Assembly (NCBI GenBank): GCA_963725095.1
Contig: CAVRXJ010000017.1
Coordinates: forward strand, 1,158 to 65,157
Length of the DNA: 64,000 nucleotides
From: an uncultured Acidobacteriota bacterium
Lineage (GTDB): Bacteria > Acidobacteriota > Thermoanaerobaculia > UBA5066 > Gp7-AA6
Direction of reading: 5' to 3'
Position numbers and translations under genes: made by a program. Positions 1 through 64,000 of this stretch are shown here, in pieces. Each line of letters starts with the position of its first letter. Position 1 is the first letter of the stretch. A model generated the notes under the pieces. That model saw only the letters and a program-made list of their open reading frames with translations, did not search any database and was not told the origin of the DNA.

Positions 1-1
1 G

Positions 2-181
2 GCTGGCCGTGGTCCTAACAACTTCGACGCGCGCCACGAGAGCGCGGACCTGACCGTGGCGTATTTTCCCGGCAAGTACGCCGGCCTGCGCGAGAAGCCC
101 TACTACGACGAGATCCTGGCGAAGCTGCTCGCCGCGAACCGCAACGCCGCGGCGGCCACGGGCGGCCCGGCCGTCAAGTGA
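2..181 (+). CDS. 3' end of an unidentified protein-coding gene truncated by the window edge
   Basis: Frame 2 is open from the window edge to TGA 179-181 with GC3-rich codons (..FDARHESADLTVAYFPGKYAGLREKPYYDEILAKLLAANRNAAAATGGPAVK*). It is absent from the ORF track because it has no start. No family recognised. Confidence 0.3.
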   Translation, partial: AGRGPNNFDARHESADLTVAYFPGKYAGLREKPYYDEILAKLLAANRNAAAATGGPAVK

Positions 182-196
182 CGGGGAGGACCTCCG

Positions 197-647
197 TCAT
201 CGCTTGAGCCGTTGCTCGAGAGCCTCGGCGCGCTTCTGCGCCTCGGCCAGCGCTTCCTCGGCCGGCGTGTGCACGCGGCGTCCGAACTCGGCATTGGCGA
301 AGTCCACCCAATCCGGCATCTCGATCCCGAACGCCTCGATGTCGGCCTCGTTCAGCAACTCGATGGAAAACACGTGGCCGTCCCAATGGAGGTTGCGCGC
401 GCGAACGCCTTGCGTGCCGAACGGGGCCTGCCGCAGAGCTCGATCCAGTGCGCCGGCGGCGTCGGCGACGGCTGCCACGCCACGAGGAAGCTGGTCACGA
501 AGTCGTGCTTCGTGAGCTCCCCCGGTCTTTCCGCTGGCGGGAACGACGTGGGGCCGCACCGCGGGTGCCCATGCGGATGTGGATCTCCGCCGGCTCGGCG
601 CCGGACTCCTTCTCCGAGCGAAACGGCTTTTCATCGAGGGGCGGCAT
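197..647 (-). CDS. hypothetical protein, reading frame interrupted (two apparent indels)
   Basis: ATG 647 is preceded by GGAGAAAG. N-term MPPLDEKPFRSEKESGAEPAEIHIRMG, a middle part (..ELTKHDFVTSFLVAWQ..) and C-term NLHWDGHVFSIELLNEADIEAFGIEMPDWVDFANAEFGRRVHTPAEEALAEAQKRAEALEQRLKR* lie in three frames, with switches near 550 and 420. No family recognised. Confidence 0.4.
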
Positions 648-668
648 GGCTTTCTCCTGGCGGCGGCG

Positions 669-1357
669 CTACGCCCGCGGAAAGATGGCGATCCAGTACA
701 GCGCGAAGACGAGCATCACGCAGGCGACGCACAGGATGCCGACGCGCGGTCCGCGGACCTTGAACCGCTGGCTCAGAGCCGTCAGCAGCAGGACCGTGGC
801 GAGCACGACGGTGATCCGGATGTACTTGTCGCCGGTTTCGCGCGTTTCGACGCCGGCGCGAAAGAAGCCTGCCGCCTGTTTCGAGAGCTCCCGCGACCGT
901 TCGAGGCGGGCGCTTTTGTACTCGGGCATGTAGCCCGGGCCCGGGGGAGCCTTCAGGTTGTTGAGCGGGTCCGTCTTCATCCAGGCGGCAAACGCCACCG
1001 CGTATTCGGGTCGGAACCGCCGCTCGAACAGCTCGGCGAGCCAGTGCTCGCCGCGCAGCTTGGCCTCGATCCACGAGTCGAAGGTCGTGATGTCGTACTG
1101 GTGCTCTTGTCCGGCCAGCGTCTGCTGCTCCTGGGCGAGCGTGTTCGTCGTGGCGGCCTGCGCGTAGCCGGCGGCACTCTTGGCGTCCCACCGCGCCGCC
1201 TGGTAGCCGCTCCACGCAGTCAGGACGGCCACGGCCGCCAAAACCACAGCTTCGAGGATCTCGAGCCACTCGCCTTTGTGCGAATCGGGCCGACCCCCGA
1301 GTGCCCCTGCTCGTGGATCCGGTGCGCGAACTCGATGTTCGACGTGGTTTCAGGCAT
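669..1357 (-). CDS. DUF4337-like small membrane protein (one apparent frameshift near 1293)
   Basis: ATG 1357 follows GGAGAA. His-rich N-term MPETTSNIEFAHRIHEQGHSG, then in another frame DSHKGEWLEILEAVVLAAVAVLTAWSGYQAARWDAKSA... A C-terminal TM segment is ILCVACVMLVFALYWIAIF. The architecture resembles DUF4337. Confidence 0.55.
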
Positions 1358-1421
1358 CGCATTCTCCGCTCAAAGTCGGGACGGCGTGAGGATACACGGC
1401 CCCGCAAGTTCGGCCGCCCCT

Positions 1422-2321
1422 TCAGGTATCGAACGAAGCGTGCTGCAACGTCCGGCGCTCGCGGAAGAACCCAACGGCATTGGCGAGCTGAGAGAGCCCC
1501 ATCAGGCCCGCGAGGGCGAAGGCTTCGAGGCCGGCGTGCTGATCGAAAGGCGTCTGCAGGAGATCCCGATAGAAGCCGAGCGGCTCGATTTCGACCGGCT
1601 CCTGCTGGCGCGCGGCGCGGGCCCGACGGAAACGGTAGGCTCCCCGTCCGTACCAGTCGTGCTGCTTCCAGAACCCCGTCAGGGAGAGCGCGTGCGCGTG
1701 CGACACGACGGCGTCTCGGCAATACACCAGCCGTGAGCCGGCGTGGAGAAGACGGTCACACAGATCGCGGTCTTCGCCGCCGGCGAGGCCATACGACGGG
1801 TCGAAGCCGCCGATGCTCCGAAAGGCGTCGGCCCGGACCGCCAGATTGTTCGTGGCGAAAAAGGTGGCGGCGAAAGGATCCGGGTTGTAGTAGCGGTAGA
1901 CGTAGAGGAGCAGGAGCTGACTGGCCTCGGAGCACAGATTGCGGGGAAGCGCGTTGACGGTCCGTCCACCCACGCCTTCGGCCTGGGTCTCCCCGAAGGC
2001 GGCCTCGAGTTTCGCCAGCCAGTCCGGCGCGGGCGCGCAATCGTCGTCGGTGAACGCGAGGAAACGGCCGCGCGCCTGCGCCGCGCCGGTGTTGCGGGCC
2101 ACCGAGGGACCCGCGTGGGGCTGGCGCAGGAAGCGCACGGGAAAGGAACGTGAGACCGGCGTCGGCCCGGGCAGCGACCTCTCGCCCTCTTCGTCGGAGA
2201 CGACGATCGCCTCGAAGCGCCCTTCGGGGTACTCGAGGCGCGCGAGGGCTTCGAGGCACTCGGCGACCTGACGCGGACGCCGGTAGGTGGGAACCACGAC
2301 CGAAAAGACGGGGTCAGGCAT
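1422..2321 (-). CDS. glycosyltransferase family 2
   Basis: Intact 299-aa ORF. GT-A motifs are FSVVVPTYRRP, FTDDDCAP and GGEDRDLCDRL. Its start overlaps the upstream gene's stop by 8 nt. Confidence 0.85.
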   Translation of the reverse strand: MPDPVFSVVVPTYRRPRQVAECLEALARLEYPEGRFEAIVVSDEEGERSLPGPTPVSRSFPVRFLRQPHAGPSVARNTGAAQARGRFLAFTDDDCAPAPDWLAKLEAAFGETQAEGVGGRTVNALPRNLCSEASQLLLLYVYRYYNPDPFAATFFATNNLAVRADAFRSIGGFDPSYGLAGGEDRDLCDRLLHAGSRLVYCRDAVVSHAHALSLTGFWKQHDWYGRGAYRFRRARAARQQEPVEIEPLGFYRDLLQTPFDQHAGLEAFALAGLMGLSQLANAVGFFRERRTLQHASFDT

Positions 2322-3294
2322 CGGCGGGTGGCTTCGGCCGGCGCGAGAGGTGACGGTGTCTCTCGAGCTCGAAGCTGCAGCGGCGAAACGGCGCGTCGCC
2401 TTCCCCGGCGAGATACCCGATCGCCTCGCCGACCGCCTCGACCGCTCCGAGCGTGACCAGGATCGGCAGCAGCTTCGGAATCATGCGGCCTCGCCCGTTT
2501 CGGGCGATGATCGCGAGGCGACGGCGCAGCACGAGGAAAGGGACGAGCGGCGCCCCGGCCGCGTAGGCGAGGCGCCTCGCCGCGGACCAGCCGGAGTGGC
2601 GCGCCCTGGCGGCGCCGTACAGCCGTGCGCCATGGTACGCGGCGGCGAGGTTCGACGGCAGGCGTGAGATGTTCTGGTGGCTCGATCGCGCGACTTCCGA
2701 AAGGCGCAGGAGGACGCCACGCCGGTTCAGGTCGGCGTGCAGGATCCCCTCGCACTCGAGCATGGCGGCGAGGCCGTCGCCGTACTCCATCAGGAGCGCC
2801 GTCTTGTAGCTCGTGTGGTGCGAGGCCAGCTTGGGAACCTCGCCTCCGGCGGCCGGAGCGACCCAGGGCCCGAAGTCCACGTAGATGTGGGCCCAGCTCA
2901 ACAGGCTCTCCGGGTTGTCGTTCTCGATGAGCCCGCCCGCGGCTCCACAGGGCCGCGCGTGTTCCTCGAGGAGCGCCTCGGCCCATCCGGAGCCGGGATA
3001 CGAGTGCTCCTCGGCGTAGGCCACCACCGGCGCGGTGGCGCGGCGGACGCCCGCCGCGACGGCCCCCCCCGTCGAGCGGATGGGTCCAAACTCGACGATC
3101 TCGTGCCGGAGGAACGCGTCGAAGTCCCGTTCGCATCCGGCCAGGCGCGCGCGCGACGGCGCCACGACGATGAGCTCGAGCCGGTCCCGGATCGTTTGAG
3201 CCTTCAGGTGCGCGATCGTTTTTTGGATGCGGTCGTAGCCGTCCGGAGTGACCGTCACCACCGTCATCGAGGGGAGGGCACGGGAGGCGCTCAT
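2314..3294 (-). CDS. GT-A-fold glycosyltransferase-like protein
   Basis: ATG 3294 (MSASRALPSMTVVTVTPDGYDRIQKTIAHLKAQTIRDRLELIVVAP...) lies within the artefactual 1936-aa ORF. GAGAGGGAAG lies upstream of the ATG. The 326-aa frame is intact to the stop at 2314. Confidence 0.6.
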   Translation of the reverse strand: MSASRALPSMTVVTVTPDGYDRIQKTIAHLKAQTIRDRLELIVVAPSRARLAGCERDFDAFLRHEIVEFGPIRSTGGAVAAGVRRATAPVVAYAEEHSYPGSGWAEALLEEHARPCGAAGGLIENDNPESLLSWAHIYVDFGPWVAPAAGGEVPKLASHHTSYKTALLMEYGDGLAAMLECEGILHADLNRRGVLLRLSEVARSSHQNISRLPSNLAAAYHGARLYGAARARHSGWSAARRLAYAAGAPLVPFLVLRRRLAIIARNGRGRMIPKLLPILVTLGAVEAVGEAIGYLAGEGDAPFRRCSFELERHRHLSRRPKPPADA

Positions 3295-4338
3295 CGGGCT
3301 TCCCTCTCGCGCCGCCCCGGAGGACCGAGAACCGAGCGAGACGGGCGTCCCCGCCCGGGCGGAATCGGCGGCCGCGAGCGCCGCGGCGAGGGCCGCCCGG
3401 CCATCCTCGAGGGTGGCACTGCCGCGCGCGCCGGTCGCGGTGGCCTTTGCAAATTCACGCCACTGGCGCCGGTAGGACGAGGGATACGCTCCGCCGTTCC
3501 ATCGGTCGGAAACCAGACCCGCCATCAGAGCCGCGCCGCTCCAGAATCCGAGCGTCCCGCCCCGCAGGCCAAACGAATCGTAGAAGGAGATCGCCAGACG
3601 CCCGTTCTCCCCGTCGAGCTCGAGCCGGTTTCGGCCAATGCCGTCTTCGGCCGCGCCGATGCGGAGGTCGGCGTGCGCGCCGTTCGACATCGACGCGGTC
3701 ACGTTCGCTCGCGAGCCGTCCGGGGCGACGTCGGCCTCGATCTCGACGATTTCGGCCTGCAGGAGGAATCGGAGCAGATCGAAATGATGGACGCCGAGGT
3801 CGAGGAGCGGGTCGCCGCCCCAGTCCGGCTGGCTGCGCCAGTGATCGTCGGGGGAAGGGAACGCCTGGGTGAAGACGGTGCGGACCCGCCGGACGCGGCC
3901 CAGACGCCCGGATGTCACCATCCGGCGGGCCTCCCGCGCCAGCCGGTGGGCGCGCAGATTGAAGCCGATCGTCGCGACGGCTTGCCGGCGGGCGCCCTCC
4001 TCCACGAGGGCGTCGGCCTCGCTCATCGAGAGCGCGATCGGCTTTTCCAGGAACAGGTGCTTTCCCGCCCGCAGAACCTCGAGCCCGATCCGCGCGTGGT
4101 CCCGAGGGGGCACGCACACGGCGACGGCTTCGACGTCGGACCCGATCAGCGAAGAGGCGTCGGCGTAGAAGGTCGGGATCCGAGGCCCGTCGGCGAGCGC
4201 GCGGCACCGCGCCGGGTCGAGGTCCGTCAGGGCGACGACCGCGATCTCCGGGACCCGCCGCAGGGCGGGCATGTGAAACCGCTCCACGACCGATCCGCAG
4301 CCGACGAATCCGAGACGGAGGGGTCCTGCCGGCGTCAC
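3295..4338 (-). CDS. Gfo/Idh/MocA family NAD(P)-dependent oxidoreductase (no in-frame stop before the next gene)
   Basis: GTG 4338 overlaps the upstream stop (GTGA). Rossmann N-term LRLGFVGCGSVVERFHMPAL, then EKPIALS and a typical C-terminal domain ending ..DSARAGTPVSL. The frame runs straight into ATG 3294. A TGA overlapping that ATG (3291-3293) exists only in another frame. Confidence 0.8.
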
Positions 4339-5358
4339 GAGTCGAGCGGGCGCACGGGGCGCAGCCGCCGGGCTGCCGGGCGCAGCGCCATGGCGGCGGC
4401 GGTCGCGAGAAAGGCCGTCCCGCTGTAGGCGTAATAGAGCAGCTGCATCACGAACGCCCGCAGCGCAAACACCGCTCCGCGCCGGTCGAGGAAGAACCGG
4501 TAGAGGGGGCGGTTGATCCAGGCGATCGCGGCGAGCAGCGCGGGCGCCAGGACGAGGAACCGGGGATCGGCGAGGCCGAGGAGGCACGCCAGCAGCGCGG
4601 CGGCGAGCAGCGTCGCGCTCGCGCGCTCGGACTTCTTCAGGTTGAGCTCGTTGGTGAGCGTGCGCCTCTGCGAGCGCGAGCCTGGTCCAGGGGACCGCGC
4701 GGCAGAAGATATCGGCGCGCACGAGCGAACCGAGGGTCCAGCGCTTCAGGTGTGTGCCCTGAATCGCCGGGTCGAGCCGGATGGCGCACCCGGCGTCGGT
4801 CAGGCGGTAGCCGAGCTCGATGTCGTGCATGCAACGCAGATCCTCGTCGAACCCGCCGACCGAGGCGAGGGCGCTCGCCCGCACGGCGCCCAGACCCGTC
4901 CAAAACGTCGAGACGCGGCCGGCCCCGGCCGTGTGCACGTGGTGGTGGAGGAGGTTCTTGTACTGCGAGCAGAAGTTGCCCTCGGCGGGCGAGTCGTCGT
5001 ACGCACCGAAAACCGCCGCGACCGCGGGCTCCTGGTCGAAGAGCCGGAGGACTCTGGCCGGCGCGTCGGCGTGGATCTCCACGTCGGCGTCCACGAAGAG
5101 CAGGATGTCGGCCGTGGTCTCCCGTGCGCCGGCGTTGCGCGCGGCCGACGGGCCGCGGTTGTCCGGGAGACGCACGACGCGCGCCCCTCGCGCCGTGGCG
5201 ATCGCGGCGCTCTCATCGGTCGAGCCGTCGTCGCACACGACGACCTCGAGGGCCGGCTCCCGGACGTCGGCCAGAGCGGCGAGGCAACGGTCCAGGTGTG
5301 CGGCCCCGTTGTGGACCGGAACGATGGCCGCGATCCGCACCGGCCGGCCCGGGTTCAC
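4335..5358 (-). CDS. glycosyltransferase family 2 with C-terminal membrane segment (one apparent frameshift near 4675)
   Basis: GTG 5358 overlaps the upstream stop (GTGA). Motifs: IAAIVPVHNGAAHLDRCL, VCDDGSTDES, FVDADV. After ..ADIFCRAVPWTR the frame must shift to read TLTNELNLKKSERASATLLAAALLACLLGL...YYAYSGTAFLATAAAMAL..* ending at TGA 4335. Confidence 0.8.
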
Positions 5359-6887
5359 GCGCGCACGCGGCGCGGGACGCGCGGCTGCGTCTCCTCGAGG
5401 CGTTCGAGCTCCGCCCGCAGGCTCTCGGTTCCGTCCGTCTCCTCGTGGTAGCTGTCGTCGGTATTGACCTGCCAGAGGTCGTGGCGGGCGCCGAGGATGT
5501 TCTCGACGGCCAGCATCGCCGACAGCATGGAGTGGTCCTGGTTGTTGTACCGGTGCGTCCCGTTGCGGCCCACCAGATGCAGGTTCTCGAGCCGGTCGGT
5601 GAAAGCGCGCACCGCCTGGAGCGACTCGCGGTGCGTGGCGTCGTAGACGGGATAGGCCTTGGGCATGCGCACCACGACACCGTCCTCGACTTCCTCCCGG
5701 CGCACGAGGTTCAGGCGCACGAGCTCCTCGGTGGCGAGCGCGATGAGCGCGGGGTCGTCCAGGCGCCACAGGTCGTCGTTCTCGAAACAGAAGTACTCGA
5801 GCCCGAGGCAGGTCTTGCGCGCGTCCGGGACCATTTCCGGGCTCCAGTTCTTGAAGTTCTGGATGCGCCCGAGCCGGACGGAGGGGTCGTGGATGTAGAG
5901 CCAGTTGTCGGGGAAGAGCTCGGGGCGGTCGATGATCAGGGCCACGGTCAGGAAGTCGCGGTGCCGCAGCCGCGCGGCGGCCTGGCGGATCGCCGCGGGG
6001 GCCGGCGGGTCGAGCATTTCGACGAGCTCCCGAACCGGAACGGTGCTCACGAAGTGCGAGCCCTCGATCCGCTGGACGCTCCCCCCGGTCCGGGCCACGA
6101 CGGCGTCGACCCGGTTTCCCTGCCAGTGGATCTTCTCGGTGACGGCGCCGCGGCGGATGTCGGCGCCCCGGCCGGCCGCGAGCTCGGCCGTCTTTTCCCA
6201 CATCATCCCGGGCCCGCGCCGCGGGTAGTCGAACTCGTCGACGAGCGTGCGGATCGCCCCCTGGCCGTTGGACCGTGTCGGGCCGCCGAGCGTCGCGCGC
6301 AGCGCGGTCCAGAACGACAGCCCCTGGATGCGCTGCGCCGCCCAGTCGGCGGAGATCTCGCTGCAGGGAATTCCCCAGACTTTTTCCGTGTAGGTGCGGA
6401 AGAAGAGCCTGTAGAGGCGCCGGCCGAAGCGGTTGCAGACCCACTGCTCGAAGGTCTTCTCCTCGGGGAGCGGCGAAATGCGGGCCCGGATGTAGCTCGC
6501 GAGAATCAGCAGGGAGTTGATCGGCCCCAGTCCCCTGAGGGTCGCCCACGGCCGCAGTGGATACGGGAAGAAGGTTCCGTCGTAGTAGATCCGGGACAGG
6601 CGCTTGCGGCGCGGGAAGTCGGAGGGCGGGAGGATCTCGCGCCAGAGGTCTTCGACGGGGCGCGACTTCGTGAAGAACCGGTGGCCGCCGATGTCGAAGC
6701 GGTAGCCCTTGTACTCCACGGTGCGTGCGAGACCGCCGACGACCGCATCCTTTTCGAGCACGATGGACGCGATGCCGCGCCCTCCGAGCGTGTAGGCCGC
6801 CGTCAGTCCCGCCGGTCCGCCTCCGAGGATGACCACGGGGCCGATCGGCGTCGGGGATGGCCGGCCGGGAGCGGGGTTCGCGTTCAT
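5355..6887 (-). CDS. NAD(P)/FAD-dependent oxidoreductase (amine-oxidase / UDP-galactopyranose-mutase-like fold)
   Basis: ATG 6887 (MNANPAPG..). Dinucleotide-binding VVILGGGPAGLTAAY...LEKDAVVGGLART...FDIGGHRFF. The 510-aa frame is intact. Confidence 0.85.
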   Translation of the reverse strand: MNANPAPGRPSPTPIGPVVILGGGPAGLTAAYTLGGRGIASIVLEKDAVVGGLARTVEYKGYRFDIGGHRFFTKSRPVEDLWREILPPSDFPRRKRLSRIYYDGTFFPYPLRPWATLRGLGPINSLLILASYIRARISPLPEEKTFEQWVCNRFGRRLYRLFFRTYTEKVWGIPCSEISADWAAQRIQGLSFWTALRATLGGPTRSNGQGAIRTLVDEFDYPRRGPGMMWEKTAELAAGRGADIRRGAVTEKIHWQGNRVDAVVARTGGSVQRIEGSHFVSTVPVRELVEMLDPPAPAAIRQAAARLRHRDFLTVALIIDRPELFPDNWLYIHDPSVRLGRIQNFKNWSPEMVPDARKTCLGLEYFCFENDDLWRLDDPALIALATEELVRLNLVRREEVEDGVVVRMPKAYPVYDATHRESLQAVRAFTDRLENLHLVGRNGTHRYNNQDHSMLSAMLAVENILGARHDLWQVNTDDSYHEETDGTESLRAELERLEETQPRVPRRVRA

Positions 6888-8777
6888 GGGTTCTTGACTG
6901 ACGGGCGGCGGCGATGATACCGGAGCGCGGAATCCGTCTCCCGCGAGCGCAAAGAGCCGCATGCCCGGAGGCGAAGCCAGGGGGCGGAAGAGGGTCTGAA
7001 ATTCTGCGCCGACCGGCAGCGTGACGGGCTGACTTCCCGGGCAGGTGAGCAGGTGCGTGGCCCCCATGCCCCGGAGCGTCGCGTGCAGGCGCCGCGCGTC
7101 CGGGAGGGAATCGAGCACGAGCGCGTAGCGCTCCTGCCCGAAGTAGTCGCCGAGGAAGCGCCCCTCTGCAAAGTAGCCGGCGTTGGCGCAGAAGAGTCCG
7201 TAGAGCGTGTAGCGATCTGCAAGAGTCCGATTGAGCCCCGCGATCGCCGGGTATGCCGGCACGTACTTCGCCAGGTAGCGATCCCTTTCGTTCGTGGTCA
7301 TGGGCAGCCAGCCCCGGTGCCGCAGCGTCTGGCCGGCCCACGCGAGTCCCGGCAGCAGAAACACGAGTGCAACCCCAGCGCTCAGGAGCAGGGCCTGTTT
7401 CGGCGCCGTGACGGGGCGCCATCGCCGGAGGGCCCGATCGAGCACGACCGTCGAGGCAAGCAACCCCGCCGGGAAAATCGGGAAGAGGTATCGCCGGTCG
7501 GGGCCGAGCAGATACCAGAGGAGCCCATAGGCGAACGTCAGGGCGGCGAGCGGCCGGAGGCGCGGGTCCGCAAACGCCGCGAGGAGAAACGGGGCGAGCA
7601 GCAGGAGCGTCGGGGAGAAAACCGTGCCGCGGGAGAAGCCCGCATCCGGCGTGACGAGCTTCCAGGGGATTCTCGCGATCCTCCCGGGTTGAGCCACGAG
7701 GCGAGCCACCCGCGACTGAACCTGCGCCATTTCCGCCGGTGGAGGGCCTTCTCGGGAGGCGAGCGGATCGATCCCCTGGCTCCAGGCGGTCGCTCCGAAG
7801 AGGCGCGAGAAGTACGGAAACACCGGATTGCCGGTCCACGCGAGGATCCGCGCGTAGAAGGGCGCCAGGACGAGCAGCGCGGCCACGGCCACCCGCAGGG
7901 CGCGGCGCAGTCGGCCCGTGCCGGGGACCGCCGAGCAGCGCCGCCGCGGGCAGGGCGGCGACGAAGAAGAGGCCCAGGTACTTCGTGCTGGCCGCGAAGC
8001 CCGCAAACGCGCCGGCTGCCGTCAGCCACCGGACGTCGCCGTCGTCGCGCCAGGCGAGCCACGCGAAGATCGAGAAACCGGCAAAGAGCGCGGTGCCCGT
8101 GTCGACGTAGGCCCCGGCGCTCACGCCGAGAACGAGGGGACTCCCGAGCCAGGCCGCGGCGGCCCAGAGACCGGCGCGCGGAAACCCCAGGCGGCGGCCG
8201 GCGGCCAGGAGCCCCGCCGCGATCAGGGCGAGGCCGGCGAAATGGGTCAGTTGCGCCGCGACGCCGTCGGAGAGCGAGAGGCTCGCCGCGAACAGCAGTT
8301 CGTAGAGCTGGGGAAAGACCGGGAACCGCAGGTCCGGGAGAAACGAGATCGTGTGGTTCTGCGAGAAAGCCTTCGCGACCGGCAGGTGGTAGAGCGTGGC
8401 GTCGAAGGAGGTGGGCGGGTAGAGGGCGAGGGCGAGCGTGGCAAGGAGGGTCCCACCGAGGAGGAGGGCGCCGGCTCTGCTCGAAGCGCTCGAGGAGGAG
8501 GCGGTATGGGCCGGACGCGCTTCCGAACGGAGCGTGCGCGGCCGCGGGAGCCGTGACCAGCGGCGAGGATCGCGCCGGGTAGAGCCAGCCCACGAGCCCG
8601 AGCAGGTTGAGCAGGCTCGCGAGGACGCCCGTGCCGAGCGCGCAGGCGAAGGCGGTCTGCTCGAGCCCGTCGCGAAAGGGGAGACGATCGGGTGAGAATT
8701 CGCCCGTAGGCAAAGATCGCCAGGACGAAGACGGCGAACTCAGCGCCGTGGCGGAGGACGTAAAGCGCGGTCAGCAT
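6884..8777 (-). CDS. GT39/ArnT-like (GT-C) polytopic membrane glycosyltransferase, interrupted by 3-4 apparent frameshifts; N-terminus uncertain
   Basis: Hydrophobic PMT_2-like segments sit in different frames: ..ALLLGGTLLATLALALYPPTSFDATLYHLPVAKAF..FPQLYELLF..SAGAYVDTGTALFAGFSIFAWLAW..STKYLGLFFVAAL (to ~7915), then ..VAALLVLAPFYARILAWTGNPVFPYF...LLLLAPFLLAAF.. plus a soluble C-terminal domain. The 8520-8777 part (MLTALYVLRHGAEFAVFVLAIFAYG / EFSPDRLPFRDGLEQTAFACALGTGVLASLLNLLGLVGWLY) may be a separate small membrane ORF. The only stop near the 3' end (TGA 6884-6886, overlapping ATG 6887) is in another frame. Confidence 0.6.
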
Positions 8778-8931
8778 CCGGCCGGCGCATTCTCACATGC
8801 ACGGCCGATCGGTCGGACGGACTTGCCGCCGCAACCCCTCATTCGCCCGGTCAGATGACGGGGCTGCCGAATCCTCCGAACCATCTCGGCCCGCCCGGGC
8901 GGGCCCGACGGTCAGGATGCTGTGTGTGAAA

Positions 8932-9174
8932 CTAGGCTTCGGCTCGACGCAAACGGGGCTTGCGCTGCGGGGTCCAGTGCTCGCAGACCTGCTGCTTTTC
9001 GCGGCCGTCGCAGCGGGCGCAGTGGAGGACGTTGTCCGCAAACGCGCGCCAACCGTGGACGAGGATGCGTGTCGCTGCGTCCTCCATGTCGTAGCCGCGG
9101 ACCAGGAGGCTCTTCTCGCAGTGAGCGCATTCCATCAGGAACGGGCGTTTTCCTTTTGCGTGAGCGTGTGTCAT
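8932..9174 (-). CDS. small Cys-rich (zinc-ribbon-like) protein of unknown function
   Basis: ATG 9174 is preceded by GGAGG..GGGAG. The 80-aa product is MTHAHAKGKRPFLMECAHCEKSLLVRGYDMEDAATRILVHGWRAFADNVLHCARCDGREKQQVCEHWTPQRKPRLRRAEA, with two CxxC pairs. Confidence 0.5.
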   Translation of the reverse strand: MTHAHAKGKRPFLMECAHCEKSLLVRGYDMEDAATRILVHGWRAFADNVLHCARCDGREKQQVCEHWTPQRKPRLRRAEA

Positions 9175-9338
9175 GTGGCTCCCGAGCATCACCTCCACCC
9201 CCAATCCTAGGAGGAGCCTATCAGGCGACAATGGCACCGCGGTGGTGCGCCGGGAGGCACCCTCCTGCGGGCCGGGCGCGCGGAGTCGGGTCCCGGGCGC
9301 AGGTCTCTGGTCTGTAAGGACTTGAACGGGGCCCGTTC

Positions 9339-10498
9339 TCAGGGGACGACGCGGATCAAGCCGTGCATGTTGTCGTGCTGGTTCGACCCCGTGCCGCAGT
9401 CGGTGAACGTGCAGAGGTAGGGAAAGTCGCCCGTGACGTCCGGAGTGATCGTCTGGACGGCGTCAGGGTCGCCCGGTCGCGAGCGACATGCCGTTGAGTC
9501 CGAGGGCGGCGACACCGCTGAAGGAGTGCGGCGGCAGCTGTGGCTCGAGATCCGGTCCGTCGTTGTAGATGTGGAACTCGTAGGTCTGGCCCTTCTTGAG
9601 CGTGATCGTGTTGACGCCCGGAAAGGGCGCGGTGCTCGACGTGTTCGGACCCGCGACGAAGTCCCACTGCCAGTAGATCGCCCGCAGGCGGACGACGATG
9701 ACGGACGGCGCCGGAGTCGGTGTCGGCGTCGGTGTGGGCGTGCTGGGTGGGTGTCGCCGTCGGGCCGGGCGCCGTCCGGGTCGGCGTCGGGGTCCGGGTC
9801 GGGGTCAGCGAGGGCAAGGGCGCCTGGCCGCCCCGGAACTCGATGACCGTCGTCGTCGGGCACGCGGCTGCCTCGGCCTCCGACCGGCGGTACGCCGCGG
9901 TCTCCCCGGTGACCGTGTCGCGAACGGTGAGAATGTAGTCGAGATCCGTCAGGCCTCCCCAGGTGACCCTGTAGCCTTCGCCGCTCGCCGAGGCATCGAT
10001 GACCCTCACGAGGACTTCGGCCGCGGGAGCGCCGGCAGTCGGAGCGGGCTCGGGAAGCGTGAAATAGCCGAAGGCGTCGCTCACGGCGACGGCCCTGGCG
10101 GTCGAGGCCTGCCCGGTTTGCGGATCGGTGAGCACGAGGGAGGCCTCGAGCGGATGCTTCGAAACGAGGCGAAGCGTTTCGGCTGCGGCGACCTCGATCC
10201 TCTCGGTGGCCGAGGTTCGTCCCGACGCGCCTCCGACGATGAGCGTCACGGTGTAGGTGCCGGCAGCCGTGTACCGGTGGACGGGGTTGCGCTCGGCGGA
10301 CTTCTCTCCGTCGCCGAAGCTCCACCTCCAGAACGCAGGCGTTCCCGTCGACTCGTCCTGGAATCGCACGGGAATTCCCGCCGAGGGGTTTCCCGGCTCG
10401 ACGCGGAACGCGGCCGAGGGAGGCCCCGCGTCGCGGGGCTCGATTCCGGAGAGCAGCAGGAGCAGCGCCGCGGCCGAGGCCGCCAGGCCGTCCATCAC
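9339..10498 (-). CDS. secreted PKD-domain + cupredoxin-like protein (two apparent frameshifts near 9740 and 9475)
   Basis: Signal-like N-term MDGLAASAAALLLLLSG. PKD signature: FQDESTGTPAFWRWSFGDGEKSAERNPVHRYTAAGTYTVTL. A Thr/Pro linker follows. In other frames: VIVVRLRAIYWQWDFVAGPN..ITLKKGQTYEFHIYNDG..PPHSFSGVAALGL..DAVQTITPDVTGDFPYLCTFTDCGTGSNQHDNMHGLIRVVP*. Confidence 0.7.
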
Positions 10499-10550
10499 CG
10501 CTGGCCCGGCAGGCTCCGGCCGATCGCCGTGATCGGGCCGGCCGAACCGA

Positions 10551-11963
10551 TCACGCGAGGAACCCGAGGTCCGCGGTCGTGAAGCGGCCGATCAGCGGGA
10601 AGACCGTCGCGATGTCGGCCGGCGCCACGCCGTACCAGCTGGCGAGCGTCGCCGCGTACTGCTCCACCGAACAGGTCGGGATCCAGCGGCCGCGCGAGTC
10701 CGTGTCGTCGGGGCCGCCGAGGGACAGCGTCGGAAAGACGGTTCCGTTCGAGCCGGCGACACCGTAGAAGTCCTTGCCGGCCACGGCGTCGCCCATGACG
10801 AACTGATGGTTTCCCCAGCCGTGGTCCGAGCCGACGGAACCGGCGCCCGACCCGGAGGGCTGGAGCGTGCGGCCGAAGTCGGACAGCGTGAACGTCGTCA
10901 CCTTCGAGCTCACGTTCAACTCCACGGTCGCGTCGTAGAACGCCTTCATCGCCTGCGAGAGGTCCGTGAGCAGGTCGGCCTGGTTGGTCAGCTGGTTCTG
11001 GTGGGTGTCGAAGCCCCCGAGGTTGCAGAAGAAGATCTGCCGGTTCAAAGACAGCGTCGGGGAGGTCAGGTTCAGGCTGATGAGCTTGGCGACCTGCTTC
11101 AACTGGTTGCCGATGTTCGAGCCGGGGAACACGGTGACCAGGGCCGGGTCGGAAGAGAGCGCCTGGCCGATCGTGATGGCCTGCTGGATCGCGTCCTCGG
11201 AGGCGGCCACCATCGTGACGTCCGTATCCATGCCGCGGATGGCGTCCATCGCCGTGCGGCGCGCGACCTGGGAGCTCGAGCCGCCGAAGCCCGACAACAC
11301 GAGCACCTGATTCAAAGGCGTCGGGGCCCCCGAAATCGAGAGCGGGCGCGAGTTCAAGCCGATGCCGAAGAGCTGCTGTCCGGCCGTGGAGGTGACGATC
11401 GGGAAGGCCGACCCGTTGTTGAAGGCGAGCGTCATGTCGCCCGCGCGCCCTCCCCAGCCGACGTGCTCGCGCGTGTCGGCGCGGGAGGTCTGCCATTGCG
11501 CCACCTGGTCGGAGTGCGAGAAGAGCTGGTAGGGCCTCGGAGCGCCGCTCTTGTACTCCTGCCGCGTGATCGGCTGGACGAGAGGGCCGACGTTGCAGAC
11601 GACGGCGAGGTGGCCGTCGTCGAAGAGCGTCTGGATCTCCGGCAGGCTCGTGTGCAGGCCGAACGAGTCCCCGATGCTCACGGGCGTGATCGGGAGGAGC
11701 GTTCCGCCGTCGAGCGCCAGGCCCGAGGAGGATCGGGCGGACGTGTAGGACGTGTTCTGGGTGCCGGTGAGCGGAACGATCATGTTGTTGCCGTCGTTGC
11801 CGCCGTTTAAGAAGATGCAGACGAGCGCCCGGTAGTCGGTCGGCGCCAGCGTCTCGGCCATCGCGCTGATGAGGCCGAATTTCTTCAATCCCGAGGAGAA
11901 GGCGGCCGCGCCCAGGGCGGCGCAGCTGGTCCGAATCAGGAAATCCCTTCGCGACTGGTCCAT
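10551..11963 (-). CDS. DUF1501 domain protein with twin-arginine signal (sulfatase/AlkP-superfamily-like)
   Basis: ATG 11963. Tat motif MDQSRRDFLIRTSCAALGAAAF. Typical DUF1501 blocks: LVCIFLNGGNDGNNM, FSHSDQ, GGFDTHQNQ, SDFGRT, GSDHGWG. The 470-aa frame is intact. Confidence 0.9.
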   Translation of the reverse strand: MDQSRRDFLIRTSCAALGAAAFSSGLKKFGLISAMAETLAPTDYRALVCIFLNGGNDGNNMIVPLTGTQNTSYTSARSSSGLALDGGTLLPITPVSIGDSFGLHTSLPEIQTLFDDGHLAVVCNVGPLVQPITRQEYKSGAPRPYQLFSHSDQVAQWQTSRADTREHVGWGGRAGDMTLAFNNGSAFPIVTSTAGQQLFGIGLNSRPLSISGAPTPLNQVLVLSGFGGSSSQVARRTAMDAIRGMDTDVTMVAASEDAIQQAITIGQALSSDPALVTVFPGSNIGNQLKQVAKLISLNLTSPTLSLNRQIFFCNLGGFDTHQNQLTNQADLLTDLSQAMKAFYDATVELNVSSKVTTFTLSDFGRTLQPSGSGAGSVGSDHGWGNHQFVMGDAVAGKDFYGVAGSNGTVFPTLSLGGPDDTDSRGRWIPTCSVEQYAATLASWYGVAPADIATVFPLIGRFTTADLGFLA

Positions 11964-11965
11964 GT

Positions 11966-14414
11966 TCACCTCTGTACCTGGAATTGCGAGGACGTGGCCA
12001 CGAGATAGAGCGCCTGCTGGGCGCGCTGGAGCGTGTTCGTGCTGGAGACCGCGGAGACGGCCGTCATGATGGCCGTCTTCATTTCGGCCGACATCGTCCC
12101 GTGCATCAACGACCGGTTCAGCTCCGTGACCAGCGACTCGGGGCTCGCGGCGAGGGCCTGCAGCTTCGAGAGGTCGAGCGACGTGCCGCTCGGCGCATTG
12201 TTCGAGGTGTTGATCGCGCCGAAGGCCATGGTGTTGACGAAGTTCGCGCGCCGCAGGGCGGTCGTCGCCGAGAGGATCCCGAACTCGGGACCGGCCATGT
12301 CGGTCGTGTCCGGCACGAGGTAGTCGGAGGGGTAGTAGGAGAAGACGCTCGTCGGCCTCCAGACGTCCTGGCCCATGTTGGAGGACTGCGGGTTCAGGTA
12401 CCCGTCGCTTGCGGCCGCGCCGTTGGCCGAGCGCGCGTTGAAGGCGCGCAGGATCTGGTTGATGAACTGGACGGGCTCCTTGAGCCGGCCGTAGGTCAGG
12501 TCGGGCTTGGAGTCTCCGCGCGCTTCCGGGTCGAGCAGGATCGCCTGGACGACGGCCTTGAGGTCGCCCCGCACGCCGGCGCCGTTGTTGTCGAAGGCGG
12601 CGGCGACGCGCTGGACGTAGGCGGGGCTCGGGTTGGAAGTGACGAGCGCGCGGATCAGGTGGATCGAGACGAAGGGCCCGACGTTGGCGTGGTTGAAGAT
12701 GTTGTCGAGGGCGTCGTTCAGGTCCTGAACGGCCGTCTGTCCGGCGGGCAGCGTGATGCCGTTCAAGAGCTGCTTCGTGCCGGTCTCGTGGTTGCTCGCC
12801 TGCAGGACCATCGGGTCGAGGTAGTTGGGCGTGTCGGGATCCGGGCGGGGCGCGCTCTTCCAGCCCGTGAACACGCGGGCGAATCCCGTCACGGTGTCCT
12901 GGTCGTAGGTCGGGATCGCCTGGTCGTCGTCGTCGGTCTGCACGGTCCCGTCGGGGTTGAACTTCTCCAGCCCGATCGAGAAGAGCTGCAGGATCTCGCG
13001 CGCGTAGTTCTCGTTCGGGTTGGACTTGGTCGACGTGATCATGTCGAGGTAGCGGCCCATCGCCGGGTTCAGCGTGATCTCGTAGAGCAGCTGCCGGAAG
13101 TTGCCGAACGCGTTGCGGTCCAGGATCTGCAGGTACGGCGTCATCCAGCTCGGCTGGTTCAGGTCGTTGCCGGAGATCACGATCATGCGGTGGAGCGCCC
13201 AGGCCACGCGCTGGCGCAGCTGGTCGGATGCCGGTCATCGCGTTGGTGTAGAAGCGGCGCTGCAGGAGGTACATCGAGTAGTTGTCGCGCTGACAGTTGG
13301 AATCGCAATCCACGGGCACCGACGAGGGCCAGAGCGCCAGCGTCGGATATCCGGTCGACGGCGTCGTGAACTGCGCGTTCAGCCAGGCCGGGATGCCGAC
13401 CGTGCGCACCCGGTAGATCAGGTACTCCGTCGGTCCCCAGGTCGCCTGCTCGAGGAGCCGCAGGATGTCGCCGTTGAAGGTCTTCGAGAGGAAGACCGCC
13501 ATCTGGCCGCGCGTGACGCTGCTGCCGGGGCAGTACATGCCCGGATTGCAGCCGCCCGTGACGCCCTCGTTGGCGAGCTGCTCGATCCAGTTGGCGAAGA
13601 GCAGCGTCGTCGGAACGTCGGTGAAGATCCCGACCGGCGGCGGCGGCACGAAGCTCGAACCGTGCTCCGCCCGGAGGAGGAAGACCGCCATCGCGTCCCG
13701 GGTCACGTTCTGGGTGGGGCAGTACTTTCCGCCGCCGCATCCGGTCGTGATGCCTTCGGCGGCGAGCTGCTCGATCCAGGGGGCGAAGGGCGTGCCCGTC
13801 GTCACGTCCGTGAACTTGGTTCCGGTCGCCGGCGGCGGCGAGTAGCCCGAGCCGTGCTTGCTCCGCAGGAGGAAGACCGCCATCTCCCCGCGCGTGACGA
13901 GATTGTCCGGGCAGTAGTTTCCGCTGCCGCAGCCCGGTCGTGATGCCCTTGCGGGTGATCTTCTCGATGGCGTCGTGGAAGAGGTAGCTCTGCGGCACGT
14001 CGTTGTAGTTGGCAAACCAGCCGCCGGGAAGCGTCGCCGTCGAGGCGTCCGGGTTCGTCAGGAGGACGTCGCTGACGGTGCCGGCGGTCGCCGGCCGGCG
14101 TCGTGGCACCGATCTTCGCCGCGTTCGTGTAGGACAGGCCCGTGGCGAAGCCGGCTCCGACCTTGAGCGTGGCCCCCGACTGCATCCGGTATCCGGTCAC
14201 GACGATCGGTGTTCCTCCCGAGGCGGGGCCGGAGCTCGGCGTCAGGGACGACACCTGCGGCGCCGGCGGCGGCAGCGCCGGCATGAACTGGCCGGCCGCG
14301 ACGCCGTTGCCGAGGAGGCCGGCGAGGCCGAGCAACCCGAGCGAGCAGGAAGTCGCGAAGCCCTGCGACGGCCTCGCGGCCGACCCTCCCGTCGCGCCCT
14401 TGTGTCCCTTTTCA
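11966..14414 (-). CDS. secreted IPT/TIG + 3x SLH-like + DUF1800 domain protein (about four apparent frameshifts)
   Basis: ATG 14414 follows GGAGG; the frame slips within ATGAAAAGGG. Segments are a signal peptide (..SCSLGLLGLAGLLGNGVAAGQ), IPT/TIG (VSSLTPSSGPASGGTPIVVTGY..), three SLH-like repeats (F.DV..F..WIE.L..EGIT.GCG.G.YCP...VTR..MAVFL) and DUF1800 (WALHRMIVISGNDLNQPSW..YAREILQLFSIG..HETG..). Frame switches near 14405, 14100, 13940 and 13215. The stop abuts the DUF1501 start. Confidence 0.8.
13470..14020 (-). other. triple SLH-like, Cys-containing repeat module (protein-level repeat, N-terminal half of the DUF1800 gene)
   Basis: Three ~50-aa repeats, e.g. FTDVTTGTPFAPWIEQLAAEGITTGCGGGKYCPTQNVTRDAMAVFLLRAEHG. 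Confidence 0.6.
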
Positions 14415-14896
14415 TCCGTCCACCTCCTCGCCAGGCGGGTCCGGTCGTGCCGGGGCCGCCTGGACGGACCGAACTCGGATCTGGCAGTACGAGAGACTTC
14501 GCCGCGGGAAACGCCGGTTTCGACGGGGGCACCAATTTGTCGAACGATTGGACGAGGGGAGAGAATCGCGCGTTTACGTTGACTCGGAAAAAGGCGTGGC
14601 CGAATACGCTTCGAGAGACCGCGGGCACGACTCTCCCGCAGTCTCCCGTCGGCCGGAGCGCCGAGGAGGAACGAGCGGGCCAGCCGGCGACCCTCTTTCC
14701 TCCCCGCCCCTCCCGGGTCGGGGGATGCATGTTGCAGTGAGGAATGAGCAAGCTTTGGACCAGCGGGGGCGCGGACCTAAGGCCTTGACCGCTCTGCGGC
14801 TTGCTTTATCCGCATGGGCGCCTTTTTGTTGGTTCGGAAGGGCGAAGCGCGACGAAATTGTGTCGGCCGGGTCGAGCCGCGTGCGCTCCGCGGGCG

Positions 14897-17201
14897 CTAC
14901 TGCAGACCGAAGGTGTTGGTGATGAACTTCGCCATCTCGCCGCGCGTGACCGTGTTGGTCGGGCAGTAGATCGGTTTTCCGTTGGCGGTTCCGCAGCCCT
15001 GCGTGATGCCCTCCGCCTCGAGCTCCTCCATCCATTTCGCGAGAAAGGTCGAGGCCGTCACGTCGTCGAACACGGCTCCCGTCGCGGCGGGCGGCGCAAA
15101 CGCGGAACCGTTCTTTCCGCGAAGCAGGAACACCGACATGCCGTCGCGGGTGACGGGCGAGGTCGGGCAGTAGGGAGGCGGAGCGCCGCCGCCGCAGCCG
15201 GTCGAGATTCCTTCGCGGCCGAACTGCTCCATCCACTTGGCGAGGAACGTCCCCGCGGTCACGTCGCTGAAGACGTCGCCCTGCGCGGCGGGAGGATCGT
15301 AGGCGCTGCCGTGCTTCCCCCGGAGGATGAAGACGGCCATCGCGTCGCGCGTCACCGGGTCGTCGGGGCAGTAGTTGCCGCCGCCGCAGCCGGTCGTGAT
15401 GCCGTTTCGCGCGACGGCGACGACGGCGTTGTGGAAGAGGTAGGCGGGCGGCACGTCGGCGAAGTCCACCTGCACTTTCGACGCGGCCGGCCCCGAAGCG
15501 CATCCTCCCGTCCCGGTCTCGACGACCGAAAGGCTCATCGTGCGTTCCCGGCGAAGCCGCGGAGAACAGGATCTGGTTGGAGCCCTGCCCCGAGGTGATG
15601 GAGCCGCCGGTCAGCGTCCAGGCGTAGGTGGAGCCGGCGTGGGAGGGAGCGCTCGCCGCCACTCCGGTCGCGCCGACGACGACGGACTTGGGAACGGTGA
15701 CGACCGGGGTGGACGGGATCGGATGGACGGTGACCGTCGCGGCGCCGGAGGTCTGCGTCTGTCCCAGCCCGTCGGTGACACGGACGTCGTAGCTGCCGGA
15801 GTTGCCCGTGCCGCTCGGGTCGATCGTCAGCGTGTCGGTCGCCGTTCCCGAGAGCGGCGCGCCGTCGGAGAGGTCCAGGCCTCCTTTTCGCCAGCGGAAC
15901 GAGAGCGTCGGCTGTCCGGAAGCGGTGACGGAGAGGGAGACGGCGGCCCCGGCGCAGACGGACTGGCCCACGGGGTTCGACACGTTCAGCGGGACACGCT
16001 CGTAGGCCCCCATGTCGACGATCGGTGCCGTCCCCGAGCCGGTGTCGGCGGTCAGGGGATCGTCGAAGAAGCGGGGCAGCCCCGCAAGATCCGTCGCGAG
16101 CCCTGCGGCCGCGGCGTTGCTTCCCGCGTCGACCGCCGGTGAGCCGGCGCCCAACCGGTAGTCTCCGGCGCCCGCGTTCTGGAAGAGGGGGTTGGCGTCG
16201 ATGAGCCCGGTTCCGCCGACCGGGCTCCCGTGGACGTCGCTGTACGACACCGAGAAGCCCGCCGAGAATCCGAGGAAGACGTCGCCGGCGCCGTTGCCGA
16301 ACAGAATGGAGTTGGCGATCGTGTTGTTGGGCCCTCCCTGCAGCGCCAGACCGTAGCCCGGATTTCCGGTGAAGGTGCAGTTGGTGAAGGTCGCTCCATC
16401 CTGGGCGATGGACCCGCCGTTGGGGGAGTTGCCGACGACGAGGCAGTTCTTCGCGGCAACCTTGTTGGCGTCGAAGCCGCCGCCGCGCCCGGCTCCCGTC
16501 GCGTTCCCCTTGAAGACCACACCCTGAATCAGGAGCGCCGCGCCGGAGGCGGAGGAGAGACCGCCCCCGGCAATGCCCGAAGAGTTGGATTCGAAGACGC
16601 ACGCCGTCAGCGTCGGCGCGCCCGACTCGACGCGCACGGCGCCCCCGCGGTCCACCGCGAAGTTGCCCGAGAAGTCCAGGTGCGAGAGCGTCGGGCTGCC
16701 GCCGTTGACCAGCAATCCCGCCGCCGCGCAGGTCTGTCGGCGCGACGCCGTCGGCATAGCCCCGGATGACGGCGAAGCCGTCGAGAATCGCGGTCGACGA
16801 AACGGTCCCGTCGGCCGTCACGACGTGGTAGCTGTTGTCCGTCGCGGCCGCGGTGTTGATCTCGCCCGAGAGCGTCGTCACGTGCGCCGCCGGATCGCGC
16901 TCCGACCGAAGTCGTCTCGGTGCCGTCGAAGCCGCCGTAGACCGCGATACCGTTCTTGAGGGCGAAGCTGACGCCGCGGTCCGAGGTGTGTGGCTTGTAG
17001 GTCGCCGCCGCGACCCAGATCTCGCTTCCCGCGGAAGCCGCCGCGAGCGCCGCCTGGAGATCCGAGTACGCCGTCGTCCAGGTCGCGCCGTCGTGCGCGG
17101 GTCCGGGCGCCGCGGGGTTGACGTAGAGGACGGCGGCGCCCGCGCCGCGCGGCGAGCGCCAGCGAGGACAGTGTCAGAAAGGCGCGTCGCAGAAGGGTCA
17201 A
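14897..17201 (-). CDS. secreted right-handed beta-helix (choice-of-anchor-Q-like) protein with Ig-like domains and a C-terminal 3x SLH-like module (about four apparent frameshifts)
   Basis: TTG 17201 (MTLLRRAFLTLSSLALAA). N-term ..VLYVNPAAPGPAHDGATWTTAYSDLQAALAAASAGSEIWVAAATYKP..FALKNGIAVYGGFDGTE. Parallel beta-helix repeats (..GGAVRVESGAPTLTACVFESNSS..GGGLSS..). Ig-like parts (..TLSFRWRKGG..YDVRVTD..; YAWTLTGGSITSGQGSNQILF). The intact C-terminal ORF 14897-15538 carries three SLH-like repeats. Switches near 17140, 16890, 16745 and 15540. Confidence 0.75.
14900..15651 (-). other. Ig-like + 3x SLH-like C-terminal cassette (paralogous to 17242-17952)
   Basis: YAWTLTGGSITSGQGSNQILFSAASPGT-MSLSVVETGTGGCASGPAASKVQVDFADVPP.. 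is followed by three F.DV...GI(T/S)TGCG..YCP..VTR..M.VF.LR repeats. Confidence 0.6.
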
Positions 17202-17238
17202 GTGACGCGATTATCGCGCCGCCGCTCGGGGCGGCGCG

Positions 17239-19525
17239 TCAGGGCAGGTCGAACGTGCGGGTCAGGAACGCGGCCATCTCGCCTCTGGTCAGCGACTTGT
17301 CCGGGCAGAAGTTCCCGCCGCCGCAGCCTCCCGTGATCCCCTCCGCCTTGAGGTCTTCAATCCATGCGGCGAGGAACGTTCCCGTCGAGACGTCCGCGAA
17401 CGCCGTTCCCGTGGCCGCCGGTGGCGTGTAGGCGGGGGTGTGCTTTCCGCGGAGCAGAAAGACCGCCGCCGCCGACCGGTTCAGGGCGTCGTCGGGGCAG
17501 AACTTCCCTCCTCCGCATCCGGTCGTGTAGCCCTCGTTGGCGAAGGCTTCGATCCAGTCGCCGAGGAAGGTCCCGAGCGGCACGTCGGAGAACTTGGTGC
17601 CCGTGGCCGCGGGAGGCTTGTAGCCCGCCGGCTTGGAAGCGCGCAGGATGAAAACGGCCATCTGCGAGCGCGTCACGAGGCCCTCGGGGCAGAAGTTGCC
17701 CGCGCCGCAGCCGGTCGTGATCCCGCTGCGCGCGACGGCGACGATCGGGTGATGGAAGAAGTGGGAGGGCGGCGCGTCCAGGAAGTCGACCTGGACCTTG
17801 GCGGTGCCGGCCGGTGAGCTGCAGGCCGCCCCGAGGGAGTCGACGACCGAGAGGTTCATCGTCGTTCCCGCGGCGCCGCTCGAGAAAGTGATCTGGCTCG
17901 TTCCCTGCCCGCCGGTGATCGAGCCTCCCTGGAGGGTCCAGGCGTAGCCGTGCGCGGGCCGCTCCGGAGCGCTCGCCGACGGATCCGGGAGTCGCCGGAG
18001 GCAACGGACTCGGGCGCCTCAATCGCCGGCGCCGGCGGCGGGCACTGGATCCAGGCGAAGGCGGCGGCGGCGTCGATGCGCCCGTAGCCCGCCGCGTCGT
18101 TGGGGACGTCGCCGGCCGCATGGCCTCCGCAGGTGTCGGCGGCGGTCTTGGGCACGGCTGTCCCCTCGAGGATCGCCTGAAGCGCGTCGACGTTGCCCGA
18201 GAGCACCGGCGCGGCCGAGAGGAGCAGCGCCAGGGCGCCGGCCGCGTGCGGGGCGGAGGCGCTGGTGCCGTCGATGATTCCGTAGGCCGCGTCGACGGCA
18301 CAGCTGCGCACATTTTCGCCGGGCGCAACGACGTTGGGCTTGGGCGACGCGCCTTCGCCGGGGCCGCGGCTGGAGTAGTCGGTGAGCACGTCGCTCTCGT
18401 CGGTGGCGCCGACGGTGATCGACGCGTCGTAGATCCCGGGGACTTCGATCGTGTCGCAGTCGGGCCCGTCGTTGCCGGCGGAGACGACGACCGCGATTCC
18501 GGCCGCCCGGAGGTTCTCGACCGCCGTGCGGAGAATGTCGGGGGTCGTGCACCCCTCCTCCGGCGGGCAGTCCCAGGAGTTCGTGATCACGTCGGGCGCG
18601 AGGCTGGGATCGGGGTTGGTCCCCGCCAGATTCGTCGGTGCGAGAAACCACTGGAAGCACTCCAGCGTACCTCGCGGGCGTCCCGGTCCCTTCGTCCATG
18701 TTTCGGCAGCCGATCCAGCGCGCCGCCGGGGCCATCCCCACGCGGTTGCTCCCGCCGTCGTCGCCGACCGCGACCCCGATCGTCTGCGTTCCGTGGCCGT
18801 CGTCGTCGCAGGGTGCCGTCAGGTTCGAGCCGCAGAAGTTCCCGCTCACGGCGTTGTGGACGGCGTCGTGCCAGTTGTAGTTGTGGTTGACGGACGTTCC
18901 GTTCCATCCGCGGTACTGGGGCTTCAACGCGGGATGGTCCCACTCGATCCCCGTGTCGGCGCCTCCGATGACGACGCCCTGGCCCGTGAACCCGGCCGCC
19001 CAGAGGTCCGGAGCTCCCAGCAGAGCGAGGTTCCACGGCGTGGCGGCCGTTCGCAGGACCGCCGCGGCGGCGTCGGGGCGCGGGATCGGCCAGTCGCGCG
19101 CGCATCGCGGGGTTGCGTTCGACGCGGGCGACCTCGGGCCGGCGGGCGACGGACTCGAGCGACACCGGTCCGACCTGCGCGCGGATCATGTTGGCGACCC
19201 AGTAGGGCTCCGGCTGCGCGCCCTGCGACTGGAGCCAGCGGATGAGCGGCTGCTGCGTGCGCCGGGCGGCTTCGTTCAGGCGCTCGAAGACATAGCGCCC
19301 CTTCTCGGCCTTGCTCGCCAGGGACCGGGCCGCCGACAGGTCGGCCTGCTCGGCGAGGACGATCAGGACGTCCTGGCTCGCGCCGGCCGGAGCGGCGAGC
19401 AGTCGCGCGTCGACTTTCTCCTTCCACGAAGCGGGAAGTGTCGCGGCGCGGGCAGAGCAGAGCGCGGCCGCAGCCGACAGAACGGCGGCGGAGACCATGC
19501 GCCGAAAGGGAAGGCTGAACCTCAA
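17239..19525 (-). CDS. secreted subtilisin-like serine protease (peptidase S8) with Ig-like + 3x SLH-like C-terminal cassette (about three apparent frameshifts)
   Basis: Signal peptide (alternative ATG at 19498: MVSAAVLSAAAALCSARAA) and an I9-like propeptide. Catalytic motifs: VVIGGADTGIEWDHP (Asp), DDDGHGTQTIGV (His), GTSASAPHAAG (Ser). C-terminal ORF 17239-17859 has three SLH-like repeats. Switches near 19085, 18665 and 17990. Confidence 0.85.
17242..17952 (-). other. Ig-like + 3x SLH-like C-terminal cassette (paralogous to 14900-15651)
   Basis: YAWTLQGGSITGGQGTSQITFSSGAAGTTMNLSVVDSLGAACSSPAGTAKVQVDFLDAPP.. is followed by three SLH-like repeats with GCG.G.(F/Y)CP. Confidence 0.6.
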
Positions 19526-19576
19526 GCCGCGAAGCTTAGCAATTCACGGAGGCTTCGGCGCGGGATGAAGGGGGGC

Positions 19577-20698
19577 TTAAGGCGGCAGGGTCGCCAGAAA
19601 GGCACGAAGGTGCTCCTGCCAGATCACCGGAAAGGAGTGCGTCCCGTGCCCGCGGGTCTCGGTCGAAGCCGGGATCAGCACGTACCGGCCTTGCCGGACC
19701 CTCGTGATGAGTTTGTCCAGAATCCCGAGCTCCGGCGGATTGATCGCGTCGTCGGCGAAGTTGATCGCGAGCAGCGGCCTCTCGATGCGCTCGAGCCCCG
19801 TGGAGGGGTCGTAGTCGCGCGAGGCGTCGAGGGCATAGAGGAGGTTGTTGGCGTCGACGCCGGACAGGCGCGTCGCCATCTGCTCGGACAGGACGCGGTC
19901 CGCGTCGTCGCGCGTGGGGGCGGCCTTCTGCCACTGGAGGGGGCTTCCGACCATCAGGACCATGATCTGGACGCCCGCCGTCAGTCCGCGCGGTTGCCGC
20001 TCGTAGTTTCCCTGGTTCCAGTCCGGATCATTGCGGATGTCGTCGGCGATCATCTTTCGCCAGGCGCGGTTCCTCCCGGCGATCTGGACCGGCAGCGAAG
20101 CGAGCGGGACCAGCCCGTCGGCAAAGTCCGGATACTTCTCTGCCCAGACCCACGTGTGCATGCCCCCCATCGAAGTGCCGAGGAGGAGGCGCAGGTGGTT
20201 GACGCCGAGACCCTCGGTGAGCAGCCGGTACTGGGCGGTCACCATGTCGTCGTAGGTGTATCTGGGAAAGCGCGCGCGCAGCCCGTCCGAGGGCCTCGAC
20301 GAATCGCCGTGACCGATCCCGTCGGGCAGGATCAGGTAGAAGCGCTCCGCGTCGAGCTGCTGTCCCGGGCCGAAGAGGACGCCGGCGAAGTTGTCGGTGA
20401 AGAACTGTTTGCCCGAGCCGCCTGTGCCGTGCAGGATCAGGACCGCGTTGCGCACCACACCCTGCGCGTCGCGGCGCGGTGATCCGAGCGTCCGGTAGTG
20501 GATCTTCACCTCCGGCAGCGACTCGCCTGTCGCGAAGCGGAAGTCGCGAAGCACGTAATCGCCCTGAACCGGAGTCGGGACCTCGGCGCCCGCCGTCCGC
20601 GCGAGGAGGCAGACGACGACCGCAAAGGAGAGCCTTCGGATCTCGGATCCCGAATCCCGGATCGCGCGGCGCGCATCCCGCGTCCTCTCCGCCCTCAT
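19577..20698 (-). CDS. alpha/beta-fold hydrolase (homoserine O-acetyltransferase-like family) with N-terminal signal/TM
   Basis: ATG 20698. ..LSFAVVVCLLARTAGA, HGTGGSG, nucleophile elbow GTSMGGMH. Intact frame. The start overlaps the stop of the upstream permease. Confidence 0.8.
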   Translation of the reverse strand: MRAERTRDARRAIRDSGSEIRRLSFAVVVCLLARTAGAEVPTPVQGDYVLRDFRFATGESLPEVKIHYRTLGSPRRDAQGVVRNAVLILHGTGGSGKQFFTDNFAGVLFGPGQQLDAERFYLILPDGIGHGDSSRPSDGLRARFPRYTYDDMVTAQYRLLTEGLGVNHLRLLLGTSMGGMHTWVWAEKYPDFADGLVPLASLPVQIAGRNRAWRKMIADDIRNDPDWNQGNYERQPRGLTAGVQIMVLMVGSPLQWQKAAPTRDDADRVLSEQMATRLSGVDANNLLYALDASRDYDPSTGLERIERPLLAINFADDAINPPELGILDKLITRVRQGRYVLIPASTETRGHGTHSFPVIWQEHLRAFLATLPP

Positions 20699-21964
20699 GC
20701 CACGTCCCAGCGCCGCGCCAGCCGGCGCGCGAGCGCGAAGAGGGCGACTGCCGCGGCGAGAAGCACGGCCACCTGCGGCCACAGCTTCCAGAGGGGCTCG
20801 TCGCGCCAGAAGACTTTGAGGAACCCGTCGATCGCCCAGGCGTTCAAGGTGATCAGGCCGAGCCGCTGGATGGTCTCGGAGAGCAGGTAGCGCGGGACCA
20901 TGCTGCCTCCGAGGGCCGACATCACGAGGATGAGCAGGTTGGAGAGCGCGACCAGCTGCATCCGCGTCTTCGAGGCGGCCGCGAGCACCAGGCCGAAGCC
21001 CGAGCAGGCGACGGCCGTCACGACGCTCATGACGAGGAAGCCCGGCAGGTGGCGCAGGAGCTCGACGCCGAAGAAGATCTGGCCCCACACGAACATGATC
21101 GTCAGCTGCGTCACCGCGACCGCCGAAAGGTACAGGAGCTTTCCCAGCAGAAGCTCGGTCATCGTCACGCGCGTCCCGAGGATCCGGTCGAGCGTGCCGC
21201 TCTCGGCTTCTTCGATGAGCGCGCCGCCCGCTCCCGCGGCCGAGAAGAGCAGGAACATCACGCCGAGCCCCGCGGCGAGAAGCGCCGACGCCGGATTCTT
21301 CTTGCCCTCGCCGAGGACGTCCTTCACCTCGACCGCGACGAGGCCTCCGCCGCCGTCCCCGGCCGGACCGGCACCCGTGGCGCGACCGCGCAGCTTCTCC
21401 ATGCCTTCCTGGAGCCGCGCCTTCTGCTCCTCGGTCAGGGACGCGCCCCAGCGGTCCATCTGCGTGATCCCGGTCGCGGCCATCGCGTCGGGCAGGGCCG
21501 TCATCGCGACCTTCTGGAGCAGGCCCGTGAGGATCTGCGGCGCGACGGGATCGGCGCTGTCGGCCAGAAGGAGCAGCTTCGGCGCGCCGGCGGACGGCCC
21601 GAAGTGGATCGGCGCCGCTCCGAAGCCCGCCGGAATCACGAGGGCGAGCGGCAGCCGGCCGCCCTGACGGCTTCCTCGGCGCGGGCGCGGTCATAGGGGA
21701 CCTCGGCCGAGCCGCCTTCCGGAATGACGCCCGTTTCGACCCGGAGGCCCTTCTCGCCCTTCAGAGCCTCGACGAAGCGCCGGGCGTTGTCGCTTCCGTC
21801 TTCGTCGACGACGGCGAGCGGGATCCGCCGGGTTTCCCCGCGGGGCCCTCCGAAGATCAGGGCGAAGACGGAGAAGAAGACGATCGGCACGATGAAGGCG
21901 AGCGTGAACCCGGCGCGGTCGCGCTTCAACCTGGCCAGGTGGGTCCGGCGACGGCGAGGATCAT
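20695..21964 (-). CDS. ABC-2 type transporter permease (two apparent frameshifts near 21945 and 21650)
   Basis: ATG 21964 overlaps the ATPase stop (ATGA). MILAVA / RTHLARLKRDRAGFTLAFIVPIVFFSVFALIFG.., a periplasmic loop, then ABC-2 membrane domain ..MFLLFSAAGAGGALIEEAESGTLDRIL..LGKLLYLSAVAVTQLTIMFVWG... Confidence 0.8.
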
Positions 21965-22897
21965 TCGCGCAGCTCCCGACCCGTCAGCTGCAGGAAGACG
22001 GCCTCCAGGGTGGCGGCTTTCAGCGTCAGGTCGCGCACCGGCGCGCCGGCGTCGCGAAAGAGGGCGAGCACCTCCGGGATCTCCCGCGCCGGCTCCTCGA
22101 CGGGAATGACCGCGCCCTCCGGCCGCAGGGTGGCGCCGCGCTCGGCGAGCCGCCGGCGCAGCGCTTCCGGCAGCGCTCCGGCGGAGTCGATCGTGAGCAT
22201 GCGCTCCTTGCCCAGATTGCGCCGCACGAGCTCGTCCTTGGTGCCCTGCGCGATGATCTTTCCGTGGTCGATGATGGCGATGCGGTCGCAGAGGCGCTCC
22301 GCCTCCTCCATGTAGTGGGTCGTGTAGAGGATCGAGACGCCTTCGCCGCGCAGCTCCTCGATCATGCCGTAGATGCGCTCGCGGGACTGCGGGTCGACGC
22401 CGACGGTGGGCTCGTCCAAGAGCAGCAGGCGGGGGCGGTGGATCGTCCCGGCGGCGATGTTGAGCCGGCGCTTCATGCCTCCCGACAGACGCTCGGTCCG
22501 GTCGTCGGCGCGCTCGGCGAGGGCCGCCCAGGCGAGGCTGCGCACGGCGGCGGCCGGCAGGTCTCTTTCGGCGAGGCCCTGGTAGCGCCCGAAGCTGTAG
22601 AGGTTTTCGCGGGCAGAGAGCAGGGGATAGAGGGCGATCTCCTGCGGGACCCAGCCGCGCAGGGCCGCGGAGGCCGGATCGGTCGGCGAGAGGCCGAAGA
22701 CGCGCAGGCTCGCCGGCGTCGGGGCGGACCCGCCCGACGACGCTGCGCACGAATGTCGTCTTGCCCGCCCCGTTGGGCCCGAGCAGGCCGAGGATCTCTC
22801 CGGACGACAGCGAGAGCGTGACGCCGTCCAGAGCCGGACGGCCGTCGAAGGACCGCGTCAGCTGCCGGGCTTCGATCGGCGGAGGGTCGGTCGCCAT
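21961..22897 (-). CDS. ABC transporter ATP-binding protein (one apparent frameshift near 22720)
   Basis: ATG 22897. Walker A GPNGAGKTT, signature LSGGMKRRL, Walker B LLLLDEPTVGVD. Confidence 0.85.
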
Positions 22898-23012
22898 GCG
22901 CGGGCGAGGATCGTCTCCCGGAACCCCCTCAAAGTCCAGCAGGCCGCCCGCGCCCTCCGGTCGGCCGCGGTTGCTGTATGCTCCGCCGCTCTCACGTGAG
23001 ACCCCCGTCGGC

Positions 23013-23823
23013 ATGAACCGCTTCCTGTTCCCCCTCCTGCTGCTGCTCGGCAGCTCGGGGATCCTGCTGTCTTTCCTGCGCGCGCGATCCCGCGCCGTTT
23101 TCGCTCAGGACGGGTTTTCGACGCCCCTCCGGAGGACCTCGGCCGTGTTTCTGCTCACGGCGGTCCTTCTGCTGACGGTCGCCTGGCCCTTCGCGATGGG
23201 CTTTACCGGAGTGGAGCCGGAGGCGCGGGATCTTTCGTTCGTGTCGCTCTTCGGCGTCCACGTGATCCTCGCCCTGTTCCTGGTCTGCTACTACCTGCTC
23301 TCGGGTCACCGCTCCGCGGCGGACTTCCTGAGGCTCCGCAGCGACCGGCCCCTGTCGGACGTGACGGCCGGGGTCTTCATCGGGGCAGCCGGATGGCTCC
23401 TGACGATCTTCCTCGCGGCGCTGTTCGTCGGTCTCTGGTATCTCGTACGGGGCGTACCGCCCGGCGCTGAGGCCGGGGCGTCCGGCTCGCGGGTTTCGCC
23501 GATGATCGTCTGGCTGGTCGCGCAGCCGGCCGCGGTGAAGATCTCCATCGTGATGCTCGGCGATGTTCGTCGAGGAGTTCTTCTTCCGGTCGTTCCTCCA
23601 GACCCGCGTCGGCCCGCTCGCCGCGACGCTGATGTTCACCGCGGCGCACGGCGCCTATGGCCAGCCGCTCGTTCTGGTGGGCATCCTCGTGATTTCCACG
23701 GTGCTCTCCGTCGCCCTCGTGCTCTACCGCAACGTCCTGCCCTGCATCGTGGCGCACGGGGTCTTCGACGCGATTCAGATGTTCGTCGTGATCCCGCTCG
23801 TCCTCAAGGCGGTCCCGGTCTAA
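23013..23823 (+). CDS. CPBP family intramembrane glutamic endopeptidase (CAAX protease-like; one apparent frameshift near 23555)
   Basis: ATG 23013 (MNRFLFPLLLLLGSSG..) with multiple TM segments. The second frame carries the catalytic EEFFFRSFLQ and ..FTAAHG.. / ..HGVFD.. motifs. Confidence 0.75.
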
Positions 23824-23851
23824 GAGGCGGGCGCCCGCCGCACCGGCGCGT

Positions 23852-25075
23852 CTAGGATCGGGGCAGGAGCGCCGAAAGCTTCTTCCAGTCCGGGGCCTCG
23901 GGAAACCCCCCGGCGATCAGGACGTCGGACCCCTCCCGAAGGGTCGCTTCGGGCCTGGGTGTGGGATTGGCCTTGCGCGATTTGCGCAGGGCGGTTTCGA
24001 GGCGGTCGGCGGCGGCGGTTCCGTCCAGGCGCAACCTCCAGAAATAGGCGATCGTTCCGTCGGGCCGGGAGAAGAAGGCGACGCGGTCGCCACGCCAGCC
24101 TGCGGCGGCCGGGTCCGCCTCCGCGGGCTCGAGCCCGCGGCGAAGCAGGAAGCGGAGCGTCCATTCCCCCAGGGTGTCCGTGTAGAGCAGCCGGAAGCCC
24201 GGCGGGCCGAGCGCATCCGGGGCGGCAGGCAGCAGGCCGGTCGCCGGCGTCACCGGCCTGGCCTCGGGGTGCAGGATGTCGGAGGTCGAGAGCGGAGGGC
24301 TTCTCCAGAGCCGGTCCACCGCCGCCCAGCCGCCTTCCTTCTCGGCGCGCCGGACGTACGCGGTCCCTTCGACGTAGGGAAAGAAGAGTTGTTCGGTGAA
24401 GTAGGCGGGGACGCCCTTGGGGATGTTTCCCTTTTCGAGGGTTCCGGCCGACAGCAGGGGGGCGATCTCGTCCTCGACCGAAGCCGCGGCCGCCGGCAGG
24501 TCCGCGAGCGCGGCGCGGACCATCACGAGCGTGGCCTCGCCCTCGAGCAGGCACTGGAGGGCGAGCGCGCGGTCGCCGTTGTCCTTCAAGGCCTTGATCC
24601 TCCGGTCGAGGTCGAGGTTCTGGTCCTGGAGCGCATGGGTCAGCTCGTGCGTGTAGATGAGCTTCTCGGCGGCGCCCTCGAGCACCTCCGCGTCGAGCGC
24701 CGCCGGCGCGCCGGAAACCACGTAGAAGCGGCGCGGCTCCGGGTCGTAGAACGCGATCACCTGCGAGGCATAGAAGTCGATCAGTTCCTCCATCAGGTTG
24801 GGAGCGCTCTCCATCAGGCCGAGCGCGACCAGGGTGCGGAGGGTCTCCTCGGGGGCCGCCGGAAACGACTCGCCGAGCTTGGCGCGGAGCGTGATCTTGA
24901 GCTCCCGGACGTCGATCTGCCCGGCGGGAACGTCCCGGTCGAACTTGTGGCCGCGCACCGTCTCGACCACGCGGGCGAACTCGGAAACCTTCGCGGGAAG
25001 AAGGTCGGTGGCCCCCAGGGCCAGGCCCGCCAGCCCGGCGCCGCAGAGGGCCGCCAACGCCCGGGCGTGTCGCAT
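23852..25075 (-). CDS. putative secreted zinc metalloprotease (HExxH)
   Basis: ATG 25075 with a signal-like MRHARALAALCGAGLAGLALGA. Single HExxH in LIYTHELTHALQDQ. The 407-aa frame is intact. Family not recognised precisely. Confidence 0.65.
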   Translation of the reverse strand: MRHARALAALCGAGLAGLALGATDLLPAKVSEFARVVETVRGHKFDRDVPAGQIDVRELKITLRAKLGESFPAAPEETLRTLVALGLMESAPNLMEELIDFYASQVIAFYDPEPRRFYVVSGAPAALDAEVLEGAAEKLIYTHELTHALQDQNLDLDRRIKALKDNGDRALALQCLLEGEATLVMVRAALADLPAAAASVEDEIAPLLSAGTLEKGNIPKGVPAYFTEQLFFPYVEGTAYVRRAEKEGGWAAVDRLWRSPPLSTSDILHPEARPVTPATGLLPAAPDALGPPGFRLLYTDTLGEWTLRFLLRRGLEPAEADPAAAGWRGDRVAFFSRPDGTIAYFWRLRLDGTAAADRLETALRKSRKANPTPRPEATLREGSDVLIAGGFPEAPDWKKLSALLPRS

Positions 25076-25191
25076 CGCCTGCAGGGTAGCACGCCGGCCC
25101 GCGCGCGGAGGCCGTTCCGGCAGCAGCGTCCGCCGTTCCTTTTTTGAGGGGATTTCGCATAAGATCCGCCGGATTTCGCAGCCATCGCCCA

Positions 25192-25641
25192 ATGAGTGCC
25201 ACCAGACCGTCCGTCGAAGCCGGCCCCGTGCGGCTGTCGCTTTCGAGCCGGTTTGAAAACATCGAAATGGCCCAGCACCTGTGCGGTAAGCTGATCGAGG
25301 GTCGGGAGGTCGGAGAGGAGACGAAGCACTGGATTCTCATGGCGCTGCGTGAGGGGCTCGCCAACGCCATCAAGCACGGCAACAGTCAGAATGTCTCGAA
25401 GAGGGTGCACGTGGAAATGCGCATCGAGAAGGACACGCTGGAGATCCGGATCCGCGACGAAGGCCCGGGCTTCGACCCGGAGAAGGTCAGCGACCCTCTG
25501 GCTCCCGAGAATCGGCTCAAGACCTCCGGGCGCGGGATCTTCTACATGAGAACCTTCATGGACGACGTGCGCTTCGGGCGGCACGAGACGGGCGGAATGG
25601 AGATCGTCCTCACGAAGAATCTGAATGCGGGCAAGGAGTAA
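25192..25641 (+). CDS. anti-sigma regulatory factor / Ser-protein kinase (RsbW/SpoIIAB-like, HATPase_c)
   Basis: ATG 25192. N-box-like LREGLANAIKHGN and G-box DEGPGFD..SGRGIFYM. Intact. Confidence 0.8.
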   Translation: MSATRPSVEAGPVRLSLSSRFENIEMAQHLCGKLIEGREVGEETKHWILMALREGLANAIKHGNSQNVSKRVHVEMRIEKDTLEIRIRDEGPGFDPEKVSDPLAPENRLKTSGRGIFYMRTFMDDVRFGRHETGGMEIVLTKNLNAGKE

Positions 25642-25656
25642 AGAGGGAGGAGAACG

Positions 25657-25998
25657 ATGAAGACGAGTGTTCGTGAGGTCCGGGGCGTGTCGATCCTGGA
25701 TCTCAAGGGGAAGATCACGATCGGTTCGGGCGACGTCCAGCTGCGCGAGACGATCAACAAGCTCGTGGAGGACGGCAAGCGGAACATCCTCATCAACATG
25801 CAGGACGTGACGACCATCGACTCCTCGGGAATCGGCGAGCTCGTCGGCTGCTACTCGTCGGTCACGAAGAAGGGCGGGAAGTTGAAGCTCCTCCACCTGC
25901 CGCCGAAGATCAGCGACGTGCTCACCGTGACGCAGCTCATCACGGTCTTCGACGTGTTCGAGGCGGAGCCGGAGGCCATCGCGAGCTACGCGGCGTAG
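25657..25998 (+). CDS. STAS-domain anti-sigma-factor antagonist (RsbV/SpoIIAA-like)
   Basis: Intact 113-aa ORF. AAGGAG-type SD (GGCAAGGAGTAAAGAGGGAGGAG) upstream. Motif ..NMQDVTTIDSSGIGELVG.. with the conserved phosphorylatable Ser context (DSSG). Confidence 0.85.
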   Translation: MKTSVREVRGVSILDLKGKITIGSGDVQLRETINKLVEDGKRNILINMQDVTTIDSSGIGELVGCYSSVTKKGGKLKLLHLPPKISDVLTVTQLITVFDVFEAEPEAIASYAA

Positions 25999-26079
25999 CT
26001 GCGAGCCCGGCCGGCGGTGCGGCCGGCGGCGCCCTTGCTCGCCCGGGGCGGGAAGCCGCCTCCTGCGCCCGGTTCCGCC

Positions 26080-26961
26080 ATGACGGCCCTCGCCGAAAAG
26101 GCCTTCGATCGTTTCGCCGAGAAGGCGCGCCCCGCCCTGGAGGCGGAGCTGCTCCGCTGCCTTCCGGAAACTTCTCCCGCGAGCCTCGCGCGGGCCGTCT
26201 CCGACGCGGTTCTTTCCCCCGGCAAGCGCTTTCGTCCCTTGGTCGCGCTCGCGGCCGGCGATCTCGCCGGCGCGCCGCCGCCGGCCGCCGCCGCCGTTGC
26301 CGCCGCCGTCGAGTACGTGCACGCCGCCTCCCTCGTCCTGGACGACCTGCCTTCGATGGACAACGCGCGGCGCCGGCGGGGGCGCCCGGCGCTGCACGTC
26401 GTTCACGGCGTCGCGGCGGCCGAGCTCGTCGCGGTCCTTTTGGTCGCCCGTGCCGTCGAGGTCGTGGCCGGCGCGCCGGGGGTGTCGGCGGCCACGCGGG
26501 CGAGGATGTCGCGGGAGCTCGCCGAGGCCGTGGCCGCGTGCTGCGCCGGGCAGGCGGCCGACCTCGAGGCGCAGCCGGAGCGGCTCCACCTGGAGGACCT
26601 CGAGTCGATCCACGCGCGCAAGACCGGAGCGCTCTTCGTCGCGGCCGTGCGGGGCGGGGCGCTCGCCGGGGGAGCGCGCGAGCCGGTTCTCGACGCGCTC
26701 ACGCGTTTCGCGCGCAACATCGGTCTGGCGTTCCAGATCACCGACGACCTGCTCGACTTCGAGGGAGATGAGGCGCTCATGGGCAAGGACCGGGGGCGCG
26801 ACGCCCATCGCGCCAACTTCGCCCATCTGCTCGGTTCGGCCTCTTCGCGCCGGCTGGTCGATGAGCTCGGCGCCGCGGCCGTGGAGGCGCTCGCACCGCT
26901 CGGGAAGCGGGCCCGGGTGCTCGCCGATCTCGCGCGCGTGGTGCGCGAGCGGCGCGCTTGA
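26080..26961 (+). CDS. polyprenyl diphosphate synthase (FPP/GGPP synthase family)
   Basis: ATG 26080. First Asp-rich motif LVLDDLPSMDNARRRRG, second FQITDDLLD. Intact. Confidence 0.85.
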   Translation: MTALAEKAFDRFAEKARPALEAELLRCLPETSPASLARAVSDAVLSPGKRFRPLVALAAGDLAGAPPPAAAAVAAAVEYVHAASLVLDDLPSMDNARRRRGRPALHVVHGVAAAELVAVLLVARAVEVVAGAPGVSAATRARMSRELAEAVAACCAGQAADLEAQPERLHLEDLESIHARKTGALFVAAVRGGALAGGAREPVLDALTRFARNIGLAFQITDDLLDFEGDEALMGKDRGRDAHRANFAHLLGSASSRRLVDELGAAAVEALAPLGKRARVLADLARVVRERRA

Positions 26962-28565
26962 GCGACCCGCGATCGCTCTCGCTCGAGGAGGCCCGCCGGC
27001 GCCTCAAGGATCTGGGCTACCTGGAAGGGCGCGTCGACCGATTCCTCTTCCGACGGGCCTTCGAAGGGAGGGGAGGCCTCCTGCTGCCGGCAATCCTCCT
27101 CGGGGCTTTCGCCGCCGCCCTGTCGTCCGTGGCGGCCATCGAGTCCTCGGAGGCCGCGTTCGGAGGGTCCCTGCGCGCGGTCCTCGCCCTGCTGGCGCAC
27201 CTCTTCGCCGCCGACCTGCTGCCGGCCGTGATGGCCGCGCTCGCGATCGCCTTCCTGGCGGACCACTCCCGCGCGCCCGGAGGCTCCGGCGTCGCCGTCG
27301 GTGTCGCGGCCGCGATGGTGGTCTTTGCGCTCTGGGCGGGCGGCGTCTTCAGCCTGGCGCGCGACCTCACGCCGCGGGCCCTGCTTTGGGGGATTCCGAT
27401 CGGCGCCGCGGCGCTTCTGGCGGCCGGAAGCGCCCGCGCCGGATTCCTCGCCCGGGCATACGCCCATTCGCACGTCCTCCCGTCACAGCGCCGCAGCCGA
27501 TTTGTTCTCGCCGTGGCGGCTCTGGCCGGACTCTCGGGGGCGCTGGTCCTCCTCGCTTCCCGCCGCGATGCCTCTCCGGTCCCTCCGCCTCGGCCGTCCC
27601 CGCGCCCGGGGGCCGTCGTGGTCGTCGCGGTGGACGGTCTCCACTGGGAGGCGGACGCGGGCGAAGTGGCCTCGGCCGTCGGGGATCTGCTTTCGCGCGG
27701 TGCGAGCGGCTGGTGGCCTGCGCGGCCGGCTTCGCCGCCGGAAATCTGGACGGACCTCGCGACGGGGGAGCCGCCCGATCGCCATGGCGTCCGCGCGCTG
27801 GAGAGGGTGCGGCCGCTCGGCTCGCCGCATGGCCGTTCGCGCGCCCCTCGGGCACCGCGTGGTACCTGAAGCACCTGGGTCCCGCCCTCGGGTCTGGTTT
27901 CGAGCGCCCCGGTGTCGGCGGCGGACCGGCGCCGCCTCGCCTTCTGGGAGGTGGCCGCCTCGGCGGGATTGCCGACGCTCGCCGTCGGATGGTGGGCCTC
28001 CGGGCCATGGCCCGGCGCGACGGTCTTCGGCAACGAAGACGTGCTCGCGGCGGCCACCGACGGTCTCGAGGCCGATCGGAAAGCCCGCGAGCTCTTCCGC
28101 GCCAACGCCGGAGGCGGCCAGAGGATTCGCACGGTCTATCTGCCGGGCCTCGACATCCTGCGCGCCGACCCCGAGAAGCGGCGCCGTGCCCTGCGCGAGA
28201 CGCTGCTCTTCCTGCGGGAGGAGGGGGAGGCGGCGGCGTCGCGGGGCGACACGCTCGTCGTCATCGCCGCCGACAGCCACGCGCCTGCCGGGGCGCTGCA
28301 GAGGATCATCGTCTTCGACGGGACCGGCGCCCGCACGCTGCGCGCCCGGCCCGAGGACGTCGCGCCTTCGATCCTGGCCCGCGCCGGCGTGCCCTTCGCC
28401 CGCGACCTGCCGGGCCGCCCGGTGGCGGCGCTCTTTGCGCCCGGCAGTCTCGAGACGCAGAGTGTCGAGACGTACGGCGCGCGGATCGCCCCGCTGCCGG
28501 CGATCCGGCGGGAAAGCGATCGCGAGTATCTGGAGCGGTTGAAGTCTCTCGGTTACCTGAACTGA
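26958..28565 (+). CDS. membrane-anchored alkaline-phosphatase-superfamily (type I phosphodiesterase-like) protein (two apparent frameshifts near 27830 and 27895)
   Basis: TTG 26958 overlaps the upstream stop (TTGA). Four or more TM helices (LLLPAILLGAFAAALSSVAAI..). Then ..VVVVAVDGLHWE..PEIWTDLATGEPPDRHGV.., ..AFWEVAASAGLPTLAVGWW.., ..VVIAADSHAP... LKDLGYLEG lies near the N-terminus and LKSLGYLN* at the C-terminus. Confidence 0.6.
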
Positions 28566-28594
28566 CCATCGACTAGGATGCGGTTCGAAGCGTC

Positions 28595-29650
28595 ATGAAG
28601 GCCATTTTCTTCCGCCGGCACGGCGGCAACGAGGTTCTCGAGTACGGCGACTGGCCGGATCCGGAGCCGGGCCCGGGAGAGGTGCGCGTCGCGCTGCGGG
28701 CGGCCGCGCTGAACCACCTGGACCTCTTCGTGCGCAACGGCATTTCCCACGTGCCGCTGCCACAGATCCCGGGCGCCGACGGCGCTGGTGTGGTCGACGC
28801 GTCGGAGCCGGCGTCGAGGGCTGGACGCCGGGAGACCGCGTGCTCCTGCAGCCCGGCCTCTACTGCAACGCCTGCGAGTTCTGCCGGAGGGGCGAGCAGA
28901 GCCTCTGCGTGAAGTACCGCATCCTGGGAGAGCACGTGCCCGGCACGTTCGCCGAAAAGATCGTCGTGCCGGCCCGCAACGTCTTTCCGATCCCGCCGCG
29001 CCTCTCCTTCGAGCAGGCCGCGGCCTTTCCCCTGGTCTACCAGACCGCCTGGCGGATGATCGTCGGGAGGGCGGCCGTCCGTCCGGGCGAGACCGTTCTG
29101 GTCCACGGCGGCGGCGGCGGTGTCGCCGGAGCCGCCATCGAGATCGCGAGGCTCGCGGGAGCGCGCGTCTTTGCGACGACGTCGGGCGAAGAGAAGGCGA
29201 AGCGCGCTTTCGGAGGCGGGCGCCGAGATCGTCCTGGACTACCGGAAGGAGGACGTGGCCAAGGCCGTCAAGGCCTCGACGGGCAAGCGCGGCGTCGACG
29301 TCGTCGTCGACTGCGTCGGCGAGAAGACCTGGGCGGCGTCGCTGCAGGCCGTCGCCAAGGGCGGGCGCATCGTCACGTGCGGGGCGACGACGGGCCCCAA
29401 TCCCAAGGAAGAGATCCGGCTGGTCTTCTGGAAGCAGATCTCGATCCTCGGCTCCACGATGTCCAACGATCGGGAGTTCCGCGCGATGCTCTCGGCCGTC
29501 GCGGCCGGCAGGCTGACGCCCCGGATCGATCGCGTCTATCCCCTCGCGCGTGCCCGGGAGGCCTACGAGCGCATGGAGGAAGGCCGGCAGCACGGAAAGA
29601 TCGTGCTCGTGACGGGAGACGGCGAGGCCCGCTGGCCCGACGGAGACTGA
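28595..29650 (+). CDS. zinc-type alcohol dehydrogenase / quinone oxidoreductase family (two apparent frameshifts near 28800 and 29210)
   Basis: MKAIFFRRHGGNEVLEYGDWPDPEPGPGEVRVALRAAALNHLD.., ..CNACEFCRRGEQSLC.., Rossmann VLVHGGGGGVAGAAIEIARLAGARV, C-term ..YPLARAREAYERMEEGRQHGKIVLV. Confidence 0.8.
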
Positions 29651-29659
29651 GAGGAATTC

Positions 29660-29687
29660 GTGATCTGTGATCGGTGATCGGTGATGC
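29660..29687 (+). repeat. 4 x 7-nt tandem repeat GTGATC(T/G) ending in the GT4 start codon
   Basis: GTGATCT GTGATCG GTGATCG GTGATGC. Contains three GATC sites 7 nt apart. Each unit carries a GTG; only the last GTG (29681) and ATG (29684) are in frame with the GT4 gene. Confidence 0.8.
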
Positions 29688-30854
29688 CTCAAGCGAAAAG
29701 CCTGTCGATCCTTCAGGTTCTCGAGAAGGGGGACTTCAACACCGGCAGCGTCGTCCAGATGTACCAGCTCGCGCGCGGCCTGGCGCAGCGGGGGCATCGG
29801 ATCGGCGTGGTCACGCGGCCGGGCACCGAAGTGGCCGAGCGCGCGCGCGTGGACGGGCTCGAAGTCTTCGAGCTTGCCGCTGCGCGGGTCGTTCGATTTC
29901 AAGAGCGCCCGGGCGCTCGGCCGCGCGTACGAGCAGACGCAGGCCGACCTCGTCCACGCGCACAAGGGGATCGCGCACGCCGTGGCGCTCGGCGCGACCT
30001 TCTTCTCGAGGCGCCGGCCGCTGCTCGTGGCCAATCGCGGCGTCTCCTTCCCGCTCTACTTCCTGAACCGGTGGAAGTACCGGGTCCGCCTGGCCGCCGT
30101 CGTGGCCGTTTGCGAGGACACGCGGCGGGTCGTCATCGCCTCCGGAGGACTCGCGCCCGAGAAGGTCCACGTCGTGCACGCGGGAGTCGACCCGGCCGTC
30201 TTCGATCCGGCCAGGGTCGACGGCGACCGGATCCGCCGCGAGTGGGGGATTGCCGCCGGGGAGAAGCTCCTCGTGCAGGTCTCGGCGCGCAACTACAAGG
30301 GCTGGCGGGACCTGCTGGCCGGCGCGGCGATGCTCTCCCGCGAGCATCCGCACTTGAAGGTCGCCCTCGTGGCGTGTCCCGATGAGCGCGTCCAAGGCGG
30401 CCGTCGAAGACGCGGCCCGGACCCTGGGAATCGGCAGACCGCGTGATCGCCGTCGGCTACCGCCAGGACGTGCCGGACATCCTCGGCGCCGCGGACGTCG
30501 TGGCGGACCTGTCGTGGGCGGGGCTCGGGATCACGGGAACGCTGCGCGAGGCCATGGCGCTCGGCAAGCCGGTCGTCGCTTCCTCGGCCGGCGGCAATCC
30601 CGAGCTCGTCGCGGACGGCCGAGTCCGGCCTCCTCGTGCCCCCGCGCGATCCGGCGGCCTTTGCCGCCGCCCTGCGCCGCCTGCTCGAAGACCCGGAGCT
30701 GGCGCGGCGGCTGGGGGCCGGCGGGCACGAGCGCGTGCTGGCCGGATTCACCGTCGAGGCGCGCCTGGACCGGATGGAGTCGCTCTACCGCCGGCTCATC
30801 GCCGCAGAAGGGCGAGCAGAAGCGACAGTAGAAGCGACAGCACGAGGCATGTGA
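29684..30854 (+). CDS. glycosyltransferase family 4 (GT-B; about four apparent frameshifts)
   Basis: MPQAKSLSILQVLEKGDFNTGSVVQMYQLARGLAQRGHRIGVVT.., ..DLVHAHKGIAHAVAL.., ..VHVVHAGVD.., C-terminal ..AMALGKPVVASSAGGNPELV / ESGLLVPPRDPAAFAAALRRLLEDPELARRLG... Switches near 29870, 30385, 30440 and 30620. Confidence 0.8.
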
Positions 30855-30993
30855 CGATCGGAAACACGAACGTGAATCCGGGCCGGCGCACGACGATGTC
30901 GCCCGGCAGCCGTCCGGCGTAGCGCGACAGGATCGGCCAGAGAAGCCCGGCGGCCAGCAGGAGGGTCCCGGCGGCGATCAGCAGGGCGCGCAC
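30796..30993 (-). CDS. DUF2905 family small membrane protein
   Basis: GTG 30993. The 65-aa product is VRALLIAAGTLLLAAGLLWPILSRYAGRLPGDIVVRRPGFTFVFPIVTCLVLSLLLSLLLALLRR*, the typical DUF2905 pattern (LPGDI....G..F.FP). Convergently overlaps the annotated GT4 tail. Confidence 0.7.
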   Translation of the reverse strand: MRALLIAAGTLLLAAGLLWPILSRYAGRLPGDIVVRRPGFTFVFPIVTCLVLSLLLSLLLALLRR

Positions 30994-31077
30994 GGTTGAA
31001 TTCTCTCTCACCCGGTGGCATGATCGACGGGTCCTCCCTGCTCGGGTCCCCGCCGCGGCCCTTCTCCGGCGACTGCC

Positions 31078-31782
31078 ATGACCGAGCCCAACCCCATCCC
31101 GACCTTCCGCATCCGCGACATTCCCTTCGAGGACCGTCCCCGCGAGCGCCTGTCGCGCCTGGGCCCGGCGGCCCTGTCGAACGAGGAGCTGCTGGCGCTG
31201 CTGCTCGGCACCGGATCGCGCGGCGAGAGCGCCCTCGACCGGGCGCGCCGCCTGCTCTCGACGCACGGCGGCCTGGCGGGACTGGCGGGGCTCTCGGGCG
31301 CGGAGCTGCGGCGCGAGCGGGGCGTCAAGCAGGCGCGCGGCGCCGCGATCGAGGCGGCCCTCGAGATCGGGAGGCGCCTCGCGACCGAGACGCTCGGCGG
31401 CCGGGACCTCTTCAACGAGCCGCGGCTCGTGAAGGAGTCCCTGCGGCGCTCGCAGGGCGACGGCACACAGGAGCGCACCGGCGCGCTCTTCTTGAACGCG
31501 CGGAATCGCCTGATCCGGCACGATCCCGAGATCTACCGCGGCACGCTCGACCGCGCCGTCGTCGAGCCGCGGGAGCTCCTGAAGCGGGCCCTTCTCTCCA
31601 ACGCGGCGGGTCTGATCGTCTACCACAACCACCCCTCCGGAGATCCCACGCCGTCGCGCGAGGACCGCGAGTTCACGCGGCGTCTGGCGTCCGCCGCCGA
31701 AGCGGTCGGGTTGCGGCTGCTCGACCACATCGTCGTGGCCCGGGACGGGTGCGTGTCGCTGCGCGAGGCGGGAATGATGTAG
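31078..31782 (+). CDS. radC: RadC-family JAB/MPN domain protein
   Basis: Intact 234 aa. HhH-like N-term (LSNEELLALLLGTGSRG) and JAMM motif VYHNHPSGDPTPSREDREFTRRL. Confidence 0.9.
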   Translation: MTEPNPIPTFRIRDIPFEDRPRERLSRLGPAALSNEELLALLLGTGSRGESALDRARRLLSTHGGLAGLAGLSGAELRRERGVKQARGAAIEAALEIGRRLATETLGGRDLFNEPRLVKESLRRSQGDGTQERTGALFLNARNRLIRHDPEIYRGTLDRAVVEPRELLKRALLSNAAGLIVYHNHPSGDPTPSREDREFTRRLASAAEAVGLRLLDHIVVARDGCVSLREAGMM

Positions 31783-31866
31783 GTGCGAAGTCGGAGTTGT
31801 CCGTCGTCAGTTCCGGAAACTGAGAACCGAAGACTGAAAACTGTCCTGATATCTTTCGCGTCTCCC

Positions 31867-33816
31867 ATGAAGCCCTTCTACCTCACGACGCCGATCTACT
31901 ACGTCAACGATCTGCCCCACATCGGGCACATCTACTCGACGGTGGTCTGCGACGTCGCGACGCGCTTCCACCGCCTGATCGGCGATCCGACGCGCCTCCT
32001 GACCGGCACCGACGAGCACGGGCAGAACATCGAGAAGGCCGCCGCGGCGCAGGGCATCGCGCCGATCGCGCTGGCCGACCGCGTGGTGGCGCGCTACCAC
32101 GAGCTCTACGAGCGATTCGAGATCGCCCACGACGACTTCATCCGCACGACCGAGACGCGGCACCACCGCGGTGTCGAGGCCCTGATCGCCCGGATCGAGG
32201 CGGCCGGCGACTTCTACGTGGCCCGGCACGAGGGGTGGTACTGCTCGAGCTGCGAGGCCTTCTACACGGAGAAGGAGCTCGACGGCGAGAAGCGATGTCC
32301 CGGTCCACGGCACGCCCTGCGCCTGGGAGTCCGAGGAGAACGTCTTCTTCCGCCTGTCCCGCTACGCCGCGCCGCTGCTCGACCACTACGAAAAGCACCC
32401 CGAGTTCGTCCGGCCGGAGACCCGCCTGGCCGAGGTCGTCTCCTTCGTGCGCGGCGGGCTGAATGACCTCTCGGTCTCGCGGTCGAAGGTGAAGTGGGGC
32501 ATCCCGTTCCCCGGCCGGCCCGGGCCACGTCGTCTACGTCTGGCTCGACGCGCTGGCCAACTACATCACCGCGCTCGGCTTCGGCTCGGCGGACGACCGC
32601 TTCTACCGGGAGTTCTGGGAGGCGCCGGAGGGCCGGCGCGTGCACCTGATCGGCAAGGACATCCTGCGCTTCCACGCCGTCTACTGGCCGGCGTTCCTGC
32701 TCTCGGCGGGCCTGCCGCTGCCGACGACCGTCTGGGCGCACGGCTGGTGGCTGCGCGACGCGAAGAAGATGTCCAAGTCCGTCGGCAACGTCGTGCGGCC
32801 CGACGCCCTCGTCGCGGCGTTCGGGCCGGACGCGCTGCGCTACTTCCTGCTGCGCGAGATGACCTTCGGCCAGGACGCGAGCTTCTCCGACGAGGCGTTC
32901 CTCGACGCGGTACAACGCCGACCTGGCCAACGACCTCGGCAACACCGTCTCGCGCGTCGCGGCGCTCTGCCGGCAGTCCTTCGGCGGCGTGCCTCCGGAG
33001 CGCTGCGACGGACAACGAGGTCCGGAGCGCGCTTCGAGCGCGACGCTGCCCGAGTGGCGCGCCGCGATGGAGGAGTTCGCCTTCAACCGGGCGCTCGAGG
33101 CCGTCTGGCGCCTGCTGACGGAGATCAACGGATACGTCGTGGCGCGCGAGCCGTGGAAGGTGCGCAAGGAGGAGGGGGCTTCGCCGCGCCTCGCCCGGAT
33201 CCTCTACGCCGCGGCCGAGGGCGTGCGGACCGTGCGGCGTCCTGCTCTCGCCGTTCCTGCCCGCGACCTCCCGCCGGATCTTCGAGGCGTTCGGTCTCCC
33301 CGCGCGGGACGCCGCAGTCGTCCGACCTCGCGTGGGGAGCGCCTGGTCCCCGGAACCGCCGATGCCCGAGCCGCCGGCGCTCTTTCCGCGCGCCGACGCC
33401 GGCGCTTACTTTCGAGACGAAGGAGCCAGCCATGAGCGAGAAACCCGCCGAGCCCGCCGCCGTGCCCGACGGCCGCCGCCGCCGACGGCCGGATCGGGAT
33501 CGAGGAGTTCCAGAAGGTCCAGCTGAAGACCGCGAAGATCGTCGCCGCCGAGCGCGTGCCCAAGTCGAACAAGCTGATGCGGCTGCAGGTCGACCTCGGA
33601 TCCGAGCAGCGCCAGATCGTCGCGGGCATCGCCGCGAAGTACGAGCCCGAGGCGCTCGTCGGCCGCAACGTCGTCGATCGTCGCGAACCTGAAGCCCGCC
33701 AAGCTCATGGGCGTCGAGTCCAACGGCATGGTGCTCGCGGCCACGGTGGGAGAAGCGGGGGAGCCGTCGCTGCTCGAAGTCGCCGCCGACGTCCCGCCGG
33801 GGAGCAAGGTCAAATA
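31867..33816 (+). CDS. metG: methionine--tRNA ligase with C-terminal tRNA-binding (EMAP/Trbp111-like) domain (about eight apparent frameshifts)
   Basis: MKPFYLTTPIYYVNDLPHIGHIYS (HIGH), Zn knuckle region CSSCEAFYTE, KKMSKSVGNVV (KMSKS), anticodon-binding ..NRALEAVWRLLTEINGYVVAREPWK.., C-term IEEFQKVQLKTAKIVAAERVPKSNKLMRLQVDLGSEQRQIVAGI..NLKPAKLMGVESNGMVLAA..* with TAG at 33814-33816. Confidence 0.85.
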
Positions 33817-33819
33817 GAT

Positions 33820-34596
33820 CTGCCCTCTCTTCTCTCCGACTCTCACTGCCATCTCCAGATGGCCGCGGATGCCGACGCGCTGCTCGCGCGGGCGCGCACG
33901 GCGGGAGTGCGCCCGGTTCCTCGTTCCGGGAACGACGCTCGCGGACTCGGCCGCGGCGGTCGCGCTGGCGCAGTCGCACGGCGACGTCTGGGCGGCCGTC
34001 GGCGTTCATCCGCACGAGGCGAGGGACTTCGACCCGAAGCGGGACGGCGCGGCGCTCGAGGAGCTCGCGCGCCGGCCGCGCGTGGCCGCCATCGGCGAAG
34101 TCGGGCTCGACTTCCACTACGACCTGTCGCCGCGGGACAAGCAGATCGAGGTCCTCGAGTGGATGCTCGATCTCGCGCGCCGGCTCTCCCTTCCGGCGAT
34201 CCTCCACAACCGGGAGTCGGGCGCGGAGATGCTCGCGCTCCTCGGCCGGCTGCCGGCCCGCGAGCGGCCGGGCGTCTTCCACTCGTTCACGGAGAGCGCC
34301 GCGTACGGCCGCCAGGCGGTCGACCGCGGCTACCTCGATCTCCTTCTCCGGAATGATCACGTTCCGCGCGGCGGAGAACATCCGCGAGGCCGCGGCCGGC
34401 CTGCCGCTCGATGCGATGCTCGTCGAGACCGACACGCCCTACCTCGCGCCGGTCCCCTTCCGCGGGAAGCCCTGCGAGCCGGCCTTCGTGGTCGAGACGG
34501 CAAGGAAGCTCGCGGCAGGTCAAGGGCGTCTCCCTGGAGGCGGCGGCGCAGGCGACGACCGCCAACTTCGACCGGCTCTTCGCCGTCGCGCGGTGA
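33820..34596 (+). CDS. tatD: TatD family metal-dependent hydrolase (about three apparent frameshifts; start codon unresolved)
   Basis: ..LPSLLSDSHCHLQMAADADALLARARTAGV / FLVPGTTLADSAAAVALAQSHGDVWAAVGVHPHEA..IGEVGLDFHYD..LPAILHNRES..VFHSFTES / SFSGMITFRAAENIREAAAGLPLDAMLVETDTPYLAPVPFRGKPCEPAFV / VKGVSLEAAAQATTANFDRLFAVAR*. No canonical start lies upstream of the HxH motif (in-frame ATA 33814, CTG 33820). Confidence 0.75.
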
Positions 34597-34961
34597 GATC
34601 CTCCCGCGTCACGCCCGCCCAGTTCGACGCCTACGTCGAGGAGGCCCTCGCCTCGGTGCCGGAGAAGTTCCGCCGCTACCTCGAAAACGTCGCCGTCCTC
34701 GTCGAGGAGGAGCCCTCCGAGGAGGACTACGACGAGACCGACACCGCGGACGAGGACGAGCTCTTCGGCATCTTTCGCGGGGTTCCGTACTTCGAGCGGG
34801 ACGCCTCGGTTTCGGCGCTGCCCGCGCAGATCGCCATCTTCCGGGGCCCCATCCTGCGCGTCTGCGAGAGCCGCGGCGAAGCGGTCCGCGAGATCCGGGA
34901 CACCGTCGTCCACGAGATCGGCCACATGCTGGGTCTCGGCGACGAGGAGATGCCGTACTGA
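34593..34961 (+). CDS. metallopeptidase family protein (DUF1025 / zincin-like, HExxH)
   Basis: GTG 34593 overlaps the tatD stop (GTGA). VTPAQFDAYVEEALASVPEKFRRYLENVAVLVEEEPS...TVVHEIGHMLGLGDEEMPY*. Confidence 0.75.
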   Translation: MRSSRVTPAQFDAYVEEALASVPEKFRRYLENVAVLVEEEPSEEDYDETDTADEDELFGIFRGVPYFERDASVSALPAQIAIFRGPILRVCESRGEAVREIRDTVVHEIGHMLGLGDEEMPY

Positions 34962-34989
34962 AAAGGAACGGGCCGCCCGAAGGCGGCCC
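34960..34989 (-). terminator. intrinsic terminator downstream of pnp (hairpin shared with the convergent + strand gene)
   Basis: 8-bp GC stem GGGCCGCC (34970-77) / GGCGGCCC (34982-89) with loop CGAA. On the minus strand it is followed by GTTCCTTTTCA. A second small hairpin, CTCCG-CTCGA-CGGAG, lies at 34996-35010. Confidence 0.6.
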
Positions 34990-35013
34990 GGTGGTCTCCG
35001 CTCGACGGAGGCT

Positions 35014-37242
35014 CTAGCGCCGTGGTCCCCGCGGTCCGCGGTTGTCGCGGTTGGGATGGCCGCGATGCTCGGCGGGGCCGCGCCCGCCGCGCGGGAACTC
35101 GCCCCGGCCCTCGTCCTCGCCCGGCGCGCCCACGGGAGCCAGCGCCATCTCGGCCTCGATCTCCTCCTTGGAGAGCGCCTGCTTGCGCGAGAGCTTGATC
35201 TTGCCGGTCGGGTCGACCGCGATGATCTTGACGGTGACTTCGTCGCCTTCCTTGACCACGTCGGTCGTCTCGCGCACGCGGTAGGGCGCGAGCTCCGAGA
35301 TGTGGACCAGGCCGTCCTGTCCGGGGAGGATCTCGACGAAGGCTCCGTACGGCTCGACCCGCCGCACCTTGCCCTTGTAGACCTTGCCGATCTCCGGCTC
35401 CTGCGTGAGGCTTTCGATGATCTCGATCGCGCGCAGGGCAGCCGCCTCGTCGGAAGAGGCGATGGAGACGCGCCCGGAGTCCTCGACGTCGATCTTGCAG
35501 CCGGTCGACTCGATGATCGAGCGGATCGTCTTGCCGCCGCTGCCGATGACGTCGCGGATGCGGTCGCGGGGAATCTGGATCGTGAAGATGCGCGGGGCGA
35601 AGGGGGAGATGTTCGGGCGCGGCCGGTCGAGCGCCATCGCCATCTTTCCGAGGATCTCGAGGCGTCCCCGGCGGGCCTGCTCGAGGGCCTGCTCCACGAT
35701 CTCGCGGCGCAGCCCCTTGATCTTGATGTCCATCTGGAGGGCGGTGATGCCTTCGGCCGAGCCCGCCACCTTGAAGTCCATGTCGCCGTAGTGGTCTTCC
35801 TGGCCTGCGATGTCCGAGAGGATGGCGAAGCGGTCGCCGTCGGACACGAGGCCCATGGCGACCCCCGCGATCGGGGCCTTGATCGGCACGCCGGCGTCCA
35901 TGAGCGTGAGCGTGCCGCCGCAGACCGTGGCCATCGAAGAGGAACCGTTGGACTCGAGGATGTCCGACACCACGCGCACGGTGTACGGGAAGGCTTCCTC
36001 GCTCGGGAGCACCGGCGAGAGCGCGCGCCGCGCCAGGTTGCCGTGTCCGATGTCGCGCCGCGAGGGCCCGCGCATGAACTTCGTCTCTCCGACCGAGAAG
36101 GGCGGGAAGTTGTAGTGGAGCAGGAACGTGTGCTCGGACTCGCCCTCGTACTCCTCGATGATCTGGGCGTCGTCGGAGGTGCCGAGCGTCGCCGTGACGA
36201 GCGCCTGCGTCTCGCCGCGTGTGAAGAGGGCCGAGCCGTGCGTGCGGGGAAGCAACCCCACCTCGCACGTGATGGGACGGATCTCGTCGAAGCGCCGTCC
36301 GTCGAGGCGCCGGCCGGCGAGGATCGTCTCCCGGGTGAGGACCTTGACCAGGTCGTCGGCGGCGCGGGCCGTCTGCTCGCGCCGCTCGGCCTCCGCCTCC
36401 GGAACGAGCGACGCGGCGGCCTTCTTGACCGCCTTGATCTCGGCGTAGGAGGCGATCTTCCCCTTCATCGTGAGGGCCGCCATCATCGGCGCCTCCCACT
36501 TCTGGCGGACTTCGGCGAGCACCGCGGCGGGGTAGGCCTCGGGGGCTTCCCAGTGCGGTTTCTGATACCCGGCCTTGGCGGCGAGGTCCTTCTGCGCCGC
36601 GACGATCCTCTTGATCGACTCGTGGCCGAAGAAGATCGCGTCGATCATGTCGCGCTCGGAGACCTCTCGGGCGCCGGCCTCGACCATGACGACGGCGTTC
36701 TCCGTCCCCGCGACGATCAGGTCGATGTCGGAGCGGTCACGGTCGGCGTTGGACGGGTTCACGACGAGCTGGCCGTTCAGGCGCCCGACGCGCACGGCGC
36801 CGACAGGCGAATAGAACGGGATCAGGGAGCAGGTCAGGGCCGTCGAGGCCGCGTTCAGGGCGAGGATGTCGGGGTCATTCTGGCCGTCCGCCGAGAGGAC
36901 GAAGGCGATCAGCTGGGTCTCGTGGAAGAAGCCCTTCGGGAAGAGGGGCCGCATGGGCCGGTCGATCAGCCGCGAGGTCAGGATCTCCTTCTCGGTGGGC
37001 CGTCCCTCCCGCTTGAACCACCCGCCCGGGATGCGCCCGGCGGCGTAGGTGTTCTCGCGGTAGTCGACCGTCAGGGGAAAGAACTCGGCGTTTAACTTGG
37101 GCTCCTTGGCGAAGACGGCCGTGCCGAGGACGACCGTGTCGCCGTAGCGCACGACGGCGCTGCCGTCGGCCTGCTTGGCGAGCTTTCCGATCTCGATCTC
37201 GAGGGTATGGCTGCCCAGGGGGAGGCTGGTCTTGTGGATCAT
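35014..37242 (-). CDS. pnp: polyribonucleotide nucleotidyltransferase (PNPase)
   Basis: Intact 742 aa with two RNase PH domains, KH and S1 (..[33 protein letters not shown]..). Confidence 0.97.
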
Positions 37243-37350
37243 GGCTCTTCCTTCAGTTCAAGCGGCGCCGCGACGGGCGAAAGGGAGGCGGCGGCCGAGG
37301 CCGCGCTTCTCTCGGGGAGGTCGCCCGAGACCCGACGGGGGCCGTCGGGT
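37243..37350 (-). promoter_or_regulatory. structured rpsO-pnp intergenic leader (post-rpsO hairpin plus a long composite stem-loop)
   Basis: Minus strand: ACCCGACGG-CCC-CCGTCGGGT (37330-37350) sits directly after the rpsO stop. CGGGCGA..(GCGGCC-TC-GGCCGC)..TCGCCCG then spans ~37270-37328 upstream of the pnp SD (GAAGGAAGAG). Confidence 0.4.
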
Positions 37351-37626
37351 CTACTTGCGGATACCGAGGCGTTCGATCAGCTTCTGGTAGCGCTCGGCGC
37401 TTTCGCTCTTGAGGTAGTCGAGCAGCCGCCGGCGCCGGCTGACGAGCTTCAGCAAGCCGCGCCGCGAGTGGTGGTCCTTCGCGTTCGTCTTGAAGTGGTC
37501 CGTCAGGTATCCGATCCGGTTGGTCAGCAGCGCGACCTGCACCTCGGGGGAGCCGGTGTCGCTTTCGTGGGTGCGGAACTGCCGGACGATGTTCGGCTTC
37601 TCCGTTGCGTATTCCGTGACGTTCAC
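37351..37626 (-). CDS. rpsO: 30S ribosomal protein S15
   Basis: GTG 37626 lies 4 nt after GGAGG; the ORF track extends to 37650. ..[57 protein letters not shown].. Confidence 0.93.
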
Positions 37627-37696
37627 TGAACCTCCACTGCTTTCACTCACTCACACTTTTTCTATAAACGCGCAGCCTACCACGAAAGATGTGAGC

Positions 37697-37717
37697 TGTC
37701 AGCCATCAGCTTTCAGC
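37697..37717. repeat. 3 x 7-nt tandem repeat NNTCAGC in the truB-rpsO spacer
   Basis: TGTCAGC CATCAGC TTTCAGC on the + strand, with a fourth TCAGC at 37736-37740. CACTCACTCACAC lies nearby at 37644-37656. Confidence 0.6.
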
Positions 37718-37735
37718 CCTCCGCCGGCGTCGATC

Positions 37736-38683
37736 TCAGCCCTCCAGGACGATCTTCGGGCGCACCAGGCTGATGCCCCCGTGCCCGATCGGCGTCACCT
37801 GGCCGAGGGCCACCATCTCGTCTCCGGGCCCGACCAGCGTGACCCAGTCGCCCTCGCGCGCGGCGAGGCTGCGCAGGGGGATCGACTGGCCCTTGCGGAG
37901 CTTCCAGGCTTCGAGCGAGGCGACCCGCACGCGTTCGAAGGGGAACGGGACGCGCAGGAGCGGGACGGCATGGGGCGCCCGGAGCCGCTCCTCGTCCGGC
38001 ATCCGCTCGAACGCTTCCAGCGGCAGGGCGTCGGAGACGCGGAAGTCGCCGACCCGGGTCCGCCGCAGGACCTCCAGGTGCGCTCCGCAGCCGAGCTTCT
38101 CGCCGAGCTCGCTCGCGATCGAGCGGATGTAGGTTCCCGAGGTGCAGGAGATCGAGAAGGGCAGGCCGCCGTCGGCGAGCGCTCCGAACTCGAGCGCGGA
38201 GACGCGGACCTTCTTGGGCTCGACCACCACGGTTTCGCCCTTACGCGCGAGCTCGTAGAGCTTGCGGCCGCCGACCTTCTTGGCGGAGTAGGGGGGCGGC
38301 GCCTGCAGGAAATCGCCGCGGAAGGAAGCGGCCGCCGCCTCGATGTCTTCCCGCCGCACGCCGCCGGCGTCGCGGTCCGGCCCGACGACGGCGCCCTCCT
38401 TGTCGAAGGTCGTCGTGGCCCGGCCGAGCCGGATGATCCCCTCGTAGGACTTGTCCATCCGCGTGAAGAAGCCCTGGAGGCGCGCCGCTCCCCCCGCGCA
38501 GAGCAGCAGGAGGCCGGTCGCCATCGGATCGAGCGTGCCGCTGTGCCCGATGCGGGGCAGCGTCAGGGCCCGTCGGACGTGCTCGACGACGTCGTGCGAG
38601 GTCAGGCCCGAGGGCTTGTCGATCAACAGGAGGAATCCCCGTCGCAGGGCGTCGGGAAGCCGCGGGGGAGCCGGGCGCGTCAC
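37736..38683 (-). CDS. truB: tRNA pseudouridine(55) synthase
   Basis: GTG 38683 overlaps the rbfA stop (GTGA). FLLLIDKPSGLTSHDVV, catalytic GHSGTLDPMATGLL, plus a PUA-like C-term. Intact. Confidence 0.9.
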   Translation of the reverse strand: MTRPAPPRLPDALRRGFLLLIDKPSGLTSHDVVEHVRRALTLPRIGHSGTLDPMATGLLLLCAGGAARLQGFFTRMDKSYEGIIRLGRATTTFDKEGAVVGPDRDAGGVRREDIEAAAASFRGDFLQAPPPYSAKKVGGRKLYELARKGETVVVEPKKVRVSALEFGALADGGLPFSISCTSGTYIRSIASELGEKLGCGAHLEVLRRTRVGDFRVSDALPLEAFERMPDEERLRAPHAVPLLRVPFPFERVRVASLEAWKLRKGQSIPLRSLAAREGDWVTLVGPGDEMVALGQVTPIGHGGISLVRPKIVLEG

Positions 38684-39057
38684 GATTCGTCTTCTTCGGG
38701 CGGCGGAGCGGCTGCGCGCACCTGCGTCAGCAGCTCCTCGATGCGGGCGCCCCGCTCGAGCGTCGCGTCGAAGAGGAAGTGCAGCTCCGGGGCGTACCGC
38801 AGCCCGCAGCGGCGCGTCACCTCCCGGCGCAGGTAACCCGACGCGCGCTCGAGCGCCTCGGTCACGCGCTCGCGCTCGTCGGCCGATCCGAGGCACGAGA
38901 AGTAGACGCGGGCCGACTTCAGGTCCGCCGGCATCTCGACGTCGGTGATCGTCACCTTGCGCAGCTCCGGGTCGTGCGCCTCCATCAGCGCCAGCCGCGA
39001 GATCTCCTCGCGCACGAGCAGGGCGACCCTCTGGCTGCGGCGCGGGTCCTTCTTCAT
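38680..39057 (-). CDS. rbfA: ribosome-binding factor A
   Basis: Intact 125 aa. RSQRVALLVREEISRL.., ..ITDVEMPADLKSARVYFS... Confidence 0.9.
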   Translation of the reverse strand: MKKDPRRSQRVALLVREEISRLALMEAHDPELRKVTITDVEMPADLKSARVYFSCLGSADERERVTEALERASGYLRREVTRRCGLRYAPELHFLFDATLERGARIEELLTQVRAAAPPPEEDES

Positions 39058-39090
39058 GGCCGCGCGCTCCGGGGCGCGGCGGGCTTGCGC

Positions 39091-39378
39091 TCAGACATGG
39101 ATGAATTCGTTCTCGTATCCCAGGATCTCACCATCGAAATTGCTCTCCACGAAGCTCAGGATCTTCTGCAACAGGGCATCCAGGGGCGGCTGGTCGGGCC
39201 CGACGGCCGCGACCGCCAGCGACCCGCGCTGCGTCAGGTCCTGGCCGTCCACCTCGGCGGCGGAAACTTCGAACTCGCGCCGGATGCGGCTCTTCAGGCT
39301 GCGCAGGACCATGCGCTTGTCCTTCAGGCCCCGCGATCCGGGCAGGTGGAGGTCGAAGACGGCGTAGGCGATGACCAC
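39091..39378 (-). CDS. DUF503 family protein (YlxP-like)
   Basis: Intact 95 aa. ..FDLHLPGSRGLKDKRMVLRSLKSRIRREFEVSAAEV... Sits in the conserved position between infB and rbfA. Confidence 0.85.
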   Translation of the reverse strand: MVIAYAVFDLHLPGSRGLKDKRMVLRSLKSRIRREFEVSAAEVDGQDLTQRGSLAVAAVGPDQPPLDALLQKILSFVESNFDGEILGYENEFIHV

Positions 39379-39408
39379 GGGGCTGAGGGCCGACGGCGGA
39401 AAGCCCGA

Positions 39409-42179
<2,771 letters not shown>

Positions 42180-42188
42180 GAACGCGGG

Positions 42189-43625
42189 CTACTCCGTGAC
42201 CGTAGTCTCTTCGGGCGTTTCGGACACTGCTTCGGCGCCGTCGTCTTCCTCGGCCGGCTCCTCCGCTTCGGGCATCTGATCGGCGGCGCGCGCCGCCTCC
42301 AGGATCTTCTCGGCCGATTTCTCGCCGATGCCGGGAATCTGGGCCAGCTCCTCGGCGCTCTTCTCGAGCAGTTCGCCGAGCGTCGTCAGCCCCGCTTCGG
42401 CGAGCTTCTCGGCCGTCTTCTCGCCGACGCCCTCGATCTGCGCGACCGGCGTCTGGCGCCGCCGCGACGCCTGCAGCATCCGGGACAGGGCCTCGGCGAC
42501 CTCGCCCTTGACCTCGGACTCTCCCTTGATCTCGATCTTCATGCCGATCAGCGCCGAGGCGAGGCGGACGTTCTGCCCCTTCTTGCCGATGGCGAGCGAG
42601 AGCTGGTCGTCCTCGACCACGCAATCGAGGCTCATCGACCCGTCCTCGTGGTGGATCGGAGAGACCCGCGTGATCTTGGCGGGCGCGAGCGCGTTCTGCG
42701 CGAAGGTGATCAGGTCGTCCGAGTAGAGGATGACGTCGATCTTCTCCCCGTGCAGCTCCCGCATGATCGACTGGACGCGGCTGCCCCGCATCCCGACGCA
42801 CGCGCCGACGGGATCCACGTCCCGCTCGCGCGAACGGACGGCGATCTTGGCGCGCTCGCCGGGTTGCCGGACGGCGCCCTTGATGACGACCGTGCCGTCG
42901 TAGATCTCGGGCACTTCCATCTCGAAGAGCCGGATCAGGAGGCGGGGGTCGGTGCGCGAGAGGATCAGCTGCGGCCCCTTGGGGTTCTTGTGCACGTCGT
43001 GCAGGACCGCGCGGATGCGCTCGCCCTGGCCGTACCGCTCCATCCGCGACTGCTGGTCGCGCGGGATGACGGCCTCGCTCTTCCCGAGGTCGACGACCAT
43101 GTCGCCGCGCTCGAAACGCTTGACCGTGCCGCTCATCAGCTCGCCGACCTTGGGGAAGAACTCGTTGTAGATGTTGTCGCGCTCGGCCTCGCGCACCTTC
43201 TGGTAGAGCACCTGCTTGGCCGTCTGCGCGGCGATCCGGCCCAGGCCCACCGGCTCGCGGTACTGCCGGACCTCGTCCCCGAGCGCGACTTCCGCGACTT
43301 CGACGGGCGGCTCGCCCTCGGGCCCCGGGCGCAGGACGCGGACGTCGCCGCGCGTGCCTTGCTTGGCGACGAGCTCCCGCGCTTCTTCGAGGAGCATCTG
43401 CGGCGGCGGCTCCTCCGATTCCGTGTCGAGCTCCTCGACCACGGTCCGGCGGGACGTCACGGTCATCTCGCCGGTCTTCCGGTCGATCGACGTCACGACG
43501 GCCTTGTCGCGGTAGTACTTGCGGGCGGCGGAAGACATGGCTTCCTCGAGCGCCCCGAACATCTTCTCCGGGTCGATGTCCTTCTCCCGCGAGACTTGTC
43601 GAATCACCGACGGATCGATGATCAT
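42189..43625 (-). CDS. nusA: transcription termination/antitermination factor NusA
   Basis: ATG 43625 overlaps the rimP stop (ATGA). S1, two KH domains and C-terminal HhH repeats (..IEGVGEKTAEKLAEAGLTTLGELL..IPGIGEKSAEKILEAA). Intact. Confidence 0.95.
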   Translation of the reverse strand: MIIDPSVIRQVSREKDIDPEKMFGALEEAMSSAARKYYRDKAVVTSIDRKTGEMTVTSRRTVVEELDTESEEPPPQMLLEEARELVAKQGTRGDVRVLRPGPEGEPPVEVAEVALGDEVRQYREPVGLGRIAAQTAKQVLYQKVREAERDNIYNEFFPKVGELMSGTVKRFERGDMVVDLGKSEAVIPRDQQSRMERYGQGERIRAVLHDVHKNPKGPQLILSRTDPRLLIRLFEMEVPEIYDGTVVIKGAVRQPGERAKIAVRSRERDVDPVGACVGMRGSRVQSIMRELHGEKIDVILYSDDLITFAQNALAPAKITRVSPIHHEDGSMSLDCVVEDDQLSLAIGKKGQNVRLASALIGMKIEIKGESEVKGEVAEALSRMLQASRRRQTPVAQIEGVGEKTAEKLAEAGLTTLGELLEKSAEELAQIPGIGEKSAEKILEAARAADQMPEAEEPAEEDDGAEAVSETPEETTVTE

Positions 43626-44155
43626 TTTGGAAAAGCTCTCCTGCCCCGGTCCGGCCATTCGAAGTCGAGCCGGGCCAGCCGAATATCGGCGAAACGGACA
43701 TTATAGATTTTGCGATTCTCCTCATCAACGACCGTCAGGACGTCGCCCGCGACGGTTTGCAGGACGCCCTGAAAGTTCCGCGCCGGCGACGGCGGGGCCT
43801 TCGAGGGGCCCTGGGATTCCGGGAGAATCGGCGTCTCCGTCTTGACCCGGATGCGCCGTCCGACGAAACGCGCCGCGTCCTCGAGGTCGTAGAGCCGGCG
43901 GTCCAGGCCCGCGGAGGAGACCTCCAGGGTGTACCGGTGGGGAATCTCGTCGGAGCCGTCGAGCAGGGCGGAGGCCTCCCGCGAGACGGCCTCGCACTCG
44001 TCGATCGTCACGGGGGTGCCGTCGGCACGCTCGAGGACCAGGCGCAGGACGGAGTACCTCCCCGCGCCGCCCGACTCGGCGGCCAGAAGCCGGCATCCCT
44101 TTTCCGCGGCGATCGCCCGGATTTCGTTCAGCGTTTCCTCGCTCAAACCCGTCAT
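43622..44155 (-). CDS. rimP: ribosome maturation factor RimP
   Basis: Intact 177 aa. ..YSVLRLVLERADGTPVTIDECEAVSREASALLD..YTLEVSSAGLDRRL... First gene of the rimP-nusA-infB operon. Confidence 0.9.
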   Translation of the reverse strand: MTGLSEETLNEIRAIAAEKGCRLLAAESGGAGRYSVLRLVLERADGTPVTIDECEAVSREASALLDGSDEIPHRYTLEVSSAGLDRRLYDLEDAARFVGRRIRVKTETPILPESQGPSKAPPSPARNFQGVLQTVAGDVLTVVDEENRKIYNVRFADIRLARLDFEWPDRGRRAFPK

Positions 44156-44157
44156 CG

Positions 44158-44186
44158 AACAAAAAAGCGGGCCGAGGCCCGCTTCC
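44158..44186 (-). terminator. intrinsic terminator/attenuator in the leader immediately upstream of rimP
   Basis: Minus strand reads AAGCGGGCC-TC-GGCCCGCTT followed by TTTTGTTCG, then ATG 44155. The stem has up to 9 bp and the U-run includes the last stem T residues. Confidence 0.55.
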
Positions 44187-44355
44187 TTCTCCTCCAGAAG
44201 CCGAAAGCGTCATCTTTCTATCAGAAGGGGCAGGCTTTAAGCAACGAGGCCCCTCCGGGCGGGGCCGCAAACGCCGGCGGGAGCGGCGTTTCGTCACCCC
44301 ATGTGCGAAAAAGAGGCTCCGGGCGAAATCGGGTGCTTCGGGGCAGCGTTAGAGA

Positions 44356-45928
44356 ATGGGGACGAAAGTCCGTACGGCCAAGGACCGCGTGTTCGATTTC
44401 AAGCAAGAAGAAGACGATGACGGGCAGTCGCCGACCCAGTCCATTCTGGGTCTCGGGCGAATCGAGCATTCCCCGTTTCGCATGCCGCACGGGATCCCCC
44501 GCGACATCGGCCAGCCGCCGGGCCAGTCGCTGCTCGGTCTGAGCGGAATCGAGCCCACTCCCTTTCGGCCGGCGCCTCATCCGGCGGGGCAGCCCCCGAC
44601 GGGCTCTCTTCTGGGACTCCAGGGACTCCGGCCCGCTCCGCTCGTGCGGCCCCTCTCCGCCGGGCCCGACGAACCGCCGCCCAACCCGTCGATCCTCGGC
44701 CTGGGCGGCATCCGGCCCTCGGACCTCCCGCCGGTCGCTCGCCGACCTCGCCGGGACGCGCGGCCAAGCCCGTCGTTCTTCGGCCTCGGAGGACCGGTCG
44801 CTGGTCCATCCCGGCGCGGCCGGGTGCGCCGGCCGGGAGCCGGTCCTTCTTCGGTCTGCAGGGGTTGCCCTATGCCGTCGGGCAGCGGCAGCGTCCGGCC
44901 TACCGTGAGCCCGCCGAGATCGACGTTCCCGAGTTCGAGCGCGACGTCGAGCACAAGGCCGAGCCGGCCTTTCCGGTCGAGCGCGCCATCCTCCTCTCGC
45001 TCGCCGCCCACATCCTTCTCTTCTTCCTGATCCTCGCGATGCCCTCGCCCACGCACGACCCCCGCAAGGGACTGCTCGCGGCCTTCCTCCCCCCGAGAAG
45101 ACCGACGAGGAGAAAGTGCCGATCATCTTTCGCGAGGCGCCGGGGCCCGAACGGTCAAACCCCAAGAAGTCGGATCTGTCCGACGCGGACCGCCGGGCGG
45201 GGGGAGGCGATCGCTCGAAGCCGCGCGCGGATTCGCCGTTTGTCCCGCAGCGCCCCGGCAAGGAAGCCCTGCGTCCCGGGCGCGCGCCGTCCGCCGGCGG
45301 CCCCTCCGCCGGGCTCGGCGACCCGTCAGGCCGAGGCGGGCAAGGGGCCGGCCGCCGCGATCGCCGGCGAAGGGAAGGCCGTCGAGGAGCCGGCGCCGCA
45401 ACACGGAAACGGCGCTCGTGGTTCCCAAGAGCACCAACGGGTCGGGCCAGACTCCCGGCGGGCGCTCGGCCGCGACACTTCAGGGATTGAACCAGGCGAT
45501 CCGCGACGCGGCCCGGGGTGTCGGCGAGCAAGGCGAGGAGGGGGCCGGCTTCCCCAACCCCGGTGGAGGGTTCGTCGACTCGGGGCCCCTGTCCTTCGAC
45601 ACGACCTGGTACGACTGGGGCCCCTACGCGGCGGAGATGATCCGGCGCATCAAGCTCCACTGGGACGTGCCCGAGCTCGCCCGGTTCGGCTGGAAGGGCA
45701 GGGTCACGGTGCGCTTCTTCATCCGCGGCGACGGACGCGTCGAGGGCGCCACGATCCTGTCCCGCTCCGGAGTTCCCCCTTTCGACTACGCGGCCCTCCA
45801 GGCGGTCGTGACCTCTTCGCCCTTTCGGCGCCCTCCCCAAGGATCTGGGAAGCGACCGCGAGGGCGTGACCGTAACCTTTTTCTACAACCTGCGTCCTGG
45901 AGAGGCGGGGACCGAGGCCGCGAATTGA
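44356..45928 (+). CDS. TonB-family energy transducer-like protein with a long repeat-containing N-terminal extension (about four apparent frameshifts)
   Basis: The N-terminal ~170 aa carry six ..S(I/L/F)(L/F)GL(G/S/Q)G.. repeats. TM AILLSLAAHILLFFLILAMP and a charged/Pro-rich spacer follow. The TonB_C-like end is ..FDTTWYDWGPYAAEMIRRIKLHWDVPELARFGWKGRVTVRFFIRGDGRVEGATILSRSGVPPFDYAALQAVVTSSPF / LPKDLGSDREGVTVTFFYNL..* with TGA at 45926-45928. Confidence 0.7.
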
Positions 45929-46358
45929 ACGATTCGATCGAGATCCGGAAGGCGCTCGAGAGCGCCCGCACGGTGGCGGTCGTCGGCTGCTCCCCGAATC
46001 CCGCACCGTCCGTCCCACATGATCGCGCAGCGGCTCCAGGAGATCGGTTACCGCGTCGTGCCGGTCAATCCGCGGCCATCGGGAGATCCTGGGCGAGCCG
46101 TGCTACCCGAGCCTCGCCGAGATCCCGAGCGAGGTGTCCATCGACATCGTGGACGTCTTCCGCCGGTCCTCCGAGGTGGCGCCGGTGGCGGCCCAGGCGA
46201 TCGCGCGGGGGGTCTCCTTCTTCTTCATGCAGCAGGGGGTCGTCGACCCGGCCTCGGCGGCCCGGCTGGAGGCGGCGGGGATCCCCGTGGCCATGGACCG
46301 CTGCATTGCCGTCGAGTACAGCCGGCTGGCGGTATCCAGGCGGAATTCAACCGCCTGA
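45925..46358 (+). CDS. CoA-binding domain protein (YccU/YneT-like; two apparent frameshifts near 46005 and 46080)
   Basis: TTG 45925 overlaps the upstream stop (TTGA). IEIRKALESARTVAVVGCSPNP / SHMIAQRLQEIGYRVVPVNP / ..CYPSLAEIPSEVSIDIVDVFRRSSEVAPVAAQAIARGVSFFFMQQGV... Confidence 0.7.
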
Positions 46359-46412
46359 TGCCGCGTTTCCTCTGACTGTCCGGGGCCTGGCCCCGGCTCA
46401 AGTAAGGAGCAA

Positions 46413-47943
46413 GTGATTCGTATGCAGAAGTCCACCAAGCGCGCGCTGTCCTTCTCCGTCCTGATCGCGGCCGCCGTCATCTTCGGGATGGTCGTGGCGG
46501 GCTCCGTCGATCTGACGCCGAAGTCCGAGGCGCAGCGCGAAACGTCGGCTCCCGCCCGGGCCGCGACCCTGGCGCTGCCCTCCTTTGCCGACATCGCCGA
46601 CGAGGCGATGCCTTCGGTCGTCTCCATCACGTCCACCGACATCGTCAAGGGCCCCTCGGGCCGCAACCGGATGAATCCGTTCGGCGGCGACGGGGGCGGC
46701 GATCCCTTCGAGTTCTTCTTCGGCCAGCCGCTCGCCGCGGCGCGGCCAGCCCCGCGACGAAGACGAGCAGCACAAGGAGCAGCAGGGCGGGACCGGGTTC
46801 GTGATCTCCGACGACGGCGAGATCGTGACGAACAACCACGTGATCGACGGCGCCGACAAGATCGAGGTTCGCCTCGGGCGCGACCGCTACACCGCGAAGG
46901 TCATCGGCCGCGACCAGGCCACCGACCTCGCGCTGCTCAAGATCGACATCAACAAGAAGCTCACGCCCCTGCCGCTGGGCGACTCCAACCGCCTCCGCGT
47001 CGGCGAGTGGGTGATGGCGATCGGCGATCCGCTGAACTTCGACAAGACGGTCACGATCGGCGTCGTTTCGGCCAAGGACCGCTCCGGCCTGACGACCGAC
47101 GCCACCGCGCGCTCCTTCGAGAGCTTCATCCAGACGGACGCCGCGATCAACTTCGGCAATTCGGGCGGGCCGCTGATCAACGTGCGCGGCGAAGTCGTCG
47201 GCATCAACACGGCCATGTACCGGCCGGCGCAGAACATCGGGTTCGCGGTGCCGGTCAACACCTTGAAGGACGTCCTCGGCCAGCTGCGCGAGCGCGGGAA
47301 GGTCGTGCGCGGCTACCTCGGCATCAACATCCAGAACGTGGACAGCGACAAGGCGGCGGCGTTCAAGCTGAAGTCGCAGGACGGCGCGTTCGTGCAGTCG
47401 GTGCTGCCGGGTGAGCCGGCCGACAAGGCCGGGGTCAAGCCGGGCGACACGATCGTCAAGGTCGACAACACGTCGGTCAAGGAGGTCCGCGACCTGATCG
47501 GGTACGTCTCCTCCCGGCCGCCGGGCAGCAAGGTGAAGCTCGACGTCGTGCGCGACGGCAAGGACATGGTCTTGACCGCCACGCTGACCGAGCGCGGCGC
47601 CGAGGGCTCCGACGACGACACCAAGGGCAAGGCGAGCTCCGACGACTCGCGGGGAAAGATCGGCGTCTCGGTGCAGGAGATCACCGCGCAGATCCGCCAG
47701 ATGGCGAACCTCGAGCCGTCGGTCCAGGGCCTCTTCGTCGTGCACGTCAAGGAAGTGTCTCCGGCGGCCGATGCGGGCCTGGCGGACGGCGACGTCATCA
47801 CGCAGGTCAACGGGCAGAACGTGTCCTCGACGGAGGAGTTCGGCCGCATCGTCAAGGCGGCCAAGTCCGGGGACTACCTGCGGCTCTACGTCTATCGCCC
47901 GCAGGCGAAGGTCTCGTTCTTCGCCCTGGTCAAGATCGACTGA
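46413..47943 (+). CDS. htrA: periplasmic serine endoprotease DegP/HtrA family with two PDZ domains (one apparent frameshift near 46740)
   Basis: AAGGAG at 46404-09; GTG 46413 or ATG 46422. Signal/TM ..ALSFSVLIAAAVIFGMVVAG. Catalytic TNNHV, DLALLKI, GNSGGPLIN. PDZ segments follow. Stop at 47941-43. Confidence 0.9.
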
Positions 47944-47967
47944 GGCGCGGCCGCGAAGCCGATCGGC

Positions 47968-47998
47968 GCGCCCGCCTTCCGGCGGGCGCATCTGTTTT
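47968..47998 (+). terminator. intrinsic terminator after htrA
   Basis: 9-bp GC stem GCGCCCGCC / GGCGGGCGC with loop TTCC, followed by ATCTGTTTT. Confidence 0.7.
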
Positions 47999-48095
47999 GG
48001 GGGAAGGAAACCGGGCGCGGCCAGTCGAGACCTGGGAGGGGACCGCGCCCGGAGTTCCGTGCGAATCCGCGATTCGGAGGACGAGCGCCTAGCCC

Positions 48096-49462
48096 ATGGC
48101 CCAGACGCATCCTCGTCGTCGACGACGACGCCGGCATCCGCGACGCGCTGCGGATGATCCTCGAGTACGAGGGCTACGCGGTCTCGGCGGCGGCCGACGG
48201 CCAGGAGGGCCTCGCGGAGCTCGAGGCCAGGCCCCCGGCCGCGGTCCTGCTCGACATCAAGATGCCCGGGATGGACGGCCTCGAGGTCCTCGACCGCATC
48301 GTGGCGCGGGAAGGGGCTCCGCCCGTTCTGATGATCTCGGGGCACGGCGACATCGCGACGGCCGTCGAGAGCACGCGGCGCGGGGCCGTGGATTTCCTGG
48401 AAAAGCCCCCCCAGCGCGAGCGGATCCTCGTCTCGCTCGCCAACGCGCTCTCGCGCGGCTCGCTGGCCGCCGAGAACGAGCGGCTGCGCCGGCGGCTCGA
48501 GGAAGACTCGGTGCTCGTGGGCCAGAGCCCGCCGATGCAGCGGCTGCGCGACGAGATCGCGCGGGCGGCCCCGACCGGCGCGACGGTCCTGATCCAGGGA
48601 GAGAGCGGGACCGGCAAGGAGCTCGTGGCCCGCGAGATCCACCGCGCCTCCCGCGTCGCCGGGCGGCCCGTTCGTCCAGGTCAACTGCGCGGCGATTCCC
48701 GAGGAGCTGATCGAGTCGGAGCTCTTCGGGCACGAGAAGGGGTCCTTCACCGGCGCGGTGCGCCGCCAGGTCGGCAAGTTCGTCGAGGCCGACGGCGGGA
48801 CGATCTTCTTGGACGAGATCGGGGACATGTCCGCCCGCGCGCAGGCCAAGGTGCTGCGCGTTCTGGAGGTGGGAGAGGTGGAGCCCGTGGGCGCGGCCCG
48901 GGTCCGGCAGGTGACCGTGCGCGTGCTGGCGGCGACCAACCGCGACCTGACCGCCTGGATCCGGGAAGGGCGCTTCCGCGAAGACCTCTACTTCCGCCTG
49001 AACGTCGTCCCCGTGCGCACGCCGCCCCTGCGCGACCGCACGGAGGACCTGCCGGATCTGGTCGAGCACTTCACGCGGGTCTTCTCCGACCGCGACCACC
49101 GCAAGCCGCGCCGTTTCGCGGCCGGCGCCCTCGAGATCCTGAAGGCGCGGTCGTGGCCGGGAAACGTTCGGGAGCTGCGCAACCTGATCGAGCGGGTCCT
49201 CATCATGACCGACGCCGATCCGATCGAGGCCCGGGATCTGCCGCCCGAGGCCCGCGTCTCGCCGGCCGAGATCTCCGAGAAGAGCGTCGGGCTCGCGACC
49301 CTTTCGGAGTTCAAGGAGTTCACCGAGCGCCAGTTCCTCGTGGCCAAGCTCCGCGAGAACGGCTGGAACATCAGCCGCACCGCCGAGGTCATCCAGACGC
49401 CGCGCTCGAACCTCTACAAGAAGATCGAGCACCACGCGATCAGCAAGGAGAACGACGGATAG
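48096..49462 (+). CDS. sigma-54-dependent Fis-family response regulator (NtrC family; two apparent frameshifts near 48108 and 48672)
   Basis: REC domain [32 protein letters not shown]+ domain [41 protein letters not shown]-terminal Fis-type HTH ..[23 protein letters not shown]. Confidence 0.85.
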
Positions 49463-49497
49463 GGAGAACGCCGCGGACCTTGCTATCTTCCCCTCCC

Positions 49498-50076
49498 GTG
49501 ATTTCCCTGCAGGATTTCATCGACACCGGAGCGCTGCTCGAGGGCCACTTCCGCCTTTCGAGCGGCCTGCACTCGGACCGCTACCTGCAGTGCGCGCGCC
49601 TGCTCATGTGGCCCGAGCGCGCGGAGGCGGCGGGCCGGGAGCTCGCGGAGCGGCTCTCGGCGTTCTCGCCGCGGGTCGTCGTTTCACCGGCCCTGGGCGG
49701 CCTGATCATCGGGCACGAGACGGCGCGCGCGCTCGCGACGCGGTTTCGTCTTCGTCGAGCGCCAGGAGGGAGCCTTCGCGCTGCGGCGCGGGTTCCAGCT
49801 CGAGCCGGGCGAGCCGGCCGTCGTCGTCGAGGACGTCTTCACGACCGGAAAGTCCACGCGCGAGGCGATCGGCGCCGCGGAACGGGCGGGGGGCCGCGTC
49901 GTCGCCGTCGGCTCGATCGTGGACCGCGGGCTTGCCGGCCGGGGCGTTCGCCGTGCCCTCCCGATCGCTCCTCTCGCTGTCCGTGCCGGCGTGGACCGAG
50001 GCGCAGTGTCCGCTCTGCCGCGAAGGGCGTGCCGCTCGACACGCCCGGCAGCCGCTTCGGGTCGGCGCGGGGATAA
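49498..50076 (+). CDS. pyrE: orotate phosphoribosyltransferase (about three apparent frameshifts)
   Basis: GTG 49498. [35 protein letters not shown].., ..[19 protein letters not shown].., PRPP motif [19 protein letters not shown]-term ..[17 protein letters not shown]... Confidence 0.8.
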
Positions 50077-50085
50077 GATTCCGGC

Positions 50086-50667
50086 ATGGACCTGAAGCGC
50101 GTTTGCGTCTACTGCGGCAGCAGCGCCTCCCGCGGCGACGCGGCGGAGACGGAGATCCGCTCCTTCGGCCGCGAGATCGCGCGGCGCGGCATCACGCTCG
50201 TCTACGGCGGCGCGTCGCGGGGCCTGATGGGCGCCGTCGCCGACGAGGTTCTCGGCGCGGGCGGCAAGGTGATCGGCGTGATTCCCAAGGCGCTCGAGGG
50301 CCGGGAGTCGGCGCACCGCGGCCTGACGGAGCTGCAGGTCGTGGCGCACGATGCACGAGCGCGAGCAGCGGCTGTTCGACCTCGTCCGACGCCTTCGTGG
50401 CGTTTCCGGGCGGCTTCGGCACGATGGAAGAGATCCTCGAGATGCTCACCTGGAAGCAGATCGGCATCCACGGCAAGCCGATCGTGCTCGCCAACATCGG
50501 CGGTTACTTCGATCCGCTGCTGGCACAGTTCGAAGCCGCGATCAAGAGCAAGTACGCCCGCGCCGGAGGACCGCATCCTGTTCGCCGTGGCCGAAAACAC
50601 GAAGGCGATCCTCACCCTGCTCGACGGCGCCCCGGTCATGTCGCGCCGGGCCGGGGACTGGGCTTAG
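50086..50667 (+). CDS. LOG family protein (TIGR00730, cytokinin riboside 5'-monophosphate phosphoribohydrolase-like; about three apparent frameshifts)
   Basis: RVCVYCGSS.., [15 protein letters not shown].., [57 protein letters not shown]... Confidence 0.8.
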
Positions 50668-50668
50668 C

Positions 50669-51601
50669 CTAACGCGACCCGTCGCCGCGCAGCTTCATCT
50701 CCTCGAGCAGCGTGCGGTTGATCGATACGAGATCGGCCAGCAGCGCGATCAGGAACGTCAGCACGCCGACGAGGATCAGCACGGCCGCGAGGATCAGCGA
50801 CTGGATGTGTCCCGCCGCGCGCTCGGTGAAGAAGAAGTAGTAGAGAAAGCGCGCCCCGAGGGCCGTGCCGGCCAGCAGGAAGAGGCCGGCCGCGGCGGAG
50901 AAGAGCTTGAGCGGCTTGTAGAGCGCCGTGATCCGAAGGATGTTGGCGCCCTGGACGAGCACGTAGTGCGGGACCGAGGAGAGCAGCCGCGAGCGCCTCG
51001 GGGTCTCGTGCGCGCGCACCGGGACCGAGACGACGCGCAGTCCCTTCGAGCCCGCCTGGATGATCGTCTCCAGGGTATAGGTCATCCGCGAGAAGACGTT
51101 CACGCGCCGGGCGGACTCGCGCGAGAAAGCGCGGAATCCCGACGTCGCGTCCGGCACCGCGATGCCCGCGGCCTGCTCGACGACCCAGCTTCCGAGGCGC
51201 TGGAGCAGCCGCTTGGCGGGGGAGAAGTGGGACAGGGTGCCGGGCCCGCGGTCGCCGATCACGACGTCCGCGCGGCCCGCGAGGATCGGCGCGACGAGGT
51301 CCGGAAGGTCGCGCGGGTCGTACTGGCCGTCGGCATCGAGGTTGACGATGACGTCGGCGCCCAGGCCGAGCGCGGCGTCGAGCCCCGCGCGGAAGGCGGC
51401 GGCGAGCCCGGCGTGCGCCGGCAGGCGAAGGACCCGCGCGCCGGCCGCCTGCGCGAGCTCGGCCGTGCGGTCGGTCGAGCCGTCGTCGACGACCAGGATG
51501 ACGACCTCGGAAAAGGCCGGCAGGCTCCGGGGAAGAGCGGCGAGCGTCTGCGGCAGCGCCTCCTCTTCGTTCCAGGCCGGGATCTGAATGACGAGCTTCA
51601 T
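50669..51601 (-). CDS. glycosyltransferase family 2, polyprenol-phosphate glycosyltransferase (DPM1/GtrB-like) with C-terminal TM helices
   Basis: Intact 310 aa. [37 protein letters not shown], then two C-terminal TM segments. Confidence 0.85.
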
Positions 51602-51820
51602 GGGCGTCGGCCCGCCAGTCTATGATCCCGGGGTCCCATTCGCCCCTGCCGATCCTTTGTGCTAAATTCTCGCCCCCCCGGCCGGGCCGGGGAACGCTCT
51701 TTTTCAATCAGGGACGAAGGCCGGGATGAGGGGGCGGGGACCGCGAGGTTCCCCGAGACCCCGGGAAAGCCTCGCGGGCTCCCGGCCCGTAGCCCCCCGG
51801 GATCTCCCGGGACGCACGGA

Positions 51821-51895
<75 letters not shown>

Positions 51896-51911
51896 ACTTC
51901 GTTTGCGACGA

Positions 51912-51987
51912 AGGCGCTTAGCTCAGCTGGGAGAGCGCTACCTTCACACGGTAGAGGTCAACGGTTCGATCCCGTTAGCGCCTACCA
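51912..51987 (+). tRNA. tRNA-Val (anticodon CAC)
   Basis: Acceptor AGGCGCT/AGCGCCT, D arm GCTC-AGCTGGGA-GAGC, anticodon arm CTACC-TTCACAC-GGTAG, T arm AACGG-TTCGATC-CCGTT, discriminator A, encoded CCA. Confidence 0.9.
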
Positions 51988-52002
51988 AGACGAATGCGAT
52001 GG

Positions 52003-52031
52003 ACGCGGGGTGACCCGCGTTTTTGCTTTTT
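52003..52031 (+). terminator. intrinsic terminator after the tRNA-Val pair
   Basis: ACGCGGG-GTGA-CCCGCGT followed by TTTTGCTTTTT. Confidence 0.75.
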
Positions 52032-52074
52032 AGGGGAGATAGAGACAGGTCGGACATGGAAGCGCGGCGCAACG

Positions 52075-54019
52075 GTGACGATCACGCTGCCGGACGGATC
52101 GAAGCGAGCCGTCCCGAAGGGAACGACCGTCCGCCAGGTGGCGGAGGGCGATCGGGCCGCGCCTCGCCCGGGACGCCTGGGCCGGGAAGCTCGACGGCCG
52201 GGTCGTCGACCTGATCACGCCGATCGACGTCGGACGCCTCGATCGAGATCATCACGGCGAAGTCGCCCGACGCCGTTCCGATCTACCGCCACTCGACGGC
52301 GCACCTGACGGCCCAGGCGGTCAAGCGCCTCTTCCCGGACGTCCAGATCGGCATCGGCCCGCCGATCGAGAACGGCTACTACTACGACTTCAACCCGAAG
52401 CGGCCCTTCACGCCCGACGACCTCGCGGCGATCGAGGCGGAGATGCGCAAGATCATCGCGCGAGGACCTTCCGATCGAGCGGATGGACATGCCGATCGGC
52501 GAGGCGATCGCCATCTTCGAGAAGCAGGCCGACGACCTGAAGGTGGAGATCGCGCGCGGGATTCCGGAAGGGGAGCGGGTCTCCTGCTACCGGCAGGGCG
52601 AGTTCGTCGACCTCTGCCGCGGCCCGCACGTGGCCTCGACGGGAAGGCTCGGCGTCTTCAAGCTGACGCACACGGCGGGCGCCTACTGGAAGGGCGACGA
52701 GAAGAACCCGATGCTCCAGCGCATCTACGGGGCGTCGTTCCTGACCCAGAAGGAGCTCGACGACCACCTGAAGCAGGTCGGAGGAGGCGAAGGCCCGCGA
52801 CCACCGCAAGCTCGGCAAGGAGCTCGAGCTCTTCGTCGTTCCATCCGTGGGCGCCGGCGTCGCCGTTCTTCCTCCCGAAGGGGGCGGCCCTCTACAACGG
52901 CCTGATCGACGTTCCTGCGCTCGGAGTACCGGCGGCGCGGCTACGAGGAGGTCGTGACGCCGCAGATCTTCGACGTCGAGCTCTTCAAGACCTCCGGCCA
53001 CTACGCCAACTACCGCGAGAACATGTTCTTCACGGAGGTCGACGAGCGGGAGTACGGCGTCAAGCCGATGAACTGCCCCGGCCACTACCTGCTCTTCCAG
53101 GCGCGGCACTGGTCCTACCGCGACCTGCCGGTGCGGTATGGCCGACTTCGGCCGGCTCCACCGCTACGAGCTGTCGGGCGTCACCGCGGGGCTGACGCGC
53201 GTGCGCACGTTCTCGCAGGACGACGCCCACATCTTCACGCCCTTCGAGAAGGTCGAGGCCGAGATCTTCGCGTTCCTCGAGTTCCTGGACTTCGTCTACG
53301 GGGCGTTCGGCTTCGAGGACGTGGAAATCTCGCTCGGCCTGCGGCCCGAGAAGCGCATCGGCGCGGACGCGTTCTGGGACCGGGGCGAGGCGGCGCTCGA
53401 GGCGGCGCTGAAGGCCGCGGGCCGCCCCTTCGTGGTGACGCCCGGCGACGGCGCCTTCTACGGGCCCAAGATCGACTTCCGGGTGAAAGACGCCATCGGA
53501 CGGCCCTGGCAGCTCGGCACGATCCAGTGCGACTTCGCGCAGCCGGAGAACTTCGACCTGACCTACATCGGCGAGGACGGAAAGCCGCACCGGCCGGTCG
53601 TTCTCCACCGGGCGATCCTCGGATCGCTCGAGCGTTTTCTCGGGATCCTGATCGAGCACACGGCCGGGAACTTCCCGTTCTGGATCGCCCCGGTTCAGGC
53701 CGTGCGTCCTGCCGGTCTCCGACCGGTTCGCGGAGGCCGCCCGCGCGGCCGCCGCGCGCCTCCAGGCGGCGGGGCTGCGCGTCGAGACGGACGACCGCAA
53801 CGAGAAGCTCGGGCGCCCGGATCCGGCAGGCGGAGCTGCAGAAGACCCCGTGCATGCTCGTCGTCGGGGAGAAGGAGGCGGCCGCCGGGACGCGTGTCCG
53901 TCCGCCTGCGCCACGGCGGAGATGCCGGTACGATGTCGGTAGACCAGTTTGTCGCGGCCGCGAGGGCCGCGATCGAAGGCAGGCAACGTGAGCTTTCCGC
54001 GGAGGTGAAAGATCGATAA
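52075..54019 (+). CDS. thrS: threonine--tRNA ligase (about ten apparent frameshifts)
   Basis: GTG 52075. TGS domain [25 protein letters not shown]. ..[36 protein letters not shown].., ..[37 protein letters not shown].., ..[12 protein letters not shown].., ..[22 protein letters not shown] / [32 protein letters not shown].., ..[18 protein letters not shown].., anticodon-binding end ..[17 protein letters not shown]. These blocks alternate between all three frames. Confidence 0.85.
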
Positions 54020-54572
54020 GAAAAGCATCCGAGTCAACGAACAGATCCGGTGGAAGGAGGTTCGCCTGATCGGCGAATCGGGAGAGGCCCTCGGGGTCGT
54101 CGCGATGGCCGACGCGCTCCAGAAGGCCCGGGAGGCGGCCCTCGACCTGGTCGAGATCGCCCCGACCGCGAACCCGCCGGTGTGCCGCATCATGAACTTC
54201 GGAAAGTTCATCTACCAGCAGAAGAAGAAGCAGCAGGACTCGAAGAAGAAGCAGAAGACGACGCAGGTCAAGGAAGTGAAGTTTCGTCCCAACATCGACG
54301 ACCACGACTACGAGTTCAAGGTGAAGAACATCGTGAAGTTCCTCGCGCACGGCGACAAGGTCAAGGCGACGGTCCAGTTTCGCGGCCGCGAGATGGCCCG
54401 GCGCGAGAACGGGCAGAGGGTCCTCGACCGCCTGCTGCAGGACCTGACGGGCAAGGCCGTCGCGGAGTCGCGCTCGGAGATGCTGGGCAACCGTCTCTAC
54501 CAGATCCTGGCCCCCGTGCGCGTGCACGAGAAGGGCGCCAAGGCGGCCCCGGCCCAGGCCGCGGACCGCTAG
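54012..54572 (+). CDS. infC: translation initiation factor IF-3 with a probable non-canonical AUC start
   Basis: The IF-3 N-domain ([66 protein letters not shown]) begins upstream of the first ATG (54105). An in-frame TGA at 54006-08 limits the ORF. ATC 54012 lies 6 nt after GGAGG (54001-05) and overlaps the thrS stop. Confidence 0.85.
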   Translation: MDKKSIRVNEQIRWKEVRLIGESGEALGVVAMADALQKAREAALDLVEIAPTANPPVCRIMNFGKFIYQQKKKQQDSKKKQKTTQVKEVKFRPNIDDHDYEFKVKNIVKFLAHGDKVKATVQFRGREMARRENGQRVLDRLLQDLTGKAVAESRSEMLGNRLYQILAPVRVHEKGAKAAPAQAADR

Positions 54573-54602
54573 AACCTGCGCGCTCGACGAAAGGAATTTC
54601 CC

Positions 54603-54800
54603 ATGCCGAAACTGAAGACCCACCGGGGCGCCGCGAAGCGGTTCAAGAAGACCGCGACCGGCAAGTTCAAGAGGGCCAAGGCCTACAAGAGCCACATCCT
54701 GACCAAGAAGGGGCCAGGCCGCAAACGCGGGCTCGCAAAGTCGACGGTCGTGTCCGCCTCGGACATCCGTCGCGTGCGAGAGATGCTGCCGTACGCCTGA
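54603..54800 (+). CDS. rpmI: 50S ribosomal protein L35
   Basis: Intact 65 aa, [24 protein letters not shown]... Confidence 0.95.
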
Positions 54801-54827
54801 GGCCGAACACCTGACGAGGAGTTTCAA

Positions 54828-55190
54828 ATGCCACGCGTCAAAAGAGGACCCAAGAGGAAGAACCGCCGGGCGAAAACGCTCGGCCTGGCCAAGGGCTACT
54901 ACGGCACGAAGTCCAAGTCGTACCGGATGGCGAAGCTCCAGGTCGAGAAGTCGCTCGTCTACGCCTACCGCGACCGCAAGGCCAAGAAGCGCGAGTTTCG
55001 CGGTCTCTGGATCGTGCGCATCAACGCCGCGGCCCGGGAGAACGCGATCTCGTACAGCCGCCTGATGGACGGGCTGAAGAAGGCGGGCAACGACATCAAC
55101 CGCAAGATGCTCGCGGATCTGGCCATGACCGATCCCGGGGCATTCGCGCAGCTGGTGGGCGTCGCCAAGCAGGCGCTCGGCTCGGCGTAG
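54828..55190 (+). CDS. rplT: 50S ribosomal protein L20
   Basis: Intact 120 aa, [40 protein letters not shown]... Confidence 0.95.
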
Positions 55191-55194
55191 GAGT

Positions 55195-56258
55195 TTGTCT
55201 CCGGACAGGTCGGACGATCCGGTCGCTCCCGTCCTCGCGGCCTTTCGCGAGGAAGAGGGCCGGGGTGTCGGCTCGCGGGCCGACTTCGAGCGGGTCAAGG
55301 GCCGTTTTCTCGGGCGGGAGACGGGGCCTCGTGCCGGCGCTCTTCGCCGGGGTCAAGGACCTGCCGCCCGCCGAGCGGGCGGGCTTCGGCGCCCGCGCCA
55401 ACGCCGCCAAGCGCGAGATCGAGCTGGCGATCGAGCGCCTCGGCGAGGCGGTTTCCCGGCGCGAAGCGCGAGGCGCGCGAATCGGCGGGCGCCGTCGACG
55501 TCACGCTGCCGGCGCGGCGTCCGCGGTCCGGAGGGCTCCATCCGATCACGGTCGTGCGGCGGCGCATCGAGCGGATCTTCCTCCGCATGGGGTACGCGAT
55601 CGCCGACGGGCCGGAGCTCGAGAACGACCACTACAACTTCGAGGCGTTGAACTTCCCGCCCGAGCATCCGGCGCGGGACTCGCAGGACACGCTGATGGTG
55701 GACCGCAAGGCGGCCTCGCCGCTCCTGCTGCGGACGCACACCTCACCGGTCCAGATCCGCGAGATGAAGAAGCGCGGCGCGCCGCTGCGCGTCCTCGTTC
55801 CCGGGCGCGTCTACCGGAAGGACGAGGTGGACGCGACCCACTCGCCCGTCTTCCATCAGGCCGAGGCGCTCGTCGTGGACCGCGGCATCGCGCTCGCGGA
55901 CCTGAAGGGCACCGTCGAGGCGTTTCTCGAGGCGCTCTTCGGGCGCGGGACGCGCACGCGCTTCATCCCGACCTTCTTTCCCTTCGTCGAGCCGGGAGTG
56001 GACGTGGCGATGAGCTGCATCTTCTGCAAGGGGTCGGGCTGCCGCAAGTGCAAGGAGTCGGGCTGGATCGAGATCATGGGCGCCGGCATGGTCCACCCGC
56101 TCGTGTTGCGAGGCGTCGGGATCGACCCGGAGGAGTACTCGGGCTTCGCGTTCGGCCTGGGCCTCGACCGCGTCGCCCTGCTGCTCTACGGGTTCCCCGA
56201 TCTGCGGCTCCTGTTCGAGGGGGACGAGCGCTTCCTCTCGCAATTCGCCAACGAATGA
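55195..56258 (+). CDS. pheS: phenylalanine--tRNA ligase alpha subunit (two apparent frameshifts near 55325 and 55475)
   Basis: TTG 55195. The catalytic core is an intact ORF (55554-56258): [95 protein letters not shown]... Confidence 0.85.
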
Positions 56259-58355
56259 AGTTCTCTCTCGAATGGCTCAACGACCACGTGGACGTCGACT
56301 CGGCCGGCGGGGCCGGCGGCGTGCGCGCGCTCCTCGAGCAGGCGGGTCTGCCGGCCGAGTCCTCCGAGCCGTCGGGCGGCGACACGATCCTGGACGTCGA
56401 GATCACCCCCAACCGGCCCGACGCGATGGGGCACAGGGGCCTCGCGCGCGAAATCGCGGCGATGGCGGGCCTGGCGCGGCGTGCGGCCGCCCGCGCCGGA
56501 CCTGCAGGGCGCCGGCGAGACGGTCGAGCGCCTGACCTCGGTCGTCAACCAGGTGCCGCGCCTGTGCCGCCGGTTCGGCGTGCGGCTGGTGCGCGGAATC
56601 CAGAACGGCGCGGCGTCGGAAGCGCGTGCGCTCGCGGCTTTCGCGCCTGGGCGCCAAGACGATCTCGTCGGCGGTCGACGCGACCAACTACGGGCTCTGG
56701 GACACGGGCCAGCCCCTCCACGCCTTCGACTTCGACAAGCTCGCGGGAGGCCTCCTGATCGTGCGCAAGGCGCGCAAGGGCGAGAAGCTCGTGACGCTCG
56801 ACGGCGTCGAGCGGGAGCTTTCGGCCTCCGACATCGTGGTGGCCGATGCGGAGCGGGCGGTGTCGCTCGCCGGAATCATGGGCGGGCTCGACACGGCCGT
56901 CACCGGCGGAGACGCGCAACGTCCTCCTCGAGGGCGCCTGGTGGGACCCGGTCACCGTCCGCCGCACCTCGCGGCGCCTCGGCCTCCACACCGACGCGTC
57001 CCACCGCTTCGAGCGGGGCGCCGACCTCGAAGCGATCCCCGGGGCGCTCGATCTGGCGGCGTTCCTGATCCTCGAGGCTTCCGGCGGCCGGCTCGCCCCC
57101 GGAATGCTGGACGCGCCCGGCAGCCCGTTCCGCGTGCGGCAAGGCGACGCTGCGCCTCCAGCGGCTGCGGCAGCTCTCCGGGGACGATCGGATCACGCTC
57201 GAGTTCGCCGAAGAGGCCCTCCGGCGCCTCGAGTTCGCGCCCGAGCGGCGCGGCAAGCACCTGACCGTTTCGATCCCGCTCTTCCGCCAGGACGTGCGCC
57301 GCGAGGAGGACCTGATCGAGGAGGTCCTGCGGGTCCACGGGTACCAGCAGATTCCCTCGCGCCTGCCGCCCGCGACGGGCGCCGGAGGTTATCTGGAACC
57401 GCTTCGGGAGGTCGAGGACCGGATGGCCGACGCGGCCGCGGCCTCGGGCCTCTTCGAGACGGTCAGCTTCCCCTTCGTCGATGCCGCCGAGGAGCGCCCC
57501 TACGACGTCTGGCTCGCGCTCTCGGGAACGGCCGCCGAACGGCTTCGCCTGCGGCTCTCCAATCCCCTGGACGAGGGCCGGCGGCACCTGCGCGCGACCC
57601 TGCTTCCCGGGGCTCCTCGACGCGCTGGCGCACAACGTGCGCCGCGGCCAGGCGGACGCGGGGCTCTTCGAGATCGGGCGGACCTTCGGGCGCGAGGGCG
57701 ATGCCCGACGCGCCCGAGTCCTTCGAGTCTCGCCGCCTCGCCTTCGCGCTCTGCGGGCAGGCGCGCCCGCACTGGAGTGAGCCGCCCGCCCGCCGCGCGG
57801 CGGACTTCTTCGACGCCAAGGGGATCGCCGAGCGCCTGCTCGAGCCGTTTGCGGCGCCGGAGACGCTGACGTGGGCCCCGTTCGAGTCGGACGGATTCGC
57901 GCGGGGCGCGGCGGCCCTGGCGCGCTCGGCGTCGGGCGCGCCGCTGGCCGTCGTCGGCGCGATCGCCGGGAGCGAGCGCGAGAAGCGCCGTCTGTCGGAA
58001 GGCGGTCTTCGCGGGCGAGATCCTGCTCGACGCGGTCCCCGCGCGGGCCGCCGCCGCGAGCTTTCGCCCGTACTCCGCCTTCCCGCCGGTTCCCGCGGAC
58101 CTCTCCTTCGCCCAACCGCGGGACCTGCCGTGGGCCGAGGTCGAGAAGTTCGTCCGCGCACAGGGCCTCCCGGATCTCGAGTCGCTGCGGCTGCTGGATC
58201 GCTACGAAGGCAAGGGAGTCGGCGAGGGGCGCGTGAAGACGACCCTGCGCTTGACGTTCCGCTCTTCGGAACGGACCCTCGAGCAGGAAGAAGTCAATGC
58301 GCGGGTGCAAGGCCTCGCCGCGGCCCTGAAGGCGAAGCTGGCAGTGACCCTCTGA
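56255..58355 (+). CDS. pheT: phenylalanine--tRNA ligase beta subunit (many apparent frameshifts)
   Basis: ATG 56255 overlaps the pheS stop (ATGA). [37 protein letters not shown].., ..[55 protein letters not shown].., ..[24 protein letters not shown].., ..[20 protein letters not shown].., FDX-ACB end ..[52 protein letters not shown] with TGA at 58353-55. Confidence 0.8.
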
Positions 58356-58370
58356 CGGGCAGGAGGAAAC

Positions 58371-58613
58371 ATGGACAACGCGAAGATCTTCGACACCCTC
58401 GACCGAAAAATCGAAAAGCTTCTTTCCCGGCTGCGCGCGCTCGAGCAGGAGAACGACAAGCTCAAGTCGGACGTGGCGGCGGCGCGCCGGGCCGAGAAGG
58501 ACGCGGCGGACTCCCGTGGAGCGACGGAGCGCCTCGAAAAGGAGCAGGAGGCTGTGCGGGAGCGCCTCCAGCGGCTGATCGAGTCGCTGGAGGCCGCCGA
58601 AGGAAAGGGCTGA
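58371..58613 (+). CDS. ZapB-like coiled-coil cell-division protein
   Basis: Intact 80 aa. GGAGGAAAC lies before the ATG. Heptad-rich: MDNAKIFDTLDRKIEKLLSRLRALEQENDKLKSDV... Positioned directly upstream of zapA. Confidence 0.6.
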   Translation: MDNAKIFDTLDRKIEKLLSRLRALEQENDKLKSDVAAARRAEKDAADSRGATERLEKEQEAVRERLQRLIESLEAAEGKG

Positions 58614-58662
58614 TTCGGCGCCCCTTCCCTCTCCTTTCGGACGCGGCCAGGCGTGGAAATCG

Positions 58663-58692
58663 TTGACTCCCTTGAGGGTTCACGACTAGACT
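58663..58692 (+). promoter_or_regulatory. sigma-70-like promoter candidate upstream of zapA
   Basis: TTGACT (58663-68), an 18-nt spacer, then TAGACT (58687-92). AAGGAG at 58703-08 follows, then TTG 58721. Confidence 0.35.
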
Positions 58693-58720
58693 CCCCCTCC
58701 GAAAGGAGTCTGCGTCTCGA

Positions 58721-59014
58721 TTGGACAAGCGGGGCAGCGTGACTCAAGTGGAAATCTTTGGCCAGACGTACAGCGTCCGCGCCGAGGGCGACAGTTCCTA
58801 CATCCACGATTTGGCCCGCTTCGTCGATTCCCGGATGAAAGAGGTGGCCGAACAGACGGCAACCGTCGATACGACGAAAATTGCCATCCTTGCGGCCCTC
58901 AATATTTCAGATGATCTTCATCGGGTCGAAAGAAGCCGAATGGACAATCCGACCGACGCGCTGGCGCGGGCGGAACGTCTGATTCGGAAACTGGACGACG
59001 CCCTGGACGCCTGA
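58721..59014 (+). CDS. zapA: cell division protein ZapA
   Basis: 97 aa. ..VTQVEIFGQTYSVRAEGDSSYIHDLARFVDSRMKEVAEQTATVDTTKIAILAALNISDDL... The start is uncertain (TTG 58721 or GTG 58739). Confidence 0.8.
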   Translation: MDKRGSVTQVEIFGQTYSVRAEGDSSYIHDLARFVDSRMKEVAEQTATVDTTKIAILAALNISDDLHRVERSRMDNPTDALARAERLIRKLDDALDA

Positions 59015-59023
59015 AGGCGACGC

Positions 59024-59176
59024 GTCGGCAACCCCTCGGGGGGCACGAAGTGAATCGATCGGTCGAATCGAAATTCCCTGGTGCCGGCAAGTTCGAACCC
59101 GCTCTTGCGGAGAGACTTCCGCATCATCGTGTAGCCGCCGTCGACTTTCGGCGTCCCCGGGCAGAGGGGAGCCGAC
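59024..59176 (+). ncRNA. candidate 6S RNA (ssrS-like rod with central bubble), or a structured rny leader
   Basis: The whole zapA-rny spacer folds by hand into an interrupted helix. Pairings: GUCGGC 59024-29 / GCCGAC 59171-76; CCCCUC 59032-37 / GAGGGG 59164-69; GGGG 59040-43 / CCCC 59155-58; CGAAG 59046-50 / CUUCG-type 59145-50; further pairs to ~59062/59135. An asymmetric internal loop spans ~59063-82 vs 59123-34. An inner stem pairs 59083-94 with 59114-22. The apical hairpin is CCGC-UCUU-GCGG (59099-59110). Position downstream of zapA matches E. coli ssrS. Confidence 0.4.
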
Positions 59177-60747
59177 ATGAGCACATCTCTCGCGATCGCC
59201 GTCGCGGCGGGGCTGGCCATAGCCGCCGTCCTGGGCGGGATCGTCCTTTTCACCGTTGCGCCGGAAGCTCCAGCAGGAGCGGGCCGGGATCCGGACGGAG
59301 GCCGAGCGCATCCGGACGGAGGCCACGAAGGCCGCCGAGGCGAAGCTGCGCGAGGCCTCCATCGAAGCCAAGGAGAAGGTCCTCGCCGCGCGGGCGGAGT
59401 TCGAGAAGACGGTCCAGGCCCGGCGGCAGGAGATCACGGCGCTCGAAAACCGGGTCGTCGCCAAGGAGGAGAACCTCGACCGCAAGCTCTCGGCGCAGGA
59501 GCGGCGGGAGGAGGAATTCACCCGCAAGGAGAAGGGCCTCTCCGACCAGCAGAAGAAGCTCGACGAGATGCAGGGCGAGATCCAGAAGCTCATCGACGAG
59601 CAGCGCAAGCGCCTCGAGCAGATCTCGGGGCTGACCGCGGTGGACGCCAAGCGCGACCTGGTCAAGTCGATCGAGAACGAGGCGCGCGTCGAGGGGGCCG
59701 GCCTGATGCGGCGCATCGAGGAGGAGGCCCTGGAGCAGTCGACACAGAAGGCACGGCACATCATCGGCATGGCGATCCAGCGGCTGGCCTCCGACGTCGT
59801 CGTCGAGGCGACGGTGTCGGTCGTCGAGCTTCCCTCCGATGACCTGAAGGGCCGGATCATCGGCCGCGAGGGCCGCAACATCCGGGCGCTCGAGGCCGCC
59901 ACGGGCGTCGACCTGATCATCGACGACACGCCGGAGGCCATCGTCATCTCGGCCTTCGAGCCGCTGCGCCGGGAAGTGGCCCGCCTCGCGCTCGAGAAGC
60001 TGATCGTGGACGGACGGATTCACCCCGCCCGGATCGAGGAGATCGTCGAGAAGGTGCGCTCGGAGCTCTGGGAACGGATCCGACAGGAAGGCGAGGCGAC
60101 CGCGCTCGAATTCGGCATCCCGGACCTTCATCCGGAGCTGATCAAGCTGCTCGGGCGCCTCAAGTTCCGGACGTCCTACGGCCAGAACGTGCTCCAGCAT
60201 TCCAAGGAAGTCGCGTGGCTCGCGACCAACATGGCGGCCGAGCTCGGCGGCAACGTCGAGGTGGCCAAGCGCGCCGGCCTGCTCCACGACATCGGCAAGG
60301 CGATCGACCGGGAGATGGAAGGCACGCACCTGGAGCTCGGGCGCGAGGTCCTGAAGAAGTTCGGCGAGCTGAACGAAGTCATCCACGCCATGGAGTGCCA
60401 CCACGGCGACTACGAGCCGCGTTCGCTCGAAGCCGTGCTCGTCAACGGCGCCGACGCCCTGTCGGCCGCCCGACCCGGGCGCGCGCCGGGAGATCCTGGA
60501 GACGTACGTCAAGCGCCTGGAGAAGCTCGAGCACATCGCCGACGGCTTCAAGGGCGTGCAGAAGGCGTTCGCCGTCCAGGCGGGACGGGAGCTGCGCATC
60601 ATCGTCGAGGCCAACCGCGTCACCGACGACGAGGCCCTCTGGCTCTCCCGCGACGTGGCCAAGAAGATCGAGTCGGAGCTGCAGTACCCCGGCCAGATCC
60701 GGGTGACGGTCATCCGCGAGACCCGGGCCGTGGAGTACGCGAGATGA
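59177..60747 (+). CDS. rny: ribonuclease Y (two apparent frameshifts near 59260 and 60480)
   Basis: N-terminal [27 protein letters not shown]. Coiled-coil region, KH ([26 protein letters not shown]), HD (..[21 protein letters not shown]). C-term ..[53 protein letters not shown]. Confidence 0.9.
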
Positions 60748-60830
60748 GTCCCTCGTCCGTTGTCCGTGGTCCGTCGTCGATCGGAGACCAACAGCCAAGG
60801 CCCAAGGACCAAGGACCAAGGACCAGGGAC
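60748..60830. repeat. imperfect palindrome built from two opposed arrays of 7-nt tandem repeats (rny-ymdB spacer)
   Basis: The 5' arm is GTCCCTC GTCCGTT GTCCGTG GTCCGTC GTCGATC. The 3' arm is CCAAGGC CCAAGGA CCAAGGA CCAAGGA CCAGGGA C. The arms pair at about 25 of 31 positions, with mismatches recurring once per repeat unit. Confidence 0.75.
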
Positions 60831-60850
60831 TCGCGATACAGGGGCACGAC

Positions 60851-61631
60851 GTGAATATCCTCTTCGTCGGCGACGTCGTCGGCTCCCCGGGGCGACGGGC
60901 GCTGCAGGAGGCGCTGCTCGGCGTCATCGACCGGCGCAAGATCGACTTCACGATCGTCAACGTCGAGAATGCCGCCGGCGGCTTCGGCCTGACCAACGAG
61001 CTCTTCGCCGAGCTCTCGAAGATGCCGATCGACGTCTTTTCTTCCGGAAACCACATCTGGGACAAGAAGGAGATCTACGACGAGTTGAACGCCTCGGACC
61101 GCCTCCTGCGCCCGGCCAACTACCCGCCGGGAAACCCCGGCAGGGGCGCCACGGTGCAGACGACCGCCGCGGGGATCCCGGTCGGCGTCCTGAACCTGCA
61201 GGGGCAGGTGTTCATGCCGGCGCACGCCGATTCGCCGTTTCGCGTCGCCGACGAGGAGCTCGCCAAGATGGACGCGCGGGTGATCATCGTCGACATGCAC
61301 GCCGAGGCGACCTCGGAAAAGGCGGCGATCGGCTGGTACCTGGACGGCCGCGTGTCGGCCGTGCTCGGGACGCACACGCACGTGCCGACCGCGGACGAGA
61401 CGATCCGGCCGGGCGGGACCGCCTACCTCTCCGACGTCGGGATGACCGGGCGCCTACGAGGGCATCATCGGGTTCTCCAAGGACCGCATCATCGAGAAGT
61501 TCCTGTCGCAGACGCCGCGCTCCTTCGAGACCGCCAAGCGCGACATCCGTCTTTCCGGCGTCGTGATCGGCGTGGACGAGGCGACGGGGAAGGCGACGTC
61601 GATCGAGCGGGTGCAGGTCCGAGTGGATTGA
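60851..61631 (+). CDS. ymdB: YmdB-like metallophosphoesterase (TIGR00282; 2',3'-cyclic-nucleotide 2'-phosphodiesterase family; one apparent frameshift near 61450)
   Basis: GTG 60851. [14 protein letters not shown].., [40 protein letters not shown]. Then in another frame [58 protein letters not shown]. Sits downstream of rny as in Bacillus. Confidence 0.85.
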
Positions 61632-61634
61632 GGA

Positions 61635-61709
61635 ATCGGGTGATCGAGCGATCGGATGATCGGGTGATCGGGATGCCGTTCGATGACCCGATGGCCCGAT
61701 GACCCGATC
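61635..61709. repeat. imperfect palindrome built from opposed 8-nt tandem repeats, overlapping the GT2 start codon
   Basis: The 5' arm is GGGTGATC GAGCGATC GGATGATC GGGTGATC (61638-61669). The 3' arm is GATGACCC GATGGCCC GATGACCC GATC (61682-61709). About 27 of 34 positions can pair. The 3' units place ATGs at 61683, 61691 and 61699 in three different frames. Confidence 0.75.
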
Positions 61710-62544
61710 TCCGCTGGCCTCTCGGCCATCGTGCCGACCTTCAACGAAGAGGGAAACATCGGCGACTGCCTGGCGTCGCTCGCGTTCGCCGACGAGATCC
61801 TGGTGGTCGATTCCTTCTCGACGGACCGGACCGTCGAAATCGCGAGCGCCTTCCCCAGGACGCGCGTCCTGCAGCACGAGTACTTCGGCAACGGCCCGCA
61901 GTGCAACTGGGCGATGGAGCGCGCCGCCCATCCGTGGATCCTGATCGTCGACGCCGACGAGCGCGTGACACCGGAGCTCGCGCGCGAGATCGAGGAGCTG
62001 CTCGCGCGCGGGCCGGCCGCCGACGCCTACCGGGTGCGGCGCGACGACGTCTTCTTCGGCCGGGTGCTGCGCCATGGCGGACTCGGCGCGCACGGGCTCG
62101 TCCGGCTCGCCCGAAAGGGCAGCGCCTCCTATCCCAACCGGCGCGTGCATGCCGACATGGAGGTCCGAGGGCCGGCGCCCGTGCTGTCCGGCCGCCTGAC
62201 GCACTACACGTACCGTTCGTTCCCCGACTACGTCGGCAAGCTCGCCCGCTACGCGGAGTGGGGCGCCGCGGACCGATTCCGGGCGGGGCGCCGGGCGGGT
62301 TTCTTCGCGATCGCTTTCCATCCCGCCTGGCGCTTCCTGCGGATGTACCTGCTGCAGGCGGGTTTTCTCGACGGCGCCGCGGGCCTCGTGGTCTGCGGCC
62401 TGCAGGGGTATTGCACGTTCCTGAAGTACGCGAGGCTCTGGGAGTGGACGCGGATGGAGGCTCGGGGCGAGAGCGTGCCGCTGCCGGCGTTCGACGGGGA
62501 GCCGCCGCGCGCCGGATGCGGCCGGAGCGAGGGAGCCGCTGTGA
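61683..62544 (+). CDS. glycosyltransferase family 2 (3' end uncertain: no in-frame stop before bcp)
   Basis: ATG 61683. LSAIVPTFNEEGNIGDCLASL, LVVDSFSTDRT, ILIVDADERV, C-terminal ..LDGAAGLVVCGLQGYCTFLKYARLWEW... The frame runs into the bcp ATG. The nearest plausible stop (TGA 62542-44) is in another frame. Confidence 0.75.
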
Positions 62545-62570
62545 GATTCTTCTGGCAGAAGGAGCTCCCC

Positions 62571-63010
62571 ATGTTGAACGTCGGCGATCCGGCTCCCGAT
62601 TTCGACGTCCCGGACCACACCGGGCGCCCGGCGCCGCCTCTCGGACTACCGGGGCCGGACCGTCGTTCTCTGGTTCTATCCGATGGCCGACACTCCCGGC
62701 TGAACGATCGAGGGCCGCGGGTTCCGCGACCTGGCCGCCGGTTACGAGACGAAGGGCGCCGTCATCCTCGGCGTCTCCTTCGACACCGATGGCGAAGAAC
62801 GCCGCCTTCGCCGCCAAGTACGACTTCCCGTTTTCTCTGCTGTGCGACACGGAGAGAAAGATCGGAATGGCCTACGGCGCCTGCGACTCCCCGAAGGCGC
62901 GGTTCGCCGAGCGCATCACGTACGTGATCGGACCCGACGGAAAGATCCTGCAGGCCCACCCGAAGGTCTCGGTCAAGTCCCATCCGCAGGAAATCCTCGC
63001 GAGCCTCTAG
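62571..63010 (+). CDS. bcp: Bcp/PrxQ-type peroxiredoxin with in-frame TGA at the peroxidatic Cys position (candidate selenoprotein; two further apparent frameshifts near 62630 and 62788)
   Basis: AAGGAG lies 6 nt before ATG 62571. MLNVGDPAPDFDVPDHTG.. / ..RLSDYRGRTVVLWFYPMADTPG[TGA 62701-03]TIEGRGFRDLAAGYETKGAVILGVSFDT / ..AAFAAKYDFPFSLLCDTERKIGMAYG..RITYVIGPDGKILQAHPKVSVKSHPQEILASL* with TAG at 63008-10. Confidence 0.7.
62712..62732 (+). promoter_or_regulatory. SECIS-like hairpin 11 nt downstream of the in-frame UGA
   Basis: GGGCCGCGG (62712-20) / CCGCGACCU (62724-32). There are 8 pairs with one C-A mismatch and a terminal G-U. The apical loop is GUU, or GGUUC if the closing pair opens. Confidence 0.45.
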
Positions 63011-64000
63011 TCGCGGGGATCGGGCGCGCCTCGGCCAGAGTGTCGGCGTAGAAGGGGATCGCGCGGTCCGCGAACTTCCGGCCGGTGAATTCGAGCGCCC
63101 GCGCCCGAGCCGCGAGCCCATAGCGGCGCCGCAGCGGCTCGGAGGCGGCGACCGCTCTCGAGCGCGGGCGCGAGGCCCGGCGCGTCGCGCGCGATCGCGC
63201 CCTCGACCCCGTCGGTCATCAGGTCTCGACGCCGGGCACGCTCCAGCGCGACCACCGGAAGGCCCGAGGCCATCGCCTCGAGGATGGCCCGCTGCCCCTG
63301 GTCGGCGCCCGAGGCGGTGAAGAGAAAGACGTCGCAGAGACGGTAGAGGTCCGGCAGGGCCTCCTCCTGATAGCCGAGCCAGAAGTTGCGGTCGGCCGCG
63401 CCGAGCGCCGCGGCCCTCTCCTTGAGGGCCGGCATGTGCTCGCCGTGCCCGACGTGAACCAGGCAGACGCCGGGCAGGCGCGCGGCCGCCGCGATCGCCT
63501 CCTCGTGCCCGCGCCCCCGCGACATCTTGCCGACCGTGGCCACGAGCAGGGGTCCGGCCGGAAGGCCGAAGCGCCGCCGCAGCTCGGGCGAGCCTCGCGC
63601 CCGGCCGGAACCGCTCGCCGTCGACGACCGGGGAGAGCACCGGGCCCGGGCGTCCGAAGCGGCCGGCAATCGCGCGGTTGGCGTAGGCGAAGGCGTCGGT
63701 GCGGCGGAAGACGAGCGCCGTCAAGGGGTCCGGGCGCGCGTGCCGGATGTGGTGCAGCGTGCGGACGAGGGCAACTCCCGTGGACCGGACGGCGAGGGCG
63801 GCCAGGGTGTGGTCGTAGGAACGGTGCGCGTGGACCAGGTCGAACCTCTCGCGGACGAGGGTTTCCCGCAGGCGCCGCGCCTGCTCCGCGTAGTCCAGGG
63901 GCCCGCGCGGCTTGCGCAGCAGGGGCCGCGCCCAGCCGAGCCGCCTCCAGGCGCCCGGAGAGGAGGCTTTCTCCGATGAAGCCGAACTGCGCCTCGACGC
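62973..64000 (-). CDS. glycosyltransferase family 4 (GT-B), 5'-truncated by the window edge (2-3 apparent frameshifts; 3' end 62973 or 63007)
   Basis: ..LVHAHRSYDHTLAALAV..LHHIRHARPDPLTALVFRRTDAFAYANRAIAGRF..VVDGERFRPG / ..ELRRRFGLPAGPLLVATVGKMSRGRGHEEAI..LVHVGHGEH..CDVFLFTASGADQGQRAILEAMASGLPVVA.. / ..SEPLRRRYGLAARARALEFTGRKFADRAIPFYADTL... Convergent with bcp and overlapping its 3' end. Confidence 0.7.

Follow-up and report, generated by a model that had tools for sequence, protein, structure and literature searches.

Peroxiredoxins in which selenocysteine (Sec) is carried in a TxxU motif (PF00578) are an established family of bacterial selenoproteins, reported from Deltaproteobacteria and Clostridia together with many homologues that have cysteine in its place (PMC1794560, PMC2398784, PMC13188914). 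Twelve TxxU peroxiredoxin genes were known in 2006, three of them in Anaeromyxobacter, and the GOS metagenomes contain 253 copies; some Acidobacteria carry selenoproteins, and the group is listed with three selenoprotein families (PMC1794560, PMC2398784, PMC13188914). One Sec-peroxiredoxin, PrxU of Eubacterium acidaminophilum, has been verified biochemically (PMC1794560, PMC2398784, PMC13188914). In the literature that we searched, no paper linked the Thermoanaerobaculia to selenocysteine.

The window, by which we mean the whole 64,000-nucleotide stretch of DNA analysed here, has a GC content of 70%. At 62571-63010, on the forward strand, it carries a gene that, to judge from sequence comparison, very probably encodes a thioredoxin-fold peroxiredoxin of the Bcp/PrxQ type with selenocysteine as its peroxidatic residue. 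An initial annotation had put the gene forward as a candidate selenoprotein, a reading that is now supported by the presence of the same TGA in syntenic orthologues and by a hairpin specific to the Sec forms. The copy in the window is no different in kind from the TxxU peroxiredoxins described by Zhang, Gladyshev and co-workers, and like them it combines the AhpC/TSA fold with Sec for the peroxidatic Cys of PxxxTxxU. It differs from them in coming from an uncultured relative of the Thermoanaerobaculia (Acidobacteriota) and in belonging to a sub-clade without the resolving Cys at +5.

The gene runs from an ATG at 62571 to a TAG at 63008-63010 on the forward strand, and a Shine-Dalgarno-like AAGGAG, read from the sequence, lies 6 nt before the ATG (62559-62564, forward strand). 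The frame can be followed from ATG to TAG only by way of three reading frames and by reading through a TGA at 62701-62703. With two spurious bases removed, the product is 145 amino acids long, as are most of the database homologues that match it best; these are 60-70% identical to it and are named "peroxiredoxin Q/BCP" by JGI. The Pfam AhpC-TSA profile (PF00578) matches residues 4-126 at 116.1 bits (cut-off 26) and the Redoxin profile scores 70.3 bits. The PxxxTxxC/U motif reads P37-M-A-D-T41-P-G-U44, and P37, T41, G43, T45 and R114 are invariant in an alignment of 17 sequences (A1). The protein is thus classed as a peroxiredoxin on its AhpC/TSA domain match and on an active-site motif accompanied by the conserved Arg.

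Assignment within the peroxiredoxins is less sharp, the NCBIfam models that rank highest being PrxQ at 109 bits (cut-off 260) and Bcp (PRK09437) at 91.5 bits (cut-off 140). PrxU of E. acidaminophilum, reportedly described by Sohling et al. in 2001, belongs to a Sec-containing, thioredoxin-dependent family (NF040737) made by UGA recoding, and its likeness to the window protein is that both are Sec peroxiredoxins; against the 233-position PrxU model the window protein scores 46.8 bits (cut-off 270), which places it in another peroxiredoxin subfamily and not with the PrxU equivalogs. The window protein shares its length class (about 145-156 residues) and the FYPxxxTPGCTxE context with Cys-type Bcp/PrxQ proteins such as E. 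coli Bcp (PRK09437) and Deinococcus PrxQ (NF053650), but unlike these it has Sec for the peroxidatic Cys and Arg for the resolving Cys at +5. The Arg (UTIEGRG) is common to the window and to the homologues L001, L002, L028 and L062, whereas Cys occupies the position in most Cys forms and in many of the remaining Sec forms. The CxxxxC spacing of atypical 2-Cys Bcp/PrxQ proteins is therefore absent from the window protein, there being no Cys five residues after U44. Two other cysteines are candidate resolving residues: Cys91 (62843-62845, forward strand), which lies in the clade-invariant LLCD motif and is itself invariant in A1, and Cys104 of the sequence YGACD (62882-62884, forward strand), which is present in most, though not all, of the A1 homologues.

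The TGA at 62701-62703 (forward strand) is in frame with Bcp-like sequence on either side, and we read it as the Sec codon for the peroxidatic residue of PxxxTxxU, residue 44, on the basis of column identity and of the TGA in orthologues. Alignment with 16 homologues places the codon, as the initial annotation had proposed, in the very column that holds the peroxidatic Cys of FYPxADTPG[C]TxEG. Cys stands opposite the TGA in 14 of the 16, and the remaining two, which are the closest, are called W and L. From the TGA to the TAG there are 101 Bcp-like codons, in agreement with the earlier estimate of about 100, and the protein over this part is 85-87% identical to that of L028, indicating that it is under protein-coding constraint.

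The two exceptional homologues bear out the expectation that gene callers mishandle such genes, since both entries carry the wrong residue at the catalytic site. In the W-called homologue (P0002/L002, on a metagenome contig) the DNA is TGA, in an otherwise intact gene of 145 codons with the same downstream hairpin. In the L-called homologue (P0001/L001) the DNA is TTA, a seldom-used codon that differs from TGA by one base and from TGY by two. This TTA (900-902 of an ENA contig, in the second-closest homologue) precedes a perfect 9-bp stem of the SECIS type (z = -2.85), and it reflects either a TGA that was misread in sequencing or a Sec gene that was recently inactivated.

A pattern scan for FYPxxDTPG-TGA-T over one genome per species found matches in at least 120 species genomes. 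Among the matches listed, nearly all run 93-116 Bcp codons past the TGA, and carriers that are in culture are represented by the Anaeromyxobacter locus L072 and by L060 of Myxococcus sp. RHSTA-1-4. The matches span Acidobacteriota, Myxococcota, Gemmatimonadota, Eremiobacterota, Binatia, Planctomycetota and others; the initial annotation was correct in noting Sec-peroxiredoxins from some anaerobes but understated their spread.

The best two among the matches listed are L028 (DATKAE01; 119 of 145 residues identical) and L062 (JBOGJK01; 109 of 139), both from metagenome-assembled genomes of Thermoanaerobaculia. Both have TGA at the same codon, and the unusual sequence FYPMADTPGUT.EGRGFRD is common to them and to the window. 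The window is collinear with L028 and L062 over the gene order rny-ymdB-GT2-bcp-GT4, at 75-84% nucleotide identity, and the genes that neighbour bcp are intact in both. The sole lesion common to all three orthologues is the TGA. The window Bcp is 82% and 78% identical to the closest Sec forms, as against 70% to the closest Cys form. In L028 an interval of about 2.1 kb (reverse-complement 2538-4387) separates ymdB from GT2 and holds two extra genes that are absent from the window and from L062. The gene for a Cys-form homologue that is 70% identical (P0003, JGI 3300067032) likewise follows immediately after a gene for a family-2 glycosyltransferase, a context that suggests exchange of Sec and Cys among orthologues at one conserved locus.

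The paradigm for bacterial decoding of UGA as Sec is E. coli fdhF. Its SECIS is a hairpin that closely follows the UGA within the coding sequence and carries G-U in its apical loop; a spacer of about 11 nt precedes the upper stem, to which SelB binds. The window has a SECIS-like hairpin at 62712-62732 (forward strand), with a 5' arm at 62712-62720, a GUU loop at 62721-62723 and a 3' arm at 62724-62732. Outward from the loop, a perfect core of 5 bp is followed by a C.A mismatch (62715/62729) and then by three outer pairs, and the hairpin is embedded in the codons for G-R-G-F-R-D-L. The arms and loop are as they had been described; the distance from the UGA, given before as 11 nt, is 8 nt to the outer stem and 12 nt to the perfect core, and the GUU loop lies 18-20 nt past the UGA. 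Like the fdhF SECIS, the hairpin is inside the coding sequence, 3' of the UGA, and has G-U in its apical loop and a spacer of similar length; unlike it, the hairpin has a three-base GUU triloop and a GC-rich stem of 5-9 bp, and no bulged U is evident. L028 and L001 have U-A at the site of the C.A mismatch, and L062, L002 and several other Sec forms share the GGC/C.A variant of the window.

Taken by itself the window hairpin is no better than shuffled sequence. The 40 nt have a minimum free energy of -13.1 kcal/mol (z = +0.61), a value equalled or bettered by 146 of 200 shuffles, and the 40-nt minimum-energy fold is a different, competing pairing. In DNA of 70% GC, a z of +0.61 means that the hairpin alone neither supports nor refutes a SECIS, and only when it is compared with other sequences does it carry weight. 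Rfam was scanned with gathering thresholds over the whole window and permissively over 62560-63020, and no SECIS family was matched, the only matches being at chance level; the sequence of the bcp hairpin is family-specific, and Rfam appears to be without a model for it.

For the comparison we used 119 Sec forms among the matches listed in the genome scan, pairing positions +12 to +20 with +32 to +24 around a loop at +21 to +23, and Cys forms collected with the identical pattern except for TGY instead of TGA; the Sec set was drawn from genomes and the Cys set from metagenomes. GUU occupies the loop in 90 of the 119 Sec forms and in 22 of 106 Cys forms (Fisher p = 7e-17), and the mean contiguous stem counted from the loop is 4.9 bp in Sec forms versus 1.4 bp in Cys forms. 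Codon choice follows the hairpin as well. Among forms sharing the peptide T.E[GA].GFRD, Gly(+6) is GGG in 63 of 71 Sec forms versus 2 of 18 Cys forms (p = 5e-10), and the third base of this GGG is the G of the loop. Gly(+4) is the rare codon GGT, whose U is the partner of the A in GAC, in 19 of the 20 Sec forms with EGCGFRD.

Pairing is maintained while the sequence of the stem changes. In the 119-row alignment 68.7% of the cells are paired, versus 34-54% when the partner columns are slid, with 19 and 15 double-sided changes at two pairs of the core. For example, CGCGG/CCGCG is replaced by UCCGG/CCGGG, and by CCCA/UGG in forms whose peptide itself differs. A covariation score as high as the observed one was not obtained in any of 500 shuffles.

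The Cys forms nearest to the window keep part of this structure. Four of the five closest retain 5-8 stem pairs, and the GGG codon is lost in four of the five. The nearest, L245 (P0011) and L248 (P0102), have 8 contiguous pairs of the Sec-type stem (codons +4 to +9 counted from the Cys codon); the loop G is lost in L247, L248 and L249, and GTT is kept in L245. The stem in these genes may reflect coding constraint, ancestry, or a fossil SECIS that dates from an earlier Sec state. The GUU hairpin is missing from about a dozen Sec forms (e.g. L004, L008, L010, L042, L048, L063, L094, L112 and L114). These have an alternative hairpin, GGAUUC and GAAUCC around a loop CGUGAUC, at about +18 to +40 and so about 6 nt further 3', which indicates that the family has two SECIS designs.

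The distribution of loop, stem and codons points to a family-specific SECIS-like hairpin that is kept in Sec forms and largely missing from Cys forms, and it supports the interpretation of the hairpin as a SECIS. The proposal that the window hairpin is a SECIS is accordingly sustained by the family-wide loop, covariation and codon bias, and not by the folding of the window hairpin taken alone.

On the fdhF/SelB paradigm of Sec decoding and on general peroxiredoxin chemistry, the gene would be expressed and its product would act as follows. The UGA at 62701-62703 would not be taken as a stop in translation; the hairpin 8-12 nt downstream, with its apical G-U(-U), would bring SelB-GTP-Sec-tRNA(Sec) to the A site of the ribosome, and translation would proceed for 101 codons beyond Sec. 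The selenolate at position 44 would then attack the peroxide and be converted to a selenenic acid. Because Arg replaces the usual resolving Cys at +5, the selenenic acid would be resolved by another protein thiol (Cys91 or Cys104) or directly by thioredoxin. For this organism we infer SelB-dependent decoding, the incorporation of selenium, the reductant and the resolving residue from these known systems, and the Sec-decoding trait of the organism only from the conserved UGA and SECIS.

The window gene appears to be a member of a U-T-x-E-G-R-G sub-clade of Sec-PrxQ without the CxxxxC resolving Cys. A single family-specific SECIS, the GUU triloop written into the codons for G-F-R, appears to be kept across at least 10 phyla, including many aerobic soil lineages, and Sec-PrxQ may be under-annotated because gene callers truncate such genes or mistranslate them with W or L at the active site. 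It is tempting, but decidedly tentative, to combine these points into a single proposal, namely that the sub-clade consists of "1-Sec" peroxiredoxins that form a selenenylsulfide with the Cys of LLCD and that Sec-PrxQ is far commoner outside anaerobes than annotated; we regard the two together as possible but doubtful.

Neither tRNA-Sec nor selA, selB or selD was found in the 64-kb window (ARAGORN, Pfam, and tblastn with E. coli SelA, SelB and SelD), and the Sec machinery was likewise not found in 0.9 Mb of other Sec-bcp loci (ARAGORN, and tblastn with the same three proteins). The sole match of E. coli SelB in the window search was the GTPase domain of infB, in two frames. Apart from two adjacent tRNA-Val genes at 51821-51895 and 51912-51987 (forward strand), with anticodons GAC and CAC, no RNA genes were detected in the window.

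The lack of sel genes and of tRNA-Sec in the window, and a SECIS stem weakened by C.A where L028 and L001 have U-A, would both be expected if the gene were of the Sec type by descent only, the organism having lost the Sec machinery so that translation terminates at codon 44. However, 64 kb covers only a small part of a genome, the codons downstream of the TGA are conserved at the protein level, the GUU loop and the 5-bp core are intact, and the GGC/C.A variant occurs also in L062, L002 and several other Sec forms. We consider such a silent relic very unlikely, and prefer the reading in which the UGA is translated as Sec.

The frame of bcp is broken at two places besides the TGA. The breaks were placed by DNA alignment with five orthologous or closely related genes, with which tblastn using the L028 protein agrees, and they coincide with the two further frame corrections that had been called for. 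The first is one extra G in the GGG run at 62622-62624 (forward strand), where all five aligned orthologues have GG and tblastn changes frame at 62623-62624. The second is one extra base within 62786-62792 (forward strand), where the orthologues are one base shorter and tblastn changes frame between 62784 and 62795; most simply the extra base is the A at 62789, the removal of which restores ...SFDTVAKNAAF.... Alternative frame-corrected readings, ...TGRPARLSDY... and ...FDTMAKN..., were replaced by ...TGARRRLSDY... and ...FDTVAKN... on the basis of the DNA alignment.

Breaks of this sort are frequent in the window. Over 59135-63940, tblastn with the intact L028 proteins gave seven frame changes in five genes, or about 1.5 per kb (rny 2, ymdB 1, bcp 2, GT4 2, GT2 0), and the same genes are uninterrupted in L028 and L062. 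Elsewhere Pfam matches are cut off at the ends of open reading frames in infB, thrS, pheS, a sigma-54 activator, an ABC ATPase and ymdB; the GTP_EFTU profile is matched in infB at positions 88-183 of 188 only, and ymdB is split over two frames. The indel-affected genes between 35000 and 64000 include infB (39412-41900, reverse strand), thrS (53072-54016, forward), pheS (55191-56255, forward), rny (59135-60744, forward), ymdB (60851-61628, forward) and GT4 (63024-63940, reverse). Gene calls anywhere in the window need frameshift-aware handling. The open reading frame of GT2 (61683-62570, forward strand) has no in-frame stop before the ATG of bcp, GT2 and bcp are in one frame, and a TGA at 62542-62544, near the 3' end of GT2, lies in another frame. 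The GT2 orthologue in L028 stops about 35 nt before bcp, and the run-on of GT2 into bcp is likely to be one more indel near the 3' end of GT2, rather than a GT2-Bcp fusion.

Three lesions of the reading frame within 440 bp might suggest a former bcp decaying by a nonsense mutation and two frameshifts. Yet frameshifts are equally dense in the essential genes infB, thrS, pheS and rny of the window, the "nonsense" codon is common to intact orthologues, and protein identity to L028 after the TGA (85-87%) compares with a nucleotide identity of about 75-84% over the region. By this alignment evidence the two frameshifts in bcp are artefacts of assembly within an indel problem that extends over the window, and not gene decay, and a pseudogene is even less probable than a silent relic; a functional Sec gene remains the preferred interpretation.

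An assembly with about 1.5 frame breaks per kb is error-prone, and the initial annotation had cautioned that the TGA could be a base error for TGC or TGT in an ordinary Cys-type Bcp. The errors observed, however, are indels: in about 1,550 codons compared with L028 (59135-63940) there is no in-frame stop besides the TGA of bcp, which indicates that the error profile is one of indels and not of substitutions. The TGA is also found at the same codon in the two syntenic orthologues (L028 and L062) and in L002, and at least 120 species genomes match the scan; furthermore, the closest relatives of the gene are the Sec forms (82% and 78%), the closest Cys form being 70% identical. The caution can be set aside, and a base-call error is a remote explanation for the TGA, more so than decay of the gene.

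TGA is the normal stop for 12 of 21 genes in the window, among them rny and ymdB, which end at the same C-termini as their orthologues, and its use as an ordinary terminator elsewhere indicates that recoding is specific to the site and does not reflect a change of genetic code. Reassignment of UGA to Trp or Gly, or a leaky UGA, with a residue other than Sec at the site, would fit the W that a gene caller placed in the L002 homologue, but it has next to no probability given the conserved C-termini at which TGA ends genes and the location of this TGA in a redox-active Cys column with a conserved hairpin downstream. At 70% GC, the genome is also unlike the lineages in which UGA is known to have been reassigned.

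Standard gene callers would split, truncate or mistranslate the window bcp, and the gene calls for a translation exception and for annotation as a selenoprotein. The gene marks its host, a relative of the Thermoanaerobaculia, as a probable user of selenocysteine, and it is a further indication that soil and sediment phyla commonly carry Sec-peroxiredoxins of the Bcp/PrxQ type. The type of selenoprotein is already known and widespread, and the understanding of Sec decoding and of peroxiredoxin chemistry is unchanged by it.

Elsewhere in the window, two paralogous repeat proteins are encoded on the reverse strand at 14900-15610 and 17242-18018, with repeats of the form F.DV....F...I......GIT.GCG.G.(F/Y)CP. 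They have a weak match to the S-layer homology domain and lie near a DUF1800 gene (11969-13234).
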